Shown here: positions 1 to 64,000 of the stretch, one piece after another
How the letters are laid out: every line of letters starts with the position of its first letter
Position numbering within the stretch: the first letter of the stretch is position 1
Virus record (IMG/VR): IMGVR_UViG_3300049617_000207
Span: 1 to 64,000 of that record
DNA: 64,000 nt
Strand: one strand, 5' to 3'
Source of the DNA: a virus
Translations under genes and position numbers: made by a program
Notes under the pieces: model-generated
What the model was told of the DNA's origin: nothing
The model's database searches: none
What the model saw: only the letters and a program-made list of their open reading frames with translations

Positions 1-51
1 CCGTGTAGCCGGGGGGGATCGGCGGGACGGAGTAGGGCGGCTCGATGACGC

Positions 52-762
52 TCATTGGCCGCTTTCGATGAAGTGCGCGAACGCCTTTTCGATAGCGTCT
101 TTAAGGAGCGGTGCGGTGTACGCGGCGGCTTCTTCCAGGAACGGCGCCGCGGCGCGCTGCGGGATGATCCAGCCTTCGCCACCGCGCTTGGGCACGCGCC
201 GGAAGACAATGTATTTATAGCCCGCGGCGGTGCCGGTGCTCGCCTTCTGTGCGGTGCCGACGAGGCCACTCGTTGAGGTTTGCTTCGTCTTGAGGCGGCC
301 GACGAACATCGTGTGAATGTCGGTGTTGGCGACCCGCTTGCCGGTCTTGAGGTCCTGCACGGTGAGCGCCTTCGCGCGCGCGGTGTCGGCGAACGGGAGC
401 GGTACGACTTTCCCGGCCAGGCGGCTCTTTTTGAGGTCGGTCGGCCCGCGCGTACCCTGCTCGACGAAGCTCGCGTAGTCGGCGCTGGCCTGTATCGACA
501 CCGAGAGCGCGTTAAGCTCGACCACTTGGATCGAGCCTGCGAGCTTGCCGGTCTTGCGATGCACGACGAAGGGCTTGCCCTCGAAGGTGCGCACGATGCC
601 CGAGACGTTCGCGACCGCGCGCCGCATCGCGATGCGGCCGTGGTCTTGCAAGACCGAGGTGACGTCGTCGATAGTCGAGAGCGACGTTTTGAGGCGCTCC
701 GCGACTTCGGCGAAGCCCGTGACGTTGACGTTGACTGCGACGTCGACCGGCACGCCCGCCAC
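52..762 (-). CDS. HK97 gp10-like neck/tail-completion protein
   Basis: HRKTGKLAGSI...YASFVEQGT...PFLEEA motifs typical of the HK97 gp10 family; lies downstream of head genes. Confidence 0.65.
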   Translation of the reverse strand: MAGVPVDVAVNVNVTGFAEVAERLKTSLSTIDDVTSVLQDHGRIAMRRAVANVSGIVRTFEGKPFVVHRKTGKLAGSIQVVELNALSVSIQASADYASFVEQGTRGPTDLKKSRLAGKVVPLPFADTARAKALTVQDLKTGKRVANTDIHTMFVGRLKTKQTSTSGLVGTAQKASTGTAAGYKYIVFRRVPKRGGEGWIIPQRAAAPFLEEAAAYTAPLLKDAIEKAFAHFIESGQ

Positions 763-763
763 G

Positions 764-1297
764 TTATACCGAGACTTTCGAGATGAGCAGGCGCCATGCG
801 AAAAGGACGTTCTTGTCGACGAGCGGGATCGCGCGCGCCTTGGCCGTCCACAGTTGCCCCATGATGACGAAGCGGTCCATGCGCAGGGTCGCCTCGCCTT
901 TAATGTCCGAGAAGTTGCCGGAGTTGTAATCGGTGAGGCTCGGCGTTGTGCCGAGGATCGGCGGATCGGCGGTCGGATCGGGGTCGACGAGGACCGTCGT
1001 GCCGGGGCGCGGGAAGAACGGCACCGCGAAGTCGAGTTGCGCGTCGCCGATGTCGACCTGGCCGAAGGGCTGCTGCGTGAAGCTCGTGGTCTTACTTGAG
1101 AAGTACGCGAAGACGTTCACCGGCGGCAGGAAGCTCTCGCCGAAGTTGCCGGTGTTCGTGAGGCGCGGGCCGCCGAGGGTTGCCTTGGGCGTGTCGCTCG
1201 ACGGGTTCATTGCGCCGGGCGGCGGGATAACCGAGTGCATCCACCCGATGAGGTTGCCGCGCCGGGCGATTAACTCGGCGACCGCGACGCGGTTCAT
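764..1297 (-). CDS. putative head-closure/neck protein
   Basis: Position between adaptor-like and gp10-like genes; ATGA coupling with upstream gene; no firm motif. Confidence 0.4.
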   Translation of the reverse strand: MNRVAVAELIARRGNLIGWMHSVIPPPGAMNPSSDTPKATLGGPRLTNTGNFGESFLPPVNVFAYFSSKTTSFTQQPFGQVDIGDAQLDFAVPFFPRPGTTVLVDPDPTADPPILGTTPSLTDYNSGNFSDIKGEATLRMDRFVIMGQLWTAKARAIPLVDKNVLFAWRLLISKVSV

Positions 1298-1890
1298 ACG
1301 CGCTCGGCTGCCGCCTTCTCATCGCGGAAGACCGGCACGTCGGCCATCGTATCGGCCTCGGCGTCGAGGTCGGGGTTGACGATGCGGATGGGCTCGGCGT
1401 AGGCGCCGCTGCCCTCCTCGCCCTGCTGCGACTGCGCCCGCGCGGCGAGCGCCTGCGGGGTCTTGGCGCTGCTCGCCTCCGCGCGCTTGCGCTTGGCGAT
1501 TTGCTCGTCGGCCGCTTCGGAGACGCGGCGCGCCGCTTCGTTTTGCAGAGCGTTGTTCGCGACGAGCCCGGAGCCCGACATCGGTGGCGCGAGCGGGCCG
1601 TCGTGATCCTCGTCGACCGGCACGGGCATGCCCGCGGGATAGGAATAGAGCGGCGGTAGCCCCTGGTCGATGTAGGCGACATTCTCGGGTGAGTCGATGA
1701 GATTCGCGGCTTCTTCCATCGTCATGTAACAGAGGTTATTGAGGAATTGACGGAAGCCGTGGTTCGTCTCGACGACCCGGCCTTTCTCATCTTTGCTAAG
1801 GTCGCGGGTGACTTGCGCCGTGACTTCGCGGTGACGGCTGCGAACGAGTACCTTTTTTCCCATTAGTGCATCCTTGCTTTCATGGATCAT
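1294..1890 (-). CDS. hypothetical virion-module protein
   Basis: Start re-called at ATG 1890 (ATGA overlap with upstream stop), MIHESKDALMGKK. Confidence 0.6.
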   Translation of the reverse strand: MIHESKDALMGKKVLVRSRHREVTAQVTRDLSKDEKGRVVETNHGFRQFLNNLCYMTMEEAANLIDSPENVAYIDQGLPPLYSYPAGMPVPVDEDHDGPLAPPMSGSGLVANNALQNEAARRVSEAADEQIAKRKRAEASSAKTPQALAARAQSQQGEEGSGAYAEPIRIVNPDLDAEADTMADVPVFRDEKAAAERV

Positions 1891-2837
1891 ATCACCATTT
1901 GTATGCCGAAGTCCGGCAGCGTGAGCGAGAGAATCGCCTGCTCTTCGTCGTCGAGGTCGCCCGAGTACGCTTTCGAGCCGTAGCTCTCCGAGCCGCCGTC
2001 GACTGAGAGTGAGGCGAGGCCGTTCGAGATGCCGCGCCAATTCTGTCGCAGAATCCGGTTCGCAACGATGCGAGAGACGCCGTTCGAGACGGCCCGCGGC
2101 ATCCCGCTGCTCCAATCTATGCCGTCGATGAGCACGCCTTGTGGGAGCGGGTTGGGCGGCGCAGGGTTAAGCTCAATCGCGGCGCCGGTGTCGGGATCGA
2201 ATTGGAGTGGCGCGCCCGAAAAATACTTCGTCGGCGGGAAGCCGAACGTGTAGTGAATCTCGATGTTCGTGCGGCCGGGGATAAATGAGTAACTCGAAAA
2301 CGGCACGGCGGCGTTCGCGGTGAGCAGGAGCGCGCGCGGCGGAATGATGATCGTGCGCGCGTTCGTGTCGACCAGGATGTCCGCGTCCTCGATCCCCGTG
2401 TAGGGCGGCGTCGCGCCACTCGTTTCGAGCGAATAGGGCGCCTGGAAGGCGGGTGTATTGGGCGGCTCCAAGAAGCCCGCGCGGTTGAATTCGGTGCCGT
2501 CGATAGCGCGGAACCGCGAGAACCGATACCAGGGCATCGAGGGCAGGATTCGGATGAAGACCACGTTGACGCCCGCGATGTAGCGGTTGGGCAGCACGAT
2601 AGTATCGTCGCCCGTCCCACTTGCGAAGTAGACGCGCCTGCACCAATCGAGCGGCGTGCGGATCGCGGAGACGACCATGCTGGAAATTTCGGGGATGAGG
2701 TCTTCGTCGAGCATGGCGATGAGGCTCGTGTAGGAGCCGTCTTGGTCCTGGAATTGCGCGAGGCTGTTGCCCAGGAGTTTGCCGAACACTTGGCGCGCGT
2801 TGCAATGATTGCGCGGCTGATCGGTGTCGTAGCGCAC
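1887..2837 (-). CDS. putative head-tail adaptor/connector
   Basis: Follows MCP; NIEIHYTFGF, MPRAV and SLSVDGGSESY resemble gp6/gp15-type adaptors; true start may be upstream (ATA 2876). Confidence 0.55.
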   Translation of the reverse strand: MRYDTDQPRNHCNARQVFGKLLGNSLAQFQDQDGSYTSLIAMLDEDLIPEISSMVVSAIRTPLDWCRRVYFASGTGDDTIVLPNRYIAGVNVVFIRILPSMPWYRFSRFRAIDGTEFNRAGFLEPPNTPAFQAPYSLETSGATPPYTGIEDADILVDTNARTIIIPPRALLLTANAAVPFSSYSFIPGRTNIEIHYTFGFPPTKYFSGAPLQFDPDTGAAIELNPAPPNPLPQGVLIDGIDWSSGMPRAVSNGVSRIVANRILRQNWRGISNGLASLSVDGGSESYGSKAYSGDLDDEEQAILSLTLPDFGIQMVI

Positions 2838-2980
2838 GAACCGCGGCGTGATGTACGGTGCGGGCGTTGGTAGTATCGGATCATCCTCCGTGATGCGCGC
2901 GTCGGGCGTCTTCCATGACGCGGGGCCGCTTCGTGCGAGACCGGCGCACCTGGACCGTTGCCGCGTAAAAGGCGGGGCGA

Positions 2981-2993
2981 CCTGCTAGAGTTT
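2981..2993 (-). promoter_or_regulatory. putative late-promoter motif AAACTCTAGCAGG (other copies 4263, 6824, 19976, 33378, 37988)
   Basis: Near-identical 13-mer, always in minus orientation upstream of structural or membrane genes. Confidence 0.55.
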
Positions 2994-3000
2994 GGGATCA

Positions 3001-3041
3001 AAAAAGCGAGCCGCCGAATCGCCGCTCGGTGGCTCGCTTTT
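3001..3041 (-). terminator. intrinsic terminator after MCP
   Basis: AAAAGCGAGCC...GGCTCGCTTTT hairpin with A/T tails on both sides. Confidence 0.8.
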
Positions 3042-3093
3042 CCTCACTCACTCACGAGTAAAGGTGCAGGACTTGAGCTTCACGCGACGATTG

Positions 3094-4173
3094 TCAGTTG
3101 AGGCTCGACGGGAGTGAGAGGTTGAGGCCGGTCAAGAGCGCCTGCGCCTGAGTGATGCCCACCTGCAGCATCGAGGTCTCGTAGACGATGCCGCGGTCGG
3201 CCGTTTGGATCGCCATGAGGTCCACGTAGTGCAGAGGGTCCACGTCGACCATCTCGACGGCGTTACCGGAATTTTTGTCGTCGGTCGTCTGATCGTCGAG
3301 GAAGATGATGCGCTCGTAGCCCGTGACGGGATCGGGGAGCATATACTGATCGTCGATAAGGTCGACCGAGCCCGTGCCGAAGTTCCACGAGTCGACCTGA
3401 AAGCCGCCGGTGAATTGGCCCGTGCTCGTCTGCCCGGTCTGCCGGATCGCGTAGTAGAGGCCGAGCAGTTCCGTGAGCACTTGCTTCATCGCGTACGACA
3501 TGATGAGCGCGCGCGTCTTGAAGCCCGCGCGCCGTACGGCGAACATGAGTTGAACGAAGAGCGAGTACCGCACGCCCGAGCCGCCGCCTGCGGAGACGTC
3601 GAGAATGTTGTAGCCGTCATTCATGATTTGCGTGAGCAAACCGTCGAAGATGAGACCGCCCGACGCCGACGAGTCGCCGTTGAGGATCGCCCACTCTTCC
3701 ATGAGCGCGGTGTTTATCATCTTGACGTCGCGTTGCTGCGCCTTGATGTCGATGTAGGAAGCGTCTTGCGCTTTGTCCTGCCACGGGATCGTGACGGTGT
3801 CGCCGAGGTTGGCGTACGGCCGCGCGATGTATTCGTATTGCGGGTCGACGGCGTTCGGCAGGCCGCCCTTGGCGAAGAAGCCGCCGCTCGGATCGGTGCC
3901 CAAGAATTTGCTCGTGGTCTGATTGAGACCGCTATTGGAGACGAGCTTGTAGTAGGCGTGCGCTTTGCCGTTGCCGGTTTTACGCGACAAGCGTTTGCGC
4001 ACCGGCGTATCGACGTTAGCGGCTAACTTGAGCTTGTCTTCGAGGTCTTGGCGAGTCAGTTCGAGGCCGACCACGCCCGTCGTCGACTTCGCGATTTCGA
4101 GCCGTTTCTTGTCGAAACTGCGCAGCGTCGAGATGATTTCGTTCTGCGAGAGAACGGTTGCGGGTCCTGCCAT
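3094..4173 (-). CDS. major capsid protein
   Basis: 359 aa, directly after protease, AGGAG RBS, terminator behind; IAKS/TTG...LTRQDLEDKL resembles the KS-cleaved N-terminus of Twort/SPO1-like MCPs; FDGL motif. Confidence 0.85.
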   Translation of the reverse strand: MAGPATVLSQNEIISTLRSFDKKRLEIAKSTTGVVGLELTRQDLEDKLKLAANVDTPVRKRLSRKTGNGKAHAYYKLVSNSGLNQTTSKFLGTDPSGGFFAKGGLPNAVDPQYEYIARPYANLGDTVTIPWQDKAQDASYIDIKAQQRDVKMINTALMEEWAILNGDSSASGGLIFDGLLTQIMNDGYNILDVSAGGGSGVRYSLFVQLMFAVRRAGFKTRALIMSYAMKQVLTELLGLYYAIRQTGQTSTGQFTGGFQVDSWNFGTGSVDLIDDQYMLPDPVTGYERIIFLDDQTTDDKNSGNAVEMVDVDPLHYVDLMAIQTADRGIVYETSMLQVGITQAQALLTGLNLSLPSSLN

Positions 4174-4277
4174 GTCGTCGTAGCTCTCCTTGCTTTGACT
4201 GACTCGTCCGTGAGTATTGCAGTCGTCTAGGGCACCATTTTCGGGGGGCGGTGCCCTAGACGCCTGCTAGGGTTTGA

Positions 4278-5660
4278 CTAGACGCCTGCGGCGACGCGAC
4301 GCATCTCGCCGAGTTCGGTTTCGACGCGACTCATGTCCTTACGGAGTTGGTCGGCTTCGATGACCTCGTCTTGGGTGAGCTTGCCGTACTGCTGCTTCTT
4401 GATGAGCACCGCACCGCGAGCTTTCTTCTCCGCGAGGTCTTTTTCGAGGTCGGTGTAGCGTTTTGCCATCGACCCTTCCGCGTCGCCGCCGAGAGCCGCG
4501 TCGCCGGGCTTGCCGCCCAGGATCGCCTGCAGCGTCTTCTCGATCCGCGTGCCGGGGTCGCCCGTCTCGTTGCGGGGAGCCAAGGCGCCGCCGCCCGAGA
4601 GCGCGGCGCGCATCTCGTCGAGGGCCTTGGTGATCGGGGTGAGTGCGCTTCCGACGGCCTTCTCGACGAGCTTGTCGATTTGGCCCTGGCTCATGGCGCG
4701 GCCCCGGCCGTTCTTGCGCAGATTGCCCGTCCGGCGACCCATTTGAATGTCGCCCTGGGCGCCGCCGCCGCCTTCGCCGCCGTCGGTGTTGTCGGCACCC
4801 GGATCGTCGGGGTCGGCCGTGGCCTGCTGATAGTGGCCGACGTCGTCGTCGATGCCCGCCATGCCGCAGAGGTCTTTGTGCGCGTTTGCCATGTTCGTCG
4901 CGTGGCCTTCGAGGTCCACGCCACCCATGTCGCCGCCGTTGGTCTGATCGTCGTCGGACATCATGCCCGCGTCGTCAGCGTCGTCTTTGGTGATGACGCC
5001 CGGCGTTGCCGTGCGCTTGAGGATGAAGGTCGCGTTCGCGCCTTCGCCTTGGACCTCGACGTCGCTCTTGCGAATCACGAGCATGTCATCGTTATCGCCG
5101 AGCGTCTTCGCGACCAACCGCAGCGCGGCGTGTGCCTTTCGGATTGCCATGTGACTCCCTCCGTGGAGTGGATCGAGCACCGCGGTTGCGGCCGATTTGT
5201 GGATTGCGGTAATGACGCATTGCGGGTTCGCGGGACTGTCGACGAGCGATAGCTCCGTGAGCGTGTAGTCCGTAATACGATTGTAGGTGCGGCCGGTCGA
5301 CTTGTCGATTTGCCGCGTCGAAGCAAGCTCGTGACCGCCGATAGAGAGTGCCGAGAGCGTCCCGTCCAAGACCTTTTGCCACGTGTCCTCGGCGCCCTTA
5401 CTGATTTTCAGCGTGACGGCGATGGACTTTGTGGCGGGATCGGCTTGCCAATCGAGGCATTTGCCGACGGCCTTCTTTTGGTGCATCTCGCGCACGTTAC
5501 GCGGCCAGGCCGCGAAGGCGCGCTGCGAGGCGCGGAAGTCGACCACGTCGCCCTGGTGATCGGGCGCGGCCTCCACCTGGGCGATGCCCGTGACTTCGCG
5601 CCGGGCGATGTCGATGCTCGACTTTTGGATCGGGGCGTAGAGGTGAATAGCCCGGCTCAC
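4278..5660 (-). CDS. prohead maturation serine protease (XkdF-like) with C-terminal scaffold region
   Basis: DHQGDVV, VREMH, WQKVLDG, LSIGG, ELSLVDSPANP; acidic/coiled C-terminus. Confidence 0.88.
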   Translation of the reverse strand: MSRAIHLYAPIQKSSIDIARREVTGIAQVEAAPDHQGDVVDFRASQRAFAAWPRNVREMHQKKAVGKCLDWQADPATKSIAVTLKISKGAEDTWQKVLDGTLSALSIGGHELASTRQIDKSTGRTYNRITDYTLTELSLVDSPANPQCVITAIHKSAATAVLDPLHGGSHMAIRKAHAALRLVAKTLGDNDDMLVIRKSDVEVQGEGANATFILKRTATPGVITKDDADDAGMMSDDDQTNGGDMGGVDLEGHATNMANAHKDLCGMAGIDDDVGHYQQATADPDDPGADNTDGGEGGGGAQGDIQMGRRTGNLRKNGRGRAMSQGQIDKLVEKAVGSALTPITKALDEMRAALSGGGALAPRNETGDPGTRIEKTLQAILGGKPGDAALGGDAEGSMAKRYTDLEKDLAEKKARGAVLIKKQQYGKLTQDEVIEADQLRKDMSRVETELGEMRRVAAGV

Positions 5661-5983
5661 GGGACGCCTAACGTGCGCTTGACGTCCGCGACGATTTTCG
5701 CGGCGATGAGCGTGGTCGATGAAAGCTCGGTCGTAACCGCTTCATCGGTCACGAGGATCGTGATACCCTTGGAGCCCACGCGCTGATCCGCGAGTTGCGC
5801 CGTCACCACGCGCGCCACCGCGAGCCGCTCTTGCGGCGTCGAAGCGAGCACCTTGACGTGGAGGACGACCGTGCCCTCGGGCTCCGTGGTCGCGCCAAAC
5901 GGGAGCGCCGCGGAGCGTTCGACCGAGGGGGCGAGCCCGCCGAAGTCGGGGCGGGGCTGCGGGATCGAGGGCGCGTTGCTCAC
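5657..5983 (-). CDS. hypothetical protein
   Basis: Translationally coupled ORF in head operon. Confidence 0.55.
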   Translation of the reverse strand: MSNAPSIPQPRPDFGGLAPSVERSAALPFGATTEPEGTVVLHVKVLASTPQERLAVARVVTAQLADQRVGSKGITILVTDEAVTTELSSTTLIAAKIVADVKRTLGVP

Positions 5984-6708
5984 GGACGCGTGAGCGGTCC
6001 ATAGATGATCGTTCCTGCGCCCGCTGCGGCCCCCTCGGGGGTGTTCGGGTCATATCCTACTTCCGCGGCGGTTCGCGGCGTGTAGGCGAGTCCGTAGAAG
6101 GGCGCAATCGCGACGTTCCCGTTGTCGACGAACGGGGTCGCCGGTGGCACGGACGCCGCGACCAGGACGTAGGGGCCACCGGCAACCGTCTGCATGATGA
6201 TGTCGAAGAGCGTGCCGGGGATATACTTTTCGGCAGGCGTCGTGATCGTGACGTAGTCGTCGGCTGCGAGCGCCGCGGCGGTATCCGCGACGTCCGTGGC
6301 GGGACTCGGGATGCCCCACAGGAACGGCGTGCCTGGCGCGGATTGCGGCCCCGCCGCCGCGGCCGGAGGCCATCCCCACGGCGGCTTACCCGGCACGTAG
6401 TCGAGGTAATTGCCACCCGGCAGCGCGGCACTACCCGCAGGATATTTGAGCGGGTACTTCGGGACCACGCTGTAGAGTCGCGCGACCGCACCCGCGGCGC
6501 CGGTGTAGACCGCGCCGGGCGCGCCGTAGACTTCGGCAAAAGGCTCTATCGCCGCTTCGATAGCGGTATAGATTTGCGCGACTTCGCCTACGGAACCGAG
6601 GAAGCCCTGGCCGACCAAGTTATCGAAGAGCGCGATGCTCGCGATGAGGAGCGGCGTCGACGTCATGGGGAAGTCGATTCCGAGTTGCGTGACCGTGCGA
6701 GTCGACAT
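5980..6708 (-). CDS. hypothetical virion-associated protein
   Basis: Coupled ORF, RBS, late motif at 6824 upstream. Confidence 0.6.
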   Translation of the reverse strand: MSTRTVTQLGIDFPMTSTPLLIASIALFDNLVGQGFLGSVGEVAQIYTAIEAAIEPFAEVYGAPGAVYTGAAGAVARLYSVVPKYPLKYPAGSAALPGGNYLDYVPGKPPWGWPPAAAAGPQSAPGTPFLWGIPSPATDVADTAAALAADDYVTITTPAEKYIPGTLFDIIMQTVAGGPYVLVAASVPPATPFVDNGNVAIAPFYGLAYTPRTAAEVGYDPNTPEGAAAGAGTIIYGPLTRP

Positions 6709-6723
6709 CCGTGTCTTTCTCCC

Positions 6724-7125
6724 TTATCGTCCGAGTCGGTCGCGCGCCGCGTAGAGCGGCAGTCCGTGCGCCGCGTGCTCGGGCTTGTTCCCACGGAAGA
6801 TTGCAATACGCGGGGCCGCCTGGCCTGCTAGAGTTTGGCGCGTGGTCTCACTATGCGGGAGCATGTCGGAATATGGGCTCCCCGGCCAGGTCTCAAAGAC
6901 GTGTTCGGGCCGCACGCCGTTCTCGTCGGGAACCTGGCCCGAACGGTGATAGCGCGCGGGCGCGACTCCACCGGCGCGACCTTCGAGCAGCATCACGTCT
7001 TCCTGATCGGTGAGGTGCGGGAGACCGACCTGCTCGTAGCCGTGGCCTTCCATCGCCTTCGCCTGGGCGATAGCGTTTGGGTGGCATAGCTCGTCGCCGG
7101 GCTCGGCTTGCGACCATCGCTTCAT
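6724..7125 (-). CDS. hypothetical protein
   Basis: ATGA overlap at 7122-7125, MKRWSQAEP. Confidence 0.55.
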   Translation of the reverse strand: MKRWSQAEPGDELCHPNAIAQAKAMEGHGYEQVGLPHLTDQEDVMLLEGRAGGVAPARYHRSGQVPDENGVRPEHVFETWPGSPYSDMLPHSETTRQTLAGQAAPRIAIFRGNKPEHAAHGLPLYAARDRLGR

Positions 7126-8324
7126 GTGCGAGGAGCCTCTTGGGCCTGCTGCGCGAGCATCGGCGCGAGCGCCGGATAGTGCGCGAGCGCCCACGCGCGG
7201 GCGTCTGCGATACGTTCGCTCAAAAGCTCGCTGTAGAAGCGCGCGCGCAAGCCCGTAAAGCCCGCGGCGATGATCGCCGCGTTGACACGATCCGGCGCAA
7301 GCTCTTGGCAGACCGACGCGATTTGCATGGCGATGTCGGCGTCGGAGAGCGCCGCAAACGCCGGGTGCGCACGCATTGCGGCGATGTCGCCCGAGACGTC
7401 GCCGTCGAGCCAGGGCTTGAGGTTGCCGTCGGAATAGAACGTGAGCGAGCCTGCGTTCCCGACCCGGTGCGCCTGGCCGCTGCTATCGGCGACAACGCCC
7501 GAGCCCTGCGTGCCGAACACATCGAGATTCGCTAAGATGGCGTCCATTGCGAACCCGTGCCGGATCATCGGGTTGTCGAGCAGCGCGGGACCGGCGCCGG
7601 GGACTTGGCGCGCGAAGATGGCCTTCTTCCCCTCAATCGTGCCAAGTGACGACTCGGGCGCGGCGACTCCGGCGAGCCGGTACAGGTCGTTGGCGAGCTT
7701 TTCGCTCTGCGCGCGCTCGGGATCGTCGTAGCTCGCGGCGATGCCGGGCGTGCCGTCGAGGTCGTAGGGCGCCCGGCCACTCGGGAAGGGCTTGCCGGTC
7801 GGCTTCGCGTTCACCGGCGGCCACACGGCGGCGTCGTGCGCAAGGTCGACGGCCTGCTGCTCGTGCGGCATGAGTGCGCCAGGCGGCGGAATAATCGGCT
7901 CGCCCGGCATCGGAGGCGGATACTCCGCGAGGCTCGGCTCGGGGATCGGGGCGTTGGGATCGCCCGGCACGCCCGCCTGCGGCTGCGGGTTCGCGCCGGG
8001 CGCCGCCTGCATGGCCTGGCCTGGCTGCGGTGGCGGAGGCTGCCCCGGCTGCGGCTGCAGTTGCGGATCGCCAGGGAGCGGCGGCGGCTTGACCTTCCAG
8101 CGCGGAGATTCTTCCCACGCGGGATTGCCCATGCGCGGATCGGCCTCGGTGACGTTCACGTGCGGCGCGGCGTCGGCGTTGGTCGGACGCGCGAAGGCGC
8201 CGCCGACGAACCCGTTACGCCACCGGCCGAAGCCTTTGGGCGACGCTTGCGGACGCAGATACCACGGCGGCCCCGTGCGGCTCGTCACACCCGCGGTCGC
8301 GTGAAGCTCGCGTAGCGACGGCAC
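7122..8324 (-). CDS. Pro/Gln-rich protein with degenerate PI3/4-kinase/HipA-like domain
   Basis: EKLANDLYRLAGVAAP...FAMDAILANLDVFG; later catalytic Asn/Asp positions appear substituted. Confidence 0.5.
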   Translation of the reverse strand: MPSLRELHATAGVTSRTGPPWYLRPQASPKGFGRWRNGFVGGAFARPTNADAAPHVNVTEADPRMGNPAWEESPRWKVKPPPLPGDPQLQPQPGQPPPPQPGQAMQAAPGANPQPQAGVPGDPNAPIPEPSLAEYPPPMPGEPIIPPPGALMPHEQQAVDLAHDAAVWPPVNAKPTGKPFPSGRAPYDLDGTPGIAASYDDPERAQSEKLANDLYRLAGVAAPESSLGTIEGKKAIFARQVPGAGPALLDNPMIRHGFAMDAILANLDVFGTQGSGVVADSSGQAHRVGNAGSLTFYSDGNLKPWLDGDVSGDIAAMRAHPAFAALSDADIAMQIASVCQELAPDRVNAAIIAAGFTGLRARFYSELLSERIADARAWALAHYPALAPMLAQQAQEAPRT

Positions 8325-8327
8325 GCT

Positions 8328-10541
8328 TTACGCCGCGTCCGTCTCGTCGGCGAGGTCGTCCTCGTCGTCGGCGAGGCCCGTGGGCTTGAAGACCGCGACC
8401 GCCTCTTCGGGGGCGCCCGTCGTGATCGCACCGGACTCGTCTATCGTATACGGCACCTTCCAGGTGAGCGCCTCATCGTTGCAACGCACATAGGCGTGCT
8501 CGGGGAAGGTCGCGACGACGCTGAGATAGTGCGGCGCGTCGCCCCCGACCGGGGAAGGCGCGTAGTTGGACGAGCCGGTCTCGCTGTAGGTCGGCGGATC
8601 GGAGCAGCCGGAGCCTGCGCAGACGGGGCCGCGGATGCGCTGCAGCATCTCTTCGTAGGAGCCGGGGAAGTCGGTGAGGGCATCGCCGGGCGCCGGGTCG
8701 TCGCCCTTCATGATGTCGCCGATGGTGAGCGCCTTATCCCACGGGCCATGCTCCATGTCGTGTCCGATTTGCACCTGATCGCGGAGCGACTTCCCCGCGA
8801 GCGGCGAGGGCTTCTTGCCGGTCGACGCCGCCTTGGTTTTTTCGTGGTGATCGGTCACGCGTTGGAGCAGGCCCTTGAGGCGCGAGGTGTCGAGGTCCTT
8901 ATTCCCGTGCGCGACGTTCGAGCTTCCGAGATGCGTGCCGTCGTGCGCGTAGGCGTGCCGCTCGTGCGAGTATTTCGCGGTTTGGTGTTTCGAGACGTGC
9001 CCGATGTGGTTGCCCTGGTCGTCGTGCAGGTGATAGTTCTCGTGCATCGTCTTGACCGGCTCGCCCGAGAAGCGGTCGACATGCGCCTCTTTTTTGCGCG
9101 CGACTTTGATGCCGTACTTCGTGCCGGACGATGATTTAATCGTGCCGCTGTACCCGTTGCCCGCGGTGAATTGGCCGGTCGAGGGATCGTGCGCCGTCCC
9201 CTCGCCCTTCATGATGTCTTCGAGCGTAAGCGGCATGATGTCCCCTATCGTTAGCGATTTTTCGTATCCGGCGGCCTCGCGCGCGGTCTGCGTTGACTTA
9301 CTGCGTTTGATCGTACCGCGGAAATGTTCGAGCGCCACGGCGCGCGCGGCGTGTTCGGTGTGCTCCGCATCCGGCCCGCCGGGAGAGTTTACCGACGTGA
9401 CGACCTTCGGCTTTTTGCCCCCGGTGTAGACGCCCTCATGGATCGTACGCCCGCGGTCGGCCTTGTGCTCGACGTGGCCGACCTGGGTGCCTGTATGATC
9501 GTCGTGGACGGTGACGCCCGTCGCGTGCGGCTTGAAGGTGTAGGATCGCTTGGTTTTCGCAAGCGTCATCCCGCCGCCCGCGTGATTGATCCGCTTCGTG
9601 CCCGTCGCGACGAATTTGCCGTCCTCGCCGTGCGCGTGCCCGGCATCGTCGGCCTTCATGATGTCCGCAAGCGTGAGCGACTTCTCGGTAGGCGGCGTGT
9701 AACCCGTATCGGTGAATCCGGCCGCGCGCGCCTCCTCGACGTGCTCGGGCCGGTACGTCTTCTTTGCGGTAAAGGTGACGTCATTCGGATGTAAAGCGGC
9801 AAGCCTCTTGATTGACGCTGCGGCCTTGTTCGCCTTCTTGTGAGACTTGATCGCAGCGTTGATTTCTAAACTACGGTCGCGCCCGTCGTTGCGGTGTAGT
9901 GCGACGGCAAGCGGTACGGCTGCGTGCTCGGCCGTTACGTGCATACCTTTGGCGAGTGCCTGTTTAATATACGCTTCGTGCCGCGGGCCGCCGCACGCGT
10001 CGAAAATAAACGACGATCCCTCGTCGAGCGCCTTCGCGAGACGGGACTTCGCGATGTGGCTCGACAGTTCGTGCGTGATTCCGTCGGCGAAGTGCTCGTG
10101 ATCCGCCAGGCCGTCCTTCTCGCGCAGGTACTTGCCGAACGAGGCGACGTCGGGAAACTCGGTATTCTCCCGCACGTGAGCTTCGAGCGCGGCGCGAAGC
10201 TCCGGCGGATAGGCGGCAAGCTCCGCGTTCGTGCGCGGGCCGGACGAACCGTAGCCCTTGCCGTCACCTTCGCGGTTGCTATAACCGGGGATCGACTGTT
10301 TGATCGCGTCGGGCTCGATGACGTTGGTGATACCGAGCCGCTCGGCCATCTCTTTTGCCAGGCGGCCCTTGCCGCTGCCCGCGCCGCCGATAGTAAAGCC
10401 CGCGTGACGAATCGGCGCCGTCTTGGGCGCCGCCTTCGCAGGCTTCGCGCCGCCGCCGGTGTTGCCAAAGCGGCCGTCGGCGCCGTGCTCGTGGCCGACC
10501 GCGTCGCGTGCCTTAAAAATGTCTTCCAGCGTCCGATGCAA
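8328..10541 (-). CDS. modular head-cargo polyprotein 2 with zeta-toxin-like P-loop kinase
   Basis: GGAGSGKG Walker A, IEPDAIK, HELSS, FIFD; repeated (EK)xLTxxDIMK linkers; AAGGAGG RBS. Confidence 0.75.
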   Translation of the reverse strand: MHRTLEDIFKARDAVGHEHGADGRFGNTGGGAKPAKAAPKTAPIRHAGFTIGGAGSGKGRLAKEMAERLGITNVIEPDAIKQSIPGYSNREGDGKGYGSSGPRTNAELAAYPPELRAALEAHVRENTEFPDVASFGKYLREKDGLADHEHFADGITHELSSHIAKSRLAKALDEGSSFIFDACGGPRHEAYIKQALAKGMHVTAEHAAVPLAVALHRNDGRDRSLEINAAIKSHKKANKAAASIKRLAALHPNDVTFTAKKTYRPEHVEEARAAGFTDTGYTPPTEKSLTLADIMKADDAGHAHGEDGKFVATGTKRINHAGGGMTLAKTKRSYTFKPHATGVTVHDDHTGTQVGHVEHKADRGRTIHEGVYTGGKKPKVVTSVNSPGGPDAEHTEHAARAVALEHFRGTIKRSKSTQTAREAAGYEKSLTIGDIMPLTLEDIMKGEGTAHDPSTGQFTAGNGYSGTIKSSSGTKYGIKVARKKEAHVDRFSGEPVKTMHENYHLHDDQGNHIGHVSKHQTAKYSHERHAYAHDGTHLGSSNVAHGNKDLDTSRLKGLLQRVTDHHEKTKAASTGKKPSPLAGKSLRDQVQIGHDMEHGPWDKALTIGDIMKGDDPAPGDALTDFPGSYEEMLQRIRGPVCAGSGCSDPPTYSETGSSNYAPSPVGGDAPHYLSVVATFPEHAYVRCNDEALTWKVPYTIDESGAITTGAPEEAVAVFKPTGLADDEDDLADETDAA

Positions 10542-10572
10542 CCCTGTCGCCCTCCTTGGCGCACGAGGTCCG

Positions 10573-10773
10573 TTAGGTCGTGGGTTTCACGCGGACCATC
10601 TCGCCATCCGTGAGCGTGTAGGATTCGACCTTTCCGGCCCGGAGGTCGGCGTCGAGTTGCTTTTCCCACGGCTGTACGGGCTCGGGCTTCGCGAGCGGCG
10701 CGAGCCGGTCGTACGCTGCCGCGGCCTTTTTATCGTAGGTCGGTTTCGGGTTAGGAGTCTTGTCTGTTTCCAT
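10573..10773 (-). CDS. hypothetical protein
   Basis: GGAGG RBS, short ORF in operon. Confidence 0.55.
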   Translation of the reverse strand: METDKTPNPKPTYDKKAAAAYDRLAPLAKPEPVQPWEKQLDADLRAGKVESYTLTDGEMVRVKPTT

Positions 10774-11350
10774 CGTGTGTCACCTCCTTCACGTATTCGA
10801 TAAGCGCCGGGAAGGCACCCGCGCCATGCACGTGCCCGGTCGCGTCGCGCGCTTTGGCGACCGCGCCAGGCAGCGCGTAGTGCGCGCGGATCGCCTTCAC
10901 CGCCGTCGCTCGATCCGAGAACGCCAGCGTGTGCGCGCCAAGCGCCCCGTGAACGGTATGCACCGTGAGCTTGCCGACGTTTTGCTCGGGCCGCAGCGTG
11001 CCCGTGATGCCGCACGTCGGACACGTCACGACCGCCGGGCCTGTGTGATCGCCCAGGGTGAGCGGGCGGATACCGACGTTGTCGTCGCCTTCGTTGTGGC
11101 GCTCCGGCAGGGCCGACACGTGCGGCGCCGGTGCCGTGATGATGCCGTTACCCCGCGCGCTGTAGTAGGACGCAGAGCCGTCTTTGAGCGAGAGCAGGCG
11201 GCCCGCATCGGGCGGGCGGATGCGGCCACCGGCGGGGTGCGCGCCGACCGCAATGGCCTGCCCCGGCCGCAAGGGCGCGGGCTCGGGCGGCATCGCTTTC
11301 GCGAGCGCGCGGGTGGCGCGAGCGTGCGTCTCGCGCAGCGTCTCGATCAT
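10751..11350 (-). CDS. CxxC protein, stand-alone paralog of a module of the 2300-aa polyprotein
   Basis: Colinear similarity with the module at nt 13580-14073 (ATRALAK, DAGR, PLTxGD, CPxCGxTG, HTVxGALG, FSDRA). Confidence 0.7.
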   Translation of the reverse strand: MIETLRETHARATRALAKAMPPEPAPLRPGQAIAVGAHPAGGRIRPPDAGRLLSLKDGSASYYSARGNGIITAPAPHVSALPERHNEGDDNVGIRPLTLGDHTGPAVVTCPTCGITGTLRPEQNVGKLTVHTVHGALGAHTLAFSDRATAVKAIRAHYALPGAVAKARDATGHVHGAGAFPALIEYVKEVTHDGNRQDS

Positions 11351-11691
11351 GGCGCGGCCTTGGGATCGGGCGGCGTTCCGAACCGGCCGAAGCGGTCGAT
11401 GGGCGTCTCGGGCGGGTAGTGTTCGAGCCCGAAGAGCGTCGGCGTCCGCTGCAAGAGATAGTAAGCGAAGTCCTCGGGGAACCGCGCCGGGGGCGGGGTG
11501 CCGTGTGGCATGGCCGCAGCGACGGCGGCGAGGTAGCCCCCGACCGTTGTCGTCGGCGCATGGACCTCGTAGGGGTCATATATCGTCTCGCGGCCGTCAC
11601 GCGGGTACGTGGCGCTGCCGGAATTGGACATACCCTCCGGCAGCCACGTGCGCTGCCACTCCCCCGGATCATTCTTGCGTATTTGTATCAT
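11347..11691 (-). CDS. hypothetical protein with its own promoter
   Basis: TTGACT-N18-TATAGT at 11731-11702 immediately upstream. Confidence 0.6.
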   Translation of the reverse strand: MIQIRKNDPGEWQRTWLPEGMSNSGSATYPRDGRETIYDPYEVHAPTTTVGGYLAAVAAAMPHGTPPPARFPEDFAYYLLQRTPTLFGLEHYPPETPIDRFGRFGTPPDPKAAP

Positions 11692-11727
11692 AGCACCTAC
11701 CACTATACTTTATCGCGCGCAGGAAAG

Positions 11728-14700
11728 TCAAGCAGTATAGGCCGACGTTGTCGGCATCGCGACCGTCGCGCCACTCGCATCGTGAAGGAGTGGGTCGGTT
11801 GCCGTCCGCTTCACGCCGAATAGTTCGGCGAGCTTTGCGGCCGTTTCTTTGCGCACTTGAGCAAGTCCACGGTTAAATTCTCCCCACTTGGTCGGGTAGC
11901 CGGTTTCATCCGTCACGCTCCCGGCGTTGTCGAGCACGATTTCCGAAAGACCGATTGCCCAATCCTCTTGGTAGTCGCCTTGCAGCGTATCGTAATTGTC
12001 GCCGGGGGCGGGGCGCTCGAAGTCTTTGGAGTTGTACGCGTGGTCGGTGATGAAGGCACGGATCGAGCGCATCGCGTGCCCGGTGCCGTCGGCGTTATGC
12101 ACGATTTTTACGTTCGGCTCGGTGGTCGTGCCCTTGACCTTCGCGCGCATCCACTTGTTAAACGCCTTCATCTCCTTGCCGAGCGAGCTTCGCGACATCG
12201 CGTGGCAGTATTCGTGGATGAGCGTCCGGTCGCTCCAATCGTGTCCGTTGAAGCTCCCTTTATTCCAGAGACCGACGCCGACCGTCACGAGGCCGGTCTG
12301 CGGAAACGCGAAGCCGCCGTACGGCGTGCCCTCTTTCATGTGATGAAACGAGAGCGTCGTGCCCATGCCGCTGCGCGTCATCGGGCCGAACGTATCGGTG
12401 AGCGTCTTGTCGACGTGCTCGATTTCCGCCATCGAGAGCCCGTGGACGCCGGTGTAACCCTCCTGCGCGCCCAATCTCCCCGCCCCGCCCCATAAAGGAA
12501 ACGCGTCCTCGCCCTCGTCGATGAGGTTTGTGTTGTGAATAAACATCATCGCCTCGCGCGCGACGACCCGGTCAAACGCCGCGTTATGGACGCTGCCGAG
12601 TTTCTTGACCGCCTCGGCCACGGTCTTTGGCTTTATTTCGGCGATGCGGGCGGCGATGTGGCGGGTCTTGCGAATGTAGTCGCGCCGAGCGTCGTCGTCG
12701 GCAAGGTTCTTAATTTTTTGCAGGCGCGCGCTCTCGTAATACATATTCGGAGACTGCGCACGTGCCGCGCCGCGCGACTGCGGGGTCGCGTCCGAGTTGT
12801 TGAGCGTCCCCTCCGTTAAGCTCACGGAGTATCCAACATTACTTTGTAGAAGCGTAATATAGTCTTTTAGTCTATCCGCAGGAACGCTCGCGAGCGCCTC
12901 ATCGCTATCCCACCGATGCAGGCCGTCCGCGGCGGGAGTCCATGTGTCGTGCCCGCCGTAAGTAACAGGCGGGATGGTCTCGCCAAAGAACCGCGCAATG
13001 GGCGAGTATTCGATAGGATTCATCGGCGCACGCGCGCGCGACATTTCGCGGTCGTTGCGCTTCGGTTTGTCGGACTTCGGTTTTGCCGTCGAAGCGGGCG
13101 CCTCGAATTGAAATTCGGTCGCCCATCCGTTTTCGAGCCGACCCATCCCATCGTCGCCGTACGCGGTATCGTTGCAGCGAGTCGGCTTGCCGAATATCGT
13201 AATAGCGGCGTCTAGCTCGCGCTTGTTCGTGAAGCCGTCGATGTTGAGGCGCACGGCACCCTGCTTCTTCTTCGCCTCTTTGGAGAGTGCGGAAAAGACG
13301 TCGTGCAGCGCGCTCTCGTTGCTTGCATAATACGCCTTAAACTTGCAATAGAGACTTTGGTCGACACGCTGGACACTCGCGTCGCCGCTATCGCCTACGT
13401 CGAGATGGACGACGCCGTCGTCGTCGGTGGTCCGCTTGACGCTCGGCCCGGCCGCTGCCGGAGCGGCGGCAGGCTCCGGCTCGTCATCATCGTCGCCCGC
13501 GGCGGCGCCCCCGCCGCCCTGCGAGACGAAGCGGCCGTCGTTGCCGTGATCGTGGCCGACCTCGTCGCGCACCTTCCGCATGGTCGGCGCGGCGGCGTAG
13601 TGATTGCGCACGGCCTCGGTTGCGCTCGCACGATCCGAGAAGATGCGGTCCCCGTGCCCGAGCGCGCCTTTGACGGTGTGCAGGCCCGCGTTGTCCTTCT
13701 GCGGCTCAATCGTGCCGGTGACACCACACTTCGGGCACACGACGACGGCCGAGCCCTCGGGATCGCCGACGGTGAGCGGCACGATGCGGACGTGCCCGTT
13801 GCCCTCATCGGTGCCCTCGGGCTCTTGCACGTGCGAGACGTGTTCGGCCGAGACCGACGCAACGGCGCCCGAGCCCGCGCTATGGTAGGTGACGACGTGG
13901 CCTCCCAGGAGACTCGTGTCCGTGCGCAGCGCGCGCCCGGCGTCGGTCGGCATCGCCATGCCTGCCGCGATGTGCGGCGCGACGTGGATCGCATCGCCCG
14001 GCCGGACCTGTGCGAAGGACTTCGCGAGCGCGCGCGTGGCCGCCGCGTGGACGCGCGAGAGCGGGGTTGCCATCTTTTCCGTGTCCTTCTCTTCCGGCTT
14101 CCAGGCCATCGCTTCGTGTGCGGGCTTCCATAGGTCGTGGTATTCGTTTTGGACGCCGCCGGAGTAGTCCGTCGCGAAGCGCGTGAGCTTGGGATCGAAC
14201 CCCGCGATGACGTCGAGCGGGGCGTCGCGATAGACTTCCCATAACCGGCGCATGTGCTTTTGACCCGCGAGCGACTCGCGCGCTAAGGCGATGTCCTCTT
14301 TCGAGGCGGGCCTTCTCGGCGTGGTCCCTCGGCGGCTGTAGTCCGGGGTGAGGTAGTCGGGTGCCGAGATTTCGTCGAGGTGCTCCTCCCGGTGTGCGAT
14401 TTCCCGGTCGATGTTCTTGAGATGCTTCGGGGCGGCGAGCTTCGCCTTATGCGCGCGGTCGGCATCGGAGACCATCTTTTTCGAGGTCGCCATGTCCATG
14501 CCGTGACCCGCGAGGAGTTTTTGGGCGCACCCGCTTCCGACCAGGCCGCCCGGCTCGACTTCGTAGACGACGTGATGGAGCTTGCCGCATCGGTCGCACT
14601 CGCGCGGCTCGGTGGAGTCGTTGCCTTCGCCCTTCTTCTCTTCATCGGTGCGCAGGTCGTAGCGCGCGACGATCCGCGGCGGCTTGTCGGCCTTTGCGCC

Positions 14701-17700
14701 GCCGCCGCCGGAGGTGAAGCGGCCGTCGTCGCCGTGCTTGTTTCCGTCGTCGTCCACGACCTTCATGATGTCGGCGAGCGTGAGCGCCTTCTCGGTCTCG
14801 TCGGGCTCGTCGAGGTCGACCACGACCTTCGCGGGGAACGAGGTCGCGCCGAGCAGCCGGAGCGCGTTGAAGCGGTGACTGCCTTCGAGCACGTACGGCC
14901 CGTCATGCGCCTGCACGACGATCATCGGGTCGAGTTGCTTACTATCCGCAATCGCCGCGGCTAACGCCTCCGTGCGCTCCTTCTCCGATTTCGAGTAGAA
15001 GCTCGGCGGCCTGCTCACGTCACCAAACGCGGACATGGGCACCTCGCGGATGCCCGGCACAAGCTCGTAGTTGTCGAGCGATGCGCCGATAGACTCGAAA
15101 TTCGCAATCGTCTCGCCGACCTCGCGCCCATCGACGACGTCGCCCACATGAATCCGCGGATACTTCCCGGCCGCCGCAACGGTTGCCTCATCCTTGTCTT
15201 CGAGGCCGGTCTTGGGAGGCGGCTCCGCGACCTTGGGCTTCTCGGGGACCGGCTCGTGTGCGCCCCACCCGAGCGGCTCGCCCGTCTCGCGTTCGATAGC
15301 CGCCTTGATCGCGTGCGCGTCCATATCGCGCGCCGGGTTGATCCACGTGAGCACGCCGTTGGTCACGATGGCGGTGCCGCTCGCGCTGCCCTTGACGTTG
15401 AAGTTGTAAACGACGCCGCCGCGAGGCCCCTTCCCGAGCTTGACGGTAACGCCCTCGGGTATGCCGGTCTTACTCGCGGTCGCGGCTTTCGCGCCGCCCC
15501 CCGTGTTACCAAACCGCCCGTCGGCGCCGTGCTCGTGGCCGACCGCGTCGCGCACCTTCATGATGTCGGCGAGCGTGAGCGCCTTCTCGGTCTCGTGCCG
15601 CGCGATTGCAACGCCGTCGGAGTCGGAGGGCACGCCAACCGACGCCGGGCTAAAGAAACCCGTGCTGCCGACGTCTTCCGCCTTCACGCCGTCGGGCAGC
15701 GAGAGTGGCTGCGTGTCGTTGTTCGAGAGCGACGCGCGCTGGCCGAAAGCCGGGGCATGCGTGTACCCGAGCCGCCGGAGCGCCTCGACGCGGTGGTTCC
15801 CCTCGCTCACCGCCTGCGCCGGGCCGTCGGCGTGATCGGGGTCGACGCTGACCTCTACCGGCTCGCGCAGCCCTTCCTTGGAAACGCTGTCCATTATGGA
15901 CTTGATACGTGCCTCGGACGAATCCTCTCCCGTGTCGTTTCCAGCGATGCGCTTGAGATGCGCGAGCGGCACGAGGCTGACTGCTCCTTTGTCCGCGGGG
16001 TACGACGTCTGCCAATCGCCACCGGGCGAGGTCCATTTTCCGCCCTCGTCGCGCGGCTCCCCGCTCACGTCGTGGACGTGGCCCTTCATGATGTCCGCGA
16101 GCGTGAGCGCCTTCTCGGTCTCGGGCTCGGCATCGTGAATCTTATGCGCGACGACCGCGCCGCCGCGCGCGTGCATCTTCCACGCGCGCGTGACCTTGTC
16201 GAGCCCGATTGGCTTCGGCGCCTTGTAGTAGTAATCGCGTTTATCTTGCGGCGTCTGCTCCGGGTCGTGCTTAATCTCGATCATATAGGTCGGCTTGCCG
16301 GTGACGCGCGGATCGTCGCGGCCATAATTGGCGTACCCCTCGGCGCTTGGCGCGTTATCGTCGAAGCACGTGCCTTCGCTCTTGTCGCTATAGGCGCCCG
16401 AGCTTTGGATGAATCCGGCCTTCTTGTGCGCCTCGAATTCATCGGAGGTCATGCCGCGATAGAGATGCCCCGGCCGCGTCATCTCGCCGACGGCGTCGTT
16501 TCCGGCCTTCCACCCGTCCGGCCGAATCTCCACGCCGCCCGGATCGTCGGGCTTGACGTCCTCCGAGCCCGCGGCGAACCCGTCGCCTGCTGGCCCATTG
16601 CCTGCCGCGCTCGCGCCGGTGCGGCTTTCCCATAACTTATTTCCCTCGGGAGTGCGGTGCGTCGGGCTCGGCTTTAGCTTTGAGCCAAGTTCGCTCTCGA
16701 TGTGGTCATACAAAGCACTCGCAACGCCCTTGCGCCGGTACGCGGGGTCGACCGTCACGCTCGTCACGTAGCTTTTGTCGTCGCTAAGATTAACGCGCGC
16801 AATCTCTTTCGGCGGCGTAACCCCGAATTTCGTCTTCACCGGCTCGCCAATGGTCGCAACGTAGGTGCCGTCGCACGGACTCGATATTTTCGCGCCGTCC
16901 GGCAGATGTTTTCCGCCGCCCGCGCCGCCGGTCGTCCACTTCCCACCCTCGTCGCGCGTTTCGCCGCTAACGTCGTGCTCGTGGCCTTTCATGATGTCCG
17001 CGAGGGTTAGCGCCTTCTCCGTGGGCGCGTCCTCGGGCTTCGGCAGGTCGGCAAGCGGCGTGCCCGGCCCCTTCCCGCGCGCCGCCATCTCCGCCTGATA
17101 CACCTTGCCCGCAATCGGATGCGGGAGTTGCGCCGCACCCTTGAGATACGACGTCCCCCCGCCCGCGTTGCGCAAGGCGAGGTAAAGCTCGGTCTGCGCC
17201 GGGGTCATCGCAACACCGAAATACTTCGCGCGCGGCGTCGTCGTCTCTTGAATGACGCCGTCGCGCTCGATCCACGAGTGCCGCACCCACAGGCCCGACT
17301 CATCCGCCGCGTAGCCCGTGAAGAGCTTGTTCTTCTCGGGGTCGTCGAGGTGCGCGATGGCCGAGTTTTGGTGGCAGTTGTTATGCCCGAATTGGCCTGT
17401 GATTTGCACGGCGCTCGCGCCCGAGTGGTAGGCGCCGTCGCGCAGGATCATCGTGTTGTCGGGGTCTTTTGGGTCCTGGCTGATATAGACCGCATGGCCG
17501 CCGTGATCGAGAATCTTATCGCGCAGCGCCGCGAGGTTTTTGGCGCGGTTGGGCGGGACGTTGGGGATCGGCGCGCCCTTCGTGTCGCCCTGGCGCGTGA
17601 AGCGCGCGACCTCACGCGCAGACATGGCCTCGAAGCCCGCGTGCGCCGCGCCCGCGCCGCCTCCCCCGGCCGTCCACTTACCGTCGGCGTCGCGCGCTTC

Positions 17701-18630
17701 GTCGGCAGCCTTCGCGACCGGCTTCTTCACGAACGGGCTAAGGTCGACGGTCTCCGAGGTGCCGTATTTGTCGTGGGTGATAATCCCGTCGAAGCCGTCC
17801 TTGACGATAGCCGCAGAGAGCGCCTTGCCCGTCTTGCCGTAGTGCGCGGCGAGCACGCTCTTCCAATTCGTCGCGTGCCCGTACTCGCCGCCGAACGGCA
17901 TCACGATAGGCGATTTGAAGTGCGCCGTGCCCGTCTCGTAGTTGCGCTCCTTAAACCACGCGTCGTCTTCTTGCATGTTCGTGCGCTCGGAGAGGTAGCG
18001 CCCGTGCGGCTCGATGTCCTGGCCGAAGCCGCCGGTGTTCTTGGGCGCCTTCTCGGTGTTGCGCATGTACGGGAACGCCGTCGGCGCGCCGTGTTTGTAG
18101 CCGCCGCCGTCGGTTCCCTTAAACGCGTCGTCGCTCGGAAAATAGCCCTGCTCGTGGATCGAGTCGGCGTTCCCGAACAGGTGCCGCGCCTTGACCTTCT
18201 TCGAGGCTATCGTGTATTCGCCGTTAAGCGCAGACTCGCCGTGCATTTTCGCGTAGTCGCGATTTATCGTCACCCAATCGTTCGGGTTTATCTCGGCCTT
18301 GACTCCTTTCGGCAGCGCGCGGTAAGCCGTCACCATCGCATCCGGGTTCCCGCGCACGCTCTGCAGCACGCGCAACGTGTTGCGGTCGAGCGCGTCGTCG
18401 CCGGTCCCGTAATACTGCATCGCGTCTTTGGAATAAATGTCGGGGATCGCCGTGTCGAGGTCGTGTAACGGCGCGGCGCCGCCGTCCTGCTTCATCGGGC
18501 GATGTTGCCCGGCGTACGAGGTCGGCTCACCACCGCCGCCGCCCGCACCCGCCGTCCACTTCCCGCCATCATCACGGTCTTCGCCCGAGACGTCGTGCTC
18601 GCGGCCCTTCATGATGTCGGCGAGGCTCAT
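11728..18630 (-). CDS. polyvalent head-cargo polyprotein (~2300 aa): three ART-like domains, papain/transglutaminase-like, GNAT, two ParB/Srx-like, Zn-ribbon, HExxH metallopeptidase
   Basis: Start re-called at ATG 18630 (ATGA overlap with MuF stop); motifs VTAYRA..WVT..YA..HG, GFDGII, CHQN..TGYA..HSW, VDPAYRRKGVA, LYRG, EGNHR/EGSHR, HEYCH. Confidence 0.8.
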   Translation of the reverse strand: MSLADIMKGREHDVSGEDRDDGGKWTAGAGGGGGEPTSYAGQHRPMKQDGGAAPLHDLDTAIPDIYSKDAMQYYGTGDDALDRNTLRVLQSVRGNPDAMVTAYRALPKGVKAEINPNDWVTINRDYAKMHGESALNGEYTIASKKVKARHLFGNADSIHEQGYFPSDDAFKGTDGGGYKHGAPTAFPYMRNTEKAPKNTGGFGQDIEPHGRYLSERTNMQEDDAWFKERNYETGTAHFKSPIVMPFGGEYGHATNWKSVLAAHYGKTGKALSAAIVKDGFDGIITHDKYGTSETVDLSPFVKKPVAKAADEARDADGKWTAGGGGAGAAHAGFEAMSAREVARFTRQGDTKGAPIPNVPPNRAKNLAALRDKILDHGGHAVYISQDPKDPDNTMILRDGAYHSGASAVQITGQFGHNNCHQNSAIAHLDDPEKNKLFTGYAADESGLWVRHSWIERDGVIQETTTPRAKYFGVAMTPAQTELYLALRNAGGGTSYLKGAAQLPHPIAGKVYQAEMAARGKGPGTPLADLPKPEDAPTEKALTLADIMKGHEHDVSGETRDEGGKWTTGGAGGGKHLPDGAKISSPCDGTYVATIGEPVKTKFGVTPPKEIARVNLSDDKSYVTSVTVDPAYRRKGVASALYDHIESELGSKLKPSPTHRTPEGNKLWESRTGASAAGNGPAGDGFAAGSEDVKPDDPGGVEIRPDGWKAGNDAVGEMTRPGHLYRGMTSDEFEAHKKAGFIQSSGAYSDKSEGTCFDDNAPSAEGYANYGRDDPRVTGKPTYMIEIKHDPEQTPQDKRDYYYKAPKPIGLDKVTRAWKMHARGGAVVAHKIHDAEPETEKALTLADIMKGHVHDVSGEPRDEGGKWTSPGGDWQTSYPADKGAVSLVPLAHLKRIAGNDTGEDSSEARIKSIMDSVSKEGLREPVEVSVDPDHADGPAQAVSEGNHRVEALRRLGYTHAPAFGQRASLSNNDTQPLSLPDGVKAEDVGSTGFFSPASVGVPSDSDGVAIARHETEKALTLADIMKVRDAVGHEHGADGRFGNTGGGAKAATASKTGIPEGVTVKLGKGPRGGVVYNFNVKGSASGTAIVTNGVLTWINPARDMDAHAIKAAIERETGEPLGWGAHEPVPEKPKVAEPPPKTGLEDKDEATVAAAGKYPRIHVGDVVDGREVGETIANFESIGASLDNYELVPGIREVPMSAFGDVSRPPSFYSKSEKERTEALAAAIADSKQLDPMIVVQAHDGPYVLEGSHRFNALRLLGATSFPAKVVVDLDEPDETEKALTLADIMKVVDDDGNKHGDDGRFTSGGGGAKADKPPRIVARYDLRTDEEKKGEGNDSTEPRECDRCGKLHHVVYEVEPGGLVGSGCAQKLLAGHGMDMATSKKMVSDADRAHKAKLAAPKHLKNIDREIAHREEHLDEISAPDYLTPDYSRRGTTPRRPASKEDIALARESLAGQKHMRRLWEVYRDAPLDVIAGFDPKLTRFATDYSGGVQNEYHDLWKPAHEAMAWKPEEKDTEKMATPLSRVHAAATRALAKSFAQVRPGDAIHVAPHIAAGMAMPTDAGRALRTDTSLLGGHVVTYHSAGSGAVASVSAEHVSHVQEPEGTDEGNGHVRIVPLTVGDPEGSAVVVCPKCGVTGTIEPQKDNAGLHTVKGALGHGDRIFSDRASATEAVRNHYAAAPTMRKVRDEVGHDHGNDGRFVSQGGGGAAAGDDDDEPEPAAAPAAAGPSVKRTTDDDGVVHLDVGDSGDASVQRVDQSLYCKFKAYYASNESALHDVFSALSKEAKKKQGAVRLNIDGFTNKRELDAAITIFGKPTRCNDTAYGDDGMGRLENGWATEFQFEAPASTAKPKSDKPKRNDREMSRARAPMNPIEYSPIARFFGETIPPVTYGGHDTWTPAADGLHRWDSDEALASVPADRLKDYITLLQSNVGYSVSLTEGTLNNSDATPQSRGAARAQSPNMYYESARLQKIKNLADDDARRDYIRKTRHIAARIAEIKPKTVAEAVKKLGSVHNAAFDRVVAREAMMFIHNTNLIDEGEDAFPLWGGAGRLGAQEGYTGVHGLSMAEIEHVDKTLTDTFGPMTRSGMGTTLSFHHMKEGTPYGGFAFPQTGLVTVGVGLWNKGSFNGHDWSDRTLIHEYCHAMSRSSLGKEMKAFNKWMRAKVKGTTTEPNVKIVHNADGTGHAMRSIRAFITDHAYNSKDFERPAPGDNYDTLQGDYQEDWAIGLSEIVLDNAGSVTDETGYPTKWGEFNRGLAQVRKETAAKLAELFGVKRTATDPLLHDASGATVAMPTTSAYTA
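14761..14800. repeat. ~40-bp coding repeat for ETEKALTLADIMK (copies near 8706, 9207, 9654, 15556, 16084, 16986, 18607)
   Basis: CTTCATGATGTCSGCGAGCGTGAGCGCCTTCTCGGTCTCG almost identical at 14761, 15556 and 16084. Confidence 0.9.
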
Positions 18631-19541
18631 CGCGGCACGTCGTACCGGCTGCTCACGTCGAGCGGGTCGCCGACTTTGTACGGAAGCCAGGCACAACGGC
18701 ATTGCGGGTGCAGAGGAATTGTCGCAACCCAGGCAGTTTGTTTAATACCGTAGTTACTGCGCCCGATAAGATCGGCCACGCGATAGACCTTACCGTCGAT
18801 AAGTTCGAGACAACGGTCGCAACATTTATCATCGTGTGCCGACGACCCTATTGTTAGCTCTAAGCCCGCGTCCTCGAATTCGCGCAGCCGTCCGACGCTT
18901 TCGGCGCGCGACGTTTCCGTGATCGCGATGCGTCCCCACGCCGTTTCGCGGTCCTTTAGCTCGTTCTCGATCCGGCGCGAGATGACTTTTGGGTTCTCCC
19001 CGTTTTGCATGCCGTCGATGAGCATGCGCCGCAGGTCGGCCTTGAGGTCGTTAAACGAGTCGTCGATTTCGTTAAAGGTCGTATGTTCGAGGAATCGTAT
19101 CGCGCGCCCATCGGTAGGCAGGAGCGGCCGGTGCAACGGTTTCGCGAGCGCCTCGCTCGCAAGCATTTGCCCAAGCGCGTACGCGCGCATGGGATGCGTC
19201 GCTAACTCGAAAAACGCGTGCCGCCGCCATTCCTCGATGGGCTCGTCCATTTGCCAAGGGTCTATCCCCTCCCACGATTCATGTTTGTCGAAGAGTTGGT
19301 TCACAAGTTCGGTGACGCTCGCGAACGCGCGCTTCTGCCCGGCCGTGAGCGCGTCGTAAAACGCCTTCTCTTGTCGGCCGATTTCAGGATCGCCGTGGTT
19401 GCCGGGGAATTTCCCCTCGGCCTTCGCGAGCGTGCGCTCGGGGTAGCCCCATATCCGCTGCATGGTTTTCGCGAGCGCGCGCGGGTTGGGCGAGCCCGTA
19501 AGGACGCAGAGCGCAAATTCCGCTTCGAGGGCGGCGTGCAA
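18627..19541 (-). CDS. MuF/SPP1 gp7-like minor head protein
   Basis: RIAITETSRA, CDRC..LIDGK, PLHPQCRC. Confidence 0.88.
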   Translation of the reverse strand: MHAALEAEFALCVLTGSPNPRALAKTMQRIWGYPERTLAKAEGKFPGNHGDPEIGRQEKAFYDALTAGQKRAFASVTELVNQLFDKHESWEGIDPWQMDEPIEEWRRHAFFELATHPMRAYALGQMLASEALAKPLHRPLLPTDGRAIRFLEHTTFNEIDDSFNDLKADLRRMLIDGMQNGENPKVISRRIENELKDRETAWGRIAITETSRAESVGRLREFEDAGLELTIGSSAHDDKCCDRCLELIDGKVYRVADLIGRSNYGIKQTAWVATIPLHPQCRCAWLPYKVGDPLDVSSRYDVPR

Positions 19542-19550
19542 GGCGGCCCG

Positions 19551-19919
19551 CTAGGGCTGGAAGCCGTCGACGGAGGGCGTCGCGAGCGGCGCGGCCGTGA
19601 TCGTTGCGGGTACGCCGGAGAGCGCCAGCGTGTCGCCCGTCTTCGAGGTGAGCTTATACTGCGTTGGCTTCCCGGCGATGCCTGCGATGCTCGGAAGCAA
19701 GCCCGGCGGCCCTTGCGCGAGGATGCGGGCGTCCGCGGCGGGATCGTGGATGCGGGCAACGATGGTGAAGCCGGAGACGAACGAGCCGGGGGCGCCTTCG
19801 AGGACGCCCGGCTCGTGTTCGAGCACGAGCCCGACGACGACGTCGTTGATGTTCGCGAGCGCGGTGCCGTTCTTGGACAGGGCGCCGGTCGTGAGGTTGA
19901 GGGCGTACGCGTCTGCCAT
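19551..19919 (-). CDS. hypothetical protein
   Basis: GGAGG RBS; late-like motif at 19976. Confidence 0.65.
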   Translation of the reverse strand: MADAYALNLTTGALSKNGTALANINDVVVGLVLEHEPGVLEGAPGSFVSGFTIVARIHDPAADARILAQGPPGLLPSIAGIAGKPTQYKLTSKTGDTLALSGVPATITAAPLATPSVDGFQP

Positions 19920-19995
19920 GTTGCCTCCGTGCTGCTGGCTTGGTCCGGCTCCTTTCCCCGCTACACCGCGGGCGGCCCGCTAGACTTCCGAACAC

Positions 19996-20051
19996 GAAAA
20001 AGGACCCCTTACGGGGTCCTCGGGCTTTGGTTCCGGTCGCGTTGCCAACAC
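19996..20051 (-). ncRNA. putative small antisense RNA to the adjacent tRNA
   Basis: TTGCGC-N18-TATAAT promoter (20085-20056); 5' part complementary to the tRNA D/anticodon arm; AGGACCCC-GTAA-GGGGTCCT-TTTT terminator. Confidence 0.6.
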
Positions 20052-20099
20052 GCGCATTATACCCGAGGACACCGTAAAGGCGCAAGCCCCTTGCCTGCT

Positions 20100-20168
20100 T
20101 GGAGCGGACGGGGATCGAACCCGTACAGTCATGTTGGCAACACGACCGGGCTACCAAGCCACCGCCCC
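20100..20168 (-). tRNA. atypical tRNA: GCC (Gly) anticodon, Ala-type acceptor stem, short D arm, no encoded CCA
   Basis: Manual fold GGGGCGG/CCGCTCC-A; GCT-TGGT-AGC; GTCGTG-TTGCCAA-CATGAC; ACGGG-TTCGATC-CCCGT. Confidence 0.75.
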
Positions 20169-20194
20169 ATCCTTATTTGTTTCGACGCGAGCGA

Positions 20195-22084
20195 CTAACC
20201 CCCCGCCATCTTTGAGAGCGCCCGCGCGAGCCGCTGCACTTCGTTGACGGCCTTGGCGACGGCGGCCGGTGAGCCCGGCTTCGTATCGGCGCCGGGCGGC
20301 TTGGGTGGCCCAGGCGGCGCGTTATCCTCCTGGCCGGGCACGCCCGGCTTCTCCGGCGGCTTGGGCGGCTCGCCCGGCTTCGGCGCCCCTGGCGCACCCG
20401 GTGCCCCGCCGGGGGGCGCCTGCGACGGATCGGCGGGCGGCGGGATGTTGGGCAGGTCCTCGACCTTCACGAGCCCGGCGCCGGACATCACGAGCGTATC
20501 CCCACCGGCCACGGGCGGGAGCTTCTCTTCCTTGCGGCCTTCGTTCACCGTCATGATCCCGCCGGAGATGAGCGCGGTGATCCGCCCGGCGCGGTCGATA
20601 AGGTCGTCGTCGGACTGATCCTCGAATTCGAGCTTCACGTCGCCGAACGGGAAGCACGCGACCGTGTGACCGTCGAGTGAGTTGACGTCCTCGGGGTCGG
20701 TGCGCAGCCACATTTTCCCGCGCAGGACGCCGCCGTTGAGTTGCTCGGCGAGTCCCTTTATCATCGAGTTGACGCCGCGGCTCTGTGTGAGTCCAGACTG
20801 ATTCTCCGCGGTCGCCTTGGCTTTAATGTCTTCGGTGAATCCGATGTCGCCCAGGCCCAGGCCGTACGCCGCGCATTTACGGTTGGCCCAATACTTGAGC
20901 TTTTCGATAGTGGGCGAGTCCTTGTCGCCGCTGCTTTGGATCGGCATGAAGCCCTTGACGCCGTCTTTGTTCGCGACGAAGATGACGCGGTGCTGGCCGC
21001 TGCTTACGCGTTCGTCCCACGCGCGCTCGACCGAGAGCTTCTCGCCCGGCCCGACGTTCGGCCCGAGGTCGAAGATGCCGTAGGGCATGTTATTGTTTGC
21101 GAACCCGTCGAGCAGGTAGGCGTCGCCATAGAGCGAGCCGACCATTTGCTCGACGAGCGATTCGAGCGGCGACTTCCCATAGCCGTCGTTTTGCGGATTG
21201 ATCGAGAGGTACGTTAGCTCGTCGCGGTTATAGAACGCGCGGACCTTGGAGTCGACGCTCCAATCGTAGCCGACGTTTGGGGGCGAGGGCATGTTGCGGT
21301 CTTTGGCGCGGTAGAGCGTTATCTGTTCGCCCGGCAGGTTATAGATTTCGCCGAGCTTCCCATCGAGTGTCGGGTTCTTCACGAGGACGGCCGCATCGTA
21401 GAGCGTGAGGTCGTCGATGAGCAGGTCGAGGAGCGAGCGCAGCGTGGTTTGCGTTGGGTTCGGGCGCATGAGCAGGGCGTTGACGGGTGCGACATGCGAG
21501 AGCGCAATCGCTTCGTGGGCGGCGACCACGTTCTCGAAGAATCCGCGAATCTCGGGTGCCCGGCTCGGGTCTTCGCCGCCTTTGATGACCTCGCGCAGTT
21601 TATCTTTCAGCACGCCCGCGGCTTTATGGTAAATGTCCAGGCTCATCGCCTGCGGGACGAATTCAAGGTCGAGCCCCGGCAGCGCCAGGTTCACGAGCAC
21701 TTTCTTTTCCCATTGGTCGAGGTCGGCTTTAACGGTGTCGAGGTCCGGCACGATTTTCCAGGCCATATCGCCGATAGCCATGCGGATCGTGCGCCGGATC
21801 GCCATGATGATGTCGTCGCGTTCGGCGAGGCTCTTGAGCGTTTGCATCGTAATCGCGGAGTCGCGGCGCTGCGGACTCTCGGCGATGCCACGCTGCTGCA
21901 GGGCGATGAGCGGTTGCAAGCCTTGATCGTGCTGGCCCTTGCGCGGCTCGATGCGACTTGGCCCCGAGGCTTTGGCGAGGAACGAGCCGACGCGCTTGGC
22001 GATACCTCCGGCGGTACGCGGGCGCGTCACCGGCACGAGCGCGCGCACCGCGCGGGGCTCGACGTAGATCGGGTCTAGGTCCAT
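20195..22084 (-). CDS. portal protein
   Basis: LLMRPNP, GYGKSPLE, PYGI, GIMTVNEGR..LPPVAGGD; start uncertain (ORF open to 22276). Confidence 0.88.
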   Translation of the reverse strand: MDLDPIYVEPRAVRALVPVTRPRTAGGIAKRVGSFLAKASGPSRIEPRKGQHDQGLQPLIALQQRGIAESPQRRDSAITMQTLKSLAERDDIIMAIRRTIRMAIGDMAWKIVPDLDTVKADLDQWEKKVLVNLALPGLDLEFVPQAMSLDIYHKAAGVLKDKLREVIKGGEDPSRAPEIRGFFENVVAAHEAIALSHVAPVNALLMRPNPTQTTLRSLLDLLIDDLTLYDAAVLVKNPTLDGKLGEIYNLPGEQITLYRAKDRNMPSPPNVGYDWSVDSKVRAFYNRDELTYLSINPQNDGYGKSPLESLVEQMVGSLYGDAYLLDGFANNNMPYGIFDLGPNVGPGEKLSVERAWDERVSSGQHRVIFVANKDGVKGFMPIQSSGDKDSPTIEKLKYWANRKCAAYGLGLGDIGFTEDIKAKATAENQSGLTQSRGVNSMIKGLAEQLNGGVLRGKMWLRTDPEDVNSLDGHTVACFPFGDVKLEFEDQSDDDLIDRAGRITALISGGIMTVNEGRKEEKLPPVAGGDTLVMSGAGLVKVEDLPNIPPPADPSQAPPGGAPGAPGAPKPGEPPKPPEKPGVPGQEDNAPPGPPKPPGADTKPGSPAAVAKAVNEVQRLARALSKMAGG

Positions 22085-22291
22085 GCAGGTCCGCGGTCCC
22101 TTCCTTGGGTGCTGCCAGGTTCGCCTTTTGGCCCGCTTCTTCCGTTCGCCCGCCGGGCGGGGAACACCTCCGCGCAGAAAATAATGCGAAGAGGTGCCCC
22201 GAACCATTGACTTTATGACGCGGGCGGCGTATTGTAGCGGGAGAGGTCGCCCATAAGCGGCGGCCCACCCCGACAAAAGGAAACGAACATC

Positions 22292-23239
22292 ATGGGCGCA
22301 GTCCCCGAAAACATGGTCTCAGTCGACCTCACCGGCAACGGCCAAGCTCCGTGGCATGGCATCGGCACGGTCGTCGCCGAAGCCCTCACCGCCGAAAAAG
22401 CCCTCGAATTGAGCGGCCTCGATTGGGAAGTTAAGCTGAACCCCGTCTACGACGGCGACATGAAGCCCATCGACGGCTTCTTCGCAACGACCCGCTCGGA
22501 CAACGGCGCAGTCCTCGGGATCGTCGGAAAGAAATACCGCGTCATTAACAACGTGACCGGCTTCTCGATGGTCGACACGATCCTCGGCGACGACTCGGCG
22601 AAAATCCACACCGCAGGCGACCTCTTCGGCGGCAAGACGGTCTTCATTCTCGCGAAGCTCCCCGAAGACGTCAAAGTCGCAGGCGATACCATCTCGACCT
22701 ACTTCCTCTTGACCAACACCCACGACGGGTCGGGTGCGCTGAAGTGCATCACGACGCCGGTGCGCGTGGTCTGCCAAAACACGCTCAACTTCGCGATTGG
22801 CGGCGCGAAGCGCACGTTCTCCGTGCGCCACACGACGAGCTACGAAGAGCAGTTGTCGACGGCGCGCACGGTGCTCGGCATCACGCGTTCGTACTACACG
22901 AGCTTCGTGCAGTTGGCCGAAAACCTGGCAGCGCAAGCCTTCACGAAGGCCGCCTTCGAGGACCTCTGCAAGTCGCTCTTGCCGGTGCCCACAGACGAAG
23001 GCCGCGGTCGCACGACGGCGATGGCCGAGCACGAGAAGCTCATGATCGCCTACAACGTCGATAACCTCGACAACATCCGCGGCACGAAGCTCGGCGCATT
23101 GAACGCAGTCGCCGACTACGCGGACCACGCCCGGCGCCTGGTCGGCGTGCCCGCGGTACGCCGCGACAACGCCTACGCCCGCACGTTCACCGGCACCGAC
23201 CTCAAGGATCGCGCCCTTGAGATTCTGACGGGGGTCTAG
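22292..23239 (+). CDS. DUF932 family protein
   Basis: PWHGIG, GLDWEV, LTNTHDGS, TPVRVVCQNTL, RHT; promoter TTGACT-N17-TATTGT at 22207. Confidence 0.88.
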   Translation: MGAVPENMVSVDLTGNGQAPWHGIGTVVAEALTAEKALELSGLDWEVKLNPVYDGDMKPIDGFFATTRSDNGAVLGIVGKKYRVINNVTGFSMVDTILGDDSAKIHTAGDLFGGKTVFILAKLPEDVKVAGDTISTYFLLTNTHDGSGALKCITTPVRVVCQNTLNFAIGGAKRTFSVRHTTSYEEQLSTARTVLGITRSYYTSFVQLAENLAAQAFTKAAFEDLCKSLLPVPTDEGRGRTTAMAEHEKLMIAYNVDNLDNIRGTKLGALNAVADYADHARRLVGVPAVRRDNAYARTFTGTDLKDRALEILTGV

Positions 23240-23323
23240 GCGCCACGGCAGGACTTCCGGGGGCCGGTGTGCGACTTCGCACAACACGGCCCTCGGAGCC
23301 CTTTCCAACGCGCAAGGAAGCCC

Positions 23324-23620
23324 ATGATGAATCCACAGGATCGGACCCAGGACCGGAGCGCCGTGCGAGACTCGTTAGAGTTTCGTTTTATGCTGCCATG
23401 CCACGACCAGGACGTCGTCTTCGCCGCGCCGTTCGTCGCCTACGACGACGGCGGTGCCGACTACGAGACCGCCGAGGCCACGTTCGTTTGCGAGACGTGC
23501 AAGCGTCTGTACCTGGCAACTAACGTCGGACGCGTCGCGCACATGAACCTGCGCGACGGCGAGCCCGAGGCCGCCCAATTCACCAAGCTCCGTGACCGTA
23601 TCACGGGGAAGAGGCACTAA
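23324..23620 (+). CDS. hypothetical CxxC protein
   Basis: AAGGAAG RBS; abuts csrA. Confidence 0.55.
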   Translation: MMNPQDRTQDRSAVRDSLEFRFMLPCHDQDVVFAAPFVAYDDGGADYETAEATFVCETCKRLYLATNVGRVAHMNLRDGEPEAAQFTKLRDRITGKRH

Positions 23621-23812
23621 ATGCTCGTTCTCACGCGTAAGCTCAACGAATCCATTCGGATCGGCGACGACGTCACTATCACCATCGTCGAGGTCGACCG
23701 CGACACCGTGCGCATCGGCATCGACGCGCCGCGGGCGGTGAAGGTGCATCGCAGCGAGGTGTACGATGAGATAGCGACGGGCGAGCCTCGCAAGCGAGCG
23801 CGCGCGACCTAG
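23621..23812 (+). CDS. csrA: carbon storage regulator CsrA/RsmA
   Basis: [23 protein letters not shown]...[17 protein letters not shown]. Confidence 0.95.
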
Positions 23813-23838
23813 CTTTCCCGGTTTGCACGGAGGCAAGC

Positions 23839-24243
23839 ATGCAAGCAGACCTCTTCGACACCGAGCCGCCCGAGCCGCAGAAGGCGAGCCGGGAGCCTGC
23901 GCCGGTAAAGCCGCCGGTGCGCCGTCCGAGTCCGTGCCCGTATTGCGGAGCGCGGATTCTGCGCGCTATCGCAGACCAAGGCCACCCTATGAACGTCGAG
24001 GGTGCGCCGCGCGGCCCGTACGTCGTCGACGGCGTGAGCGCGCTAGAACGCCCGCTGCTCCGGCTCGTCAACGGCGCGGGCGAGGTCTTGCGGTGCGGCG
24101 GGCAGGTGCTACGTCGCGCACGCCCCGATGAACCTCGGTATCAGTCTCACTTCGCGACGTGCCCCAAGGCCGCGACCTGGAACCCGCGCGGCGCCTGCGA
24201 TCCGCTGCAACGCGCGTGGCTCGCCGAGCGCGCGGACGAGTGA
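23839..24243 (+). CDS. hypothetical Zn-finger protein
   Basis: CPYCGARI...SHFATCP; GGAGG RBS. Confidence 0.65.
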   Translation: MQADLFDTEPPEPQKASREPAPVKPPVRRPSPCPYCGARILRAIADQGHPMNVEGAPRGPYVVDGVSALERPLLRLVNGAGEVLRCGGQVLRRARPDEPRYQSHFATCPKAATWNPRGACDPLQRAWLAERADE

Positions 24244-24510
24244 GCCGCCCGGAGTATCCGGGCTCGCCCCGCTGCGCAACCTGCGGTCATGCCGACCTCC
24301 GGCACGTCGACCGCTACGGTGGCGAAGTAGCGGAGTGCCTCGGCTGCCGCCAGGGCCAAAAGCGCCACGCGTTCACCGCCGCGAGGCTCGCGGGAGGCGC
24401 GCTCACACCCGCGGAAGAGCGGGCCGCCTACGAGGCCGCAATGTCAGAATCGAACAAACACTAACAGGTGTGAAGTATCGAGCAGGTAGTTACGAGGTGC
24501 GCATTTAGTC

Positions 24511-24540
24511 TTGACTTTCCAGCGCGCACGGAAGTATAAT
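24511..24540 (+). promoter_or_regulatory. repeated sigma70-like phage promoter
   Basis: TTGACT-ttccagcgcgcacggaag-TATAAT; related copies at 11702, 27429, 28876, 47926, 48554, 49789, 52205, 52499, 56441, 62816, 63182. Confidence 0.8.
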
Positions 24541-24842
24541 AGGGAGACGCCCTCCTCTTCCGCTCCGCGGGCGTTCCCGCGGTTAAAGACTTGTTCGATG
24601 TCTCTCATGTTTGCGTTCATGCCCCACGACGCGCCGCTCGTCGCCTGCCTCTATACGGAGGCGCTCCAGGCCGCGCAGGGCGACCCGCTGCAGGCCGCGC
24701 AAGACCTCGTGCGCACGGCTCGCAGCCGCAACGACGGCGAGCTTGGCGTGCAAACCTTTTGGCTCGTCGACGAGGCGGTTGAAGCTATCGGCACGGCGCT
24801 GCGCGAGGTGGCCCGCCGCGGCGCCGCGGCTGCGGCGGCGTA

Positions 24843-25713
24843 GTGGCCGACCATGACGCCGTCATCGAGGCCGTGCAGCGCGGCCTCGCCCGGATCGTCG
24901 TACGCGACGGCGAGCTTTGCGTCGAGCAGACTCCCGAAGGCCGCATGGTCCTCGACGCGTACGCACGAAAAACCGGCGTCCCGTGCCTGCGCTGCGGCCG
25001 GGCGTATCCGGGGATCGGGACACTTCCGAAGTATTCTCTTTGTAGCGACTGTCGCAAGGCCCTCGGGCACGTGCGTTTCTATATGGAAAGGCCCCGCCGA
25101 TGAACGAAGCCGACCTGCTGCCCGCGGCGCTCAACGCGATCCACGAGGCCCACGGCACGCCGTCAACGGTCTGCCCGTGGCTCAACCGGCTCCTGCGCGA
25201 GTATCCCGACGCGTCGCGTCGCGGCCTCATGTGGCTCTTGGCCGAGCACGAGGCGGGCGAGCCGACGCACCTGGCCGCCTGCAAGCAATACGCGTGAGCG
25301 ACGAGCGCGTCTCGAACGACGACATCCGCGCGATGTTCGACGCCTTCGGCCGCTCGGGCGACGTCGAGGTGCAAGACATCGACGGCGACCCGTACGCCGC
25401 GCGGATCGTCGCGAAGGAAGGCGTCGCGCTCTGCGACTTCTGCTCCTCGCGCGACGTCGTCGTTGCCTTCCTCACGCCGCCGAGCGACGTCGTCGGTACG
25501 ACCATCGACGCCGCGTGGCCCGGCCGCCGTCACCGCTCGGAAGCGAATTGGGCGGCCTGCGCGCCGTGCAAGGAACGCATCGAGCGCAAGGATCGGCGCG
25601 GCCTCGTCGACCGAGCCGAGCGGAGCTTCACGATCCGCTACGGCCGCACGCCGGGCTTGCGCGCGCACGTCACGGAGATGCACGACGCGTTTTGGGCGGT
25701 CTTCAAGGATTAG
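24843..25713 (+). other. three coupled small hypothetical CDSs (24843-25103, 25100-25297, 25294-25713)
   Basis: Overlapping stop/start codons; CxxC pairs. Confidence 0.55.
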
Positions 25714-26614
25714 TGCCGCCGGTATGCGTCCGCTGCTTGCACCCGCCGCACATCGACGCCGCCTGTCCGGCGCAGACGATAGCCGGAAGCGGCGTGCCGC
25801 GGCCGTGCGGCTGCTTACTCTTTCCCGCGCACACCTGGCTGCCCGCCACGACCAGGCCCGATTGCCCCGACTGCGTGACCGGCTACGCCTCGGGTCCGGC
25901 CTGGCAACACTCCTACCATTGCATTGCCGGGGAGGGTCCGACGTGTCCAAGTTGTTTCGCGTGCCTGTGCGAGATGCCGACCTGTTCAAGCCCGTGCCGA
26001 TGCGGTTGGAGAGCGTGGATCGGGGCCGTCGCGCCCGCCTGCGGCTCGTAACGCTCGGCCTGGGCGTCATCGTGGCCGGGCTCCTCGCGCCGGTGGCCTG
26101 GGCCTTCCTACGCGCCCTTGCGCACGTGGCCGTCGCGTGCCGGTAATCAAAACGATCCGCAACGGGGACGGCTGTTGGCCGGACCTCACGGACATCGGCG
26201 CGCGCATGAAAGACGGCCGGGTCATCCACCTCGGTAACGGCGCGCCTGCGATACAAATGGCGCTGCTCAAGGCGGGCATGGGAAGCGGCAAGGCGAGCGT
26301 GACGATCCGGCTCGACTTGCCCGACGGCCGCGTCGTGCTCGCCGAGACGAGCCTTTCGCTCCTCGTGACCGCCGTCGACGTACTCAAGGCAATGGACGAC
26401 TCGTGAGCGCGCCCGTCTATATGCGGCACTCGAAATTCTTTGCGGGCGACGACGTGCCGACGTTGTTTTGCGTCGAGGACTTCTGTACGCGACCGGCCGA
26501 GATGCTCGAATTCACGAACGTCCCGCTCACGTTTGAAGAGTTCGTGGCGATGTCGACCGGCAACGCCTGGTGCCAGGACTGTTGGGCGCGCGTACGGCCG
26601 TACGAAGCTCCGCC

Positions 26615-26866
26615 GTGAGCGACGACGCGGAGTGGCACGAGAGCGTCGACCATCCGGCGCACTACAATATGATACCGGCCACCTGCGCGAATTGCGGTCA
26701 CGGGATCGAGTGCATCGACGTCGTCGAGCACCTTAGCTTCGGCATCGGAAATGCCATTAAGTACCTGTGGCGCGCTGACTTCAAGGGCGACGCGCTCGCC
26801 GACCTCCGCAAAGCCGCCTGGTACATTGCTCGGGAAACGGCACGACGTGAAAAGGAGAACGTATGA
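26615..26866 (+). CDS. DUF3310 family protein
   Basis: VDHPAHY...IECIDVV...GNAIKYLWRA..KG...DLRKAAWY. Confidence 0.88.
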   Translation: MSDDAEWHESVDHPAHYNMIPATCANCGHGIECIDVVEHLSFGIGNAIKYLWRADFKGDALADLRKAAWYIARETARREKENV

Positions 26867-27432
26867 CCCTACAAGAGCGAGCCCGCGCGAACCCCTGGGG
26901 CAACGCGACGGACGGCGGCCTCCGCCAATTCGAGCGGCGTCCCGGCGGGATCGTCGTCGGGTTATCACTCAATTTTTGACGGGACGCGATGGAAGGCCGA
27001 CCTGTATGGTTGGCATCACTCTCGCGACGCGACGCAAGCGATGCGATTCTCGCCACCGGCACGTGGTCGAAGCGCGAGCGTAAGCGCCTTATCGCCTACC
27101 TGCGAAGCGACGTCCTCGCCGGGGTCGGTGATCCGAGCGTCGAGCGCGTGTTCCGCATGAATTCAACTCTGTGCGTCCACCGGCTCTGCACGGCCGAGGA
27201 AGCCGCGTACGCCATGTCGATGTGGGCCGGGGTGACGCACCGCGACCTCGCCGGGCAGCCGGTCGAGGTGATCGAGGAGGTTGGGTGTACGAGCGCGCTC
27301 TCGACCCGGCCGTGCGACGAGCCGCTTCACGAGGTCATCATCCCCGACCGGCCCGACCTGTGGGTGCCGCGCGATTGCGGCTCCTGCCCGTCGTGCGTGG
27401 CGCGTTGCCAATACGACGCACCTACACCTTGA
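26863..27432 (+). CDS. hypothetical protein with one in-frame TGA (26977-26979)
   Basis: AAGGAG RBS and ATGA-coupled start at 26863, in frame with ORF 26989-27432. Confidence 0.5.
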
Positions 27433-27462
27433 CTTTCCCGCGCGCGTGATGTAGAGTTGTGC

Positions 27463-27602
27463 GACAAGACGCCCGCCGGGGACTCATGAGCCCGCGGCGG
27501 CAACCTGGAATCCGCTAATAGAATGGCATGTCGCGAGTGTCATGAGGCGTCTCACGGAATCCCAAGGAAGGCCCGCCCCAATAAAGAAGGGGCGGGCCTT
27601 CT
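27463..27602 (+). ncRNA. candidate structured small RNA
   Basis: Promoter 27429-27457, no substantial ORF, nested inverted repeats, 13-bp terminal hairpin 27567-27601. Confidence 0.4.
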
Positions 27603-27606
27603 GCGT

Positions 27607-28857
27607 TTAATGCTTCGGTGCGGTAATTTCGTCCGGCAGCGTCTTGGATCGCACGTCGAGTTGCCGGTTATATTCGTTGTAACAGGCGAGCCGTAAGTCA
27701 CGGTCGTCGAGCCCGCGTAAGTCGAACCCGCGCTCGAACGCCGCACGCACCCACGAGGCGACCTCTTCGTCGCGATAGTCGCGAGCGGCCTTGAGACGAG
27801 CGGCGGTGCCGTCGTCAATAATCACGGAGATGCCAGGCAGAGAAGAAACCCCGAAAGTGCTTTAGCGAGAACGAACCCGGCGCACCCGACACCGAGAGCG
27901 ATACTCGATTGGACAACCGGCGCCGGAGTCCCCTGATACGCGCGCAGATCGAAGATAATCGTACGCGCGAGGCCGGTTAGGCCGATAGCGACTAACACCG
28001 TGCCTGCGCCATAGAGCACGACGCAGCCGACGATGTCGAGTAGCATCACGTCCGCAGGATCGGGCCGCGCGCCCCCACGATCCGCCGCGCGGGGTCCTGT
28101 TGCATGGCCCCTAGCTCCTGGGCGACACGCTTGGCCTCGGCCTGCTGCGCGGCAAAGGCATCGAGTCGCCGCTTGGCTTCGGTCGCGCCGAGTTGCTCGA
28201 TGAACAAGACCTTGTCGGAGTGGTACGAGAACCGCTGCCCGTTATCGGTTTGGAACGTGAACGCGCGCCGGTGCGGGGTCGCCCAAGCCGCAACGACGGC
28301 GTCCGTCGCGGCCTCCGAGCCGAGTGAATACATCATCGCCGTATTGCCTTCGCCGATGATAAGTTGGATGTGCGTGAGCGGCTCGGGCGCGCCGGTGTCC
28401 TCGATCATCGCACGAACCACGACGCCGGGAGCTTCACGCGTTCGGTTGCGCTACAGACGGTGTTGCCGTCGTTGCGCCAATCGTAGACGGGCGTGAGCGC
28501 CTTACACACGAAGTAGGTGGGCGCTCCGGCCTGGGCCGGTGGCTCTATCGCGAGGATTTCGACGTAGCCGTTGGAGGGGAATTTCCGCCCTGGTATCGGC
28601 TGAAAGACGCGGCACGTATCGCCCGCCTTCCACCCGGCCCACGCGACCTCGGCCTTCGGGTCGACCCGCGGATCGGTGAGGGCGCCGCGTGAGGTTTTGA
28701 ACGAGACCACTAGCTCGATCCCGCCCGGCCGTTCGTCGAGGACGACCTCGGCGGCCACTCGGCGGCCGTTGACGTAGAGCGCGAAGTCCTGATCGGCGAG
28801 CTTCGAGCTTGCCTTCGAGTCGGGAACCGGGGTCGTTGCCGCCGCGCGTGAGAACAT
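27607..28857 (-). other. four coupled small hypothetical CDSs (27607-27825, 27822-28049 membrane, 28046-28420, 28405-28857)
   Basis: Overlapping ORFs converging on the 27567 hairpin. Confidence 0.55.
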
Positions 28858-30121
28858 ATCGGGGTGCAGCCTTCCTTGACTTTCCAGCGCGCATCCCGTA
28901 TCCTTGGGAGGTGGCCTGCGCGGGGCTGCACTCCCCTTTTCCCCCCGCGCGCTAGAAACCTGTTAGGAGCCCACGTGAACCCTCGCCCCGACTGCGAAAT
29001 GCGCATCCGCCCCGACTGCCAAGAGGAAGCCGCCTACGTGACCGCACAAGGGGCCGGGGGTGACACCTACGCGTGTGGTCCCTGCATGAACGCCGCCGAA
29101 GACGTCGAGCCGGGCGATTGGGTCGCGCTCACCGAGTTGGCTCCGTGGGCGCTCCCGTAACCGTGCGGAAGACCGCGCAGCCGACGCTCGAAAAGCTCTT
29201 CGCCGACATCCCGCCAGGCGACCAAGTCCGCATAACGGTGACACGGAGCGGCTACAAGGACGACTACCACATCGAGATTGCGGCGCACCGCGGCTCGGGC
29301 ACGAAGGCGCCCATCCACGTGAAGTCCGGCGTCTACACGAGCGCGCACGCCGGATCGCCGCAGCAGGCGTTCGCGCTCGCCGTCGACTCACTCGCGAAGG
29401 TCCGCGCGCTGCGTGCCGAAAGCGACGCAGCCTTCCGCGCAGACTACGGCTTCCTCCCCGACGACAACCCCGCCGCCGATGGCTAACGCCGACACGTGCG
29501 CACACGAGCACCTCGTTGCAGCCGGGCAATGCTCGACCATTGCCTCGGACTGCTATTTCGAGTGCGACCGCGAGCCGGGCCATACGACCCCGCACGGCGC
29601 GCCCTGCTACGACGACGACGGCGAGCACGTACTACACGTCCACGAGTGGCCCCGTGGCTAACCCATTCGCGCAGGCCGCCGGGAAGTGGGTCTTCACGTG
29701 CGAGACGTGCGGCCACGTCGAGAAGCGCAAGCTTAAGCGCGCCGTCGTGCTCGCGGCGACGCAGCACGAACGCGCGTGCTCGGCCGATGCCCTTAGCGCG
29801 CAAGTCGCGAAGCTCCGAGGCGAAGCCGGTGGATGATCCCATAACGCGCGTCGCGCTCGCACGCTGCCCGCATTGCAACGAACCGTATGACGCCATCACG
29901 CCGGTCGAGGGCGACAAGCGGCCCGAACCCGGCAGCGTCTCGCTTTGCATGGTCTGCGGATTCCCCGAAGTCTTCGGCCCCTCGATGATCCGCCGCCCGT
30001 TATCGTACGCCGAATTCGAGGGAATGGACCCTGAAGACAAGCGTACGATCCTGGTGGCAAACGCCGCGCGCTTCCTCGCGATGCTCCAATACGGCCCGCG
30101 TCATCACTCGAAGCAGCGCAC

Positions 30122-30496
30122 GTGATGCCCGACTTAGCGACGGTGTCGATGCGCGAGTGCGCGAGCCTGTACGGCGTCTTCGTCGTGCGCTCGCAAAACA
30201 AGAAGAGCACCTCCACCTACGAAGTCGCGTTCTCCCGCGGCAACCCCGGCCCCTATGAGGTTAACGGCTCCTGCACGTGTCCCGCGTTCACGTTCCGCAA
30301 GGACGAGCGCGATTGCAAGCACATCGCCGACGTCGTGCTGCACGCGTGCCAATGGACCGAGCACGCCGGGCGCCTCTCCCCTGATCCCGTGGAATTTCTC
30401 ATGCCGGACACCTTTAGCGTGCGCGTTGACGCGGACACGGCGGATCGGTGCCCGGTGTGTGGCGGGCCGACCGTTAGCGCGATGGTGGGCGTGTGA
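30122..30496 (+). CDS. SWIM zinc-finger protein
   Basis: CTCPAFTFR...CKHI. Confidence 0.75.
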   Translation: MMPDLATVSMRECASLYGVFVVRSQNKKSTSTYEVAFSRGNPGPYEVNGSCTCPAFTFRKDERDCKHIADVVLHACQWTEHAGRLSPDPVEFLMPDTFSVRVDADTADRCPVCGGPTVSAMVGV

Positions 30497-30843
30497 AGAG
30501 CACGGACCCGTGCGCTTACAACTACGGCAAACGCGGCTGTCTCCAAACGCGCCAGCGCCACAAGACCGGCACGTTTAACCACGACTTCGTCAACCCGCGC
30601 CGCAAGCAGAGCGCGACCGTCTTCGGCCTCTTGCGACGCGTGCGGCTCACGTTCCGCGGCGACGGCCTGGTCGTACAAGGCGAGCGCGTGAACGACATCG
30701 AGGTGTTCGTCCCCGAAGCCGTCGTCGCGGCCCTCAAGCCCGGCGCCTTGGTGAAGGTCGAGAAGGGGCGCAGCGTCGAGATTGACACGGTGCAAGTGCT
30801 CGACGACGACGGCCGTATCCACATCGGGCCGGTCCCGCGATGA
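30493..30843 (+). CDS. hypothetical protein
   Basis: GTGA-coupled ORF. Confidence 0.55.
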   Translation: MKSTDPCAYNYGKRGCLQTRQRHKTGTFNHDFVNPRRKQSATVFGLLRRVRLTFRGDGLVVQGERVNDIEVFVPEAVVAALKPGALVKVEKGRSVEIDTVQVLDDDGRIHIGPVPR

Positions 30844-31926
30844 CGCGATGCCCGTGGCGCGTTTACGGATGACCTGCTGCCCCGGCTGCAACCCTCGCGG
30901 CTGCCATTGCCAGGAATGTTTCTGCCACCTCGACCGCCCGTGTTCAAAGCGCCCGTGGGTCGGATACCCACGCGAAGACGCTCCTGCGCGGCGTGACGCA
31001 CCGGCCCACAAAGGGCAACATTAACGCGATGCCTGTGCCCATGTCCGTTTACCTGCTGCGTATGCTCGCGCTCAAGAAGGACGCGACGCCGTATGAGTTA
31101 TTCGATATTCCCGCCGCCTCGCTCGGCGCGCCGAACCGCCTGCCTCGCGAGTACCTCGAAGCGGCCTACGCCGACCACATCGCCCGGATCGTGAACGCCT
31201 GCCGCGTGTTCCCAAGCGACGTGCAGCCCAAGGTGGCCGCAAGCCAAGTGGTAGAGTGGCTCGCCGAGCCCGGCTCGTGGTTCTACGTCGCGCGCATGTG
31301 CCGGTCGTGGAGCCGCGTGATCCTGGGCGACTATCTCGTCTTTGCGGACTTCTACACGTGCCACTACGGGATGATCGCCGACGTGTTAGCGGAGCTTGAC
31401 GGCGACTACGTGCTCGTCCGCGCCGCGGCGGCGGCGCGTTACGTCGACGCCTCGCGCCCTATCCTTGGGCCGGGGGACATCGTGTTTATGAGCGAAGGGC
31501 GCGAGCGTGGATAACGACGACCCCGACTTTCACACCTGCCGCTACTGCGGCAAGAACCTCACGCCGGAGAATGAGCCGATTGGCGTGATACCCGTGCGCG
31601 TTGCGCTCGATCCCGACGCCGCGAATTTCGGCACGGTATCCGCCTGCACGCCCTGTTGGGAGCAGATAACGGCGAACGACCCACGCGAGCCCGTACGGCT
31701 GCGCTGGACGCCGCTGCCACCGCCGCCCGCGCGCGTATTCCCCGACCGTATCCGCGAACGCGCCACACGGCCGCCGTTCCACGGGTGGCCGCTCTCGGTT
31801 CGCAAAGACGCGTTGCCTTCCTCCGACCCGCCGCCGCGCAAAAGGACTATACGATAACGCGGCGATACAGTTCCTTACCCCTTATCACTTCAAGCCGAGC
31901 ACTTTCTAGCGTGCTCAAAGGAAGTA

Positions 31927-32430
31927 GTGCTACCCATGCAAACAGGACCGACGAGATACCCCGGCCTTCGCGAGAACCTCACAAAGAAGTTTAAGGACCA
32001 TCCGCAGCACGCCTTTGCCGTAACGGACCTCTGCAAGTCCTTTCAGGGCATCACAAATAGCAATCTCTCGTATCATTGCAAACAAATGGTGAAGCACGGC
32101 GTGCTCACCGTTCCGAAGCCGGGCTTCTATCAGTTAAACGCCACGAAGCCAAAGTCCAGCGAACAAATACGAGCCGAAGTCGCAGCGCAACCCTCACGAG
32201 TCGTCCAATCGCAAGAGTCCTTCCAGCACGGCAAAGAGAATGGCATAAAACCCGTCGACACCCTGTGGACGAAGTTGCTTACAAAGCAACTCGATTCGAT
32301 TTTAGCCCGCATGGATAGCGAGCTTCCCGCGAAGGCGCTCTTCATGGTCGCGGATCGCGATGCCTTAACCGAGATGCTAAACCTCGCTATCTCGCGACGG
32401 CCGATGCTGCCAAACACCGTCGAGGTGTGA
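31927..32430 (+). CDS. putative winged-helix protein (lower GC)
   Basis: NLSYHCKQMVKHGVL..PKPGFYQL pattern. Confidence 0.5.
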   Translation: MLPMQTGPTRYPGLRENLTKKFKDHPQHAFAVTDLCKSFQGITNSNLSYHCKQMVKHGVLTVPKPGFYQLNATKPKSSEQIRAEVAAQPSRVVQSQESFQHGKENGIKPVDTLWTKLLTKQLDSILARMDSELPAKALFMVADRDALTEMLNLAISRRPMLPNTVEV

Positions 32431-32590
32431 TACAGGTTGGCGGCGAGTATGTTTGCGCCTGCGTGGTTCCCCTACCGCCGTATCATCGTCTCGCAGACGA
32501 CGTGACCGCCGCCTGCATGTGCGTGTGTCACCTGGGCGCCTGCGACTTCGCGCGGTGCGCAGCGCACGCGAAGACCAAGTCGTAAAACGC

Positions 32591-32627
32591 GAGAGGCCGC
32601 CCGTCGCAAAACCGGGCGGCCTCTCTT
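32591..32627. terminator. hairpin between convergent blocks
   Basis: GAGAGGCCGCCCG...CGGGCGGCCTCTC-TTT. Confidence 0.7.
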
Positions 32628-32692
32628 TGATCGGTTCGCACTCTATCCGGGCCATAGTCACGTGGGATGCCTATGAGGATTTATTGCCTTCG

Positions 32693-33016
32693 TTATACGC
32701 CGTCGTAGCCCTTGTCCGGCGGCTTGTCAGGATCGGCGCCGGGAATCATCCACGGCGGGAGCGGCTCCGCGCGAAACCCCTCGTCGAGCATGCCCTGCCG
32801 CGTGAGTTGCTCGCGCCGGGCGAGGTGGTACTGATCCACGTAGGACAAGAGCGCCGCCTGATACTCCTTCGCGGCTTTTAGCTCGGCCTTCGCACCGTCG
32901 TACGCGCGCTCCGCGCGGTCGCGCTCGCGGTTGGCCGCAAAGAGCTTCGCGAGCGCATCGTCGGGCGAGGCGATTTCGACGTTCGTGATTTGATACGGCG
33001 GGTTGTTTTGCGGCAA
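32693..33016 (-). CDS. hypothetical coiled-coil protein
   Basis: GGAGG RBS, TTG start. Confidence 0.6.
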   Translation of the reverse strand: MPQNNPPYQITNVEIASPDDALAKLFAANRERDRAERAYDGAKAELKAAKEYQAALLSYVDQYHLARREQLTRQGMLDEGFRAEPLPPWMIPGADPDKPPDKGYDGV

Positions 33017-33031
33017 GGGCGCCTCCGTGCG

Positions 33032-33346
33032 TTACGCGCGAGTGAGCTTGGCGATGGCCTCGGGTGCGACGACCGCAACGCCCGCGGCGACCGCGCCGAC
33101 GCCGCCCGTGGCAACCACCGGCACCGTGTTCGTTGGGATGATCGCCGCGGTCGTGCCCGGCGCAGGCGTCGGGTTGAGGAGCGTCCGCACCAGGCCCGCG
33201 ACTGAAGCAAGCGCCAGGCCGACCGCGACGATAAGCGCCGCGTGGCCGGGGAGGATGATCGCCACGGCGGCGCCGACGACGCCGAGCCCGCCACCGGCGA
33301 CGTAGGTCACGATTGCGAGGAGGTCGGCCGGGTGGCGCGATGTCAT
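33032..33346 (-). CDS. small membrane protein (holin candidate)
   Basis: Two hydrophobic segments; late motif at 33378 just upstream. Confidence 0.45.
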   Translation of the reverse strand: MTSRHPADLLAIVTYVAGGGLGVVGAAVAIILPGHAALIVAVGLALASVAGLVRTLLNPTPAPGTTAAIIPTNTVPVVATGGVGAVAAGVAVVAPEAIAKLTRA

Positions 33347-34345
33347 CGGTGGTACTCGGCGACGCGCGCGCGGATCGCCTGCTAGAGTTCGCGCGGAGAA
33401 CGTGCTAACATCGCGGCACTCGCCGGGCTCGCCTTCGCGACGCGCAGAGACCCTCACGGGTGAGTATGCCGAGGAGGCGGGGCGTACGACCGGCGGGAGC
33501 GACTTGGCAAGAGCCGTGAAAGCATCGAGGCCCCTGCAATGTGGGATCGCCTCGGACGCTCGGACGCCGCGCTGATCGGCGGTCGCGTGAGTCAGAGTGA
33601 AGCGAGGGGACGCTCTCGCGAAAGGCCGTGCGATACGACACGGAGAGCGCGCAGCGAGGCGGGGCGGGCGCGCACAAAAGGAGGCAAGCATTGGGCTACG
33701 CGCTCACGCGCGACCGGGTCGTCGCCAAGTGTCACATCGGGGAGGGCGCGCGCTGCTGCAAGTATCTCATGGCTGCGCTGCAAGGCTTCGAGTGCGCCGC
33801 GACCAACGTCACCGAGCGCGAGAGCATCGACGCGCGTGCCGCGAGCTTCACCGCCAAGAGCGGTCCCTGCGCGGACCCGAGCGACGCCACAAGCGAGGCG
33901 CGCGCGTACGAGCCGCCTTAGCCGTTCTTCACGGCGCACGACACGCAGCCGAACGTATCACCATCGCGCACCCATCCCAGGCTACCCGCTAACCGCTTCA
34001 CCGCGTCTTGCGGGTCGACGTCGTCGGGCGGATCGCGCGCGAGCGCCCCGATGAGCGCGAGCGCGCATGCCGGACATGTGAGCGGGCGCTGCGCGGGCAC
34101 GTAGAGCGCGCTCAACGGAGCGAACGTGGGCGGGCGGGCCTTACGCGAAGCCGTTGCGGTGCCGGGCAAGTGCCGCGGCGTGCCATTCTTCGAGGATCGG
34201 ATCGTAGACCGGCAGTTGCACGAGCGCCGGACGATAGCCCTGCGTGACGCCGACGACGAGCGCGGGCGGCACGTGTTCGGGCGCGGGATCGGGCGCGACG
34301 ACAACGGCCGTCGTGGGCTGCGTGAGCTTCACTCCCTTCGCCATG

Positions 34346-34954
34346 TTACGCGCCGCCTTTCATGACGTCGGGCTTTACGGTCGACGTCGCCGCCGCGGTC
34401 GCCGCCGGTGCCGGTCCACTCGCGAGGTACGGGCGGCCGGGCAGCGTGCGGTTTCCGGGCCGCACCTGGCCGCTCTGCGTATCGAACGTGACACCGGCGG
34501 AGGTGCCGGGGTGTCCGGCGGCAACCGCGATGGTGCCGCCGTCGCTCAAGGTTGGCGGCGCAGGCCGTCCGGCGAGCGCCGCGTCCGCGGCGGCGACCTT
34601 CCGTGCGCCTGCGCCAAAGAGGTACGCGCGCGCATGTGCGGCGGTCGAGATAACCGCCTGGGCGACGCGTTCGTAGACGGGGCCGCCCGCCTGCGGGACG
34701 ATCCCCGACGGCAGCGTCGCGGGCTTGACGGCCTCGTCGGCGGCCTCGGGCTCTTCTTCTGCGGGTGCCGGAGCGGGCTCGGGCGGTGCCTGATCGGCGA
34801 TGGCCTCGGTCGGCGTCGTTGCCGTGACGGGCGGCGGCGCATCGGGCGGGAACGTGCCCCCGTGCGCTTCCACCTCTGCGCGAGCCGCGGCCTCGGCGTC
34901 CGTGTGGGCCTGCGCGGCGCGCTCGGCTTCGAGCGCCTGCTGTTCCTGTTCCAT
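34346..34954 (-). CDS. Ala/Pro-rich hypothetical protein
   Basis: AAGGAGG RBS. Confidence 0.6.
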   Translation of the reverse strand: MEQEQQALEAERAAQAHTDAEAAARAEVEAHGGTFPPDAPPPVTATTPTEAIADQAPPEPAPAPAEEEPEAADEAVKPATLPSGIVPQAGGPVYERVAQAVISTAAHARAYLFGAGARKVAAADAALAGRPAPPTLSDGGTIAVAAGHPGTSAGVTFDTQSGQVRPGNRTLPGRPYLASGPAPAATAAATSTVKPDVMKGGA

Positions 34955-35231
34955 GTCGCCTCCTTGCGTTTACGATCCGAGTGCGCGCGCCGTCCTCATT
35001 GCACCTGCTTGACTAAGGCGTACTGTGCGAGCACCTCGAAGTGATGGGACTGCGTCTCGTGGCGCCGCAGCCACCCGAGATGCGACGCGCACGTGAAGCG
35101 CGCGCCGCACTCCTGGCAGAGCACGACGGCTACCGGATACTCGTGACACGTCGCGTAAAAGCACGCGTAGTCGACGCCGCGGTGCATCGTGACGTCGCCG
35201 GTCATACGCGTCGTCTTTTCCTCGCTCGACC

Positions 35232-36785
35232 TCATACGTCAAGCATACCCCGAAAGAGCCGCACGAGTAGGTAGCGTCCGGCATCCATCGCGTGATCGTC
35301 GCTCTTGACCGGCCGCTCGTCGATATTCTTATCGTCTTTCTCGTCGGGGTGGTGGTACTTCTTTATCTCGCGGATCGTGTTGACGCACCTGCGCGCGATA
35401 TACAGAATGGGCCGCCTGCGTCCCATTGGCTTGAGCGCCCACCGCACGACCGAGATACCGCCGACCACGTTGGGGAGGTTATTGATGAGCGCATGCTTAT
35501 TCGCGGGCTCCGTCTGCACGCCGAGCGCCGCGAGCGTGGCCGCGTCACCGGCGTCGTGATCGGCCACGCGCCACGCCGTGTTCGTGAACCAGGGCTCGGC
35601 GATGATCGAGCGGGCGAAGACGTCGGCCGTGCGGCCCGAGGCGTAGTCCTCGGCAAAGATGATGACGTCGTCGCTCGGGGTCGGCTGCGCGTAGAGCGCG
35701 ACGCACGGATTCGTGTAGCCGAAGTCGATGCCCGAGACCACGGGGAAGGCCGGGTTGTAGTCGTAGTCGACGACGTGGAGCTTCTCGTCGAACATCGGAT
35801 AGGCGAGGCCCTTCGTGTCGGGCCGCAGCGAGAGCCATTGCGAATTCCACACGGACTCGTCCATGCGGAGATACTTGTGAATGACGTCGTCAATGGGCAT
35901 CCACCCGTGCGAGCGCGACGCGCGGCCGGGGCCGGGCACGTAATGCTCGACGCCGTTCACGTCGGTCGTTTTCGCGCGGCACGTGGCTTCAAGTTGGCAT
36001 GATCCGCAACCCGTGGGCGCGCCGTCCTGGTGACGCTCCGGCGGGCAGTTCTCAATAATTTCCCACACGCACCAAAAGTAGCGGCGCAAGTCACTCGCTT
36101 CTTCGAGTAACTGCTCCATCGGGCCGTACGCCTTCTTGCGGCTCGACGTGTAGATCGTCGCGGGCGGGTTGCCATTCGTGCGCACCGGCATGCTCAGACC
36201 TTCTTGAATTATCGTCCAGGATGTTAGCTCGATTTCGTCCCAATGCGCGCGCTCGGGATGCGGCGAGTTCACGCGGTTCATCGTTGCGGGCATAATCTCG
36301 ACTTCACCGCCGTTGCGTAGCGTCGTCTTCGAGATGAGCGACTCGCCCCGCACATCGTTACGGAATTCCGGCAGCGCAAGAAAGCCCGTGATGTATTTGT
36401 AGCACTTCTTCGCCTGCTCTTCGATGGCGCCGATGTTGGCGATGGTCGTGCCGAAGTGCTTCATCATGAGATGATCGAGCAGCGCGAATTGCACGGTTTT
36501 GCCGCCCGTTCGCGGGCCAACCCATATCGCATCGAGCACGACGCGAAAGAACGCATCGGCCAGCGCATCGAACGGGGAGCAATGCCCGTCGCACACGGCC
36601 ACGCGTGGGATCGTGTAGCCGTAGTGCTCTTGGATGTAGAGGTGCAGGTCGTCGCGGTCCTGCGGCGGGAGCGCGGCGGAGAGGACCGCGTACGATTCGG
36701 CAAGGGCTTTGACGTATTCGATTTCGTCATCCGTGACCACCAGGGCGGCTCCTTTTACGGTTCGAGTTCGTCCGCGTTGACCCAC
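35232..36785 (-). CDS. terL: terminase large subunit
   Basis: GPRTGGKT Walker A, HWDEIE Walker B, GIDFGYTNP and DDHAMDAGRY nuclease motifs. Confidence 0.92.
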   Translation of the reverse strand: MGQRGRTRTVKGAALVVTDDEIEYVKALAESYAVLSAALPPQDRDDLHLYIQEHYGYTIPRVAVCDGHCSPFDALADAFFRVVLDAIWVGPRTGGKTVQFALLDHLMMKHFGTTIANIGAIEEQAKKCYKYITGFLALPEFRNDVRGESLISKTTLRNGGEVEIMPATMNRVNSPHPERAHWDEIELTSWTIIQEGLSMPVRTNGNPPATIYTSSRKKAYGPMEQLLEEASDLRRYFWCVWEIIENCPPERHQDGAPTGCGSCQLEATCRAKTTDVNGVEHYVPGPGRASRSHGWMPIDDVIHKYLRMDESVWNSQWLSLRPDTKGLAYPMFDEKLHVVDYDYNPAFPVVSGIDFGYTNPCVALYAQPTPSDDVIIFAEDYASGRTADVFARSIIAEPWFTNTAWRVADHDAGDAATLAALGVQTEPANKHALINNLPNVVGGISVVRWALKPMGRRRPILYIARRCVNTIREIKKYHHPDEKDDKNIDERPVKSDDHAMDAGRYLLVRLFRGMLDV

Positions 36786-37041
36786 CCGCTCACGCCGCGG
36801 GTTCGCCCGGCGAGTGACCGCACGCGCACGAAGCGGCCTTTACATTCAAGCGTGACGACCTGCCTATCGTTATCCGCCACCCTCGCGCGCCGCAGGATTT
36901 GCGATGGGCTCGGCCACTCACCCGCATCGTATTCTTCGAGGTTCTCCTGCGAGTTCCAGATAAGCACGTACGGCGCGCTATGTGACATGCCTGAAATATG
37001 CGCGGGTGCGCCGACCGCGCATGCAAGAACGGTCGCGACGA

Positions 37042-37458
37042 TCATTGGCTTTTCTCCTTGCATGAGTTGGAGCCGAGTGCGTCGAGGTCATGGAAGAGTG
37101 TATCGAACGCATAGAGGCGCGCCTGGTTAAACGCCGGGGTCTCTTTTTGCTGCAGTTGGTCCGCGATAGCTTGGTTGGCCTCAAACTTATGCACGGCGGA
37201 AACGAATTTCGACGTGTAGGCGCATTGCACCGCGCGTTGCGCTGCGGCTTGCGCCGCGCGGTTGACGATTTCGTCGTGCGCGGCGTTGACCACGAATTGC
37301 GTGCGGATACTCTCGTACCCGAGCGTCGCAATCATGATGAGCCCGACCACAACGGTCATGAGCATGAAGCGATTGAGTTTATCGTTAGTGAGCGTGTGAA
37401 TGTGCTCGTTGCTTTTCTCGATGGAAATTTCCTCGTGACCGTCGACAAGTGGCATCAT
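37042..37458 (-). CDS. single-TM membrane protein
   Basis: FMLMTVVVGLIMIATLGY segment. Confidence 0.55.
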   Translation of the reverse strand: MMPLVDGHEEISIEKSNEHIHTLTNDKLNRFMLMTVVVGLIMIATLGYESIRTQFVVNAAHDEIVNRAAQAAAQRAVQCAYTSKFVSAVHKFEANQAIADQLQQKETPAFNQARLYAFDTLFHDLDALGSNSCKEKSQ

Positions 37459-37943
37459 GTCTTCTTCTTCCGTGCAAATGAATTCGCCAGCGTTTGAAAA
37501 AATGTCAAATTTTGCAAGTCGCGCAGTTCGTCTTTGACCGAGGTGAGTTCGCGAAGAAGCTCCACGTTTGCACGCAGAGCTTCCGTGTTCGTGGTCTGCA
37601 GGTCGCCGATTTGCGCAATGAGCGTACTCATACGGCCGTCGACCAGGCCATGCACCTCGTCGATTTTCTCGCCGTTGGCATCGGTGCCGTCCTTAATCGC
37701 CGCGGCGTCGTTCTTGAATTGGCGCAGGGGCGTGACGATAAGGAGCGTGACCATCGCGCCGAGCGCGGGCGTGAGGATGGAGGCGAGTACGCCGATGATC
37801 GAGACCGTCAGGCCGTCGCCGTACTTGAGCGCCAGCAGCGCGCACACGGCGAATACCGTGGAGACCGAAAGGATCGGGACGACGACTTGCCATTGCTTCG
37901 GGTGCAGCGCCGCATTAGCGAGCGTCGGTTTCATAAGAGCCAC
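37455..37943 (-). CDS. two-TM plus coiled-coil membrane protein (lysis-related?)
   Basis: Two hydrophobic helices; late motif at 37988 upstream. Confidence 0.55.
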   Translation of the reverse strand: MALMKPTLANAALHPKQWQVVVPILSVSTVFAVCALLALKYGDGLTVSIIGVLASILTPALGAMVTLLIVTPLRQFKNDAAAIKDGTDANGEKIDEVHGLVDGRMSTLIAQIGDLQTTNTEALRANVELLRELTSVKDELRDLQNLTFFQTLANSFARKKKT

Positions 37944-37999
37944 CTTCCTTGGTGCATACTGCTTCTTCGTACGTGTAGCAGGAGTGACCCGCTAGAGTT

Positions 38000-39046
38000 T
38001 TAGTTCACCCGGCGCAGGTCGGCGGGTGCGGGGTCGCTCGCGGGCTCGATGATGTGCTGCCCCGGCTCGGGCCGCTCGACGTCGCGGATCGCCTCGAAGA
38101 GCATCTCGGCGCCTGGGCTCTCGCGCGCAAGCTCACGCGCGCTCCACCCGCATCGCGCGCAGACCATCGTGCTCGGCGCAAAGTCGTGCTCGGCCCCGGA
38201 GCACCGGCGCGCGGGTTTACTCGTGTATTGCTCGCGAAATTCCGCCTTCGTGACCGGCGGCGCCTCGACGTCGATGATCGGCCCGGTGCGCCGCTTGGGT
38301 GGCGCCGGTAGCTCGGGGCGGGGCACGTAGTCGTGTGGGATCGCGCGCACGGCCGCGATGCGCTCGGGCGTCACGATGCCGGGAGCGCCTGCGCAGTAGC
38401 GCCGGACGCGCGTGTTGAGGCCGTCGTCGTCCTCGCCGGGGTTACGCGTGAGGCCGTAGACGGCCGCGACCTTATCGGCGCGGGTGGGCGCCGCGGGCGC
38501 GAGTAGCTCGCCGACGAGCACCGTCTGCACCGGCCGAGGCGGCTCGGCGAGCGGCGCGAGTACGTTGAAGCCTTCTTCTTCCACCGTGTCGACGAGCCCG
38601 CGGAACGGATCGGGCGGCATCGGCAGCGCGATGTGCTCGACGCCGGGGATCGCCGACGCCGCCTCGGCCATCGCGCGCCCGTAGGCGGAGTCGGGCGAGT
38701 AGCCGTGCCGGTCCATAAGTTCGAGCATGCGGCTCGCGGTGTTACGCGGCACGCCGCCCGCTATCAGTCGCGCGAGCGTGCCGTTGTGCTCGTCGGCCGC
38801 CGCCTGGCTCGTTACGAACGCCTCGCGCGCGAAGCTCTTGAAACGCTGGCTCGGCTCGTCGATTGGCGCCGCGGCCGGGCCGACCGTGCGCATCTCGTTG
38901 CCGGTCTCGACCGCGGCCTCTTGCATCGTGCGCTTGCACTTCGTACAGGGCGCCCGGCCGCTACCGAAGTCGTGTGTTCCGCGGGGGCATAGCGGCCTTG
39001 TATGCAGCGAACGTGGGTCGGGGCGGCGGGGCGAGAGGTTGTCCAT
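38000..39046 (-). CDS. hypothetical protein with two C-x-HDF-CxxC motifs
   Basis: CPRGTHDF..CTKC and CSGAEHDF..CARC. Confidence 0.55.
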   Translation of the reverse strand: MDNLSPRRPDPRSLHTRPLCPRGTHDFGSGRAPCTKCKRTMQEAAVETGNEMRTVGPAAAPIDEPSQRFKSFAREAFVTSQAAADEHNGTLARLIAGGVPRNTASRMLELMDRHGYSPDSAYGRAMAEAASAIPGVEHIALPMPPDPFRGLVDTVEEEGFNVLAPLAEPPRPVQTVLVGELLAPAAPTRADKVAAVYGLTRNPGEDDDGLNTRVRRYCAGAPGIVTPERIAAVRAIPHDYVPRPELPAPPKRRTGPIIDVEAPPVTKAEFREQYTSKPARRCSGAEHDFAPSTMVCARCGWSARELARESPGAEMLFEAIRDVERPEPGQHIIEPASDPAPADLRRVN

Positions 39047-40394
39047 CGGGGTCCTCGATGCTCGGATCGTAGAAGATGATCGTCGGGCGGGGCTCGGCGC
39101 GGAAGATCATCTTACGCGGCGCCTCGCCGGTGAGCCCCTTCTTCACCCGCTCACTCATCGCGCCGCGCGTCCCCGCGGATCGGCCACTCGGCGGAGCCGT
39201 AGCGCGGCGTACCTCGCTCCACTCTCTCCGCCAGGCGCGCCAATAGGTAGCCTAGCGAGAACGCGAGCATCATGCGCTCGAAGTCGTTCATACGTTACGC
39301 GGCTCGTCGAGCGCCGCGGTCGTCGCGCAGATTGGCTTGCCGGGGCCGTGGTCGTGGCCGCTCGCGCACGCTTCGGTCTGGAAGCGTTCGCCGTCGGTGC
39401 AGCACTCCGTGCAAATGTCGTACTCGTGCAGGCACGTGAGACCGATGTCGTCGATGCCCTTGACCTCGCCGCCTGCCTCGGTGTGACCGTGGCCGCACTC
39501 GCCATAGACGCCCCAGGGCCGATGAATTCGGCGGATGCGCAAGAGGGCGGCTTTCGCAAGCGCAAGGTCGGCCGCGATGATGTCGAGCAGCGACCTGTCG
39601 AGCACCTCTCCCGGCGGCACGACGGTCTGCCCGGCCTGCGGCACGACGGTCTGCCCGGCAACGGAAAGGTCGCCGTCGTTTACCAAAGCGGCACGCAGTC
39701 CGTGCAGTAGTACGGGTCGCGTTTGAAGTCCGGGGCATCGCGGCGCACGTCGTACTCACGACCGCAGTAGCGGCACCGGATCGAGACCACCGGCGGCAGA
39801 CTAGTTGCCACCGCAGCAGCCCCCACGCTCGTGCAGGTGAACGTGGACGACCATGTGATCGAGCCCGCGACGCAGGCCGCCAAGTTCACGGCGCTCGGCG
39901 CTCGCCTGGCGCACTAAGTCGCCCAGGCGGCGCGTTGCGGCGTCAAGATGCCGGTCGACCGCGTCGAGGTGCGCCGTCTCGGCATCGAGCGATGCGCGCA
40001 CGTCGCGCAGGTCACTCGATGAGCGGGCAATCGCGTTACGCTGCGAGTCGATAGCGATGATCGCAAGTATAATGATCGCCGCCGCGACCACGAGGTAGAC
40101 GACGAGCGAGATGAGATTCGCAACGCCCTTGGTGCTCATGGGTTGAGCCTTTCTTGGATGGCCTCGGCGCGCCGGTACTCTCCGCGCGCGGTCTTGCGCT
40201 GCCGCTTGACGTCGACCGGCTTGCCGGACTCGGCCATCACGCGCTCGTAGCGTACGACGTCAAGGCACGTCGGCCCGTAGCCCGCTCGGCGCCACTTCAC
40301 ATTAACGAGCTTGCGATTGCAGCGCAAGCACGTGGGATGGTCGGCGTTCGGTACGGGCGGGAAGCCGCTCGTGTCGTGCTTGATCCGGTGTTTC

Positions 40395-41898
40395 TTAGGC
40401 AACGTAGCCTCGCTCTGCCGCCGCGCGCGCGCAGCGTGCGGTTGCGGTCGCGGCCGAGTCGGGCTCGCGCTCGACGAGGATCGCGGACACGCCTTCGGCT
40501 GCCGCTGCGACGCCGGTCGTGCCGGAACCCGCGAAGCAATCGAGGAGCAGGCCGCCCGGCGGGCACACGAGCCGGATGAGGTATTGCATGAGCGCGACCG
40601 GCTTCACGGTCGGGTGCGCGTTCTTCTCGGGCTTCTCGCTCGGGTTGGCGTCGAAGAGCGAGAGCGTCCGCAGCGCGTCTTGTTTCTCGGCGCTGCTCGG
40701 CTTGGCGACGTAGAAGAATCGCGACGCGCCGCCGCGGTCGTCATACCCGCGAGCGTTATCTTCCTTTCGGTTCTTGGAAAGCCAATCACCGCCGTCTTTT
40801 CCGTTCCGCAAATAACTCCGCGCCGACTCGCTCTCGCCGCTCTGCGCGTCGAGTTCGGCGACGCTGCAGCCGGGGACGCACTCCCACACCTCCTGCGTTT
40901 CGTCGCCGTAGAGCTTCCCGTTCGGAGCGCCGTCGCCGTTCTCGGCGCCGACGTTGAGAAACCCGCCCGGCGCGCTTTCCGCCTTCGCGCGGGTCGCCCT
41001 TCACGATGCGTTCGCCGACGCGCGCGCAGATCGGGTGATGCGAGAGGACCACGTTCGCAGGCCAGCGCCCACCGGCGGCCTGCTCAAAAGCCGGTAAGTC
41101 GGGATGCGCTCGATGCCCCGCTGCGAAGTGACCGCCGCGTATGTCGTTGCGCACCGTCGAGCCCTGCAGCGCCTCGCCTTCGGTGCCAATCCGACACGCG
41201 TCGATGTTAAGGGCGCCCGTGCCGTACTTGAGCACGTTGGCCGCGACGCTCTTTTCCGCGAGCGGCTTGCGAACGACGATCCAATGCTCGGAGGCGGGCT
41301 TGAGCGCCGTGCCCCACCCATTCCACTTCTTCGCCGCGTCGGACTTCGCTTCGTACGCGGGCAATAGCTCGCCGGGCGGAAGCGGCGTCCCATCGGGACG
41401 CACTTTTGATGCCGTCGAAATCGCATGCCCGCGTGGGCCTGTCCCCAAGAGTTTGCGGTCGATAGCCGCGGAGACGTTATGTGATTTCGGGAAACCCTGC
41501 CCAAACAAATGAACGACGCAGTCCCTTACCTCGAAGCCCGCATCCTCTAACGCCGTCGCGGTCCAATGCGACGTGCGCGGCAGCGCCCACACGACCCCGT
41601 GCGCGCCGGGCTTGAGCACCCGCAAACACTCGGCGAAGATCGGCGTGAGGGAGGCGATAAACTTCTCGCGATTCCCTATGTCGCGCGTGCCATTCGTGCC
41701 ATAACGCGTCGTCGCGCGACGAGCATACGGGGAGTCAAATGCGCCCCACGATTCCGCAGAGGGGTCATCCCAATTTTTGCCCATGAACGCGATACCTGCG
41801 GGCGGATCGGTCACGAGCGCGTCGACGGAGTCCTCGGCCATGTCGTGCAGCGCGTCGAGCGCGTCGGCGCACAGGACCCGCACGTACGCCTCACCCAT
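40395..41898 (-). pseudogene. N4/N6 DNA methyltransferase (beta class) split by a frameshift
   Basis: VTDPPAG in 5' ORF; HPTVKP...LDCFAGSGTT in 3' ORF; one extra base near 40971 breaks GKR-PGGFLN. Confidence 0.8.
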
Positions 41899-43457
41899 AC
41901 AGGCGCAGCCCCGCGGGATGCGTGCCGTGCTGCCGGATTTGATCGAGCGCGGCGTGCGCGACGTGTAGCGCCACCTCGGCCACGGGCGTCCGCGAGCCGC
42001 CTGGCAGGATGATGACGAAGACGCCGAGCTTCTGCAGTTGCACGCGCGGATCGAGCGCGATGCGGTTGCGCTTCACAGGTCGCCGTCGCCATGCCGGATC
42101 GTGATGTTGGCGGAGGTGGCGATTGCGACGGCAACGATGGCGACGGCGGCCAGCAGGTAGAGCACGACCTTCATCGCGCGTAAATCCCACGGCTTACATC
42201 GAAGATTTCGCGCACGGCTCCGCCCGCGTCGAGCGCCTCTACGCGTACCGCCCACGGTTGCCGCTCTAGCGAAGCCAAGGTGCGCGCGGTTAGCTTCGGT
42301 ACAAAGCCCGCAATCCATGACGGCATCCCCGGCTGACTCCAGATAACCCGCCACCCGCCGCCGTAACTCGCGAAGGGCGCGTCGTCGTCGACGACCGCGG
42401 TCTCGACGGCAGGCAGCGCGATAGCGAGCGGGGCGGCCAGCAGCGCGCCGAACCGAGCAAAGAACGATCCGCGCTTCATCGCGCGAGGTCCTCGGCGGCG
42501 GCGCCGCACCGTTGACAGTAGAGCATGAGGTCGAGCCGGTGCTCGCAGCCCGCGCTCGGCGCCACGCGTTCGATAGCCGCTCGCGCGCGCTGTAGGATAC
42601 GCTCGGACGTCATCGCGCGGCCTCGATCCGCGCGAGCGCCTGATCGGCCGCAACAGCAAGCTCGTAAAGCTCTTCACGCGACACGGAGAGCGTCGTCGTG
42701 AATTGGTTCTCGACCATCGCCTGCGACCTGTCGATGAAATAGGCGCGCAGCCGCGCGAGCCGGGCGTAGCTCGGCTCGAAGGTTCCGCGGGCTGCGAGGC
42801 TCCCGCGGATCGGATCGCGGACGTCCGCGAGGTCGACGACGGCCATGTTTGCGCCCTCCGTGGCGATGCGAGGTGTTAGGTCGGCGAGGTCATCCTAGAC
42901 GCGACGATACCACGTGGACGCACGCCGCTCTATCTCTCCGAGCTTCCGCTCGGCCTTCTTCTGCCGCAGGTACTTGGCAAGCACGCGCACGGCCTCGCTC
43001 TCGGTCACGCCTGCGTGCTTTGCAATATCGGGTAAGGCGCGCCATTCACCGGAAAGCGCGTTCCACAGATTCGCCATATCGCTTCCGAGTATATCAGCGC
43101 GGGGCACCAAAGTCCACTTTTCCGCGCGCGCGCACTACGTCCATCGCACCACGACTTCGTTCCAGAGCGTCGCGACCGGCACGAACACACGCGGCCACGA
43201 CCGCGCCCACGCCTTGCAGCCCGCCCACTTCCAAAGCCGCTTGGGCACGAGCAGCGCCACGTAATACGGGCGGGTCGCGCGCCGGGTCGCGCGCCGGATC
43301 GCCCGCGACGCCCGCTCCCAGGGCGGCCCGTCGCACGACGGGCAGACGTTGACACTACGGTCCTCGCCATGACGGCAATAGCCGAGAAAGCGCGGCCGGA
43401 AGACCATCTCACTCCGACCCTGCGGCACGAGCCAATACGGCAGCCGCAGCCTCTCTT

Positions 43458-44213
43458 TCATTGCATGGCCTGGCCCGGTGCCGACGGCAACACCGTGCGC
43501 ATCCGTGCGACCTTGGCCGCCAGGGTGTCCGTGCGGATACCGACCCGCTGCGCCGAGGTCATGTTCCGCCACGCGGTTATCATCGTTTGCATGGCCTCCC
43601 CGATGTCCGTCGTCGGCTCGGTCTTCGTGGGCACCGCAAGGCCCAGGAGCGCGCACAGGGCCTTCTCGATCCCGAGCAGCGTCTTGCGCTCCGAGGCGAT
43701 GACCGAGCGCAGCGACGCGGCCGATTGGAGCTTACCCGCGGCCCACGCGGCATCGGCCTGGGCCTCGTACTTCGTCATCGCCGCTTGACTGCGCGCCATG
43801 AGCTTCTCGTAACGGTCGGCCTGGACGGTTACGAGCGCCGCCCGCTCGGGGTCGCCCTCCTCGATCCGGCGCCGGGTCTCCATCCGCACGTCAAGAGAGA
43901 CCGTGCGCCGGTCCACGTCGAGCATCCCGGCGATTTGCGAGAACGTGTACCCGGCGATACGCGCGTCGTAGGCACGCACCTGGCGTTCGAGAACCGCCGG
44001 ATCGGTTGGGTCGAGCACGCGCTCGCCGCGGTCGTAAATCGGGTTCGCAGGATCGTGCGGCACCCCCTTACGCGCCCGGCGCGCTTTGCGGTTGAGCGGC
44101 CGAGGGCGGCCGTCCGTGGACCCTAATGCGACATCGTCCATGATGATGCGCACCGTATTCCCGCACGAATACCCCTCTTTCCTGCGCGCGCGTATCCTAG
44201 TATGCTTTAGCAC
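43458..44213 (-). CDS. HTH protein, probable terminase small subunit
   Basis: RIAGYTFSQIAGMLDVDRRTV HTH followed by helical region ending LLGL; start uncertain. Confidence 0.55.
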   Translation of the reverse strand: MLKHTRIRARRKEGYSCGNTVRIIMDDVALGSTDGRPRPLNRKARRARKGVPHDPANPIYDRGERVLDPTDPAVLERQVRAYDARIAGYTFSQIAGMLDVDRRTVSLDVRMETRRRIEEGDPERAALVTVQADRYEKLMARSQAAMTKYEAQADAAWAAGKLQSAASLRSVIASERKTLLGIEKALCALLGLAVPTKTEPTTDIGEAMQTMITAWRNMTSAQRVGIRTDTLAAKVARMRTVLPSAPGQAMQ

Positions 44214-45324
44214 ATGACAACGGAACGAAAAGCCGCGATAGCGGCCGACCTGCGCGAGCCGGGCTTCGAGTGCGCGTGGCGCGACGACGCGCGTGACCTC
44301 CTCGACGCCCTCGAAGAAGCGGATCGCAAGCTCCTCACTCGCGCGCCGCTTCGGGATAGCCGGGCAGGTCGGATCGCTTCACGCCACGTTCGAGGATGTC
44401 GCGGGTCGGCACGAGGTGCGTCTTGCCGGTGACGGCGTCGACGATCCGCTTGGTCGGCCCAAACTGCGCGACGACGTGCTCGATATAGGCAAGGTGGCAC
44501 GGCTCGGAGCACGTGTTCTCGTAGGCCATCCGCTCGAAGCTCTGCCCGCAATTCTGACACCGCTTCATTTCGTTCCACTCCTTGAGCGCGTCGCGACACG
44601 CGACCATGAACCGGGCGGCGGCGTCCTCGTCCATGCCCAGGCTCTTCGCGACCGTGTAAAACGTCGCATCGTGACGCGCCGCGGTCGCCGCCTCGATGAG
44701 ATAGGTGGCCTGCCGGATCGCCTCGGCCGGATCGAGCAACACGTGCAGCCGCCGGTCGCCTTCGACAAGTTCGAGCTTCACGAACGGCGCCTTATTCCAG
44801 AGCCCAAACATCGAGTCGATGAGGATGTTGGAGGATGTCGGCTGCTCGGATGCGCGCTCGCGCTCGGGGCCGCTCACGCCGCGGCCATCGCGGCCTTGTA
44901 GGCGGCGCTCTCGACGGCGTAACGCGACAGGCGGCACGGACACTCCTCACCGTGCTGGCGACCTCGGCAGCCGCTCCCGAAGTCGTCGTGCGCCTGAGCC
45001 CCGTGCCCGCACCCACAGACCGGCCCGCAGCGCCGCGGCTCGGCGTCGACCACGCCCTCCCTCATACCCACGACTCCACGATGCACGGATCGTCCGTGAC
45101 GTCACGCGGTATGCGATAGAGCCCCTGCTCCTGCAACGGCGCGCGCGCTTCGGCCAGCGTCGCGAACGTCTGCGCCTCGCCATTCGTGACCGGCCCATGC
45201 GCACCGCTCAAGACGCCCCACCGGCGCACGACGTAGAGGCCGGGGAAGTCGCTCGGACTCTCATACACGGTCCAGCAGGCGAAGACGTCGGTTTCCACTC
45301 GTGGCCTCCTCTCCTCGTATGCTC

Positions 45325-45705
45325 TTACACGCTTCGAGGGGAATCCCGCCGGGCCTTTGCCTCGTGCCGGTCGACCGCGGCGGCGACGCCTTGGGCGTCA
45401 CGCAATAACAGTTCCCTCATGGCAACTTCAAAGAGCGCGGACACCGACACCTTCCGCTTCCCCCGCTGCAGCACGTACTTTGCCTCACCGGCCGCGTCGA
45501 GCACCGATTGCGGAATCGTGATCCCGATGCGGATGAGCGTATCGGGCGGGGCGGCCGAATAATCGGGCAGGCCGGGCGTCGGGCTGCGCCACTCCCCCGC
45601 TTCTTCTGCCGGTGGCCGCCGTCCGCGAGCAGGCGCCTCCGTCATGAGCGCGGCCACGTCCCCGGCGGCCCCACCGATAGCCTTGGCTTTTTCGAGTCTG
45701 TTCAT
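45325..45705 (-). CDS. putative ribbon-helix-helix partition partner
   Basis: Downstream of parA; RIGITIPQSVLD...SVSALFEVAM. Confidence 0.55.
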   Translation of the reverse strand: MNRLEKAKAIGGAAGDVAALMTEAPARGRRPPAEEAGEWRSPTPGLPDYSAAPPDTLIRIGITIPQSVLDAAGEAKYVLQRGKRKVSVSALFEVAMRELLLRDAQGVAAAVDRHEAKARRDSPRSV

Positions 45706-45745
45706 CTCGTATGCACCTCTCCTGTTATCCTAGTACGCTCGCGCC

Positions 45746-46474
45746 CTAGAGTGCAAGAGTAGATGAGAGCATGCCGTACGCCTGGGCCGCTGCCGACCGC
45801 GGCGCGTATGCCAGCACGGATCGCTTCGCGAGCCCCGCCTCCGCCGCCGCAACGCCGCGCGGGATCGTCGCGATGATCGGGCCGTAGCGGGCCACCTCGG
45901 CCTCCTGGTCACGCGTGAGCGCAAGCCGGGCCTGATACATCGTAAGGACGATCCCGGCGAGCTTATGGGCCGCCTCTAGGCCGTGCAGGAGGCCAAGGCT
46001 CTGCTCCGCCCCGCGTACCGCGAGCGGCTCGGCGAGCACGGCGAGAAGCACCTGATCGGCCACGGTCACGGCGGCCTGCACGAGCGACCCGAACCCCGGC
46101 GCCGAGTCGATGATGATGACCTCGAAGCTCGACCGGCGCAACGCCGCGAGGATCGAACGGTCGCGCGAGCCGTCAAAGAGGAAGCCCAGGCGCGGCGGCG
46201 CCGCCAGGAGTGCGAAGCCCTCGGCCACGCGCACCGCGGCCTGGTCGCCCGTGTCCGCTCCGGCCAGGACCGGCAGAATCGTGCGGCTCTCCATGAGAGC
46301 GCCGGGGTCGATACCGCACGCGAAGCTCGCACCGCCCTGCGGATCGGTGTCCACCAGGAGCGTCCGCTTCCCGCTGGCCTGGGCCGCTGCCGCAAGCGCC
46401 ACGGCAGTCGTCGTCTTACCGACCCCGCCCTTGCCCGAGATAACCCCGATGATCCGGGGTGTGACAGTTCCCAC
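45746..46474 (-). CDS. parA: ParA family ATPase
   Basis: KGGVGKTT, LLVDTDPQG, IIIDSAP. Confidence 0.9.
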   Translation of the reverse strand: MGTVTPRIIGVISGKGGVGKTTTAVALAAAAQASGKRTLLVDTDPQGGASFACGIDPGALMESRTILPVLAGADTGDQAAVRVAEGFALLAAPPRLGFLFDGSRDRSILAALRRSSFEVIIIDSAPGFGSLVQAAVTVADQVLLAVLAEPLAVRGAEQSLGLLHGLEAAHKLAGIVLTMYQARLALTRDQEAEVARYGPIIATIPRGVAAAEAGLAKRSVLAYAPRSAAAQAYGMLSSTLAL

Positions 46475-47365
46475 CGCTGCGCTCCCTCGTCCTCTCGTAT
46501 GCTTTTGCACTAGTCTACCACATGGCACGAGGATACCAGGACAGGGGACGCCGAGGATACGAGAAGAAGAAGCGCCGATGGACGCTAACTCGTGTCACGC
46601 CCTGATCCTGTCGCGCGACATCTCGGCCGGGCTCCTGGTCGCAACGATGGCCCTGCTCATCGCAACCGCGGTGCTCAGCGCGAAAACGCAGCGCATCCTA
46701 ATCGAACGCCAGGGCCGCCTCGATGAGATGCGCGAGATGATCGTGCGTGCAGAGTCCTCGGCGATGATGGCGTCGCGCGTCTCCGTGCCGTCCACCGGCG
46801 TCGCCTGCGCCGGGCTGCCCGACGGCGACCCCGCGGCCGTCCTGATCGTCCCGTGCCTCGTCTGCCATGACCCGGTACGCCTCGGCCCCCACGGGCGCAC
46901 CGTCCACTCCGACTTCGGCATGCCCGTGTGCTGCCTAACCTGCGCCGCTCGCGGGCCGGGCGACAAGCTCATCACGATCCTCGCCACGCCGTAATCTCGT
47001 GCGCTCGTATGCTCTTACGGAACAGGACACGACTTGACGCGTACGCTAGGATGGGTGGAAGAAGAAGGTCTACCACAAGCACAAGGAGGTGACGCCGTGG
47101 ACCGTATCGACCTGCACGCCCTACCCGGCGTCGCGAAGTATCTCTGCGCGCGCCTGGCCTGGGACGGCTTCGACTACGATGTCGACGCTCGGCTCGATCC
47201 GGCCTCGGCCACCGTGCTCGTGACCCTCTTCGGTGAGCGGCGCCGGTGGCTCGACGAGGAGCCGCGGGTCCTGGCGCGCCTGCGTCGTCTCTACGAGCCC
47301 GCGTGGCGCACGCCCGGCTTCGCCGTGAGCTATCGCGTCGCGGATCGGGCCGCCGCCTAGCAGAA

Positions 47366-47405
47366 GAAGAAGACGCCCGCGGCGGTTAGCCTCGGGCGTC
47401 TTCTT
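47366..47405. terminator. bidirectional terminator
   Basis: AAGAAGACGCCCG...CGGGCGTCTTCTT between convergent genes. Confidence 0.7.
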
Positions 47406-47533
47406 GGTCCCACTCGATCCGGCGGTCGCGAACCGCGGGGCGCCGCTTCTGTTTGTGCGAGCCGCCCGGCCGCAGATTCACCGGCGGCCCCAGGCGCCCG
47501 ACGCTCGGGGCCTTGGCGTTCTTCTTTGCCATG

Positions 47534-47881
47534 CTAGTCTTCGAGGTCTTCGAGCGTGCGCACGATGCGGTCGACCCGCAGCCCGCCGCAGCCGTTGATC
47601 GGCGAGATGCTCATTTTCCACAGGGTCACGGCGCCGTCGAGGGTTTGGATCGCGCCCGAGATGGCACCGTCGAATTCGCCTGCTCCGGCGAGCCAATTCG
47701 TCTGCTTCACGGAGAGCCACTTCCCGGCGTGCATGTGCAGGTGCGCGTCGTCCACGTAGTCGCGGCGGAAGGTCGACACGTTCTTGCGGATCATGTCGAG
47801 CACGACGGGGACCACGAGCGCCTGCACGGCCGGGTGCAGGTTCTTCGCGCTGTATTTCGGGGCTCTTTTGGCGTATGCCAT
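47534..47881 (-). CDS. hypothetical protein
   Basis: Downstream of promoter repeat at 47926-47974. Confidence 0.55.
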   Translation of the reverse strand: MAYAKRAPKYSAKNLHPAVQALVVPVVLDMIRKNVSTFRRDYVDDAHLHMHAGKWLSVKQTNWLAGAGEFDGAISGAIQTLDGAVTLWKMSISPINGCGGLRVDRIVRTLEDLED

Positions 47882-48227
47882 GATGTCGGGGTGTGCTTTC
47901 TGCGGGCCTTCGCTCGCGACTCGCTTATCGTACACCCTGCGCGCTGGAAAGTCAATGCGACAGGTGCCCCGTTATCGCCGCTTCCACAGGTGGCACGTCT
48001 TCGCGTGCCAAGGTCCGGCCGGAAGCCCGTTCGCCGAGTAGCACGCACACTTGCTCATCCGCGCGTGCCCTCGAAGCACATGCAGTCGCCGCCCGCGGCG
48101 AGTGCCCCGCACCGGCAATAGCTCCCATCGGGGTGCCGGTTCGCGTCGTAGCGGGGATCGAGGCTCGGGCGCTGCGCATCGGAGCAGTCGCAGCCCAAGG
48201 GGCGGCAGGTCGGGCACTCGTCGTCCA

Positions 48228-48548
48228 TTACGCGAAGACCTCGTCGCGCTCGGCGCGCTCGAAGTCCAGGAGCGCCGTATCGTGCGCGGCCTCGGCTTCG
48301 GCGGCCTCCGCCGCGTCGGCGGCGCACCGCGCGATGTGGTCGAGGCGGCGCTGCCCGAGCTTCCCGGCGAGTGCCTCCGCGATGCTCACGTTGTGCGCGT
48401 ATGCGGTCCCGCTCTTGCGGCGAGCGGTGACGTTGGCGCTGCCGCTCTTGAGGATGCGCACGTGGGCGTCGGAGGCGACGGTGCCGCCGAAGTGCTCCGC
48501 CCACAGGCGGGCCACGGCGCGGAATTGGTCGGGAGTTGGTGTTTCCAT
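48228..48548 (-). CDS. hypothetical protein (probably leaderless)
   Basis: ATG 6 nt after -10 box TACGAT. Confidence 0.65.
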   Translation of the reverse strand: METPTPDQFRAVARLWAEHFGGTVASDAHVRILKSGSANVTARRKSGTAYAHNVSIAEALAGKLGQRRLDHIARCAADAAEAAEAEAAHDTALLDFERAERDEVFA

Positions 48549-48553
48549 GCGCC

Positions 48554-48602
48554 TATCGTACGCCCTGCGCGCTGGAAAGTCAATGCCGGAGGTGCCCCGT
48601 TA
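48554..48602 (-). repeat. ~49-bp stop-codon/box/promoter repeat (copies 47926-47974, 49789-49837; partial 52205, 52499)
   Basis: TAACGGGGCACCTCCGGCATTGACTTTCCAGCGCGCAGGGYGTANNAT. Confidence 0.85.
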
Positions 48603-49136
48603 CGTCACTCCGGCCTCGTCGTAGAGCGCGTCGATGTCGAGCGTGAAGTCGACGGAGTGTAAATGCACGAGCCCGGCGATTCGGTCGACATCGTAGGCAA
48701 AGTCGCCGGTCTCCGTGCGACGGTGCAGCCGCACCCACCGGCGCGTGGAGTCTACCACGAGATATTCCTGGAATTCTGCCATCGCCCGATATTCCGTGAG
48801 CTTCGGGCCGAGGTCGTCGCCCCGGTTCGGACTCATGATTTCGCACACGAGCTTACGCGGCTTGCCGTCGCAGATGACCATGAGGTCGGGGCTGCGCTCG
48901 GGGAATCGGCCGTGCTTGCCGGTACGCAGGCGCCCGGCGAGCCGCACCTTGCAGCCCGACGGCCGGAGGTGCGGGTTGAGCATCTCTAGCAGCCGCCCGG
49001 CGAGGTCTTGGTGCGCATCGCTCGGGATGCCCATATCGACGACCTGGCCGTCCACGTACTCGAAGCGGCCTTCGTGGCTCTCGGCGTACGCGAGAAATTC
49101 CTCGTAGGTAAGGGGCTTGGGCGTGGGCTCGTTCAT
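48600..49136 (-). CDS. Uma2/DUF820 family endonuclease-like protein
   Basis: LTYEEFL..RFEYVDG..H...SPDL..LVCEIMSP..KLTEY..EYLVVD. Confidence 0.88.
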   Translation of the reverse strand: MNEPTPKPLTYEEFLAYAESHEGRFEYVDGQVVDMGIPSDAHQDLAGRLLEMLNPHLRPSGCKVRLAGRLRTGKHGRFPERSPDLMVICDGKPRKLVCEIMSPNRGDDLGPKLTEYRAMAEFQEYLVVDSTRRWVRLHRRTETGDFAYDVDRIAGLVHLHSVDFTLDIDALYDEAGVT

Positions 49137-49570
49137 GCGCCGAGCTTCCCGGCGTAGCAACGCGCGCCTTTGTGCGCCCGGCGAAAGGCGAGCCGCGCGG
49201 CCATCGTCGCCTCGCGCGAAACGTGCCAGGAGATGACCCGCGAGGTCGCGTTCACCGGGTTGCCGGTGCTGCTGTAGCAACGGTGCCACGCGCTCACGCC
49301 GCCCGCCTCGGCGCTCGTGGTAAGCAGCGCCCAGGACTTGCCGGACACGCGCGGAGCGCACACGCCGCAGGTGCTCGTCGCGACGGTCATGTCGCGTCGT
49401 CGTCCGCAGTCCGGTTCCACGAGACGAGCGGGCGGCGCCCACCGTCGTCGTCGCCGCCGTAGTAGGCGGTGTGGCGGCCGGGGTGGCCTTGCGGCTTCTC
49501 GCATGGGGCGCCCGCCTTGTGCCAGGCGGCGCAGGTCTCGGAATCGGCCGTCTCGGTCGAAGTAGTCATG

Positions 49571-49783
49571 TCAGTTGCTTTCTGTCGAGTAGACGACGGT
49601 GCCGGTCTCGTGATCGTAGACGAAGGCCGGGATGTATTCGCTCGCCGTTCCGAAGCCGAGTGACCGGCGCTTGCGAGCCTCGACCTGGGCGCGTCCGAGG
49701 GCGCTGCCGAGGTCGGCATACATCGAGCGGGCGACCTTGATTTCGGGGGCACCGACGAGATTCACGGAGTAGCGTTTGTTCAT
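49571..49783 (-). CDS. hypothetical protein (probably leaderless)
   Basis: ATG 6 nt after -10 box TAGCAT. Confidence 0.65.
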   Translation of the reverse strand: MNKRYSVNLVGAPEIKVARSMYADLGSALGRAQVEARKRRSLGFGTASEYIPAFVYDHETGTVVYSTESN

Positions 49784-49834
49784 GCGCCCATGCTACACCC
49801 TGCGCGCTGAAAAGTCAATGCCGGAGGTGCCCCG

Positions 49835-50437
49835 TTACGCCTCGTCGAGCAACGCACCCATCCGTCGGGCCTCCGCAGCGATGAATTGCAGCGCCATCGC
49901 GTCGTCGGAGAAGTCGTCCAAGAAGGCCGTGATCGAGGCTTTCACCTCGTCGCTCACGCCGACCACGATCCCAACGCTTGCGAGCTTGCGGATGAGGTCC
50001 TTGGGCGCGACGTCGGGGAATAGCTCCATCGCCCGCGGCAGGCCGCCTGTCGTGTACCCGAGCGCGAGCTTGACCGCCTGCGCGTTGCTCCACGCCTCGC
50101 GCTGCTTACGCTGCCGCGGCGGATCGGCCGAGCCCGATGGTCCCGGCGGCGGCGGGGGCGTCTCCGGCGGCGGCGCGGCGCGGCCGTTGGTCGACGGTTG
50201 GCGGATCGTGTTTCTCACGGCCTCGGGCTCCTCTCGCGCGGGCGGCGGGGTCTCGGGGGCGTCGCGGCTCTCGACGTCGTCGCCGGGCTCCGGGGGCGCC
50301 CAATACGGCCGCTCCGCCGGAGGCGGCACGCGCTCATCATCCCGCTGCGGCGCCCCGCCCACGATTCCCCGCAGGAAGACGGGCACGGTATCGCCGCGCC
50401 TGGCCAGTTGCAGGCCGGGGATCGGCGTGCTAGACAC
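49835..50437 (-). CDS. Pro-rich hypothetical protein
   Basis: ORF whose TAA is part of the promoter repeat. Confidence 0.55.
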   Translation of the reverse strand: MSSTPIPGLQLARRGDTVPVFLRGIVGGAPQRDDERVPPPAERPYWAPPEPGDDVESRDAPETPPPAREEPEAVRNTIRQPSTNGRAAPPPETPPPPPGPSGSADPPRQRKQREAWSNAQAVKLALGYTTGGLPRAMELFPDVAPKDLIRKLASVGIVVGVSDEVKASITAFLDDFSDDAMALQFIAAEARRMGALLDEA

Positions 50438-50465
50438 GTGGAGCCCGCTTGCTCATACGGCGTGC

Positions 50466-51035
50466 TTACGGCGTGCGCGCAAATAAGTCCCCCGTTAGCG
50501 GCTTTTGCGCCACCCGGATCGCAGCCAGCGCCCAAGCTCGGGCCACGTCCGCACGCCGTCGCTCCCGATGGCCGTCGCGATAAACCACACGCCGAAGAGG
50601 ACGGTCGCAAACCTGGACCGTCCGCACAACGTCCTGCCCGAGCTTCCTGCGTAGGCGCCGCACGTGGACGTCAACCGTCCGCTCGTCGGCGACGACGTCG
50701 CCCCAAAGCTCGTCCATAAGCTCGTCGCGCGAGAACGCGCGCTCCGGGTTGCGCGCGAGATGCACGAAGAGGGCGTACTCCTTGGGCTTCAGCGCCACCC
50801 GCACGTGCCCGAAGCGCACCGTGTGCGCCACGGTGTCGACGACGATCCGGCCGACGCGTAGCTCGTCGCTCTGCGCCCGGCGTGCGCTACGCAAGGCGCA
50901 CACGATCCGCGCGACGCCCTCGCGCAAGTCCGGCTCGTCGGGGGGAACGGGATCGTGCCCGTCCATCCCCTCTTCCGCGTAGTAGGCGACGGCCTCGGCC
51001 ATCGCGGGCGTGAGCTTAACAACGACCTCCTTCAC
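50466..51035 (-). CDS. OmpR/PhoB-type winged-helix DNA-binding protein lacking a receiver domain
   Basis: LKPKEYALF..LARNPERAFSRDELMDELWG..ERTVDVHVRRLRRKLG. Confidence 0.85.
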   Translation of the reverse strand: MKEVVVKLTPAMAEAVAYYAEEGMDGHDPVPPDEPDLREGVARIVCALRSARRAQSDELRVGRIVVDTVAHTVRFGHVRVALKPKEYALFVHLARNPERAFSRDELMDELWGDVVADERTVDVHVRRLRRKLGQDVVRTVQVCDRPLRRVVYRDGHRERRRADVARAWALAAIRVAQKPLTGDLFARTP

Positions 51036-52522
51036 GTCGGGACACCGTCGCGACGGATCGGCCAGGGCCGATGCGGCAGGCCCTTCCAGGACGCGGGCGG
51101 CCACGTCGCACGCTCGTCGTCGTAGGCGGCGAAGGCGAGCCGCGGCGGCGGGCCAGGATCGCGCGGCGGATCGGCGTTGACCGCCTCCCATCGCGCCTGC
51201 TGCTCGATGTCGCGCGGATCGTACGAGTCGTGCCAAACCACAAACCCGCAGTCGAGGTGCCGGTAGCGAAAGCAACACCGCAGCCCTTGGCCGTCCCGTC
51301 CGTCCATGTCGACGACGCGGCGCCGGTAGCAGTCGGGGCAGCGCGTGTACGCGGGGCGCGGCCACGGAATCGAGGTCTTCGCGCGCGGCTCGCTCACCCG
51401 CGCGGCTCCATGCTCTCTTCGACCTTCTCGTTGAACCAGGCAAGCGCCACGCGCGCGGCAGCCAAGAGGGCGCCGTCGCCGTCGTTGGGGGCGTCGCCGC
51501 TCTGCGTGTAGCTCCCGAGGTCGGCGCGCCACGAAATGATCCGCGGGTTGTGGCGCTGCACCCACACCTCAATGCCGATGTCGCCGACCTCGATGTTGGT
51601 CGCGAGGAGGGCGCCGGGCCGGGCGAACCATTCGAGCTTGCAGGCGCACGAGCAGCCGAAGTAGCGGCCGTGGTTGCACATCGACTCGTGGAAGTCGAGG
51701 TCGGCCACGGGCACGAGGGTCATGGGCGCGGTCGGCGCGGTCATGCCGACACCGTGCGGCCCAGGCGCGCGGCGGCGGTGGCAGCCTGCTTGCGGAAGTG
51801 CTCGCGATGTTGGGCGGCGTGACGGTCGGCGTCTTCGCGTGTCGGGCACGGCGAGTTTGCTTGCACGCCGTTGATCGAGACGAAGAAGACGGTGCCGCAA
51901 TCGTACCAGGGGACTTCGACGACCATGACCGAGCGAAAGAAGCGCCCGAGCATGAGGTCGACGCAGTCCGCGCACACGTACTTCGCGGGCACGTCGCGCA
52001 GAGTCTCCGACGCCCATCCGTCGGCGTTGCCGCTCTCGCCGCAGAGCGGCAGGCGGATGCGGTCGCTCGGCACGGTGAGGTGGCGGGTCGGGCTGCTCCG
52101 GCGGTTCGTCTTGAGGGTCTCGGTCATCGGGTCGATGCCGTCGATTTTTGCCATGTGGGTCGTGTCCTTTGGGCGCATCTCGCGCCCGGTGTCGGGGTGC
52201 CTTCATGCTACGCTTTGCGCGCTGGAAAGTCAAGCGCATCGGGGCACCTCTCCGTCACTCGTCGCATACGAGGGCACGAGGGGAAAAGAAGAAGAGGCGA
52301 TGGTGAGTCGCCTCTTCGGGGGTGGGATCGGGCCGCCTGGCCCGGTTAGAAGACGTCGGTGTCGAGCGCCCGGCGCGCGTCCGCGTAGGCCGCGAACGCG
52401 ACCTCGGCGCCGCGCGCCTCGCGGCAGAATCGCTCGCCGCTCTTGGGATCGTAGGCGTGGCCGCAAGCCGGGAAGGTCGGGCACTCGTACGCGTACCATG
52501 ATACGCCCTGCGCGCTGGAAAG

Positions 52523-53240
<718 letters not shown>

Positions 53241-53798
53241 GGCGCCCGCTTGAGGTAGTCGAAGACGCCTTGCCGGGCGAGGTCGCTGTAGCGTTGCGTG
53301 CCGAACATCGGCCGCCCGCACGCCGAGCACGCGTACCATCCGACGTGCTCCGGCGCCCCCGGCCGCAGGAGCGTGAAGCCAAGCGGCGCCTCATCGACAC
53401 GCGCCACCGGCAGCACGTGGCGCCCGAAGAGACAACGCACGGCCTGCAGCACTACGGGTCCTCCTCGCTGCGGAACGCGCGGTCGGCGCCGTCCTCATCG
53501 TCGGGGTCGACGGGCTCGATCCCGTAGCCGACGATAGTGCCGCGCGTGGCGTGCTGCGGGATCATCCGCTTGAGCTTGGCCTCGGCCTCCGTGAACGGCA
53601 TCTCCGTCGAGAGCACCGCTGCAACGCGGACCTGCGCGCCTTGGAGGTCGTCGCCGCGGCCGAGATAGACGACGAAGAGCCGGTAGAGGTGCGTCGTCTC
53701 GTCGGGCGCGCTCACTTACGCACCGGCCGCGGCGCGCCTGGCGCATAGCCCCCGGCGAGCACCTCGCGCAGTTGCGCGATAGCCGTGGCGCCCGTGAT

Positions 53799-55153
53799 GT
53801 GCTTTCGATGTGTGCGTCCTTTAGGCAGCATTTTCACGCCTCCCGAGCCGGGTGCCCCCCGGCGATAACTCACTTAAAAGCGCCAACTGCGCTCGCCCTA
53901 GGATATTCCGCGCGGCGTTCACGTCGGCGTGGTCGCGATGACCACACGCTACGCAAACGAACCGCACGCCATCCCGATTCTCCGGCGCGACGTGCGCGCA
54001 CTCGGCGCACGTCCGCGACGTATTCCTTGGATTCACGCTAACGACTACGCGAGCGGCACATGCTGCCTTCTCGCGGATTAACGTGACCAATGTTCCCCAT
54101 GCAACATCCCCGATGCTACGATTAAGGCTCGACTTCGCCGCGACGTTCGTGCCCGGCTTCTCGACTGTACCTCTCGCCGACCGCATCATGTTTCGCACGG
54201 TGAGAGCTTCGACCGCGATGCCGTCATACGCGTTCACGATCCGGCGCGAAAGTTTATGCAGCGCGTCACGTCGTGCGTTCGCCTCGCGCTCCCGAGCCCG
54301 CGCCAATCGTCCTACCGCCGCCGCCCGCGCCGGGTCCTTCCAATTCACACAACGGCCCAGGCTGTCCGTTGCGGTACGCTTGGCGACAACGCGCGAGGCG
54401 ACCGCCACGCGCTCCGCTCGCTTGGCGAGATGACGCGGATTCGTGACAAGTTCCCCGTCCGAAGTGGCGGCCAACACGGTCACGCCAACGTCAAGTCCGA
54501 CGACGGCGCCGGTGCGCGGGAGCGGCTCAACCTCGCGGTTGCACTCGAATATCGCGTGCCAACGCCCATTCTTCTCGACCACGAAGGCACGACCGAACGC
54601 GGGAATGGGCCGCCCCTTCCGCATGGTGATCGTGCCAACGCCGGGGACTCGCACTTTCGTCTGCGCCGCGTTGAATTGGAAGTAGCGGTCGCCGTGCGAA
54701 ACCTCGATTTGATTCCAGCGTGAGGCTGCACGATAGCGCGGGAACCCACGCCCCTTGCCTTCCTTAACCCGGCGGAAGAACGCCGCGAAGGCGAGGTCGA
54801 GCCGGTGGAGAACCGCGTCCTGGCACTCCCGATGAATCGCCTTTACGCCAGGATCGTCGGCCCGTAACGCGGTCAACTCTGCAGACTGCATCTTTACGGA
54901 CACCGTAACGCGGCGCATCCGGTACGCGTCTTTTCGCTCTTGCAGCGCCGCGTTGTAAAGATTCCTAGTGGCGTGCAGGACGTGCCAAAGTCTTCGCTCC
55001 TGTGAAGCGGACGGGTATAAGCGAACCTTGTGCATCCAGCGCATATTCTCTACCACTAAGTATAACACACTAGCGTCGCGGGCGGGGGGCGCCAGGTGCG
55101 TAGCCGCCCGACAGGACATCTCGTAACTGCGAGATGGCGACCGAGCCGGAAAT
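53799..55153 (-). mobile_element. tnpB cassette carrying a recoded host-gene 3' end
   Basis: Diverged duplication of a ~29-codon gene end (55070-55156 vs 53712-53801) brackets tnpB; no tnpA. Confidence 0.7.
53821..55044 (-). CDS. tnpB: TnpB RNA-guided endonuclease
   Basis: KVRLYPS, LYNAAL, GFPRYR; RuvC GLDVG/IAVEAL/HADVNAA; CAEC-CVAC zinc finger. Confidence 0.93.
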   Translation of the reverse strand: MRWMHKVRLYPSASQERRLWHVLHATRNLYNAALQERKDAYRMRRVTVSVKMQSAELTALRADDPGVKAIHRECQDAVLHRLDLAFAAFFRRVKEGKGRGFPRYRAASRWNQIEVSHGDRYFQFNAAQTKVRVPGVGTITMRKGRPIPAFGRAFVVEKNGRWHAIFECNREVEPLPRTGAVVGLDVGVTVLAATSDGELVTNPRHLAKRAERVAVASRVVAKRTATDSLGRCVNWKDPARAAAVGRLARAREREANARRDALHKLSRRIVNAYDGIAVEALTVRNMMRSARGTVEKPGTNVAAKSSLNRSIGDVAWGTLVTLIREKAACAARVVVSVNPRNTSRTCAECAHVAPENRDGVRFVCVACGHRDHADVNAARNILGRAQLALLSELSPGGTRLGRRENAA

Positions 55154-55354
55154 GTGCTCGGGCATCCGCTGCCAATGCGTCACGAGGAGCTTCGCCTGCT
55201 CGACGATCCGCGCGTCGGCCTGCGAGAAGAGCATCGTGTCGAGCCCGGCGAGGATCGCCCCGCGAAGCTCCGGCTGCTGAATCCGCTCCGCGACCGTGCG
55301 CGCCGTAGCAATCGCCTGCTGCGCCGGGGTCGGCTCGACCGTCATCTTACTCAT
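55070..55354 (-). CDS. hypothetical protein (host gene of tnpB cassette)
   Basis: Intact ORF whose C-terminus is duplicated downstream of tnpB. Confidence 0.7.
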   Translation of the reverse strand: MSKMTVEPTPAQQAIATARTVAERIQQPELRGAILAGLDTMLFSQADARIVEQAKLLVTHWQRMPEHISGSVAISQLRDVLSGGYAPGAPRPRR

Positions 55355-55465
55355 GGGCGCCGCTTCGCGTCTCGCGTACGCCGTCCCTACGGCCAGGGCA
55401 CCCCGTTACGTTGTTTTTCGCGCGACGGCGTGGTATGCTAGAGGCCACCAAGGAGGGCAAGTCTG

Positions 55466-55897
55466 TTGCCTAGTTTCAACCACATAACGCTCGTGGGCAA
55501 TCTCACGCGCGACCCCGAGATTCGCTACGTCGACGGCGGCGGCAAAGCCGTTACCAAGTTTTCGCTTGCCATAAATCGCAAGACCAAGGGCGCCGACGAA
55601 ACCATGTTTATCGACATCGTCGCATGGGATCGCCTGGGCGAAGTCTGCAATCAGTATCTCAAGAAGGGCGACCCCGCGCTCATCTCTGGACGCCTCGCCA
55701 TTCGCAAGTACGACGACAAGGATGGCAATAAACGCACGGCCGTCGAGGTCGTCGCAAGCGACATGCAGATGCTCGGAACCAAACGCGATGCCGCGGCACC
55801 GGCACCGGCACGTAGCGGCGCAGGCGGCGGATACGCACCGGCGAGCGGCGGCCGCACGGAAGAGGAAGAGGATGCTTTCGACGACATTCCCTTCTAG
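55466..55897 (+). CDS. ssb: single-stranded DNA-binding protein
   Basis: LVGNLTRDPE...DDIPF; AAGGAGG RBS. Confidence 0.95.
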   Translation: MPSFNHITLVGNLTRDPEIRYVDGGGKAVTKFSLAINRKTKGADETMFIDIVAWDRLGEVCNQYLKKGDPALISGRLAIRKYDDKDGNKRTAVEVVASDMQMLGTKRDAAAPAPARSGAGGGYAPASGGRTEEEEDAFDDIPF

Positions 55898-55928
55898 CGC
55901 GCTGAAAAGCCCAAGGAGGGGCGCACCG

Positions 55929-56444
55929 ATGCAACCGCTAACCGAAAACCCTATGCCGACCAAAGTGCGCGTGAGCGCCGAACCGAAGTTTACCCAATGG
56001 TTATGGTTCCAGCGAGACCGCTCGGACTCCGTGGGCCGCGTCGCACGCTTTGCGTTCGCCGACGTCGGCCCCGGCGGGCGCGAGCGCCCCTGCTGGCCGC
56101 ACGCCTCCAAGACCGTCGGGCACTTCGTCATGCACCTGCGCACCGAGCACCCGAAGGACCCCGACGCGCCGACCGAGATAGTCGTGCGCGACGCGTTCTC
56201 GGAGTTTCGCGAGTTCCTCGCCTCGGGCGGGAAGGTCCCCTTGCGACACGGCGGCGTCCGCGCGACCGTCGCCAACGTCAACCGGCACCGCGGGTACGTG
56301 CTCCCCGGCGATACCATCGAAAAGATCAAAGAGCTTGCCGAGCACGGCGACGTGAAGCAAGGCAAGCTTCTTGAGCGGCTCGTGGCCGCCGAGCACCGGC
56401 GGGTCTTCGGCAAGCCGAAACCAAGCGAGGCCGTGCCGTCTTGA
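55929..56444 (+). CDS. hypothetical protein, YozE-like N-terminus and possible DNA-binding C-terminus
   Basis: FTQWL..QRDRSDSVGRVA; AAGGAGG RBS. Confidence 0.5.
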   Translation: MQPLTENPMPTKVRVSAEPKFTQWLWFQRDRSDSVGRVARFAFADVGPGGRERPCWPHASKTVGHFVMHLRTEHPKDPDAPTEIVVRDAFSEFREFLASGGKVPLRHGGVRATVANVNRHRGYVLPGDTIEKIKELAEHGDVKQGKLLERLVAAEHRRVFGKPKPSEAVPS

Positions 56445-56467
56445 CCTTTTCTGCGCGCTAAAGTAGT

Positions 56468-56734
56468 ATGAAGGATATTATGCCATCCCCAAAGCGAATC
56501 GCCTCCGGCGTGATGGGCCGCCCTCGGACTCCCGAGACCGAGCGGCTCGTCGCGTACGGCCTGCACATCACGCCCGACAAGAAGAAGAAGCTCGTCGAGG
56601 TGAAGGACTTCGAGGGCGTCTCCATCCGCGAATGGATCGAGACGCAGATCGAACGCGCCTGGGTGAGCATGCAAGAACGCAAAGCCGAAGAGCGCGCCGA
56701 CAAGAAGCTCGGCCGCCAACGGATCGCAAGCTAA
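56468..56734 (+). CDS. putative RHH-type regulator
   Basis: MGRPR...EGVSIREWIETQI; promoter at 56441. Confidence 0.5.
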   Translation: MKDIMPSPKRIASGVMGRPRTPETERLVAYGLHITPDKKKKLVEVKDFEGVSIREWIETQIERAWVSMQERKAEERADKKLGRQRIAS

Positions 56735-57130
56735 AGAAGCCCCGTGCGCGCGAAGAAGCCCGCGCCTTCGGTGCCCACTCCCGCCCCGCCGCCGGTCCCT
56801 CCACCGACGTGGCGCGAGCGAATCGCAACGGTCGCGAACGGCATCGGCCGAGCCCTAGCGTATCGCGAAGCCCTCAAGGGAAGCCTGCCGACCTTTCGGG
56901 TGGGGCGCCGCCTACTCGTCGGGGTCGCAGCCCTCGAACGTCTTCTCGGCGAGGCTATTGATTGACAGCAAAAGAGCAGCGACCCCGCGGGATGTGAGAC
57001 CGCGGGGCCGCCCGCTATCCCCTCGGGTCTGCCGTGTGCCCCGAGGGCGAAGAGGCTCCCCCAATGCGGTGCCTACGGACACACGGGAGAAGCGCCTTCG
57101 TACGCGGCTCCTGTCGCACGCCGCGGCCCC

Positions 57131-57847
57131 CTAGACTTCCGGCATGATCCGCGGGTGTCCTAGCGCGTCAGAAAAGTGGTTACAGAAGCACGCGACCGCC
57201 CGCGCGAACGTCCCCGAGGCAGCCGCGCCGGGATCGGGCAGCCCGAGCCGCTCGTACGCCCCCGCGGCGAGTGCGTAGCGGTTGAGCGACTGCGGCACCT
57301 CCGAGCCTTTCACGAGCGCGTCGGCCGCGGTAAGTAGCTCGGCGTACGTCGCGCAAAAGAGCGGCACGGAGTAGTGCGGATCGGCGAGCTTCTCGGCCCG
57401 CTGCGGCCACGTGAGCGCCGCCATGCCGGGCAGCGCGACCACGGTCGCCCCCGGCACCTGGCCCGGTCCCCAATCGGTGCCCTCGGGCGTCTGCGTCGGG
57501 TTCGTGTCGAGATAGTGCCCATTGCGGCAGGCGAGCGAAAACCGGCTCTCCGCGCACATCGCCGCGGCCAAGAAGTCGACCGGCACCCGGTACTCCGCCG
57601 CCCCGGCGGTTAGCTCGGCCGCGATAGCCTCGACCTCCATGCTATTGGGGGGGATCATGAGCACGCCGCGGATCGGCACGTCGAGGTGCAGCACGTGCGC
57701 GACGATGATTCCCTGTAGCGTCGCGTTCTTTACCGGCATCGGGCCGGACTGAAAGCCGTCGCGATGCCCGAACGCACGCTCAAGCTCGGCGACGACGTCG
57801 GCGATTCCCTGCGAGCCGGTCGTGGTGAGGATGATGGGCGAGGTCAT
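57131..57847 (-). CDS. lysozyme/lytic transglycosylase-like protein
   Basis: FLAAAMCAESRF...DWGPGQV. Confidence 0.55.
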   Translation of the reverse strand: MTSPIILTTTGSQGIADVVAELERAFGHRDGFQSGPMPVKNATLQGIIVAHVLHLDVPIRGVLMIPPNSMEVEAIAAELTAGAAEYRVPVDFLAAAMCAESRFSLACRNGHYLDTNPTQTPEGTDWGPGQVPGATVVALPGMAALTWPQRAEKLADPHYSVPLFCATYAELLTAADALVKGSEVPQSLNRYALAAGAYERLGLPDPGAAASGTFARAVACFCNHFSDALGHPRIMPEV

Positions 57848-58530
57848 GAAGCGAGACTCCCGATAGGCTTGGCGTGCTCGGCGTCGGCGGCGAAGGCCGC
57901 CTCCGCGTCGACGCCGGAGAGGTATTCAACAGCGAGGTACTCCAACGCTTGCGCGTCGGCGTTCTTGGCCCCGACTAGCTCGTGCTCGGTCAACAGCACG
58001 TCGAGCGCGCGCCGGACGATGTCGTATTGGCCTTGAAACAGCGTGAACGTGAGCTTCACCGGCGGCGCTTCGGTCGGCTCCGGCGCCATCACGCGCTCCA
58101 TCGCGGCAACGACGTCGGCGTCCGCGCGCATGAGCAGTTGGAGGTCCTCGATTTGACTCTGCGACTCCGGCAGCATGAGCGCGAGACTCTTGGCGTCCAC
58201 GCCCGCACGTAGTATTTCATCGACAAGCTCGGCGCGCTTGCGCGGATCGTCGTTGCCGCGCAGGCGATTGAGCGAGGCGAGCGCGATGTCGGCTTCCTTC
58301 TCGGAGACATCCCACACCTGACATTCACCTTCGGTGCGCCCGAGCTTCTGTAGCGCGAGCCGCCGGTGATGTCCGTCGAGCAGCATGTAACGGTCGCCGG
58401 TCGGCCGCACGATCATCGCCGGGTAATGGCCCGTGCGTTTGATGTTCGCCACGAGCTTCTTAAAGTCGGCCGCCGCAAGGACATTCGCGTTGCGTGGGTT
58501 CGGGTCGAGCCGGTCGAGCCGGAGCATCAT
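57844..58530 (-). CDS. ParB/Srx N-terminal domain protein
   Basis: LDPNPRNAN..IKRTG..LLDGHHR. Confidence 0.85.
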   Translation of the reverse strand: MMLRLDRLDPNPRNANVLAAADFKKLVANIKRTGHYPAMIVRPTGDRYMLLDGHHRRLALQKLGRTEGECQVWDVSEKEADIALASLNRLRGNDDPRKRAELVDEILRAGVDAKSLALMLPESQSQIEDLQLLMRADADVVAAMERVMAPEPTEAPPVKLTFTLFQGQYDIVRRALDVLLTEHELVGAKNADAQALEYLAVEYLSGVDAEAAFAADAEHAKPIGSLAS

Positions 58531-59357
58531 GTCCCGTCGCCCTCCCAATTCCGATTTCGCTGGAAGCCCGCGGCGCGTGGATGGCCGCCGCCGCCGTAGC
58601 TCTCTGCGATTTTGCTCACGTCGACGTCGCCGACGGATCGCAGCGAGAAGACGCGCCCTTTCTCCGTATCGAAATAGCAAGCCGCGAACGGCTCGCCCAC
58701 GGCCATCGCGTTGCCTGCATCGCTAATGAGCGTGATCGGCAGGTTTGCGACCGGCACGTCGTATCCGCCGATGACCATGCGACGGCGCGTGATCGGCACG
58801 AGCATCGCGACATCCGCTAACTGCTTACGCTCTAACGAAACGCCCTCGCGCCGCAGCGATTCCACCGGGCGGCGCATTAGCTCATCCCACGTCGCGAAGT
58901 CCTGCGGATACGACGAGAGGGCGGCGAAGATTTCGCGCGTGCCCGGCAACGCGAACCGCCACAAGTCGCGGTCCTCGATGTGGAGCAGTAACGGCGGAGG
59001 CGGCCCGGAGTGAAACCACGACCACGCAAGGATGGCGCCGGAGTTTTCCATGCGGAAGACGGCCGCGGCTCCATCCCCTCCCCACTCGCCATGCGCGTCG
59101 GGAAGAAAGCACAAGTCCGCTTCGGCCGTCTTGTGATGATCGAGCACGAGCAGCGTCCGGCACGACGCGATCATCTTTTCGAGCACGGGCCGCGGGTACG
59201 AGAAGTCGACGATGACGACGTCGCGGCCGGTAACGTCGGGCGGATCGAACCCGAAGACGCCGCCGACAAATTCGGTGTTTGCGTGCGCCGCGTGAACGGC
59301 CCAGGCCGCCGCGAAGCCGTCGAAGCACGGGCTATGGAAAATGCACAGGCGCCTCAA
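58527..59357 (-). CDS. DHH/DHHA1 phosphoesterase
   Basis: HSPCFDG, VDFS, LDHHKT, IEDRDLW, SLRS, GGGGH..AAGF. Confidence 0.9.
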   Translation of the reverse strand: MRRLCIFHSPCFDGFAAAWAVHAAHANTEFVGGVFGFDPPDVTGRDVVIVDFSYPRPVLEKMIASCRTLLVLDHHKTAEADLCFLPDAHGEWGGDGAAAVFRMENSGAILAWSWFHSGPPPPLLLHIEDRDLWRFALPGTREIFAALSSYPQDFATWDELMRRPVESLRREGVSLERKQLADVAMLVPITRRRMVIGGYDVPVANLPITLISDAGNAMAVGEPFAACYFDTEKGRVFSLRSVGDVDVSKIAESYGGGGHPRAAGFQRNRNWEGDGT

Positions 59358-59643
59358 ATGACGTCCTCCGCGCGCGTCACGAGCCCGTCGCCCTCCACGA
59401 GCATGACGTCGGAGAGGAACGTGCAGCGCAGCGCGCAGGATCGGCCGGTACGCATGTGCGTGCCCCACCGCCACTCTTCCCGGTTCACGACCGGCTGCAG
59501 CCTGCGCGCGCAGCGCGGGCAGCGTCCGCAGGCAATCAGGATCGCCCGGCGCAGGCGCAGCGCCGCGTGCCGCCGCACGAGCAGCCACGTGCGTAGCGCC
59601 CCGTGAGGCGGCATCGCGACCTCGGTTAAGATCGGCGCGCCGG

Positions 59644-60021
59644 TCACAGGCGCTCGCCCGTGGGCGCCCGGCGGGGGATCGGCGACTTCGACCGGGCGAC
59701 GATAGCGGCCCAGGCGCGCGATTCCGCGGCGGGCGGCACGCGGATCGTCCCCTTGGCCTCAAGCTCGCGCCCGAGCAGCCGCCCGTCGTAGACCTCGTGG
59801 CAGCCCCAACACCCACGGATCGCCACGTCCACGTGATCCCACGCCTTTGCGCACTCCGCGCGCCGGTAGACGTGGCACGTCGCGGCGGAGACGCTCGTAC
59901 ACCGGCGCCACGCGCCGCCCGCCCGGAGCTTCTCGAAGGCGCATTGCGGACCATCCCGCGCGAGCACCGCCGCCCGCTGCGCATCCTCGCGCTGCCGGGT
60001 GTCGTCGGTCTTGGGCTTCAT
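59644..60021 (-). CDS. HNH-like nuclease
   Basis: VLARDG..C...CHV...CWGCH. Confidence 0.5.
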   Translation of the reverse strand: MKPKTDDTRQREDAQRAAVLARDGPQCAFEKLRAGGAWRRCTSVSAATCHVYRRAECAKAWDHVDVAIRGCWGCHEVYDGRLLGRELEAKGTIRVPPAAESRAWAAIVARSKSPIPRRAPTGERL

Positions 60022-60035
60022 CCCGTTGCCCCGCC

Positions 60036-60371
60036 TCACGACGTGCCCGCCCGCAGCGACGTGCCCGCCCGCCCGGCCGCGGCCCACGGCGCGGCGGTGT
60101 CGGCCATCCGGTCGGGGCCGAGGCTTACCTCGGTGAGCGCCGGTAGCTCGCCGAGTACCTCGACGGCATCGACGAGGTCGCGTGTCACCCCGCCGAGCTT
60201 GCGGATCGCCTGGCGCATACTGCGCAGCGCGAAGAACCCGGCCTCGCTAATCTCGAAGGTGGACACCCGCGCGCCGCACCGCAAGCACTTGCGCCGACGC
60301 CGGATGATGTTCCCTAAGAGCTTGCGCGAGTCGATGACGCTCGTGTCGCCGCCGCAGGTATCGCAGGTCAT
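60036..60371 (-). CDS. NrdR N-terminal-like zinc-ribbon protein
   Basis: MTCDTCG..TSVIDSR..IRRRRKCLRCGARVSTFE. Confidence 0.8.
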   Translation of the reverse strand: MTCDTCGGDTSVIDSRKLLGNIIRRRRKCLRCGARVSTFEISEAGFFALRSMRQAIRKLGGVTRDLVDAVEVLGELPALTEVSLGPDRMADTAAPWAAAGRAGTSLRAGTS

Positions 60372-61039
60372 TGGGCCGCCCCGCGCCATACGGTGAGCTT
60401 CTTGCCGTGCGTCACCGGCCGGTCGCTCCGCACGACGGTCATCGTGTCGACGATAACGCCTTGGCGGGAGAGCGTGCGAAAGAGCGTGCCCGCGGCCTGC
60501 CGGTCTTTTGGCACGTCGATGTCCGCGCGGCCCGCGAGTAGCTCGTCGACCCGGTCCCACACATCGTCGGAGGTGAACGCCTCGCCGAGCCCCGCGCGTT
60601 CGCTAATCGCTTGCGACACGAGCGCAAGCCAGGCCGGATCGGCCTTGAGCGACGCGACGGCGACGGCGCGCTCCGTCACCTCGCGAGTCTTGGCCTTATT
60701 CCTCGTCCGAGTCGAGTTGGGCTTCGGCCTCGTAGACCAGGCGAAGAGATTCGGTTGCTCCATCCGTGGGCGTACCTTTCTCACCCATCCGTGGGCGAGC
60801 GTGCGGGCTGCTCGAAATGTGGTAGTGGCCCTCGGGACACGGGCCGTAGGCGTGGAAGTATCCCCGCATCGCGGGGTTGAGCCGCCCGATGTAGACCTCG
60901 GCCTGCCACATCGTGTAGAAGCGGCGCTTCGGGCGGTTGATCCGCGGGTTCATACAGGCCCGCGCGGGCCGCGCGGGCGCCACGTAGGGGATGCCGTGCC
61001 GGTTGCGCGGGAGCGCCCCGTCCGTGGGTGATCCGAACA

Positions 61040-62794
61040 TCACGACGCCTTACGACGCGGCGCGCGGATCGTCCCGCGGGCGAGCCCTAGCATGATCGCA
61101 TCGAGCGCCTCGATGGCCTCGTGCTTGGTCATGGTCGCGCTCGCCTCCACGTTGAACCGCCGCAGCGCCGCGCGCTGCTTCGCGGTCGCCGGTTCGCTGC
61201 GCCACTTCGCGTTCTTGTCCACGAAGATGCGCAGGTCGCCGCGGAAGTCCCGCACCCAAAGCTCGGCCTGCGCGAAGGCGAACCGAATCTCGTTATGCAC
61301 GCCGAGCGTCTCGTCGCGTGCGCCCTTGCGCGAGAGCGTCACCGTGTATTTGCCCAAGAGGTCGCCGCGGATCGTGACCGCCTCATTGCGCAAGTTTAGC
61401 CGGTACACATCGTCGCCCACCGGCGTCCACACCATATACGTGAACGCATCGAGCGTCGAGGGCATCGGCGGCGGCAGGAACATGTCGACCGGCACGTAGG
61501 TATGTTTTTCACGCGCGCGCTCCATGAGGTGCCGCACGAGCACGCCCATTTGCTCGGACTCACTTACCCCCGAGAGACGCGCGAGCATGCCCGCATCGTT
61601 GACGAGTGCGGCCACGAGCGGGTTATCGTTCATGAGGGCGGCGTGCTTGGCCGCGACGGCCACGACGGACCTGCCGCCCAGGTTGAAGGTCGGCGGCAGC
61701 CCGAGCAGCGTCGGCAGGTTCATAATCGAGTGGCGGCGCGTGGCATCGACAATGTCGATAACGGCGGCTTTTTTCTTGCCGGGGAAGAGGCGCGTGGCGC
61801 GCCCAATCATTTGACAATACAAAACGGGAGACTTCGTCGGCCGCGCGATGATGACGACCTCTAGGCTCGGCTCGTCCCAACCTTCGCAAAGCACGCCGCA
61901 ATTTGTCACAACGTCGTACGCGCCGTCGGTGAAGCCTGCGATGATCGCGCCCCGTTCGTCCTGATCGGTCGTGCCGTCGAGGTGCGCGGCGTTGAATCCG
62001 GCAAGAGAGAACATTTCCGCTAAGTGCTGCGAGTGCGCGACCGATGCGGCGAAGACGACGGCTTTGCGGCCGGGCGTGATGTCTTTGTAGGCGGCAATGA
62101 CGCGGGCGTTTCTCTCTGCGGTATCGACCGCGTTTGAGAGTTGGCCTGCGTTAAAGTCGCCTGCGACCGTCTTGACCGCATCGAGCGAGGTCTTCGTTTC
62201 CACCCGATAGCCTGCGAGCGGTACGAGTGCGCCGAGTTTCGTTAGCTCCGCGATGCCGATGCTGTAGGCGATAGCGTCATACGTGGCATCGAGCCCCACG
62301 TTATCCGAACGCTTGGGCGTAGCCGTCACGCCGACGTGGAGCGGGCCGCTCTGCGCGGTCACGCCGAAGGCGATGTAAATCTCCTGATAACTCGCGGACG
62401 GCGCGTGATGGCACTCGTCGGTCACGATGAGCGCCGGGACGCCCCACCGGCTCGCGAAGTCCGCCAGGCGCGCGCCTTGGAGGGTCTGCACGGAGGCTAC
62501 GCACACGCGATCCATCGGAGTCGCCCGGCTCTCGGCCTTCTCGATGCCTACCATCTCGCCCGGATTCTCACCGAGGTACTTTGCGCGCGCCTGCTGGACG
62601 AGTTCGTCCCGGTGCGCGAGAATCAGGATGCGGTCGGTCGGCCGTAAGCCGAGCCGCTTCCCTAAATGCGAGAAGAGGATCGTCTTTCCGGCGCCCGTGC
62701 TCATCGCGACGACCACGCGCCGCGCGCCGCGGGCGATGTGGTCGGCGACCGCGTCGAGTGCGGCGACTTGGTAGGGGCGAAGCGCGTAGGGCAT
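61040..62794 (-). CDS. SF2 DExH helicase
   Basis: LRPYQ, STGAGKT, DECHH, TATP, QMIGR; GGAGG RBS. Confidence 0.93.
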   Translation of the reverse strand: MPYALRPYQVAALDAVADHIARGARRVVVAMSTGAGKTILFSHLGKRLGLRPTDRILILAHRDELVQQARAKYLGENPGEMVGIEKAESRATPMDRVCVASVQTLQGARLADFASRWGVPALIVTDECHHAPSASYQEIYIAFGVTAQSGPLHVGVTATPKRSDNVGLDATYDAIAYSIGIAELTKLGALVPLAGYRVETKTSLDAVKTVAGDFNAGQLSNAVDTAERNARVIAAYKDITPGRKAVVFAASVAHSQHLAEMFSLAGFNAAHLDGTTDQDERGAIIAGFTDGAYDVVTNCGVLCEGWDEPSLEVVIIARPTKSPVLYCQMIGRATRLFPGKKKAAVIDIVDATRRHSIMNLPTLLGLPPTFNLGGRSVVAVAAKHAALMNDNPLVAALVNDAGMLARLSGVSESEQMGVLVRHLMERAREKHTYVPVDMFLPPPMPSTLDAFTYMVWTPVGDDVYRLNLRNEAVTIRGDLLGKYTVTLSRKGARDETLGVHNEIRFAFAQAELWVRDFRGDLRIFVDKNAKWRSEPATAKQRAALRRFNVEASATMTKHEAIEALDAIMLGLARGTIRAPRRKAS

Positions 62795-63217
62795 GTGGTA
62801 TCCTCCGGGGACGATGATACCATATAGCGCGCCGCAAGTCAAATGATGCGGGGCACCGCTCCGACTGTTTTCCCGCGCCTGGGGCGCCGTGTCCTACACG
62901 CGGGCAGCCACTTTTAGGATGCGGTGCGCGTTTAACTGAAAGCCGACCGCGGCCTCGCTGACACGCTCGCCAAACCGGCTATTGAAACCGGCCGTCACTT
63001 CGCGCAGCGTCATGGACGGGTAGTTGTCGCGCAGATAGGAGATGCGTTCGCCATCCGTGGGACCCCACCGTATTTGAGGAGTTCTTCGCATGGACGAAGA
63101 TCGTTCGTGCTAAAGTCTAGCTCCGCCTGGTTATCGGGCCGCCCGCGCCGTTAGTTAGTTAGTGCGGTGCCCCGGTTCACCTTGCATTTCGCGCGCTACT
63201 CTGTTAGGATTGGTGAC

Positions 63218-63787
63218 ATGATGACCCTACCCGCTACCGTCGACGACGCGCACCGTAAAGACGCACTCCGGCAAACCCTGCGCGCACTCGTGGCCGCAGG
63301 CGACACCGCCTCCGTGAAAGAGATAGGCAAAGAAGCCTACGCCACGTGTGCTCGCCTGGCAAACGAGATGCGTCCGCACAAAGACACGCTTGACGTCGTG
63401 CAAGACGTCATTTTAGAGCTTCTCGTCAATGATGGCCGCGAAGCCGTCAACGATCCCGACTTCGTGATCGCCCTCGAAGAGAAGAAGAGCGCGCGGCCGA
63501 TAACGGACCAGGCGGCGCTCTACGACGCGCTCCACGCCCTCACCGTCGACGGCGAGCCGATTCCCGAGGAGCTTCTACGTGAAGCCGCCTACATCGACTT
63601 GCCGCCGCCGCCGCTCCCGGCCAAAGTCACGAATCTCACAAAGATAAAGCCCTTAATCAAACGCTTCGGCAAGCCTATCCAAGACGCTATCGACGCATGC
63701 GTCTCGTATTCACCAAGCCCGCGGCGCCTGATATTCCGCCCGAAAGAAAAACATGCTGGAAACCCAATTAACGCCCTTACTCACTAA
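63218..63787 (+). CDS. hypothetical protein
   Basis: ATG 7 nt after TAGGAT -10 box. Confidence 0.65.
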   Translation: MMTLPATVDDAHRKDALRQTLRALVAAGDTASVKEIGKEAYATCARLANEMRPHKDTLDVVQDVILELLVNDGREAVNDPDFVIALEEKKSARPITDQAALYDALHALTVDGEPIPEELLREAAYIDLPPPPLPAKVTNLTKIKPLIKRFGKPIQDAIDACVSYSPSPRRLIFRPKEKHAGNPINALTH

Positions 63788-64000
63788 CGCCCTCGTCTCG
63801 CCCCGCCACTCCGACGTCCACACGAAAATCCGCGCCGTCTGCGATGCCGTGGGCAACATGAGCAAAGAGAGCCAAGGCCCCGGCTATAAATTCGTGTCCT
63901 ACGATTCGACGATGCAAGCCATTCGGCCGCACCTCTCCGCGCATCGGCTGCGCATTAAATTCTCGGAAGTCTCGTGCAGCGTCGACCCGAGCCTTAAAAC
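63753..64000 (+). CDS. ERF-like single-strand annealing protein (truncated by window end)
   Basis: MSKE..GYKFVSYD..QAIRPHL pattern. Confidence 0.5.
   Translation, partial: MLETQLTPLLTNALVSPRHSDVHTKIRAVCDAVGNMSKESQGPGYKFVSYDSTMQAIRPHLSAHRLRIKFSEVSCSVDPSLK

Follow-up and report, generated by a model that had tools for sequence, protein, structure and literature searches.

Antisense RNAs control mRNAs and replication primers, and in a number of these systems, including RNA I/RNA II of ColE1, CopA/CopT of R1 and hok/sok, pairing is nucleated at a loop. In the RNA-only (type VIII) toxin-antitoxin pairs SdsR/RyeA and CreT/CreA, both partners are RNAs, and CreT acts via the tRNA pool. The phage locus that we describe here resembles ColE1, R1 and hok/sok in that a short, presumably constitutive antisense RNA, which is expected to start on a loop and then extend, lies beside its target. 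In contrast, the target in the phage is non-coding, tRNA-shaped and encoded on the same strand as its partner, whereas theirs is an mRNA or a replication primer made from the opposite strand. With the type VIII pairs the locus shares the all-RNA composition, but the putative phage toxin would itself be a tRNA, and there are no Cas proteins. In a literature survey of incomplete coverage, we found no description of this module, nor of a dedicated antisense RNA that targets a tRNA or tRNA mimic.

Parts of the locus also recall tRNAs of hybrid identity and T-box elements or attenuators. Natural allo-tRNAs combine G3:U70 with GCG or UUA anticodons, and three natural G3:U70 tRNAs with non-alanine anticodons have been tested for acylation by AlaRS in E. 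coli (PMC5389517); anticodon variants of tRNA-Ala have been described as well (PMC10543346; PMC12084884). The phage tRNA shares with these an alanine acceptor identity joined to a non-alanine anticodon, but none of the hybrid-identity tRNAs has been reported with a partner antisense RNA, and their bodies are 8/4, 9/3 or canonical. Like T-box elements and attenuators, the locus has a segment that pairs with a tRNA anticodon beside a competing terminator and antiterminator. Unlike a T-box, it has no Stem I platform and no T-box pairing with an NCCA end, and the pairing spans ~27–31 bp rather than 3–4. A T-box riboswitch was rejected, since Rfam gave no T-box match in positions 19000-21000.

The locus lies in a window of 64,000 nt, the whole stretch of DNA that we analyzed (positions 1 to 64,000 of virus record IMGVR_UViG_3300049617_000207). 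The phage genome is complete (96,014 bp, with direct terminal repeats and 65.8% G+C), and its host probably belongs to the culturable phylum Gemmatimonadota. All parts of the cassette are contained in a non-coding stretch that runs from the portal stop codon to the ATG of the next late gene (Table 1). L002, L004 and L005, three portal relatives with 55-63% identity, have no tRNA at the junction and only 8-20 nt between the portal stop and the start of the next gene (MADAY...), and ARAGORN found no tRNA in the 13 closest (L002-L014) of 19 portal-related loci. Since the junction is this short in the relatives and none of the 13 scanned loci has a tRNA, the 275-nt stretch is, as judged from these comparisons, an insertion private to this phage within an otherwise conserved gene junction.

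Searches for other forms of the insertion covered reads, contigs and a phage collection. Four DNA read runs returned the source contig and unrelated short matches only, with no empty-site or variant form. Exact-pattern scans (the tRNA; the tRNA plus the antisense loop; the D arm plus the loop) found no related cassette in viral contigs and gave seven matches in metagenome contigs, all of them chance matches that lacked tRNA context, while BLAST against the phage collection gave nothing useful for related cassettes. Thus no close phage relative carrying the cassette was found, and the covariation described below rests on a family in CPR bacteria (Patescibacteria), not on the phage lineage. We also considered that the tRNA gene might be an attP core or remnant, which was ruled out by the absence of an integrase and by the full length of the tRNA; profiles for tyrosine (PF00589) and serine (PF00239) recombinases had no match in the complete 96-kb genome.

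Table 1. Features of the insertion and of the two genes that flank it, in window coordinates.
Feature	Positions	Strand	Remarks
Portal gene	20195..22276	minus	First gene of late block; PHROG portal 1.3e-27
Non-coding insertion, 275 nt	19920..20194	minus	Portal stop codon to ATG of next late gene; contains all cassette parts
Compact Ala-type tRNA or look-alike, 69 nt	20100..20168	minus	ARAGORN; Rfam tRNA 33.3 bits
-35-like hexamer TTGCGC	20080..20085	minus	TTG invariant at same slot in 24/24 CPR cassettes
Antiterminator 5' strand, CCUUUACGGUGUCCUCGGG	20062..20080	minus	In promoter spacer; 17/19 complementary to 20024-20006
-10 hexamer TATAAT	20056..20061	minus	TAnnnT at same slot in 24/24 CPR cassettes
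Predicted small RNA, ~53-55 nt	19997..20051	minus	Antisense 5' end to terminator U run
Antisense segment	20023..20051	minus	Core 20051-20033 against tRNA positions 20-38; 20032-20023 against D hairpin
Antiterminator 3' strand	20006..20024	minus	Overlaps terminator 5' arm, loop and part of 3' arm
Intrinsic terminator	19997..20021	minus	GAGGACCCC-GUAA-GGGGUCCUU; 9-bp stem, GUAA loop, five U
Conserved late gene, 122 aa	19551..19919	minus	Downstream of insertion

The tRNA at 20168-20100 is the only one in the phage genome. Its acceptor stem has G1-C72, G2-C71, G3:U70 and G4-C69 with A73 as discriminator and no encoded CCA (tRNA genes of Gemmatimonadota likewise lack it), and its body combines a D hairpin of 4 bp (GGCU-UGGU-AGCC), an anticodon stem of 7-8 bp and a variable region of 2 nt. 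The anticodon loop, UUGCCAA with the anticodon GCC, is a canonical 7-nt loop with U33 and A37, the same as in the tRNA-Gly(GCC) of the host phylum. Gemmatimonadota tRNA-Ala(UGC) shares the 5'-terminal 8 nt and the 3'-terminal 25 nt of the phage tRNA exactly but differs from it in the center, and 9 of the 15 genome matches to the 3' 22-mer are from Gemmatimonadota. As read from its sequence, the phage tRNA is an alanine identity set (G3:U70, A73) and a glycine anticodon in a non-canonical compact body. The glycine identity set of bacterial tRNAs is U73, C2:G71 and G3:C70. We rejected a bacterial tRNA-Gly(GCC) identity, since the phage tRNA has A73, G2:C71 and G3:U70 and the host tRNA-Gly(GCC) genes start with GCGGGAA (identity sets are listed in PMC9976931). 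ARAGORN called no pseudo-tRNA on the plus strand.

Upstream of the tRNA, the best promoter score was only 6/12. Lacking a promoter-like site and following the portal gene, which opens the late block, the tRNA is presumably transcribed together with that gene and hence made late. Right after the tRNA (window 20098-20082) there is a hairpin, GCAGGC-AAGGG-GCUUGC, which matches genome positions 65183-65166 at 17 of 18 nt and may be a recurring motif. We also note that in three Gemmatimonadota loci (L039, L040, L044) tRNA-Ala(GGC) adjoins tRNA-Gly(GCC), and that these two anticodons are mutually reverse-complementary.

A first-pass annotation of this DNA had described, just downstream of the tRNA on the same strand, a promoter followed by a complement of the tRNA and a GNRA-capped terminator with a T run. 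All of these elements are present: TTGCGC-N18-TATAAT at minus-strand positions 20085-20056, the complement with 17 of 19 Watson-Crick pairs and two G:U pairs, its continuation into the D arm after a 3-nt bulge, and a terminator with a GUAA loop (20021-19997). The antisense core GTGTTGGCAACGCGACCGG (20051-20033) is the reverse complement of CCGGTCGTGTTGCCAACAT in the tRNA save for two A-to-G changes, which account for the two G:U pairs, and past the bulge the small-RNA segment AACCAAAGCC pairs with GGCUUGGU of the D hairpin, for a total of ~27-31 bp. The rest of the predicted small RNA folds into a terminator hairpin behind a weakly structured 5' part.

Complementarity of this extent does not arise by shuffling. 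None of 1000 dinucleotide shuffles of the insert (275 nt) reached 17/19, and the highest 19-nt inverted match among them, 16, came up four times, whereas the insert itself has two independent inverted repeats of 17/19. The computed duplex between the small RNA and tRNA nucleotides 1-46 has an energy of -48.8 to -55.1 kcal/mol (with 36 or 40 nt of the small-RNA 5' end), compared to -29.9 kcal/mol for the best non-cognate small RNA, and the heterodimer of small RNA and tRNA was favored by 16.7 kcal/mol. A second, degenerate antisense copy in the 5' UTR of the next gene (CGTGTT...CCGGACCAAGCC), which includes a perfect 9-nt D-arm complement at 19944-19936, was rejected, since 1030 of 2000 shuffles in one comparison and 183 of 2000 in another scored at least as high. 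Rfam, run on positions 19000-21000 with E up to 1, matched the tRNA only and had no family for the small RNA.

The promoter elements are of unequal quality. The hexamer TATAAT, which ends 5 nt ahead of the antisense start, occurs only four times in the 96-kb genome (both strands). Two of these sites are preceded by TTG at a distance of 18 nt, the length of the spacer here, and one of the two is a clear member of a promoter family of the phage. TTGCGC matches TTGACA at three of six positions, a consensus scan gave no call, and the site falls outside the phage's own family of ~17 copies of TTGACT-ttccagcgcgc-TAnnnT.

That family is of one design, with TTGACT, a spacer ttccagcgcgcagggyg (17-18 nt) and TAnnnT. 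Copies are found on the minus strand at 47955, 48583, 49818, 52233, 52526, 62842, 69768, 70627, 72221 and 11731, and on the plus strand at 24511, 27429 and 28876; a GGTGCCCC box or the complement of one stands 7-10 nt ahead of most of them. This design shows that E. coli-like -35 and -10 signals are read by the host polymerase.

We scanned first 121 and then 146 CPR genomes with a pattern for compact tRNA-likes with an alanine acceptor, and retrieved the flanks of the matches. The scan yielded many Ala-acceptor tRNA-likes of 64-70 nt. For each copy, we identified the best 14-nt complement to the central region of the tRNA-like, with a cut-off of at least 12.5/14. In 24 of 32 copies this complement was on the same strand, 102-115 nt past the tRNA start; the phage partner scored 13.5 at +118. 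Moreover, all 24 had the same succession of elements: the tRNA-like, a gap of 0-15 nt, a -35 hexamer (TTGACA, TTGAAA or similar), a spacer of 16-18 nt, a TAnnnT hexamer, a further 2-8 nt, the antisense segment, another 20-35 nt and an intrinsic terminator. The phage cassette matches this layout element for element. In contrast, among 120 viral loci with compact Ala-type tRNAs, which we used as a control, there was no such partner RNA: only three had a 14-nt complement of at least 12.5 within 200 nt, and the sole one near +100 was the D arm of a neighboring tRNA.

The phage and CPR cassettes are alike in the alanine acceptor (G3:U70, A73), in the compact body (64-70 nt; 69 nt in the phage) and in the 4-bp D hairpin, whose loop is CGGT, TGGT or TGGA in CPR and UGGU in the phage. 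In both, a small-RNA unit with a TTG...TAnnnT promoter begins 30-45 nt after the tRNA-like on the same strand, the 5' end of the small RNA is antisense to the 5' half of the tRNA-like, an intrinsic terminator follows, and the whole cassette is a short insertion between genes whose order is conserved elsewhere. The phage copy differs in that it has no promoter-like site for its tRNA-like, carries a canonical anticodon stem-loop (GCC), is matched by the Rfam tRNA model rather than by a tmRNA-type domain, has an acceptor and T arm identical to those of Gemmatimonadota, has an additional antiterminator, and sits in a late operon. It also differs at the 3' end, where it reads CTCCA and then AGC, with no encoded CCA, whereas most CPR copies read CTCCA-CCA.

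Although the cassette sequences vary, each small RNA fits its own tRNA-like. We judged covariation by duplex energies and permutation, and found that cognate duplexes averaged -39.5 kcal/mol, compared to -19.9 kcal/mol for non-cognate ones, that the cognate small RNA was the best partner in 22 of 25 pairs (19 of 20 non-redundant pairs), and that none of 20,000 permutations of the partners reached the observed mean energy. Thus the covariation that the first-pass annotation had proposed looking for is present across the family. The paired ranges span positions 1-38 of the tRNA-like and 1-39 of the small RNA in a common register, in which the small RNA from nucleotide 1-3 onward faces tRNA positions up to 33-39: its first nucleotides pair at the loop, and the helix extends from there in the direction of the tRNA-like 5' end. 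In the phage, the small RNA reaches 3 nt deeper into the loop than do those of CPR, such that one structure line cannot fit all rows of the alignment.

Sequence models were less discriminating than this layout. Rfam identified only sub-threshold tmRNA-type tRNA-like domains in the CPR tRNA-likes, and a covariance model built from them (R1) failed to separate the phage copy (43.4 bits) from ordinary host tRNA-Ala (38.5-40.8 bits). The homology of the phage and CPR cassettes rests on shared architecture, without discriminating sequence similarity. Most CPR members lack a regular anticodon stem-loop, and several mutually orthogonal copies are found per CPR genome. In the alignment of CPR tRNA-likes (A4), the consensus of the central loop is UU-NN-CA, in which the C and the A hardly vary; should such loops decode at all, all copies would read GNN codons (for Gly, Val, Asp or Ala). 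This consensus also accommodates the phage loop, UUGCCA (window 20140-20135).

Before the comparative data, we had given an antisense-gene reading about a quarter of our confidence, because the -35 is weak, the promoter is unlike the phage family, and a switch acting in cis also fits the structures. Since 24 independent CPR cassettes keep both the promoter slot and the covarying complementarity, TTGCGC-N18-TATAAT is a likely promoter and 20051-19997 a likely small-RNA gene. We now consider it probable that minus-strand positions 20085-19997 constitute a gene with a promoter, an RNA of ~54 nt and an intrinsic terminator, antisense to the adjacent tRNA-like, and we regard the promoter as most likely real. 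The separate antisense RNA of ~55 nt, made from a housekeeping-type promoter, that had been proposed from the phage locus alone thus gains support from the same order, spacing and register in 24 CPR cassettes. Together, the tRNA-like and the small RNA appear to be one copy of a recurrent and apparently undescribed two-RNA module.

If both RNAs are transcribed and meet in the cell, we envisage the following sequence of events. The phage tRNA-like would derive from the portal transcript, and the small RNA from its own sigma-70-type, housekeeping promoter. The small RNA would nucleate on the exposed anticodon loop (UUGCCAA with UUGGCAA, seven fully complementary nucleotides), and pairing would then zip through the anticodon stem and the D hairpin to ~27-31 bp. 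The duplex would unfold the tRNA-like, with loss of the L-shape. An unfolded tRNA-like would not be charged by AlaRS and would have no use or other activity; alternatively, the duplex might be a substrate for an RNase.

The second 17/19 repeat of the insert bears on how such a unit could sit in an operon. The conserved 122-aa late gene downstream needs either read-through of the small-RNA terminator or another source of transcription. Because the antiterminator 5' strand is located in the promoter spacer, it is present only in transcripts that started upstream. The computed fold with the antiterminator has an energy of -51.0 kcal/mol; blocking the 5' strand, which lets the terminator form in its place, gives -36.0 kcal/mol. 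In predicted folding of growing read-through transcripts, the antiterminator helix was the best structure before the terminator 3' arm was made, and its final advantage was ~8-15 kcal/mol, depending on how the terminator state was constrained. In contrast, transcripts begun at the small-RNA promoter lack the spacer, and their predicted fold is the terminator. Upstream-started transcripts would thus pair the spacer with the terminator and read through into the head genes, whereas those started at the small-RNA promoter would terminate. The antiterminator is found in the phage copy only, the 24 CPR cassettes being without it, and would fit an adaptation to life in an operon in which the downstream head genes are still transcribed. 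Just after the terminator (19999-19981), CGGAAGTCTAGCGGGCCGC matches genome positions 57141-57123 at 18 of 19 nt and may be a recurring short motif.

The same structures could be read as a switch that acts only in cis, with alternative pairings within the late-operon transcript and no separate small RNA. One state would combine the duplex of the tRNA arm and its complement with the terminator, and the other the cloverleaf with the antiterminator, coupling the folding or processing of the tRNA to read-through into the head genes. The four complementary segments are ordered A, B, A', B' on the RNA, as in attenuators, such that the two pairings cross and the two helices are mutually exclusive; the weak -35 of the small-RNA promoter also fits this reading. 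Pairing in cis within the precursor, which had been raised at the outset as a possible block to maturation, is indeed thermodynamically possible: the lowest-energy fold of the full precursor is the cis duplex with the terminator (-93.1 kcal/mol), and the alternative of cloverleaf (-35.0 kcal/mol) and antiterminator (-51.0 kcal/mol), at -86 kcal/mol, is ~7 kcal/mol less stable. However, if there were no small RNA, it would be a coincidence that a perfect TATAAT, preceded by TTG at a distance of 18 nt, stands 5 nt ahead of the antisense segment, and a canonical promoter occupies that slot in 24 CPR cassettes. Moreover, since the CPR cassettes are without the antiterminator, switching in cis is not the core function of the module. 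We regard this reading as unlikely.

A small RNA that neutralizes a toxic tRNA has also been considered, as an RNA-only toxin-antitoxin or timing system. An alanine-charged tRNA with a glycine anticodon would misread GGC and GGU as alanine, to the harm of the cell, and the constitutive small RNA would neutralize it until overtaken by late transcription. The acceptor stem exactly matches that of host tRNA-Ala, the loop is a canonical 7-nt loop with U33 and A37, natural G3:U70 tRNAs with non-alanine anticodons exist (PMC5389517), and yeast tRNA-Ala with the anticodon GCC was among the most growth-reducing of the anticodon variants (PMC10543346). In addition, the several mutually orthogonal copies per CPR genome resemble toxin-antitoxin families. 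On the other side, decoding on the ribosome is uncertain for a tRNA whose D hairpin has 4 bp and a loop of 4 nt, whose anticodon stem has 7-8 bp and whose variable region is 2 nt long, and most CPR members do not have a regular anticodon stem-loop at all. Furthermore, since the complete 96-kb genome encodes no tyrosine or serine recombinase, the role in lysogeny or addiction that the first-pass annotation had offered as a rationale is without basis, there being no lysogeny to stabilize. We consider a toxin-antitoxin or timing role quite unlikely for the phage copy. Equally unlikely is the fullest form of this idea, in which the phage RNA would be a working Gly-to-Ala mistranslating tRNA, charged by AlaRS and held off by its private antisense RNA until late titration, and the family would be mobile among ultra-small bacteria, soil bacteria and phages.

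Finally, a non-functional rearrangement scar, in which the inverted partial duplications stem from capture of a tRNA gene, is hardly credible: no phage relative with the cassette offers a comparison for purifying selection in the lineage, but a single inverted duplication is insufficient as an origin for two independent 17/19 complements whose pairings cross (A, B, A', B'), and the same layout and covariation recur in 24 other cassettes.

With a small-RNA gene antisense to a tRNA-like as the preferred reading, the phage copy links a module seen until now mostly in uncultured, ultra-small bacteria to a phage whose host belongs to another phylum, a culturable one that is probably Gemmatimonadota. 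This copy is among the minority of the family with a loop fit to decode, and it illustrates how such a cassette can live in an operon, by means of a built-in antiterminator. As a compact unit of 275 nt it could be cloned, which brings the function of the whole family within reach of experiment.

We noted a few other compact RNAs with an alanine acceptor in the course of this analysis. Two Gemmatimonadota loci (L065 and L066, from genomes G290 and G365) contain compact Ala tRNA-likes (GGGGCGGTACTGGTGTACCCGGTG...), which form a tandem pair in L066; ~49 nt upstream of these there is a weak complement and then a GAAA-capped hairpin. A viral contig of ~99 kb (L022, positions 12425-12508) has an 84-nt RNA that is Ala-acceptor tRNA-like or resembles a tmRNA tRNA-like domain. 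Its 3' 22 nt are the same as in the phage tRNA, ARAGORN made no call, Rfam gave 17 bits only for tmRNA, and there are hairpins downstream, one of which is GUGGGCAACAC. Another viral contig (L168, minus strand) has a compact Ala tRNA-like at 9538-9606. Positions 1-19 of this RNA have a complement in its own 3' trailer, 8 nt past the end, and its anticodon arm has one at +237; the locus may represent the module in another arrangement.

Follow-up and report, generated by a model that had tools for sequence, protein, structure and literature searches.

A compact tRNA with alanine identity elements and a glycine anticodon, paired with a predicted antisense RNA, in a phage head-gene operon

Results

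An insertion between the portal gene and a conserved small ORF

The window analysed here, a stretch of 64,000 nucleotides, is the first 64 kb of a complete virus record of 96,014 bp with direct terminal repeats, and its DNA is present in moss metagenome runs; no RNA run was among those listed as containing it. On the minus strand, a portal protein gene (20195-22276) is followed by a co-oriented gene for a compact tRNA of 69 nt (20100-20168), a predicted small RNA of ~55 nt (19996-20051), a conserved ORF of 122 aa (19551-19919) and the gene for a MuF-like minor head protein (18627-19541). The initial annotation had placed the tRNA between the portal and MuF genes, which was confirmed, with the additions that the 122-aa ORF also lies between the tRNA and the MuF gene and that the tRNA is encoded on the minus strand, a detail that had not been given. 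The portal stop codon precedes the tRNA by 26 nt, and no promoter was seen when these 26 nt were inspected. The phage encodes only this one tRNA, which would be co-transcribed with the late genes.

The same junction was compared in 10 related phages with portal identities of 42-63%. The distance from the portal stop codon to the small ORF in these phages is 2-12 bp, indicating that the ~275 bp that extend from the portal stop codon to the start of the 122-aa ORF in the window phage (19920-20194, minus strand) represent a lineage-specific insertion. A tRNA or tRNA-like signal is absent from the portal/122-aa-ORF junction in all 10, and the tRNA gene is dispensable in these relatives. The GC content of the insertion equals that of the genome, in which no second copy of the cassette was found. 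An exact portal-peptide search of IMG/VR returned no relatives, while a portal profile search of the same resource returned 19 loci, none of which has a tRNA near the portal gene; the closest portal homologs, with up to 65% identity, came from non-IMG sources. Cultured phages showed no DNA match to the window phage, and their hits to the portal gene were remote (24-27% identity). IS605-type mini-elements are present elsewhere in the window phage. An origin of the cassette as an element of this type was considered and rejected, there being neither a second copy nor any similarity to IS605-type elements.

The compact tRNA

The RNA encoded at 20168-20100 was identified as a tRNA by ARAGORN, by Rfam, by direct reading and by covariation of its compact fold. 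Its score against the Rfam tRNA model RF00005, covered in full from position 1 to 71, is 33.3 bits, with E-values of 8e-5 for the region and 1.4e-6 for the genome. This exceeds the gathering score of 29, which makes the RNA a member of the tRNA family, and the tRNA model scores above the other families of its clan on this RNA, although ordinary tRNAs scored alongside reached 62-73 bits. The minimum free energy fold has a z-score of -3.1 relative to shuffles. ARAGORN, which had been proposed as a check, called the gene tRNA-Gly(gcc). A second assembly, probably of the source run and built on the same reads, contains the identical sequence at a depth of about 20 and with no variants, indicating that the tRNA sequence is not an assembler slip.

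Direct reading bore out the elements that had been described originally, namely G1:C72, G2:C71, G3:U70, A73 and the anticodon GCC. The acceptor stem has seven pairs (G1:C72, G2:C71, G3:U70, G4:C69, C5:G68, G6:C67 and G7:C66), with G3:U70 corresponding to 20166/20103 and A73 to 20100; CCA is not encoded, and a U occupies position -1. The anticodon lies at 20138-20136 in a 7-nt loop with U33 and A37, on a 5-bp stem that is extendable to 8 bp. The variable region is 4 nt. A normal T arm and a D loop shrunk to 4 nt had also been described, and both were found: the T arm is canonical, with a 5-bp stem, a 7-nt loop and G53, U54, U55, C56, A58 and C61, whereas just 16 nt separate the acceptor and anticodon stems, folding into a 4-bp D hairpin with a 4-nt loop. 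The two D-loop G residues that normally contact the T loop in canonical tRNAs are kept in the shrunken loop, where they are followed by a U and standard numbering (G20) is not assignable. The region lacks A14, R15 and other conserved core nucleotides. In view of these missing core nucleotides, whether the tRNA would function on the ribosome is uncertain. None of the 17 pairs in the acceptor, anticodon and T stems is disrupted, and U33 and A37 are kept.

Charging identity

The determinants of alanine identity in bacteria are A73, G2:C71, G3:U70, G4:C69 and G20, and those of glycine identity are U73, G1:C72, C2:G71, G3:C70, C35 and C36 (PMC9976931, Table 1). The window tRNA possesses all four acceptor-branch alanine determinants (A73, G2:C71, G3:U70 and G4:C69) and lacks three of the four acceptor-branch glycine determinants (U73, C2:G71 and G3:C70), retaining only G1:C72, C35 and C36 of the glycine set. 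The NGC anticodon of tRNA-Ala, which defines the decoder and not the charging, is replaced by GCC. AlaRS ignores the anticodon (PMC12084884), and natural non-canonical tRNAs that combine G3:U70 with the anticodons GCG or UUA cause Ala to be inserted in E. coli (PMC5389517). The argument for alanine identity made in the initial annotation is therefore sound, and the predicted charging of the window tRNA with Ala, as judged from its determinants and from the behaviour of these non-canonical tRNAs, is well grounded, more so than any other step considered below. An AlaRS core, a tRNA_SAD editing domain, a CCA-adding enzyme and a class IIa synthetase core were searched for in the phage and none was found, indicating that host enzymes would have to act on the tRNA. 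An origin by register shift from a tRNA-Gly, in which U73-CCA was absorbed into the stem, was rejected, as it needs two coordinated 3-nt deletions and leaves no viable alternative fold.

Decoding of the glycine codons GGC and GGU as Ala by this tRNA is plausible from its anticodon loop. GGC is the commonest glycine codon of the phage (63% of glycine codons), and GGC and GGU together make up about 66 per 1000 codons in the phage's own genes, a frequency at which efficient Gly-to-Ala substitution would be expected to damage the phage's own late proteins.

A predicted antisense RNA with promoter, terminator and antiterminator

The remainder of the insertion appears to encode a second RNA. A sigma-70-like promoter at 20056-20085 (minus strand) has a consensus -10 hexamer, an 18-nt spacer and a -35 element that matches the first three consensus bases. 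Sites of promoter type at this strength number 2 in 64 kb, against 0 expected; consensus -10 hexamers number only 4 in 96 kb, and both intergenic ones have a -35 at 18-nt spacing. The site at 20085-20056 was not called by a stricter promoter scan. Downstream lies the predicted small RNA (19996-20051, minus strand), the 5' 28 nt of which are complementary to tRNA nt 9-38 and the 3' end of which is an intrinsic terminator.

The core of the complementarity is an 18-nt inverted repeat, I2 (20033-20050, minus strand), which is 94% complementary to 20132-20149, corresponding to tRNA nt 20-37. The predicted duplex comprises 19 consecutive pairs, two of them G-U, with tRNA nt 20-38, a stretch that takes in the entire anticodon loop, the 5' strand of its stem and the start of the 3' strand; 8 further pairs lie over the D hairpin, with one bulge between. 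None of 1000 shuffles matched the duplex energy, and 1 of 2000 reached the alignment score of the complement. A reading of the anticodon-arm similarity as a direct repeat was rejected, since direct identity is 82% against 94% for the inverted repeat, which is also longer.

A further inverted repeat, I1, has its 5' arm (20062-20080, minus strand) inside the promoter spacer and its 3' arm at 20024-20006; it spans 19 nt with 89% complementarity, or 18 of 19 pairs by hand count with one G-U allowed. The intrinsic terminator (20000-20021, minus strand) has a stem of 9 bp closed by a GNRA-type tetraloop and followed by a U run; the 3' arm of I1 takes in the 5' half of this stem, the tetraloop and the beginning of the 3' half. 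Folding of the leader by itself yields the I1 hairpin (-51 kcal/mol) and no terminator. The 5' arm of I1 lies within the promoter spacer, so that only transcripts reading through from the portal gene contain this putative antiterminator arm. Folding thus predicts that read-through transcripts should pass the terminator, while transcripts from the internal promoter, which lack the arm, should terminate. Such an antiterminator would account for the presence of a terminator midway along the head operon. The tRNA had originally been read without the cognate antisense RNA gene and the antiterminator of the same insertion, which provide the decisive context for its interpretation.

Recurrence of the two-gene layout

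Pattern scans for an alanine-type acceptor end combined with either the window anticodon loop or the compact body were run over IMG/VR, a genome collection, a metagenome collection and 401 Patescibacteria genomes, and antisense partners were not a search criterion. Many of the matches were chance occurrences in coding DNA or ordinary tRNA-Ala genes, and many compact alanine-type RNAs of 66-70 nt were found in viral contigs. At ten further loci, a cognate-specific reverse complement of the D/anticodon region of the local RNA proved to lie no more than 200 nt away. These loci are found in viral contigs (L178, which is identical to L240, and L121), in metagenome-assembled genomes of Saccharibacteria, Uhrbacteria and other Patescibacteria (L023, L028, L035, L047, L048, L080 and L081) and in a metagenome contig (L072). 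The stems vary among the 11 loci, yet each complement fits its own neighbour: in an 11-locus alignment matrix the diagonal mean is 37 against 16 off the diagonal, and the diagonal sum was reached by 0 of 100000 permutations. A matrix of duplex energies gave the same outcome, with cognate pairs exceeding non-cognate ones. At 9 of the 11 loci, the window included, inspection of the flanks by eye revealed a -35/-10-like promoter immediately upstream of the complement and, downstream of it, a GC-rich hairpin with a T run behind; L121 has only a -10-like hexamer, and neither promoter nor terminator is clear at L047.

The closest architectural relative of the window RNA is that of L178/L240, which is 68 nt long and has U8, a miniature D hairpin, a long anticodon stem, G3:U70, A73 and a T arm near-identical to that of the window RNA. 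Its loop has U33 and A37, as in the window, around a CCA (Trp) anticodon, and the module is located inside a head operon, co-oriented with the genes, in the order portal, minor head protein, module, scaffold and major head protein. The L072 RNA is a complete cloverleaf of 73 nt that shares its acceptor stem and GCC loop with the window RNA; its antisense unit lies downstream, and a gene for a CI/LexA-like repressor is found ~450 bp beyond, on the same 1.7-kb contig. A textbook anticodon loop is thus kept at three loci (the window, L178/L240 and L072), with two different non-Ala anticodons. The central loops of the Patescibacteria members comprise 4, 6, 8 or 12 nt, which could not decode, so the function shared by the family may not be translation. 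The module lies directly upstream of smpB in two Patescibacteria genomes, about 2 kb from a standard tmRNA gene. A two-piece or reduced tmRNA was considered and rejected, since the module-bearing Patescibacteria have a standard tmRNA and a tag frame would not fit into the small RNAs.

Five module RNAs were aligned for a covariation test. In this small sample, with the window sequence as the source of the structure, the compact fold has 80% of its cells paired against 66% in shuffles, 14 pairs have changed on both sides, and 0 of 500 shuffles do as well; G3:U70 is kept in all five. Conservation in homologs had been proposed as a check on the tRNA, and it came out otherwise than envisaged. G3:U70 and A73 are kept at unrelated module loci, while the anticodon varies, being GCC in L072 and CCA in L178/L240, and syntenic relatives lack the gene altogether. 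Random decay into a pseudo-tRNA, named in advance as an outcome that would count against the idea, was not found, as the stems are all intact and covarying. Rfam 15 holds no family for either the tRNA-like or the antisense partner, and a literature search found no paper on an antisense RNA gene dedicated to a tRNA or to a tRNA-like RNA.

Discussion

The tRNA and its antisense partner are a real, selected RNA pair and not a broken gene, random decay being ruled out by the intact, co-varying stems and the recurring partner. The most favoured reading, to which a probability of roughly 0.4 is assigned, is that the insertion is a functional accessory two-RNA module, comprising an Ala-charged compact tRNA, a masking small RNA and an antiterminator, accommodated in the head-gene operon. 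On this reading, the tRNA would be transcribed within the late operon, excised by host RNase P and 3' processing and completed by host addition of CCA. The host AlaRS would then charge it with alanine, as expected from the full alanine mark on its acceptor end and the blindness of AlaRS to the anticodon, and the canonical GCC loop would read GGC and GGU. The small RNA, made from its own sigma-70-type promoter, would pair through its 5' end with the D hairpin and with the anticodon arm, in the latter case with the loop and the 5' strand of the stem, masking the anticodon while leaving the acceptor/T helix free, such that the tRNA is held in check or timed. The antiterminator of operon read-through transcripts would keep the terminator of the small RNA from blocking the downstream head genes. 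Textbook loops at three loci, together with an antisense RNA that covers the anticodon, fit a restrained decoder. Against this reading stand the low Rfam score, the reduced D region, the harm that strong Gly-to-Ala substitution would do to the phage's own proteins, the central loops of the Patescibacteria members and the dispensability of the gene in 10 relatives. The interpretation offered in the initial annotation, a Gly-to-Ala mistranslator, is accordingly best described as partly supported on the sequence evidence: the alanine mark is real and conserved, whereas mistranslation by the window tRNA and the suggested roles as a toxin or a decoy are conjectural.

A bolder version can be envisaged, in which the element passes from one phage head operon to another as a self-insulated module for 'programmable mistranslation', made of RNA alone. 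The late Ala-tRNA, with a swappable anticodon (GCC or CCA), would rewrite a codon as Ala once its output exceeded that of a constitutive, anticodon-masking antisense RNA, and the whole would serve as a timer, a host-shutoff device or an addiction device, that is, a toxin-antitoxin pair formed of a tRNA and a small RNA. This is offered as a speculation that is rather doubtful as it stands.

Other explanations of the pair need to be weighed against the restrained decoder. The one with the strongest claim, still tentative, is that the RNA is a non-decoding tRNA mimic that acts through its acceptor/T-arm helix and elbow. It could, for instance, donate Ala, or it could act as a competitor of, or decoy to, SmpB, EF-Tu, AlaRS, a nuclease that targets tRNAs or an enzyme that modifies them; the anticodon-like arm would then be mainly a landing site for the antisense RNA. 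The irregular central loops of the bacterial members, the proximity of the module to smpB and tmRNA in two Patescibacteria genomes, the weak matches of the tmRNA model to compact members and the abundance of compact alanine-type RNAs in viral contigs are all consistent with such a role. There is also precedent in the tmRNA-like RNA of mycobacteriophage DS6A, which consists of the tRNA-like domain (TLD) only, and in a similar truncated molecule that strongly inhibits tmRNA (PMC4131195; PMC11915505). However, a pure acceptor-end mimic would have no need of the textbook anticodon stem-loop seen in the window RNA, L178/L240 and L072. The window RNA, moreover, lacks the D-loop-analogue motif of DS6A and other TLD-only phage RNAs, it is matched better by the Rfam tRNA model than by other families of the clan, and no antisense partner was detected for the TLD-only RNAs. 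It is unlikely, though conceivable, that the device instead controls transcription of the head operon in cis or in trans, in the manner of C4, CI or a minimal T-box, with the excised tRNA pairing with the complement in the antiterminator loop, breaking the antiterminator and so stopping transcription before the 122-aa ORF and the MuF gene. The position of the complement, in the 37-nt loop of the antiterminator hairpin and upstream of the terminator, is that expected of such a device; the hairpin loop of the leader offers a GGC codon to the GCC anticodon, and a fold that includes the tRNA favours tRNA-leader pairing plus the terminator (-93 kcal/mol), where the leader alone adopts the antiterminator. 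Against this, the T-box model RF00230 had no match at E up to 1 over 19500-20800, and the arrangement elsewhere is hard to reconcile with operon control: at L023 and L072, convergent genes face the terminator of the complementary unit, leaving nothing downstream to regulate, in the L028 group only the tRNA-like gene itself follows the unit, and at most loci a promoter lies directly before the complement, as befits a free-standing small RNA.

Two simpler accounts fare worse. The element could be an inert relic, a captured tRNA that has lost part of its D arm and sits beside an inverted-duplication scar of the inserting rearrangement. It is a singleton that is absent from all sampled relatives, its tRNA score is low, template switching can yield inverted repeats, and sporadic single-base variants of tRNA-Ala(GGC) to GCC without partners do exist (L056, for example). 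Such a relic is improbable given that no stem pair of the window tRNA is broken, that unrelated genomes show the compact body and the partner layout again, altered in compensating ways, and that the promoter, terminator and operon-protecting antiterminator are all correctly placed. The least probable account, to be regarded as very unlikely indeed, is that of an ordinary tRNA-Gly, charged by the host GlyRS, that supplements codon supply. C35, C36 and G1:C72 are present, and GGC is the commonest glycine codon of the phage, as this idea predicts. Nevertheless, U73, C2:G71 and G3:C70 have been replaced by the alanine set, the homologous L178/L240 RNA combines that set with a Trp anticodon, and an antisense RNA would be superfluous for a helper tRNA.

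Should the tRNA be charged with Ala and reach the ribosome, the module would constitute a virus-encoded, regulated mistranslator of sense codons, and it would show that a mobile genetic module can both carry code ambiguity and keep it under control. As a tRNA chassis, the compact body would be minimal, with anticodon-independent charging and a ready-made RNA off-switch, a combination that would be of direct interest for synthetic genetic-code work. Even without decoding, a recurrent, co-varying pair of tRNA-like RNA and antisense RNA appears to represent an undescribed class of RNA-RNA system, and one that is common to phages and ultra-small episymbiotic bacteria. The predicted antiterminator design, in addition, suggests how an insertion that bears a terminator can sit in an operon without polarity.

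Comparison with known systems

The architecture of adjacent RNA genes has parallels in RNA-based toxin-antitoxin systems. In type I systems and in those of type VIII (CreTA, SdsR/RyeA), a harmful RNA is neutralised by a small antisense RNA that is encoded next to it and has a promoter and a terminator to itself; such systems are mobile and come and go. The module described here resembles them by analogy, in its layout of an adjacent antisense RNA gene with its own putative promoter and terminator, and no RNA toxin-antitoxin system is known to use a tRNA as the harmful partner. The C4 RNA of phages P1/P7 and the CI RNA of the satellite P4 are antisense immunity RNAs that are cut by RNase P from an operon transcript, pair with sites in the same operon and affect termination; they are not aminoacylatable tRNAs.

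TLD-only tmRNA-like RNAs share several properties with the window RNA, being phage-borne, ~65-80 nt long and equipped with G3:U70, A73 and a reduced D region, with no tag frame (PMC4131195; PMC11915505). The DS6A RNA (JN698994, 28478-28557) has a tmRNA-type D-loop analogue and a helix-2-like arm and lacks an anticodon loop, and no antisense partner was detected for TLD-only RNAs of this type. The window RNA differs from those of DS6A, L217, L221 and L223 in its D hairpin and its canonical anticodon loop of 7 nt, and it is called as a tRNA.

Mis-identity tRNAs are an established kind of molecule. A human tRNA-Ala G35C variant, the subject of work by Hasan and colleagues in 2023, reportedly places Ala at glycine codons, as the title of that work indicates. 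Anticodon variants of human tRNA-Ala are mis-identity tRNAs (PMC12084884), as are yeast variants (PMC10543346), and the logic of these eukaryotic variants is that proposed here, in that an anticodon-blind AlaRS allows an Ala-marked tRNA to substitute Ala. They are, however, single-base changes of normal tRNA-Ala genes, whereas the window gene is restructured, mobile and virus-encoded and has a regulator of its own. The tRNA-ProX genes of Streptomyces and Kitasatospora are bacterial, genome-encoded, split-identity tRNAs that mistranslate sense codons, but they differ in having proline identity, a normal cloverleaf size, a chromosomal location and no reported antisense partner (PMC10404621).

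Mukai et al. (2017; PMC5389517) described allo-tRNAs with G3:U70 from metagenomes of soil Acidobacteria. Like the window RNA, these natural, non-canonical tRNAs combine the alanine identity pair with non-alanine anticodons. They often lie near toxin-antitoxin loci and were proposed to act as missense or nonsense suppressors and/or regulatory RNAs (PMC5389517). Their acceptor/T helices are of the 8/4 or 9/3 type (PMC5389517), as opposed to the 7/5 helices, 4-nt variable region and miniature D arm of the window RNA, which is also distinguished by its phage location and its dedicated antisense RNA, the word 'antisense' being absent from the allo-tRNA paper. The ARAGORN fold of the window tRNA does add an eighth acceptor pair, formed from U-1 and A73. 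A long variable arm is also reported for the allo-tRNAs of the 2017 study by Mukai and co-workers. The window element is best regarded as a phage-borne example of a two-RNA module that appears to be undescribed, the tRNA component of which is a variant of the known mis-identity tRNAs.

Further tRNA and tRNA-like genes with a predicted antisense unit

The compact tRNA of the window is not the only alanine-type tRNA gene accompanied by a predicted antisense small RNA gene. A metagenome contig (L072) encodes a full-size cloverleaf tRNA at 1475-1547 (-), with A73 and the anticodon GCC, in which all seven acceptor pairs are identical to those of the window tRNA. The ~150 nt downstream of this gene contain an antisense unit comprising a consensus-like promoter, the complement of tRNA nt 16-44 and a terminator. 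The contig is 1.7 kb long, and also carries a gene for a CI/LexA-like repressor approximately 450 bp beyond the unit. Additionally, an identical compact alanine-type tRNA of 68 nt, bearing the Trp anticodon CCA, is present in two viral contigs, L178 (2106-2173, plus strand) and L240 (1403-1470, minus strand), with an antisense unit downstream of the tRNA in each. The L240 module is flanked by a minor head protein gene on one side and by scaffold and major head genes on the other. Two Patescibacteria genomes have a tRNA-like gene (L080, 1501-1571, plus strand; L081, 1501-1568, minus strand) and antisense unit with smpB directly downstream, and in both a standard tmRNA gene is located about 2 kb from the pair.

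Other tRNA genes

An Eggerthellaceae MAG (L056:3898-3970 (+)) has a tRNA-Ala body (62 bits) that is ordinary apart from its anticodon, which is GCC in place of GGC. The change could be genuine or could stem from a sequencing error, and the gene has no detected antisense partner. Alanine-type acceptors with non-Ala anticodons were also observed in tRNAs of nine viral contigs (L225 and L234, both 72 nt; L171 and L183, both 69 nt; L092, L110, L127, L147 and L232), the anticodons including UCA (opal) twice, CUA (amber) in L171 and L183, GAA, CCC and GUC. These are ARAGORN assignments, that of L171 among them, except for L183, where ARAGORN called nothing and the loop was read by eye. Searches reaching 220-300 nt from these nine tRNAs revealed no antisense partner.

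Copies of the rRNA-operon tRNA-Ile/tRNA-Ala pair at L079:1667-1861 and L038:438-707 have anticodon loops of 8-9 nt, i.e. with one or two extra bases, and lie alongside normal copies; the additional bases may be assembly indels or reflect degenerate operon copies. A 3-kb metagenome contig (L076) contains an array of 15 tRNA genes at 529-2651, and at 2251-2321 an additional alanine-type tRNA with an 8-nt loop that ARAGORN did not call.

Other features of the window

Immediately after the MuF gene is a 2324-aa ORF (11728-18702, minus strand) with several matches to ParB-like nuclease/partition domains and a weak GNAT match, which possibly encodes a giant cargo protein associated with the head. 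A strong promoter is likely at 24511-24540 (+), where a consensus -10 hexamer is separated by 18 nt from a near-consensus -35, an intergenic combination otherwise present only at the predicted promoter of the window's antisense gene.

tRNA-like RNAs with an altered D region

Eight loci (L027, L039, L050 from Acidimicrobiia, L058, L002, L029, L070 and L003) encode alanine-type tRNA-like RNAs of ∼72-74 nt, the L058 RNA being identical to that of viral L002. The D arm is replaced in these RNAs by a hairpin, and a loop motif is common to the group. Some members gave weak Rfam matches, of tmRNA or mascRNA-like type, and none had an antisense partner detected within 200 nt. Finally, viral contigs L217/L219, L221 and L223 encode TLD-only tmRNA-like RNAs of 76-78 nt that lack a tag reading frame and have a tmRNA-type D-loop analogue, and which are similar to the RNA of mycobacteriophage DS6A (JN698994 28478-28557).

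Follow-up and report, generated by a model that had tools for sequence, protein, structure and literature searches.

Why should a phage gene have two ends, with a nuclease gene lying between them? In the window, meaning the whole stretch of 64,000 nucleotides analyzed here, a TnpB cassette interrupts a small conserved phage gene of 94 codons, termed gene X, within a complete phage genome of 96 kb. The gene is broken after codon 66. Read along the minus strand, the 5′ part of X is followed by a diverged X end, a 25-nt spacer, tnpB, the omegaRNA scaffold, and the original X end. The features of the locus are as follows.

53452..53715, minus: gene Y, 87 codons, no known family (ORF call, Pfam/PHROG, homologue search)
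53712..53803, minus: displaced native 3′ end of X, HITGATAIAQLREVLAGGYAPGAPRPVRK and stop (29/29 match to the P0002 tail)
53712..53831, minus: relic ORF, 39 codons, MLPKGRTHRK followed by the native tail (sequence; gene call P0127 in the protein library)
53784..53803, minus: guide-template position, the opening 20 nt of the displaced native end: AGCACATCACGGGCGCCACG (directly 3′ of the right end)
53804..53956, minus: omegaRNA scaffold and right end (RE), which overlaps the 3′ end of tnpB and stops at ...GCACACATCGAA (covariation, model R1)
53821..55044, minus: tnpB, 407 codons from ATGCGCTGG (Pfam domains, alignment A3)
55045..55069, minus: AT-rich spacer, 25 nt, with an extended −10-like box, TGTTATACT, at 55059-55067 (sequence)
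55070..55158, minus: replacement "rescue" 3′ end of X, AGCACAT and then the diverged codons ISGSVAISQLRDVLSGGYAPGAPRPRR and TAG (sequence comparison)
55159..55354, minus: native 5′ part of X, codons 1-66, up to ...ATG CCC GAG (ORF call), its last bases presumably the TAM side of the target

In its occupied form, gene X runs from 55354 to 55070 (minus) and ends ...MPEHISGSVAISQLRDVLSGGYAPGAPRPRR before its stop codon. The locus is probably a TnpB-omegaRNA cassette without a transposase that acts, or acted in the recent past, as an RNA-guided "intronless homing" element and carries its own rescue of the gene it interrupts. This interpretation retains part of the one offered by a first-pass annotation of the same DNA.

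The Downstream Copy Is the Native End of Gene X

The two homologous tails that the annotation had described were both found. When one flank of the cassette was searched against the other, the replacement and displaced tails matched at 72% over 29 amino acids (E 4.5e-13), well above what chance would give and the sole match of this kind among 131 related loci. Only 6 of the 28 aligned codons are identical; 15 differ synonymously, and the remaining 7 change the residue. The reported bias of the upstream copy toward AT-richer codons goes in the direction claimed and is weak (GC3 of 0.77, against 0.81 downstream), and both copies lie below the flanking genes (0.91-0.93).

The proposal that the downstream copy is the original end of X is borne out by two observations. 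The TGA of this copy overlaps the GTG of gene Y at 53715, and its tail is identical in 29 of 29 residues to that of P0002, a related metagenomic protein of 95 amino acids, encoded on a 590-bp contig, in which X is uninterrupted. The annotation had suggested that an empty allele be sought, and this one, compared at the protein level, carries the downstream version. P0002 shares 91% identity with the native 5′ part of X over residues 1-66, and its residues 47-68 equal those of the window, so the divergence starts sharply at the target. The inserted end differs from the P0002 tail at 7 residues and in length. It follows that the downstream copy is native and the upstream copy imported or re-spelled. 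The variant residues of the replacement tail (GS..AIS) are present in two natural homologues of X, P0124 and P0126. Relative to P0002, no residue is changed in the relic, compared with 6 of 66 in the expressed N-terminal part; this is consistent with an insertion of recent date or with renewal of the tail from recipient genomes.

Small phage genes often occur as diverged tandem copies, and two adjacent copies of X, the second of which received tnpB and lost its 5′ part, would also leave two tails with no rescue logic. This origin is very improbable. P0002 joins an N-terminal part 91% identical to that of X to a tail of the downstream type in one 95-residue protein, the two copies become homologous precisely where the RE ends, and the upstream gene has one tail only; the tandem origin was rejected on the evidence of P0002.

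The break in X falls at the start of the most conserved block of the family, HW.xMPEH(I/L)TG, a motif common to distant X homologues. Homing endonucleases usually target conserved motifs.

TnpB Is an Intact Candidate Nuclease

The TnpB protein is, as judged from its sequence, an intact candidate RNA-guided nuclease of full length in which catalytic and zinc-binding residues are kept. HTH_OrfB_IS605 (PF12323), OrfB_IS605 (PF01385, RuvC), and the Cas12f1-like TNB zinc ribbon (PF07282) were all detected above their cut-offs, and the protein is homologous to the ISDra2 TnpB structures 8bf8/8h1j (E 2e-27). The RuvC residues D185, E279, and D374, already noted as intact in the annotation, and the cysteines C346, C349, C364, and C367 are present and invariant in alignment A3 (26 sequences). 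At 136 highly conserved columns, the window TnpB has 7 lineage-specific changes, compared with 0-2 in its nearest relatives, and 4 of the 7 lie at most 3 residues from TAM-contact positions. This clustering hints at a changed TAM. TnpBs 76% identical to it lie on short contigs, L025 covering the left part only and L041 the right part only; these are different elements with no DNA overlap, and no duplication was seen in their flanks.

The Right End Places the Guide at the Displaced Tail

The annotation had reported an absence of IS605 ends, which proved correct for the left end (LE), discussed below, and incorrect for the RE and omegaRNA, which are fully recognizable. In alignment A4 (41 sequences), 18 of 20 consensus pairs of the omegaRNA scaffold are accompanied by compensatory changes. 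Model R1 matches the window over its full length with 121 bits, as expected given that the window is among the 41 sequences from which the model was built. The last omegaRNA helix is weaker in the window than in relatives, with 2 non-standard pairs. A search of Rfam with 52500-56500 at E up to 1 returned no family match, hence no group I intron match, and promoter scans, terminator scans, and single-sequence folding gave nothing informative.

Where the family RE stops (...ACGAA) is set by 8 copies of one IS that differ in their flanks, together with over 40 relatives whose flanks are unrelated. In the window, the RE ends ...ATCGAA at 53804, directly followed at 53803, the guide position, by the native tail of X. 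The displaced tail thus starts exactly at the family boundary, in keeping with the earlier suggestion that it supplies the guide; the guide start had been misplaced by 2 nt, the RE ending not in ...ATCGAAAG and the guide beginning AGCACATC. The shared AGCACAT, previously taken as a junction ambiguity, falls inside the guide and target.

The guide 20-mer occurs once in the 96-kb genome, where nothing else matches it with 3 or fewer mismatches. The replacement tail mismatches it at 9 of 20 positions, the first at position 8, and within positions 1-12 at 8, 9, and 11. In ISDra2 TnpB, double mismatches at positions 1-12 abolish cleavage (PMC10097598). The mismatches at 8, 9, and 11 would, by this measure, make the carrier immune to its own nuclease.

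The Left End and the Transposase Are Absent

In relatives, the LE spans ∼170-230 nt, contains the hairpin GTGCCA..TGGCAC, and includes, a short way upstream of the tnpB start, a (C/T)ATACT or TATAAT box. An LE profile gave no match beside the window tnpB, with controls recovered at E 1e-21 to 1e-33. The 25-nt spacer is read as the innermost remnant of the LE, and its −10-like box may serve as a promoter. No TnpA, whether of the Y1 (PF01797) or the serine (PF00239) type, was matched across the complete 96-kb genome, which extends the annotation's remark that tnpA is missing. With neither LE nor TnpA in a complete genome, transposition of the TnpA type is ruled out for this copy. Besides one full copy, the genome contains a 37-residue remnant of another element, whereas relatives in a MAG are present in 8 copies.

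Relatives, at most 60% identical, insert after a CCNNGG-type motif, which is T-N-C-C-N-C-G-G in the 8-copy IS. The window target is preceded by …GATGCCCG (…TGCCCG), which lacks CCNNGG; a fit of at most 5 of 6 positions is obtained, and that requires moving the junction by 2 nt. This mismatch means that TnpB might not recognize the empty allele.

These observations bear on whether the cassette is instead a fossil. A tnpB-only IS might have been inserted into a P0002-like X by TnpA acting in trans, after which homology-facilitated illegitimate recombination with a divergent allele mended X and also removed the LE, leaving TnpB as a passenger or in decay with no homing. Such a history would account for a right junction that is a normal IS junction, for the absence of the TAM-like motif of relatives, for the weakened scaffold helix and the 7 TnpB deviations at conserved columns, and for there being a single occupied locus known. 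It sits less well with a tnpB frame, catalytic residues, and scaffold that are all intact, or with deviations that are grouped near TAM-contact positions and not scattered. We regard the fossil history as unlikely, and the loci described next weigh on the same question.

The Layout Recurs in Two Other Phage Cassettes

The annotation had asked whether other TnpBs are also flanked by recoded gene ends. The flanks of ∼290 TnpB loci were screened with filters on identity, stop codons, and length; unfiltered, the screen was dominated by low-complexity, out-of-frame matches in GC-rich DNA. Two further, unrelated phage cassettes with distantly related TnpBs, L259 and L191, have the same layout. L259 carries a 3′-end rescue, in which only 12 nt separate the gene stop from tnpB and the native tail follows an RE that ends ...GAATGTCAA. 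L191 carries a 5′-end rescue of an antisense gene. The junctions of both were set from the RE ends of their relatives.

In the window, L259, and L191, the rescue copy occupies the LE side and the native copy sits at the RE, the rescue copy equals the guide for the first 6-8 nt and then diverges, and the extra DNA beyond the rescue coding end amounts to 0-25 nt. Both the repetition of this arrangement, with unrelated TnpBs, in two or more further phages and the very small amount of DNA imported with the rescue copy in all three cases argue against the fossil history. Screen matches at L318, L301, and L194 were rejected, being non-coding DNA repeats and not duplications of a gene end.

Against homing stands the observation that the layout was absent from all 130 relatives taken from cellular genomes and metagenomes. 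The same holds for the known alleles, which number one occupied and one empty (P0002, as a protein on its 590-bp contig), and for the lack of any close relative of the phage or cassette in viral, metagenome, or genome collections. A second occupied allele of the same cassette at the same site was not found in these collections, and degenerate DNA and peptide scans of them yielded neither the contig of P0002 nor relatives of X or of Y.

A broader proposition is that phages harbor recurrent, natural, RNA-guided home-and-rescue drives, each composed of a TnpB without TnpA or LE, a re-spelled gene end, and a guide taken from the displaced original. One explanation for the short stretch of identity to the guide would be that conversion erodes the re-spelled tract to the limit set by seed mismatches; the TnpB of the window may also have shifted its TAM to fit its target. 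Taken jointly, these proposals are plausible but tentative, and about as likely to be wrong as right.

A Model for Homing with Rescue

For the homing reading, the following sequence of events is envisaged. Transcripts of the cassette would come from the X operon or start at its own −10 box. TnpB would bind the omegaRNA scaffold from its own 3′ end, with the first ∼16-20 nt of the displaced X tail as guide. If the cell is also infected by a related phage whose X is uninterrupted, the complex would cut that allele in the conserved MPEHITG codons, presumably next to a suitable TAM. The break could then be repaired by recombination with the occupied genome, the 5′ part of X forming one arm and the native tail with gene Y the other. 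The cassette would in this way be copied in, or the rival simply removed. The carrier would keep the function of X through the replacement tail that the cassette brings, and would itself remain uncut because that tail mismatches the guide at the three seed positions given above.

Removal of the rival might also be the entire function. In that case, TnpB would destroy co-infecting relatives that carry native X, by localized marker exclusion or killing, the rescue would confer self-immunity only, and the cassette would rarely or never be transferred. The anatomical evidence serves this possibility as it does homing; the target lies in a motif shared with distant X homologues, and homing endonucleases able to kill competitors too divergent for conversion have been described (PMC13565253). 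The long, perfect homology arms (the 5′ part of X on one side, the native tail and Y on the other) nevertheless lead one to expect repair from the carrier in a close relative. Use purely as a weapon appears improbable, although killing and homing are not exclusive outcomes.

Comparison with Known Systems

By analogy, the locus is best read as an RNA-guided counterpart of the "mobile ORF" (mORF) hybrids of fungal mitochondria and of home-and-rescue drives. Hybrids with mORFs occur in atp6 of Allomyces macrogynus and in atp6, atp9, cox2, and nad3 of Glomus (PMC3630166). The mORF endonuclease is reported to cleave alleles without the ORF, and such elements are mobile in fungal mitochondria (PMC3630166). 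As in the window, a gene core is followed by a foreign C terminus, an endonuclease ORF, and the native C terminus as a relic; the relic matches the uninterrupted gene found in a close relative, and the DNA of the inserted copy has diverged strongly. The mORF enzyme is a protein-guided LAGLIDADG or GIY-YIG endonuclease of an organelle genome, whereas the nuclease here, TnpB, is RNA-guided and phage-borne, and the relic doubles as the guide template. A record of the target is thereby kept within the element, and its predicted immunity is legible in the guide mismatches.

TnpBs of the IS200/IS605 family cut element-free sites, which are then filled by recombinational copying (PMC8612924, PMC10097598, 10.1101/2023.03.14.532601, PMC11870625), and TnpB-driven spread independent of TnpA has been shown between homologous plasmid replicons (PMC11870625). 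The phage cassette shares with these elements (ISDra2) the protein family, the domain set, an omegaRNA over the tnpB 3′ end, and a guide just outside the RE. IS200/IS605 elements have an LE, insert anew only with the help of TnpA, and leave the interrupted target unrepaired; the phage cassette has neither LE nor TnpA, occurs once, and brings a substitute for the gene end that it displaces.

The free-standing T-even homing endonucleases SegF, SegB, and Mob, which act by intronless homing (PMC13565253), are similar in that a nuclease gene lies between conserved phage genes, action in co-infection is expected, and self is distinguished from non-self by substitutions in a nearby conserved gene. 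They are protein-guided and intergenic with no duplicated gene end, whereas the phage cassette lies inside a gene and has a spare tail. The synthetic HomeR and cleave-and-rescue drives (PMC7968924, PMC7951863) likewise combine an RNA-guided nuclease and a guide in a needed gene with a recoded, cleavage-resistant 3′ part. Those are Cas9 constructs in insects, built around a gene that is needed; here the element is natural, uses TnpB, and resides in a phage. IStrons, which combine IS607 or IS605 elements with a group I intron (PMC10690162), are also TnpB elements that spare the interrupted gene. They restore it in RNA by splicing, whereas the phage cassette restores it at the DNA level by a spare tail.

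Implications for TnpB in Phages

TnpB preserves its transposon by cutting vacated sites. Its spread between co-infecting phages has been treated as a theoretical possibility (PMC13565253), and the anatomy for such spread is present here in one locus without a transposase. The locus also carries a predicted cleavage-resistant rescue of its target gene, a device independently invented by gene-drive engineers. If the cassette is active, TnpB can exist as a pure homing endonuclease in viruses, which would help to explain the tnpB-only genes of phage genomes; the locus would then offer a natural test bed for the seed-mismatch limits of self and non-self and a route for the horizontal movement of gene ends between phages. 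Target, guide, and immune copy are all readable from one sequence, so each claim is directly testable by plasmid assay.

The Relic ORF and Neighboring Genes

The relic ORF starts at an ATG inside the RE, preceded by GGGAGG-N7 (GGGAGG at 53844-53839), and may be translated and coupled to gene Y. The homologue search with Y returned only the window's own protein. Genes X and Y and the genes of L191 had no Pfam or PHROG family match; P0124, the X homologue mentioned above, gave a sub-threshold match to DUF7236.

Organization of the Cassette and the Interrupted Gene

The virus record is 96,014 bp long with direct terminal repeats and is rated complete; its first 64 kb, the window, has a G+C content of ∼67% and gave no megablast match in the phage collection. 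Here a tnpB gene interrupts X, a small conserved phage gene, upstream of the next gene, Y. X, tnpB, the displaced tail of X, and Y all lie on the minus strand:

55354-55070, minus strand: gene X, 94 codons, ending ...MPEHISGSVAISQLRDVLSGGYAPGAPRPRR and stop
55044-53821, minus strand: tnpB, 407 codons, 25 nt past X, with the three Pfam domains of the family
From 17 nt past the tnpB stop, minus strand: displaced, start-less X tail, HITGATAIAQLREVLAGGYAPGAPRPVRK and stop, its TGA overlapping the GTG of Y

The RuvC D/E/D residues are intact, as the first-pass annotation had claimed: D185, E279, and D374, together with four zinc-ribbon cysteines, are invariant when the window TnpB is aligned with 25 homologues. 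The two X tails are 72% identical as proteins (E 4.5e-13, flank-against-flank search). The alignment of the two spans 28 codons, with 6 the same in both, 15 synonymous differences, and 7 residue changes, so that silent sites are essentially saturated.

The Downstream Tail Is the Native End of X

When 5.8 billion proteins were searched with a word index, a single homologue of X came up besides the window's own protein: P0002, 95 residues long and encoded on a 590-bp NCBI/ENA contig. In P0002, X is uninterrupted; the protein is 91% identical to window X at residues 1-66, with residues 47-68 identical. Divergence sets in abruptly at the junction, with no gradual decay away from it. The P0002 tail differs from the upstream tail at seven residues and in length but equals the downstream copy at 29/29 residues, the version that the first-pass annotation had expected in an empty allele. 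This match indicates that the downstream copy is the lineage's own X end and that the upstream one is foreign or re-spelled. Four distant homologues were found by exhaustive HMMER search. The insertion point lies at the start of the most conserved block of the family, HW.xMPEH(I/L)TGxxAIxQLxxVLxGGxAPGP. Variant residues of the upstream tail (GS..AIS) are also seen in natural homologues, which makes import of a divergent allele's sequence a better explanation than random drift.

The 2105-residue protein P0123 from the protein library carries 15 separate stretches matching the C-terminal ∼37-residue motif of X, as well as a DUF3331 match. One possibility is that the X tail represents a single such repeat module standing on its own.

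The Right End Defines the omegaRNA and Guide

TnpB-relative loci from metagenomes (80) and genomes (79) were compared. The nearest cellular TnpB relatives, 51%–59% identical, belong to Eremiobacterota/WPS-2 MAGs. Downstream of tnpB, conservation among the relatives extends to ...GCACAC(G/A)ACGAA and then ends, a right end (RE) boundary fixed to the base by an IS that is present eight times within one MAG. The window RE ends at 53804 (...ATCGAA), which places the guide start at 53803, with AGCACATCACGGGCGCCACG as its first bases; the start proposed earlier lay 2 nt too far on. The omegaRNA scaffold occupies the 150 nt upstream of the RE end and folds into four helices, with compensatory changes at 18 of 20 pairs (41 sequences). 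The covariance model R1, whose training sequences include the window, gives a full-length match of 121 bits to the window; the last helix of the window's omegaRNA contains two non-standard pairs. No second site was found for the guide 20-mer in the window (≤3 mismatches) or for the 16-mer in the whole genome (≤2 mismatches).

The RE also carries GGGAGG-N7-ATG (53829-53844, minus strand), which arose in part through an inserted AAA that weakens the final helix of the omegaRNA. Translation from this ATG would run in frame into the displaced tail, a 39-codon ORF that ends in a stop overlapping the Y start codon; the ORF could keep Y translationally coupled.

Guide Mismatches and the TAM

The replacement tail matches the guide over positions 1-7, with mismatches at 8, 9, 11, 15, and 17-20. 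ISDra2 TnpB requires a TAM, the motif 5′ of the target, and a matching target, and cuts 15-21 bp from the TAM (PMC8612924); double mismatches at positions 1-12 abolish cutting (PMC10097598). By analogy, the same mismatch and TAM rules would apply to the window TnpB.

The family-wide flank is CCNNGG, and independent insertions of the eight-copy IS all follow T-N-C-C-N-C-G-G. The near-identical copies of this tnpB-only IS (L091-L097, L113, L124; MAG CAWBES01; TnpB 58% identical) include complete ones, all placed after this motif, which is unusually long and GC-rich for this transposon family. The window target is preceded by …GATGCCCG, a poor fit to CCNNGG that reaches 5/6 positions only with the junction moved 2 nt; the adjoining flank would be …CCGG if the Pro65 codon of the empty allele is CCG. 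The TAM is the main doubt about activity of the candidate cassette. The anatomy itself is solid, and the main rival to a homing cassette, a fossil insertion later repaired by recombination, is judged rather unlikely, if well short of negligible. Among 136 highly conserved columns, the window TnpB deviates at 7 and its nearest relatives at 0-2. The seven deviations were mapped by alignment onto ISDra2 TnpB, for which the published TAM contacts are Y52, S56, K76, F77, Q80, T123, and N124 (PMC10097598). Four of them, Y54S, Y71H, A121Y, and L122F, fall within three residues of a contact (hypergeometric p ∼0.003, radius chosen post hoc). This clustering is only a hint that the TAM has shifted, as opposed to TnpB decaying at random.

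Loss of the Left End and Transposase

The left end (LE) of relatives spans 170-230 nt with a GTGCCA..TGGCAC hairpin. A profile of 15 LEs gave no match near the window tnpB, while four full-length control LEs matched (E 7e-21 to 7e-33); the 25-nt spacer retains just an AT-rich stretch with TGTTATACT, similar to the -10 box preceding tnpB in relatives. As the first-pass annotation had stated, tnpA is missing, no Y1 or serine TnpA being encoded in the whole genome. Its further claim of no evident IS605 ends held for the LE but not for the RE, which is recognizable. With neither LE nor TnpA, the cassette is unable to move via the IS200/IS605 pathway.

In a 76% identical relative (L025:1-330, ENA OBLU010313207.1) the profile matches only the inner LE, model positions 53-175. 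There, too, the outer ∼52 nt are missing, and a minus-strand ORF seems to begin within the LE remnant; the RE side lies beyond this short contig. A small second IS605-type remnant lies in the window at 52921-53209 (plus strand), antisense in a neighboring gene. It keeps ∼58 nt of tnpB 3′ coding region very similar to the window's family (R1 match at 53043-53103, 36 bits, coding part only), lacks R1-type scaffold helices, and has hairpins of a different type, GCCCCTGCC..GGCATGGGG and CCAGGG..CCCTGG.

The Same Layout in Other Phages

Protein-level duplications were sought in tnpB flanks. The window was the sole match in a first set of 131 loci, with none in the other 130, which were relatives from metagenomes, genomes, and an early viral set. 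Further viral loci (82, then 78) gave two clean matches, L259 and L191. Their TnpBs are only distantly related to that of the window (best tblastn segments 38% identical for L259 and 27%–28% for L191).

The L259 contig is AT-rich phage DNA of 40 kb. A gene of 168 codons there ends ...LKELSQGTHYETVKKISPQFDFLALLP and stop, with tnpB 12 nt later; the RE ends ...GAATGTCAA, as in relatives, and is followed by ...KELREHIEYETILHTTPQLDFLSLLL and stop, then the next gene. On L191, a contig of 110 kb, the affected gene runs antisense to tnpB. A new start, MITK, together with a diverged 25-codon copy restores it on the LE side, and its original 5′ end, which keeps a start of its own, adjoins an RE ending ...GTTGCCAC. 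All three cassettes have the rescue copy on the LE side, with its native counterpart at the RE. In each, little DNA past the coding end was brought along, and the first 6-8 nt of the rescue copy are the same as the guide, with divergence after that. One speculation is that repeated conversion eroded the re-spelled tract down to the limit of immunity.

In L259 (979-2760, IMGVR_UViG_3300038417_000606) the diverged copy comprises the gene's last 27 codons, LE and tnpA are absent, and the native tail directly follows the RE; …CTTAA before the target is similar to the IS605-type TAMs TTTAA/TTAAC. L191 (1875-3782, IMGVR_UViG_3300027869_000006) is a mirror image, with a new RBS, start, and diverged 25 N-terminal codons on the LE side; its rescue copy has just three guide mismatches, at 9, 10, and 12. 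L191 seems to retain part of the LE and a predicted TTGACA-N17-TACAAT promoter. A further candidate, L194:1825-4300, was rejected as a gene-end duplication: 37-bp direct repeats, in several copies of 94%–100% identity, flank the phage tnpB on both sides.

Relation to Known Systems

Full-text literature searches found no description of a TnpB cassette carrying a rescue copy. Copying into element-free sites driven by TnpB is established (10.1101/2023.03.14.532601), TnpA-independent TnpB drive has been demonstrated for plasmids (PMC11870625), and homing between co-infecting phages has been raised as a possibility (PMC13565253). The order in the window, gene core, foreign C terminus, endonuclease ORF, and native C-terminal relic, is that of fungal mitochondrial mobile-ORF hybrids, in which the relic matches the gene of a close relative and the endonuclease cuts ORF-less alleles (PMC3630166). 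The logic proposed for the window cassette is the same as that of engineered home-and-rescue drives (PMC7968924).
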